5,728 bases of DNA from an archaeon (GTDB taxonomy: Archaea; Asgardarchaeota; Thorarchaeia; Thorarchaeales; Thorarchaeaceae): NCBI GenBank assembly GCA_024275415.1, contig JAJRZD010000094.1:1-5728 (forward strand), given 5' to 3'. Positions 1-5,728 of this stretch are shown piece by piece. Positions within the stretch are counted from its first letter, which is position 1; each line of letters opens with the position of its first letter. The translations under genes were made by a program, and so were the position numbers. A model generated the notes under the pieces. That model made no database searches, was not told the origin of the DNA, and worked only from the letters and a program-made list of their open reading frames with translations.

Positions 1-1
1 C

Positions 2-298
2 CTTAATGGGGGAATCATCTCAACGATAATAGACTGCCATGGAACTGGAACTGCAAATGCATACCATCACGAGGTTGGGGAACTGGAAACCCACTCTATG
101 CATGTGACAGCGAGCCTGACCATCCGATTCTTGAAGCCCACTCCGCTTGGTCACCCTGTCACGCTTCGTGCAAGGATCCGTGAAACCGACGGACGGAAGA
201 CGATAGTCGATTGTGACCTCTATGCTGGTGACGAGAAATGTGTCGTCGGGCAGATAGTGACCGTGAAAGTGGATGTTCAGGCATTCCTCGACCGATGA
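2..298 (+). CDS. PaaI-family hotdog-fold thioesterase, 5'-truncated by the window edge
   Basis: The frame of ORF 98..298 stays open back to base 2: LNGGIISTIIDCHGTGTANAYHHEVGELETHS-MHVTASLTIRFLKPTP... 'NGGIISTIIDC' matches the hotdog HGG-x5-D helix, and 'VTASLTIRFLKPTPLG..VTLRARI...GRKTIV' matches the following strands. TGA stop at 296-298. The track's ATG at 98 is internal. Confidence 0.9.
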   Translation, partial: LNGGIISTIIDCHGTGTANAYHHEVGELETHSMHVTASLTIRFLKPTPLGHPVTLRARIRETDGRKTIVDCDLYAGDEKCVVGQIVTVKVDVQAFLDR

Positions 299-310
299 GA
301 GGATGGCACT

Positions 311-406
311 ATGACTGTTCCTTTTGGATGGATATCGTCCACAATGGAAACACTTGATAGTCTACTTATTGCAGATGATAGAGCAGGAGATTCTATTGCA
401 CGATGA
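311..406 (+). CDS. Possible 31-aa small ORF (MTVPFGWISSTMETLDSLLIADDRAGDSIAR)
   Basis: ATG at 311, TGA at 404-406 overlapping the radical SAM ATG (ATGA at 403-406). A weak SD-like GAGGATG lies at 299-305. No recognisable homology. Confidence 0.3.
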   Translation: MTVPFGWISSTMETLDSLLIADDRAGDSIAR

Positions 407-1734
407 AGGGATTGTGTCCGGCATGTGGACGACTTGTCGAGGCAGAGGAGGTCACTGATGCTGGTCATGTGGTACTTGTCAAGAGGTGTCCCGAGCACGG
501 CGAGTCACGTATGCTCCTCTCTGCTGATGCCACATACTGGAACTGGTCTTTGAGGTACAATCGACCCGGCACAGCTCCCTTCAAGTGGTCTAGTGAGGTA
601 AAGGATGGTTGTCCTAACGACTGTGGCATCTGCCCATCCCATAAGCAGCATTCTTGCGTCTGCATTATTGAAATCACTGAATCCTGTAATTTACGTTGTC
701 CGATTTGTTTTGCAGACACTCCTTCTGGTGGTCATCTACCACTTGAACAGGTCACGTCAATGATTGATGCTTTTGTTTCTTACGAAACTAACCCCGAGAT
801 CCTTCAGATTAGTGGCGGCGAACCCACAACCCATCCTGACATCATCGACATAATCAAGTATGCCAAAGGATTCGGGATTGAGGACGTGGTTGTTTCCACA
901 AATGGACTGAAACTGTCAGATGAAGATTTCATGAACGAGTTCTCAAAAGAGGATCCTGTGGTCTATCTCCAGTTTGACACCTTCGATCCAGCTATTTCAC
1001 AGCGCATCCGCGGCCATGACCTAGTTGAGAAAAAGATGCAGGCAGTAGACGCTTGCAATGAGCATGGAATCACGGTGGTTCTTGTGCCTACCCTCGTGAG
1101 AGGGCTGAACGACCATGAGATTGGACGCATCATAGAATACGGCATCCATCAACAAAGGGTATTCGGGGTCAACTTTCAGCCTCTCGCAATGACTGGTAGA
1201 GTTGGACTCCCAGGTGCTGAGTCGCTGACAATCGACGAGGTTCTGCGGAAGATCGAGGAGCAGACCTCTGGGATTCATAAGGCAAGAGATTTCCGCCCCA
1301 TTCCCTGTCCACATCCTCATTGCACTGCGATAAGCTATGTGCTTGTTGATGGGGACGAGGTAGTGCCACTGACCGAGATCGTGAATGTCGATGATTACAT
1401 TGACTATGCAAAGGATCGCACGCTCGTCAGCAAGTCGACTCTCTTGGATAACACCTTCGATTCGCTATTCTCGACGAGTGCCATCCCTGGCACTGAAAGA
1501 ACCATCTCTGCATTCTGTGAGGCATGTGGCATTAGTGTTCCTGAGTTCCTTGGCAAGTCTGTCAAGACAATCTCCGTGCATGCCTTCATGGATGTCGGGA
1601 AATACCAGATTGAAAGAGTTCAGAAATGTTGTATACATTTGATTCAACCAGATGGGAAGATGATTCCTTTCTGTAATTACAACATGTTCCATAGGCACAA
1701 GTCAGGTGATATCTTTGAGAAACCCACGAATTGA
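403..1734 (+). CDS. Tes/GDGT-MAS/Mss-like (COG1964) radical SAM enzyme with N-terminal metal site and two auxiliary Fe-S sites
   Basis: 443 aa with 19 Cys. N-terminal C5xxC8...C29PEH32 site; C70xxxC74xxC77xxH80; radical SAM C95xxxC99xxC102; SGGEPT and STNG motifs; YLQFD; VVLVPTLVRGLNDHEIG; GVNFQP..MTGR; C-terminal FMD...C409C410IH...DG.MIPFC424.YN. This motif order matches MJ0619/Tes as I remember it. Confidence 0.92.
   Translation: MKGLCPACGRLVEAEEVTDAGHVVLVKRCPEHGESRMLLSADATYWNWSLRYNRPGTAPFKWSSEVKDGCPNDCGICPSHKQHSCVCIIEITESCNLRCPICFADTPSGGHLPLEQVTSMIDAFVSYETNPEILQISGGEPTTHPDIIDIIKYAKGFGIEDVVVSTNGLKLSDEDFMNEFSKEDPVVYLQFDTFDPAISQRIRGHDLVEKKMQAVDACNEHGITVVLVPTLVRGLNDHEIGRIIEYGIHQQRVFGVNFQPLAMTGRVGLPGAESLTIDEVLRKIEEQTSGIHKARDFRPIPCPHPHCTAISYVLVDGDEVVPLTEIVNVDDYIDYAKDRTLVSKSTLLDNTFDSLFSTSAIPGTERTISAFCEACGISVPEFLGKSVKTISVHAFMDVGKYQIERVQKCCIHLIQPDGKMIPFCNYNMFHRHKSGDIFEKPTN
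1704..1710 (+). promoter_or_regulatory. Shine-Dalgarno site AGGTGAT for the methyltransferase
   Basis: AGGTGAT matches the 16S 3' anti-SD (AUCACCU). An in-frame TTG sits 4 nt downstream at 1715-1717, inside the 3' end of the radical SAM gene. Confidence 0.55.
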
Positions 1735-2515
1735 CAGCGAGTATTTAGGACGTTGTTGCGCAGATGTTTATACTCATCCTGTGGTCACAAAGCTCCTTGA
1801 TGGTATTTTTCACCCTGGTGGATTGGCTCTGAGCAACTTGATGGCCGAGAAGATGAGGATTGATTCCGGTTCGAAGGTCTTGGACATTGCATGTGGTGAT
1901 GGACTGACTGCGACTTTTCTTGCAAAGAAGTTCTCGTGTCATGTTTCCGGTATAGACGCCGGCTCATCGATGATAGACCGCGCCATCACGCGCGCTCAAG
2001 AGGCTGGTGTTGGATACGCGACGGATTTCAGGGTCGGCTACGCGACAAACATCCCATTTCCAGACGCTCATTTCGACGCTGCGTATAGTGAATGTGCTGT
2101 GTGTACGTTCAATGACAAGAACCATTCAGTCCAAGAAACCATCAGGGTTCTGAGAGTTGGAGGTACTTTAGGAGTGAATGATATTATCATCCGCGACTTT
2201 GAAGATCTGGATGAAGAACTCAAAGGCATTCTGGGTCAAGTCCTATGCATCGCGGGAGCCCTCTCTCCGGATGGATACATAACCCTTTTTGAACAGGGGG
2301 GCTTCTCGTTGAAAGAAACATCTTCGCATACTGACGTTCTGAAGCAGATGGTGGACAAGGCATCAAATAGAGTACGTATGCTAACAGCTCTTGATGAGTC
2401 CTTTTTAGAAACAGCGTCCATAGATGATGTTTCGAGAATTATCCGGAACATCAAGGATCAGATTCATACTGGGAATATAGGCTATGCGATGTTCATATTC
2501 GAGAAATCAGTGTGA
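1706..2515 (+). CDS. Class I SAM-dependent methyltransferase, ArsM-related (Cys-rich, CC/HPGG type); start GTG 1706 or TTG 1715
   Basis: Motif I VLDIACGDG, acidic GIDAG, post-II FDAAYSECAVC, RVLRVGG and LCIAGAL...Y..LFEQGGF. The last three echo ArsM 'SNCVIN...RVLKPGG...GCIAGAL..Y...L..AGF'. It has an N-terminal RCC..VY and an HPGG motif in place of ArsM GCGNP. It overlaps the end of the radical SAM gene. Confidence 0.9.
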   Translation: MISLRNPRIDSEYLGRCCADVYTHPVVTKLLDGIFHPGGLALSNLMAEKMRIDSGSKVLDIACGDGLTATFLAKKFSCHVSGIDAGSSMIDRAITRAQEAGVGYATDFRVGYATNIPFPDAHFDAAYSECAVCTFNDKNHSVQETIRVLRVGGTLGVNDIIIRDFEDLDEELKGILGQVLCIAGALSPDGYITLFEQGGFSLKETSSHTDVLKQMVDKASNRVRMLTALDESFLETASIDDVSRIIRNIKDQIHTGNIGYAMFIFEKSV

Positions 2516-3169
2516 CTTTCCTTGATAGAGATCCTCATAGAAAAGTCCTGAGTAGAGCAACTTCCGATGGACTGGTCTGAACATCGATGCTGCTATGCCA
2601 CTCACATCGACTGAATATGTTTCATCATTCCCTCCCAGCTGCTTTGATAGCCATATAGCCATTGGATTGAAGACCGAAAGTAGCCCAGTGAACTTCTGGC
2701 AGTCTAGCAGCATAAGGTATCCCTGTGGCTTGAGCACCTTAGATATCTCTTCCAGTACAAGAGGTGAATCAGGTATTATTGATAGAGAGTAAGTCGAGAT
2801 AATCAGGTCAAAGTTTTCTGTAATGTGTTCGGAAAGATGCCTAGCATCACCAAGGATGAGTTCTATATTTCTCCATCCTCCATCCCTGACCCTCTTCCTT
2901 GCTCTCAAGAGCATCTCAGGAGTATAATCGATGCCGATGATTTTGGAATAGCTTGGATACTTCTCAATCAGGTACGGCAAATTCACACCCGTTCCAACAG
3001 CGACATCAAGGATCCTAGGTGAGCTTAGTTCAGGTAGCCTTGCGAAGGCATTCTCCCGCCATTTCTTGAGATTGACGCCCAGCGCCTTGTAAGCCTTGAG
3101 GATCATGTCGTATTTCCTTGCAGTCACGCTATACACATCTCTAATACTTTCTCCCAGAGTCGAGTCCAT
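2507..3169 (-). CDS. Class I SAM-dependent methyltransferase, PmtA/UbiE(MenG)-like
   Basis: Y..TA.KYD N-terminal motif, ILDVAVGTGVNL motif I, GIDYTPEML, GDA, FDLIISTYSLSIIPD, VLKPQG. I prefer ATG 3169 (MDSTLG..., 220 aa) over GTG 3199 because AAGGAAGGT lies 9 nt upstream of it. Confidence 0.88.
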   Translation of the reverse strand: MDSTLGESIRDVYSVTARKYDMILKAYKALGVNLKKWRENAFARLPELSSPRILDVAVGTGVNLPYLIEKYPSYSKIIGIDYTPEMLLRARKRVRDGGWRNIELILGDARHLSEHITENFDLIISTYSLSIIPDSPLVLEEISKVLKPQGYLMLLDCQKFTGLLSVFNPMAIWLSKQLGGNDETYSVDVSGIAASMFRPVHRKLLYSGLFYEDLYQGKSH

Positions 3170-3178
3170 CTCAAACAA

Positions 3179-3187
3179 ACCTTCCTT
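3179..3187 (-). promoter_or_regulatory. SD-like AAGGAAGGT upstream of ATG 3169
   Basis: Purine-rich SD-like run 9 nt before the ATG, overlapping the TAA of the upstream gene. Confidence 0.35.
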
Positions 3188-3902
3188 ATTTCTTAACACT
3201 GGAACTAAAGCAGTATATCACACCAAATTGATGGAGAAAGCGCATCGTTTCTGCCAGCAGGCTCTCATCCTTTGTTTTGATGTTTGGGTCTGCTAGAATC
3301 TCGGATGGTTTCTTTTTCTCAGCAAGGCTATCGCATAACTCCTCAAGATCCTTCATGGGCATCTTAATGACCGCCGCAAGGGGTGACAGCATGAGGTAGT
3401 GCTCGAAAAGATTTTTTCCTGTCCATCGTGCATTCTTATATTCAGCAAGCTGGAATGAGTGCTCCTCATCCCACGCGAACACATCATTCTGTTCTGCGAA
3501 AATAGTCCTAGCATTAGACCTGATTATCTCATCAACATCAGACACCAGCTCGCTTGTTCTCTCGTAGTAATCGGTAAGGTATCCCTTTCTCTCGATCAGG
3601 TCACCAATCGTCCGAAGCTCCTCCTTTGCTTTCACGTAGAACTCCTGATTTCCAATGTTTGTAAGCAGCACCACGATGCCGTTTGTTGTTCTAGCATAGA
3701 CCACATCGTATGCTCTGAAACCGATAGAATCCAAAGCGCCATCCTCCCCAATCCCAAGGCTCTGTCCTACATTATCTAATGCTGAAAGCAACCCTCCGAA
3801 GAGTGCATCATCAATCTCTATCTGTCCAGTTCCCACATGTCCTAGAGGAAGACCACTTTCGTGAATGACAAGGATTTCCCTCACATGTTTCTTTGGTTCC
3901 AT
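3186..3902 (-). CDS. Longin/roadblock-like N-terminal domain fused to a probable C-terminal winged helix (Asgard-type)
   Basis: The N-terminal ~100 aa 'REILVIHESGLPL...IDDALFGGLLSALDNVGQSL...LDSIGFRAYDVVYARTTNGIVVLLTN...KEELRTIGDLIE' follow the longin beta-beta-alpha-beta-beta-beta-alpha pattern typical of Asgard proteins. The C-terminal 'LEELCDSL..KKKPSEIL......ESLLAETMRFLHQFGVIYC' looks like wHTH. The ATG directly follows the upstream TAG. Confidence 0.75.
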   Translation of the reverse strand: MEPKKHVREILVIHESGLPLGHVGTGQIEIDDALFGGLLSALDNVGQSLGIGEDGALDSIGFRAYDVVYARTTNGIVVLLTNIGNQEFYVKAKEELRTIGDLIERKGYLTDYYERTSELVSDVDEIIRSNARTIFAEQNDVFAWDEEHSFQLAEYKNARWTGKNLFEHYLMLSPLAAVIKMPMKDLEELCDSLAEKKKPSEILADPNIKTKDESLLAETMRFLHQFGVIYCFSSSVKK

Positions 3903-4910
3903 CTACGCGCCCTCCTTCACAGCAATGATCCAGTTGTCCCCAATGGTTTCTGCGGTCAGCTTGTGGCGTGAGAATATCTCGTGTATCTCGTCCCGCTTGA
4001 CCGGTTGTGGATATCCTTCTATGGTCTGCATGAGTATGTATGCGGGAGAACTGACACTTTCGCCTGGGGACAACGTGGGATCATTTGTTATGAGTTTCGC
4101 TCCAGGCTTCAGGCAGGACGAAACAATACGCACACGTTCTTCCAGCGAATCATGGGAGAATGCGAATAGCTCTTCCCCATAGAACAGATCTAACTGTTCC
4201 TCAATCTTTCTCCCAAGAATATCCGTGGTCAGTTTGCCTAGCACCTCATTTCCTGACAAGTGGCTTAGGATAGAGGTAAGAAGGGAAAGCCATCGGTAGT
4301 TCTGCATGAAAAGATGGATGCGCGCAGGGTCAAAGATTTCGTTGACCTGCTGCAATGCGTAGGGCAGTCCAACATCAGCGAATGCAGAAACTCCAATCTC
4401 TTTCGCGTTCTTTGGAGCAAAAGATCGTAAGAGGACACCTCTTCCCTTCTTTGTCATCGTACTACTGAATACAGACTCCAGCACAATACGTGGTACGCTT
4501 TCCAACGCGACAGTCTGTCCTCTTAGTGCATCAGGTAGGAATTGGGCACAATCAAAGTAGAAATTGGTCAGAACTGTGCCGACATCCTCTGGTCTGATAG
4601 GTGTCGCTTTCAATTCTTTGATCGAATAGGTTTCGCCCTCCTGCCTCAGCACTCCATTTTTCACAAGAAGCGTAAGGATATTCTCAAGAAGTGGGATATT
4701 GGTGTAACTGAACTCATTTGCGACCTCTTGACATGTCCTTGGCTGGGACAGCGAGATTATCCACCCCTCGGATAGTATCGTATTGACAATAAGACGGAAT
4801 GCCATCTCCTCGGATTCCTTGTACTCTGCATAGGCTTTCCTTAGATCTGAATCGGTCAGGTATTTTCCGACCTTTTTCAGTCCGAATATACCTCCTTTGA
4901 ATCTCGCCAT
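3903..4910 (-). CDS. N-terminal wHTH plus degenerate class I methyltransferase-fold protein
   Basis: 335-aa ORF. 'QPRTCQEVANEF...LLENILTLLVKNGVLRQEGETYS' resembles the wHTH of O-methyltransferases. 'EQLDLFYGEELF...VSSCLKPGAKLITND' is the C-terminal half of the MTase fold. No GxGxG motif I is visible. Confidence 0.75.
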   Translation of the reverse strand: MARFKGGIFGLKKVGKYLTDSDLRKAYAEYKESEEMAFRLIVNTILSEGWIISLSQPRTCQEVANEFSYTNIPLLENILTLLVKNGVLRQEGETYSIKELKATPIRPEDVGTVLTNFYFDCAQFLPDALRGQTVALESVPRIVLESVFSSTMTKKGRGVLLRSFAPKNAKEIGVSAFADVGLPYALQQVNEIFDPARIHLFMQNYRWLSLLTSILSHLSGNEVLGKLTTDILGRKIEEQLDLFYGEELFAFSHDSLEERVRIVSSCLKPGAKLITNDPTLSPGESVSSPAYILMQTIEGYPQPVKRDEIHEIFSRHKLTAETIGDNWIIAVKEGA

Positions 4911-4919
4911 TCTTCTATC

Positions 4920-4927
4920 TCACTCCT
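4920..4927 (-). promoter_or_regulatory. SD-like AGGAGTGA containing the DUF547 stop codon
   Basis: The minus strand reads AGGAGTGA-gatagaaga-ATG(4910), a 9-nt spacer. Confidence 0.45.
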
Positions 4928-5642
4928 TCTCTTCGCTTGTGTTCAACGACCAGTCATAGTCGATGTAAGTGATCCTCAACGAATCTGTGTTCTCTAGGAT
5001 GTAGTTCTTCTGGCCATCTGGAAGATATTGTGCCACATATTCAGGAATAGATTTACCCGTAGCTTCAAAATCCTTCTTGTACCACTTGAAAATCATGCTG
5101 ACCGAGAGGGTGTTGCTTTCTTTATCCAAGACGACCCCCTGAGGTGATCTCAAATAGAGCTTGGATGCTTCTTCTAGCTCCTTATCGAGATTTTCAGAAC
5201 TGTATCGCCCATCCTTCAAGACCGGACACCCCAGCGACGAGCAGTTCAGCGCAAAGTGAATGCGCGGGTCTCTAAACCTCTTTCGAAGGTCGTTCTCGAT
5301 ATCCCTCAGTGTGACCTCTTTCCCACCAACATTGAACTTCTGGAGCGCAAAGAACCGCACTCGTTGGAACCAGCTCGCATTACCCTTTTCTGCAAATTTC
5401 GGATTGCTTTTCAGTTTCTTAATGACCCCATAGATTGAGAGGGCATTATAGCAATTGATCCAGAACGCCATCTCTTTCTCTTTCGAGTCCAATGTACTCA
5501 GGTCGAAGGTTGCCAGCGATTCTGCAAAGGAAGTGATTGATGTGTCCCCCACCATTGAGAGGTAATTCACATTGCCGCTTGGATCCCTATATCTGCTAAG
5601 AACACTCTTGAGGGTTGCGCTAATAGTATTATATTCACTCAT
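4920..5642 (-). CDS. DUF547 domain-containing protein
   Basis: Hallmark motifs G.VNY, AFWINCYNAL, VGG..VTL.DIE, DPRIHFALNCSSLGCP, LS.SMIFKWY..DF and YDWSLN. An in-frame TAG upstream fixes the start at ATG 5642. Confidence 0.93.
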   Translation of the reverse strand: MSEYNTISATLKSVLSRYRDPSGNVNYLSMVGDTSITSFAESLATFDLSTLDSKEKEMAFWINCYNALSIYGVIKKLKSNPKFAEKGNASWFQRVRFFALQKFNVGGKEVTLRDIENDLRKRFRDPRIHFALNCSSLGCPVLKDGRYSSENLDKELEEASKLYLRSPQGVVLDKESNTLSVSMIFKWYKKDFEATGKSIPEYVAQYLPDGQKNYILENTDSLRITYIDYDWSLNTSEEKE

Positions 5643-5694
5643 ATCTTGAGCATTCCCCTATGCATATTCGCTGTATCCCGCAATCCGTTGAAGC

Positions 5695-5700
5695 TATTTA
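5695..5700 (-). promoter_or_regulatory. Possible archaeal TATA box (TAAATA) for the minus-strand operon
   Basis: The minus strand reads gcTAAATAgc about 53 nt upstream of the DUF547 ATG. There is no clear purine-rich BRE. Confidence 0.25.
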
Positions 5701-5701
5701 G

Positions 5702-5723
5702 CAGGATGTAGTAAAACATCCGG
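5702..5723. repeat. Inverted repeat cAGGATGT-agtaaa-ACATCCGg
   Basis: Perfect 6-bp arms GGATGT (5704-5709) and ACATCC (5716-5721) with a 6-nt spacer, extendable to 7/8. Confidence 0.5.
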
Positions 5724-5728
5724 TATTA

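Follow-up and report, generated by a model that had tools for sequence, protein, structure and literature searches.

A radical SAM protein of a third COG1964 branch and its coupled cysteine-rich methyltransferase in Thorarchaeota

Three genes lie in the same orientation at the start of a Thorarchaeota contig, and the only conserved unit among them is a translationally coupled enzyme pair, consisting of a Tes-like radical SAM protein and a cysteine-rich class I methyltransferase, here called MT1. Judged by profile scores and phylogeny, the radical SAM protein represents a third, unnamed branch of COG1964 (the Tes/TrsS family), and MT1 represents a sister family of the DVU_1556 methyltransferases rather than a member of that family. 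As a tentative reading, held with less than even confidence, we propose that the pair functionalises a C-H bond of a lipid-like substrate by radical chemistry and methylates a heteroatom on it.

Gene organization

The window, that is, the whole stretch of DNA analysed (5,728 nt), comprises the complete contig C76 (5.7 kb) of a Thorarchaeota MAG. Its features are listed in Table 1. The thioesterase ORF is truncated by the contig start, and its 5' part and anything upstream of it are located beyond the window. As described in the first-pass annotation, the thioesterase, radical SAM and methyltransferase ORFs are all present on the + strand, and the methyltransferase start is buried in the 3' end of the radical SAM gene. 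This start is either a GTG at 1706 or a TTG at 1715 (GGTGA before it), and with the radical SAM stop codon at 1732-1734 the overlap amounts to 20-29 nt. The tight packing ascribed to all three genes thus holds for the radical SAM gene and MT1 and fails for the thioesterase, since the latter is separated from the radical SAM gene by a spacer that would be roomy enough for the radical SAM gene to have its own promoter. The family calls were also supported, as GDGT-MAS (7TOL, E 2.6e-75) matched the entire length of the radical SAM protein and ArsM models were among the best NCBIfam matches of MT1.

Table 1. Features of the analysed contig
Feature	Position	Strand	Evidence or remark
4HBT hotdog-fold thioesterase, 3' part (98 aa of 153)	2-298	+	PF03061, E 6.5e-9
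Intergenic spacer, 104 nt, thioesterase/radical SAM	299-402	+	Sequence
Tes-like multi-cluster radical SAM protein, 443 aa	403-1734	+	PF23545 and PF04055
MT1, cysteine-rich class I SAM methyltransferase, 269 aa	1706-2515	+	Sister to DVU_1556 family, as judged by profile score
MT2, UbiE-like class I methyltransferase, 230 aa, SAM motif intact	2507-3199	-	
Longin/roadblock-like protein, 238 aa, Asgard-specific	3186-3902	-	Without Pfam or NCBIfam match
OMT-fold protein, 335 aa (winged-helix N-domain and Rossmann domain; plant-type O-methyltransferase architecture)	3903-4910	-	
DUF547 protein, 240 aa	4920-5642	-	PF04784, E 5e-25

Conservation of the pair

MT1 was found directly downstream of the radical SAM gene in 27/27 testable loci of the nearest subclade, counts in which related genomes are not independent samples. 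These loci span Thorarchaeota, Chloroflexota, Acidobacteriota, Actinomycetota and Thaumarchaeota, often with an overlap of 4 nt. The same arrangement, with MT1 located 3' of the radical SAM gene, was observed in nine Thorarchaeota loci plus G033, as well as in metagenomic contexts. The methyltransferase is thus kept beside the radical SAM gene far beyond this genome, and this conserved adjacency bears out the functional tie that had been suggested between the radical SAM protein and an ArsM-like methyltransferase. In addition, the sister system includes a fusion of a methyltransferase with a radical SAM domain, P0173. Its methyltransferase part is a true member of the DVU_1556 family (251.8 bits vs. 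a cut-off of 155), and the probability of its alignment to MT1 is 99.9%. Within one archaeal family the pair is patchily distributed (17/81 genomes); it is common in soil and ocean bacteria, where it occurs in housekeeping-like contexts.

The thioesterase, which the first-pass annotation had included in the pathway, had to be dropped from it. No thioesterase lies upstream of the radical SAM gene in 9/9 other Thorarchaeota loci or in the bacterial loci. A second copy of the region on contig C112 contains an intact, full-length thioesterase (153 aa, 98% amino acid identity) and a spacer that is 96% identical, followed by a radical SAM gene that has decayed to a pseudogene. Having outlived the radical SAM gene in this copy, and being absent upstream in relatives, the thioesterase is an unrelated local neighbour of the pair.

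Placement of the radical SAM protein

The radical SAM protein scored 320 bits against the Tes model NF045702 and 347 bits against the TrsS model NF045646, below the curated cut-offs of 450 (equivalog) and 490, respectively. True TrsS members (P0163, P0151 and P0188) reach 545-595 bits, and a true Tes is encoded elsewhere in the genome, on contig C127 (640.6 bits). In a family tree built with FastTree only, where the Tes and TrsS clades were identified via labelled members, the clade of the radical SAM protein is separate from those of Tes and TrsS, which share the other half of the tree, and this split has 100% SH-like support. Score, tree placement and the residues described below thus rule out an assignment to either Tes or TrsS, and the characterization of the protein as Tes-like, with a clade outside bona fide Tes, is confirmed by the phylogeny. 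Compared with the Tes of the same genome (E 1.4e-52, 33% identity), the radical SAM protein is ~100 aa shorter and lacks the Tes-specific insert of ~20 aa before C307. Such values would pass the BLAST thresholds of a study in which Tes homologues serve as markers to infer producers of GDGT and brGDGT (PMC8941075). The paralogue, on the other hand, almost certainly does something other than Tes chemistry.

Alignment showed that all ligands of the four metal sites that characterize Tes are present. These are the rubredoxin-type site (C5/C8/C29/H32), the [4Fe-4S]N site (C70/C74/C77/H80), the CX3CX2C radical SAM motif (C95/C99/C102) and the Tes-type C-terminal cluster triad (C307/C409/C424). In addition, the protein contains a further invariant triad, C85/C302/C410, which could bind a thiophilic metalloid, and a CxxC motif at 372/375. 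Two positions are changed relative to Tes, where Met439 corresponds to His393 and Tyr459 to Leu413. Both Tes residues are reported to be completely conserved among 1000 archaeal homologues (PMC9433317), and among our Tes-clade representatives Met and Tyr were each present at their position in 17/19. The C-terminal triad C307/C409/C424 is kept in 25-27/27 of the MT1-coupled enzymes and lost in Lgt-coupled sisters, and the cluster ligands thus track the partner gene.

The MT1 methyltransferase

The best NCBIfam match of MT1 was the DVU_1556 family model NF045667, with 118.6 bits against a cut-off of 155, and the bacterial MT1 partners scored 138-148 bits against the same model. Models of ArsM were the next-best matches. 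MT1 scored 81 bits against NF008823 and related ArsM models, for which the curated cut-off is 263, and over the whole domain the RebM, MitM and PEAMT-type profiles are closer to MT1 than ArsM is (113 vs. 74 bits). Conserved motifs in MT1 include CC..Y, HPGG, ECxxC and C(I/V)xxA, with the CC pair present in at least 90% of the homologues. Cys130 and Cys181, invariant across 26 MT1 homologues, align with the cysteines of the ArsM motifs SNC and CLAGAL (HMMER alignment to 5EVJ: SEC/SNC and CIAGAL/CLAGAL). MT1 thereby has a cysteine at both positions of the As(III)-binding pair of ArsM (Cys174 and Cys224 in CmArsM), cysteines that are absent from RebM-like methyltransferases. The invariant HPGG is found where the loop cysteine of the ArsM GCGxP motif would be expected. 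The N-terminal cysteines of the catalytic disulfide cascade in ArsM we take to be Cys44 and Cys72. Based on its score and the HPGG motif, MT1 was rejected as a true ArsM, and the genome gave no match that qualified as one.

Gene neighbourhoods in relatives

Several genes with a potential role in lipid metabolism recur around members of the family. An Lgt-like partner was identified in 36 sister loci, together with one Lgt fusion, and PlsY follows MT1 in six Dehalococcoidia loci. AMP-binding fusions occur within the family, and the AMP-binding family DVU1553 is part of the TrsS neighbourhood; other fusions involve a MobA-like NTP transferase plus HD, and DUF5714. Thiol-redox neighbours found elsewhere include genes for a disulfide reductase, thioredoxin-like proteins, rhodanese and TauE. 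Among the contexts of TrsS proper, which come from short contigs, one has a gene for a MaoC/FAS1-type dehydratase downstream. Recurrent neighbours are thus thiol/disulfide and lipid genes, with no ars genes among them. These lipid and thiol-redox neighbours belong to bacterial relatives, and the four companion genes in Thorarchaeota are uninformative in this respect.

Co-occurrence with ars genes, which the first-pass annotation had proposed as a check, was not observed. No ars gene is present on the contig, the genome's Acr3 pump is encoded on contig C122, and Acr3 was found within 8 kb of 0/93 related loci; no arsenic link to the pair was found. Insertion of S or Se followed by methylation, which had been named as an alternative, fits the contexts at least as well as arsenic does.

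Proposed chemistry and alternative readings

In the reading that we favour, the 5'-deoxyadenosyl radical would, as in Tes, take a hydrogen from an unactivated carbon of a hydrophobic substrate, probably an acyl or isoprenyl lipid, and the substrate radical would then be caught on a heteroatom at the C-terminal Fe-S/cysteine site. No second radical would follow to make a C-C bond; MT1 would methylate the heteroatom, acting either before transfer, with methyl-S, methyl-Se or methyl-As on its cysteine pair, or after it. The product would be a lipid with a methylated heteroatom, sulfur by default and possibly selenium or arsenic. We infer the substrate, the heteroatom and the order of the steps; the homology to GDGT-MAS, the Lgt partner and fusion, PlsY and the AMP-binding domains are hints of a lipid. 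A more specific version, in which the six-gene module of Thorarchaeia would form a new C-X bond by trapping a Tes-type lipid-tail radical on methylated S, Se or As at the site of the C-terminal cluster and Cys triad, giving terminal methylthio, methylseleno or methylarsino lipids, we consider somewhat unlikely. Counting against the favoured reading, a thiol S-methyltransferase would have no need of the conserved cysteine pair, and the whole-domain profile of MT1 is nearer to the RebM/MitM/PEAMT type than to ArsM. To our knowledge, no product, substrate or activity is on record for members of the third branch or of TrsS, which also counts against it.

Non-lipid substrates, such as cofactors, small molecules or protein side chains, are another option for the pair, with the four-gene operon encoding other tailoring or regulatory proteins. 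The great diversity of fusions in the family (MobA-like NTP transferase plus HD, DUF5714, AMP-binding) would agree with this, as would the shorter radical SAM protein without the Tes insert and the absence of lipid enzymes among the Thorarchaeota companions. However, sister clades repeatedly have Lgt-like, PlsY and acyl-related genes in the neighbourhood, and the characterized relatives act solely on lipid tails, with no exception that we know of; a non-lipid substrate is therefore unlikely. Two-protein radical C-methylation, in which MT1 would load a methyl group on a cysteine or cluster sulfide, much as in RlmN/Cfr or MiaB, for the radical SAM protein to transfer to an unactivated carbon of a lipid or other substrate, giving a C-methyl or methylthio product, could account for conserved MT1 cysteines near the methyl-transfer site, the tight coupling of the genes and the fusion of the sister pair. 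For a class I methyltransferase that charges a separate radical SAM partner we know of no precedent, however, and although MJ0619, the founding member of the family, was first assigned as a radical methylase (compare the name of PF23545), this assignment could not be reproduced (PMC9433317), which leaves this route quite unlikely.

Coupling of C-C bonds in the manner of Tes/Mss would yield membrane-spanning or macrocyclic lipids to which MT1 adds methyl branches or whose head group it edits. Such chemistry is consistent with the full-length homology to GDGT-MAS, the retention of every Tes cluster ligand and the occurrence of the pair in Acidobacteriota, as bacterial Tes homologues have been proposed as brGDGT synthases (PMC8941075). 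Against this, a true Tes is already encoded in the genome, the window protein departs from Tes at two invariant residues, and the pair is present in a minority of one family's genomes and in Chloroflexota and Thaumarchaeota, whatever their lipid type; C-methylation of lipids would moreover leave the conserved dithiol of the methyltransferase unexplained. We regard C-C coupling as very unlikely. An arsenolipid pathway, as first suggested for this locus, would have MT1 methylate As(III), the radical SAM protein attach the arsenical to the last carbon of a lipid chain, and the thioesterase release the product. In its favour are the MT1 cysteines at both As(III)-binding positions of ArsM, its ArsM matches and the extra Cys triad as a conceivable metalloid site. 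The pathway is nevertheless highly improbable, considering that conservation of the pair does not extend to the thioesterase, that MT1 falls far below the ArsM cut-off, with HPGG replacing the ArsM cysteine, that ars genes are missing from the contig and Acr3 from the 8 kb around the related loci, and that housekeeping-like settings surround the pair in soil and ocean bacteria, where it is common.

Relation to known systems

The closest known system combines the radical SAM (seleno)protein TrsS (NF045646) with the DVU_1556 methyltransferase (NF045667) and was reportedly described bioinformatically by Haft & Tolstoy in 2025. It likewise pairs a Tes-related radical SAM protein with a Cys-bearing class I methyltransferase from the same superfamily branch. 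Its two models are the best NCBIfam matches of both window proteins, a fusion of the two exists, and Cys85 is common to both systems. However, both window proteins stay under the respective cut-offs (347 vs. 490 bits for the radical SAM protein, 118.6 vs. 155 bits for MT1), and the radical SAM protein belongs to the opposite half of the tree and has His, not Met, at the labile ligand position. The neighbours of TrsS (NF045666 AMP-binding, NF045669 C_GCAxxG and NF045645) also differ from the Thorarchaeota companions; genes of the DVU_1553, DVU_1555 and DVU_1557 families were not found in the window, and their matches in the genome were weak and unlinked, or absent. Functional data on TrsS, DVU_1556 or DUF547 were not found in the literature.

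Tes/GDGT-MAS (MJ0619; 7TOL, 7TOM; NF045702) has the same domain order and metal ligands as the window radical SAM protein, and the two probably share the first step, hydrogen abstraction from an inert carbon. The window protein differs by its extra Cys85/302/410 and CxxC, by always having a methyltransferase partner and by being a paralogue beside a true Tes. MT1 shares with ArsM (PRK11873/NF008823; 4FR0, 5EVJ) the class I fold and the As(III)-pair motifs S-x-C and C-(I/L)-A-G-A-L, and differs from it by HPGG instead of the GCGxP cysteine loop, by the extra ECxxC and by the lack of any ars context found. In MiaB/RimO, BioB and LipA, the heteroatom is donated or carried by an auxiliary cluster that works beside the radical SAM cluster, and SAM-derived methylation of the heteroatom follows; we draw this likeness as an analogy, not as homology. 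MiaB/RimO combines both jobs in one polypeptide, whereas the methyltransferase here is separate and the fold family is COG1964. ArsS and ArsL belong to other radical SAM families, are encoded by operons in ars contexts and transfer SAM-derived groups onto arsenic. Neither was represented among the best 25 NCBIfam matches of the radical SAM protein, and several ArsM models from their pathways were among the matches of MT1. Both known radical SAM routes to organoarsenicals, ArsS with ArsM for arsenosugars and ArsL with ArsM for arsinothricin, pair the radical SAM gene genetically with an ArsM-type methyltransferase (PMC12159101).

The MT1-coupled branch is widespread, occurring in Asgard archaea, SAR202, Acidobacteriota and Thaumarchaeota, and has no curated family model. 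Its two genes form a compact and strictly conserved unit, and with their distinctive cysteines they offer a way to ask what else Tes-type radical chemistry can do. One possible outcome is heteroatom-bearing lipids, for which we know of no enzyme.

The convergent operon of Thorarchaeia

In Thorarchaeia the pair is inherited with a convergent operon of four genes, with DUF547 as its first gene, followed by the OMT-fold and longin-like genes and the UbiE-like MT2 as its last. The 3' ends of MT2 and MT1 overlap by 9 nt, and the end of the 238-aa protein gene overlaps the start of MT2 by 14 nt. The OMT-fold gene is present in 14/81 genomes of the family and restricted to radical-SAM-positive ones (14/14), and the module thus behaves as a unit. 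HMMs of the DUF547, 238-aa and 335-aa proteins, searched against 80 GTDB loci, gave the Thorarchaeota locus as the one match, and the four-gene operon is therefore lineage-specific. The pair and the four genes together define a patchily distributed accessory module in these Asgard archaea.

The 238-aa protein has a longin/roadblock-like domain at its N terminus and a helical domain at its C terminus (AF2 model, pLDDT 72), with Foldseek matches to sedlin, sigma-adaptin and LAMTOR (best E 1.4e-4) and Atlas neighbours from Thorarchaeota alone. The 335-aa protein, for which the fold class alone was taken from a low-confidence model (pLDDT 60), has no Pfam methyltransferase match. Its glycine-rich SAM motif reads DVGLPY, and it may therefore be a non-catalytic methyltransferase-like protein. 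An ortholog alignment of the DUF547 protein shows an invariant HFALNC-x4-CP motif; in plants, DUF547 occurs fused to glutaredoxin domains (PMC13621322).

Gene organization of the contig

The MAG comprises 3.5 Mb in 127 contigs, and the 5,728 bases make up all of contig C76. Seven open reading frames were identified, encoding proteins whose nearest database relatives carry the label Candidatus Thorarchaeota. The calls place a thioesterase, a radical SAM enzyme and a methyltransferase (MT1) where the first-pass annotation had located them. Their described tight packing holds for the radical SAM/MT1 junction, where MT1 starts at GTG 1706, or at TTG 1715 after GGTGA, within the final 20–29 nt of the radical SAM gene, but not for the thioesterase, which is separated from the radical SAM gene by 104 nt. 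The remaining four genes are closely packed and convergent to these three.

Open reading frames identified in contig C76
Product	Position (nt)	Strand
4HBT hotdog thioesterase, 5'-truncated	2-298	+
Radical SAM enzyme	403-1734	+
Class I methyltransferase MT1	1706-2515	+
UbiE-like methyltransferase MT2	2507-3199	-
238-aa protein	3186-3902	-
335-aa protein	3903-4910	-
DUF547 protein	4920-5642	-

A Tes-like radical SAM enzyme outside the Tes clade

The radical SAM enzyme aligns over its full length with the tetraether lipid synthase Tes (GDGT-MAS; PDB 7TOL) with an E value of 2.6e-75, and all metal ligands of GDGT-MAS (PMC9433317) are kept. These include a rubredoxin-type site (C5/C8/C29/H32), the [4Fe-4S]N ligands C70/C74/C77/H80, the CX3CX2C motif and C307/C409/C424, a C-terminal cysteine triad conserved across all clades. 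Tes-like as it was first called, the enzyme nevertheless does not group with bona fide Tes. Its score of 320 bits with the Tes model is below the cut-off of 450, and its 347 bits with the model of TrsS, the sister radical SAM family associated with DVU_1556 methyltransferases, fall short of 490. A tree of 135 family representatives, constructed with FastTree only, splits in two halves with 100% SH-like support. One half contains the Tes clade, to which the MAG's own Tes belongs, together with the TrsS clade (scores of 545–595); the other contains the window enzyme, with 22 of 22 scanned members (the window protein and 21 others) falling below both cut-offs. Met439, a labile cluster ligand, and Tyr459 are reported to be completely conserved in archaeal GDGT-MAS homologues (PMC9433317); here they are replaced by His393 and Leu413, respectively. 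The low score, the placement in the tree and these two changes rule out that the enzyme is Tes. A true Tes (640.6 bits) is encoded elsewhere in the same genome (C127:8906-10360), on a separate contig from the window, and the Thorarchaeota relatives without the radical SAM paralogue, among those listed, still have a 500–600-aa Tes-type gene.

Three cysteines absent from Tes, C85, C302 and C410, are invariant in all 77 loci of the enzyme's branch, and the methyltransferase-coupled subclade has an additional CxxC at 372/375. C85, C302 and C410 could ligate a different or extra cluster, or make a three-thiolate site. C302 and C410 adjoin the Tes-type cluster ligands C307 and C409.

The partner methyltransferase MT1

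Of the NCBIfam models, that of the DVU_1556 family matches MT1 best, at 118.6 bits where 155 is required, and several ArsM models come next, at 81 bits where 263 is required; the ArsM cut-off is reached by no gene in the genome. When a profile of 26 MT1 homologues was searched against PDB, RebM, MitM and PEAMT-type methyltransferases ranked above ArsM (113 versus 74 bits), and the earlier designation "ArsM-like" is therefore untrue of the domain as a whole. It is apt for the active-site cysteines: in an alignment with Chlamydomonas ArsM (5EVJ), "SEC" and "CIAGAL" of MT1 correspond to "SNC" and "CLAGAL", the positions of the As(III)-binding pair, and RebM-type enzymes have a cysteine at neither place. 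Among the 26 homologues Cys130 and Cys181 are invariant, and the CC pair, HPGG and the second cysteine of ECxxC are conserved, HPGG occupying the position of the ArsM loop cysteine.

Distribution and conservation

Within the same family, 17 of ~81 genomes have an orthologue of the radical SAM enzyme (58–69% identity), as do 4 of ~224 other Asgard genomes. Every Thorarchaeota locus with enough sequence has the same gene order, radical SAM and MT1 followed by convergent MT2, 238-aa, 335-aa and DUF547 genes. Of 81 family genomes, 14 have the 335-aa gene, and each of these also has the radical SAM gene; in three further genomes with the radical SAM gene it was not found, and these assemblies are fragmentary. 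The family genomes are kin and these counts not independent. Since the 335-aa gene occurs only together with the radical SAM gene and the order is constant, the six genes form one accessory module, inherited as a unit and patchily spread in Thorarchaeota. In the loci examined outside Thorarchaeota, the DUF547, 238-aa and 335-aa genes were not found near the pair.

Outside Asgard, 80 GTDB loci were examined, in two groups. The 27 nearest (38–67% identity) belong to Chloroflexota/Dehalococcoidia, Acidobacteriota, Actinomycetota, Ktedonobacteraceae and one Thaumarchaeote, and in all of them an MT1 homologue lies directly downstream on the same strand. Together with the Thorarchaeota loci, this bears out the first-pass pairing of the two genes. 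In 36 more distant loci (among L084 and L088–L134) from Flavobacteriia, Paenibacillus, cyanobacteria and Planctomycetota, an Lgt-like membrane protein (PF01790) adjoins the radical SAM gene and no methyltransferase is found there. These Lgt-adjacent sister enzymes have lost C307/C409/C424 and kept C85/C302/C410, and one protein (P0143) is an Lgt-radical SAM fusion. A methyltransferase-radical SAM fusion was also identified, whose methyltransferase part belongs to the DVU_1556 family proper and aligns with MT1 at 99.9% probability. Further family proteins carry fusions to a MobA-like NTP transferase, in some cases along with an HD domain, to DUF5714 or AMP-binding domains (P0170, P0169, P0179, P0259, P0200, P0209 and P0252). 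From the variety of these fusions, the radical SAM scaffold is recruited to several different pathways.

The thioesterase and candidate chemistry of the pair

The thioesterase had been proposed to act in the same pathway as the pair. No thioesterase is found upstream of the radical SAM gene in nine other Thorarchaeota loci, three of them from the same genus, nor in the bacterial loci. A second thioesterase-radical SAM junction is present in the same genome (C112:38064-39037; locus L038:8065-9038), where the thioesterase is intact (97% nt and 98% aa identity) and preceded by a TrmB-type regulator and an acetyl-CoA hydrolase/transferase gene. The radical SAM gene there is a pseudogene (87% nt identity): it contains several stops and an 8-base indel, and a deletion has shortened 371 bp to 84 bp. 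None of the remaining genes of the six-gene module was found beside it, and unrelated ParA-like genes come after. This copy could derive from a duplication inside one genome or, in a bin with 4.5% contamination, from another strain. Persistence of the thioesterase next to a decayed radical SAM gene argues against a common pathway and, with its absence from the other loci, led us to reject it as a pathway member.

The comparisons show a radical SAM enzyme built on the Tes scaffold, with its full set of clusters, and an obligate cysteine-pair methyltransferase partner; the Tes-type C-terminal triad has been lost in precisely those enzymes that have another partner. Taken together, these features lead us to infer a three-step chemistry, for which MiaB/RimO serve as the working analogy, the same job here being divided between two proteins. 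The radical SAM enzyme would abstract hydrogen from an inert carbon, as in Tes, and a heteroatom held at the C-terminal cluster/Cys site would capture the radical. Methylation of this heteroatom by MT1 would either supply a pre-formed methyl-S, -Se or -As ligand or follow the transfer. We are highly confident of the gene anatomy as described and consider these chemical steps a tentative, rather doubtful proposal. Among described systems, TrsS with its DVU_1556 methyltransferase, a pair known from comparative genomics alone, comes closest; the window proteins differ in falling outside both curated families and in having other companion genes.

Sulfur would be the default heteroatom, with selenium or arsenic possible. 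For arsenic, put forward in the first-pass annotation, the precedents cited are sound, ArsS and ArsL being radical SAM partners of ArsM (PMC12159101); both belong to radical SAM families other than that of the window enzyme. The suggested co-occurrence with ars genes was not borne out: an Acr3 arsenite pump was identified within 8 kb of none of 93 related loci, and that of the genome itself (C122:7074-8063, 416.7 bits) is on a separate contig from the window. Recurrent bacterial neighbours are pyridine-nucleotide disulfide reductases, MFS transporters, a thioredoxin-like protein, rhodanese, TauE, PlsY and CoA-transferase, and the NCBIfam families around the sister TrsS system include an AMP-binding enzyme, a C_GCAxxG protein and a 60-aa protein. 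Together with the AMP-binding fusions, these neighbours point to acyl/lipid substrates and thiol chemistry rather than to ars operons. A gene for a MaoC/FAS1-type hotdog dehydratase (L058:1408-1953), likewise related to acyl chains, lies downstream of a bona fide TrsS (P0151, 582 bits), an arrangement seen on just one short contig.

The convergent four-gene operon

MT2 has an intact SAM motif. Language-model and fold searches assign the 335-aa protein a plant-type O-methyltransferase architecture, on a model with a pLDDT of only 60; it has no methyltransferase match in Pfam and an altered glycine motif, and may thus be non-catalytic. The DUF547 protein contains an invariant C-x4-CP motif, and in plants the DUF547 domain is fused to glutaredoxins (PMC13621322). 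Beyond the DUF547 gene, five Thorarchaeota loci (L029 and L031–L034; e.g. L033:9889-10257) encode a conserved, hydrophobic small membrane protein of ~120 aa that matches no family; the window contig stops short of this position. The 238-aa protein, with a longin/roadblock-like N-domain and only Asgard relatives, is encoded within a metabolic operon and translationally coupled to MT2.
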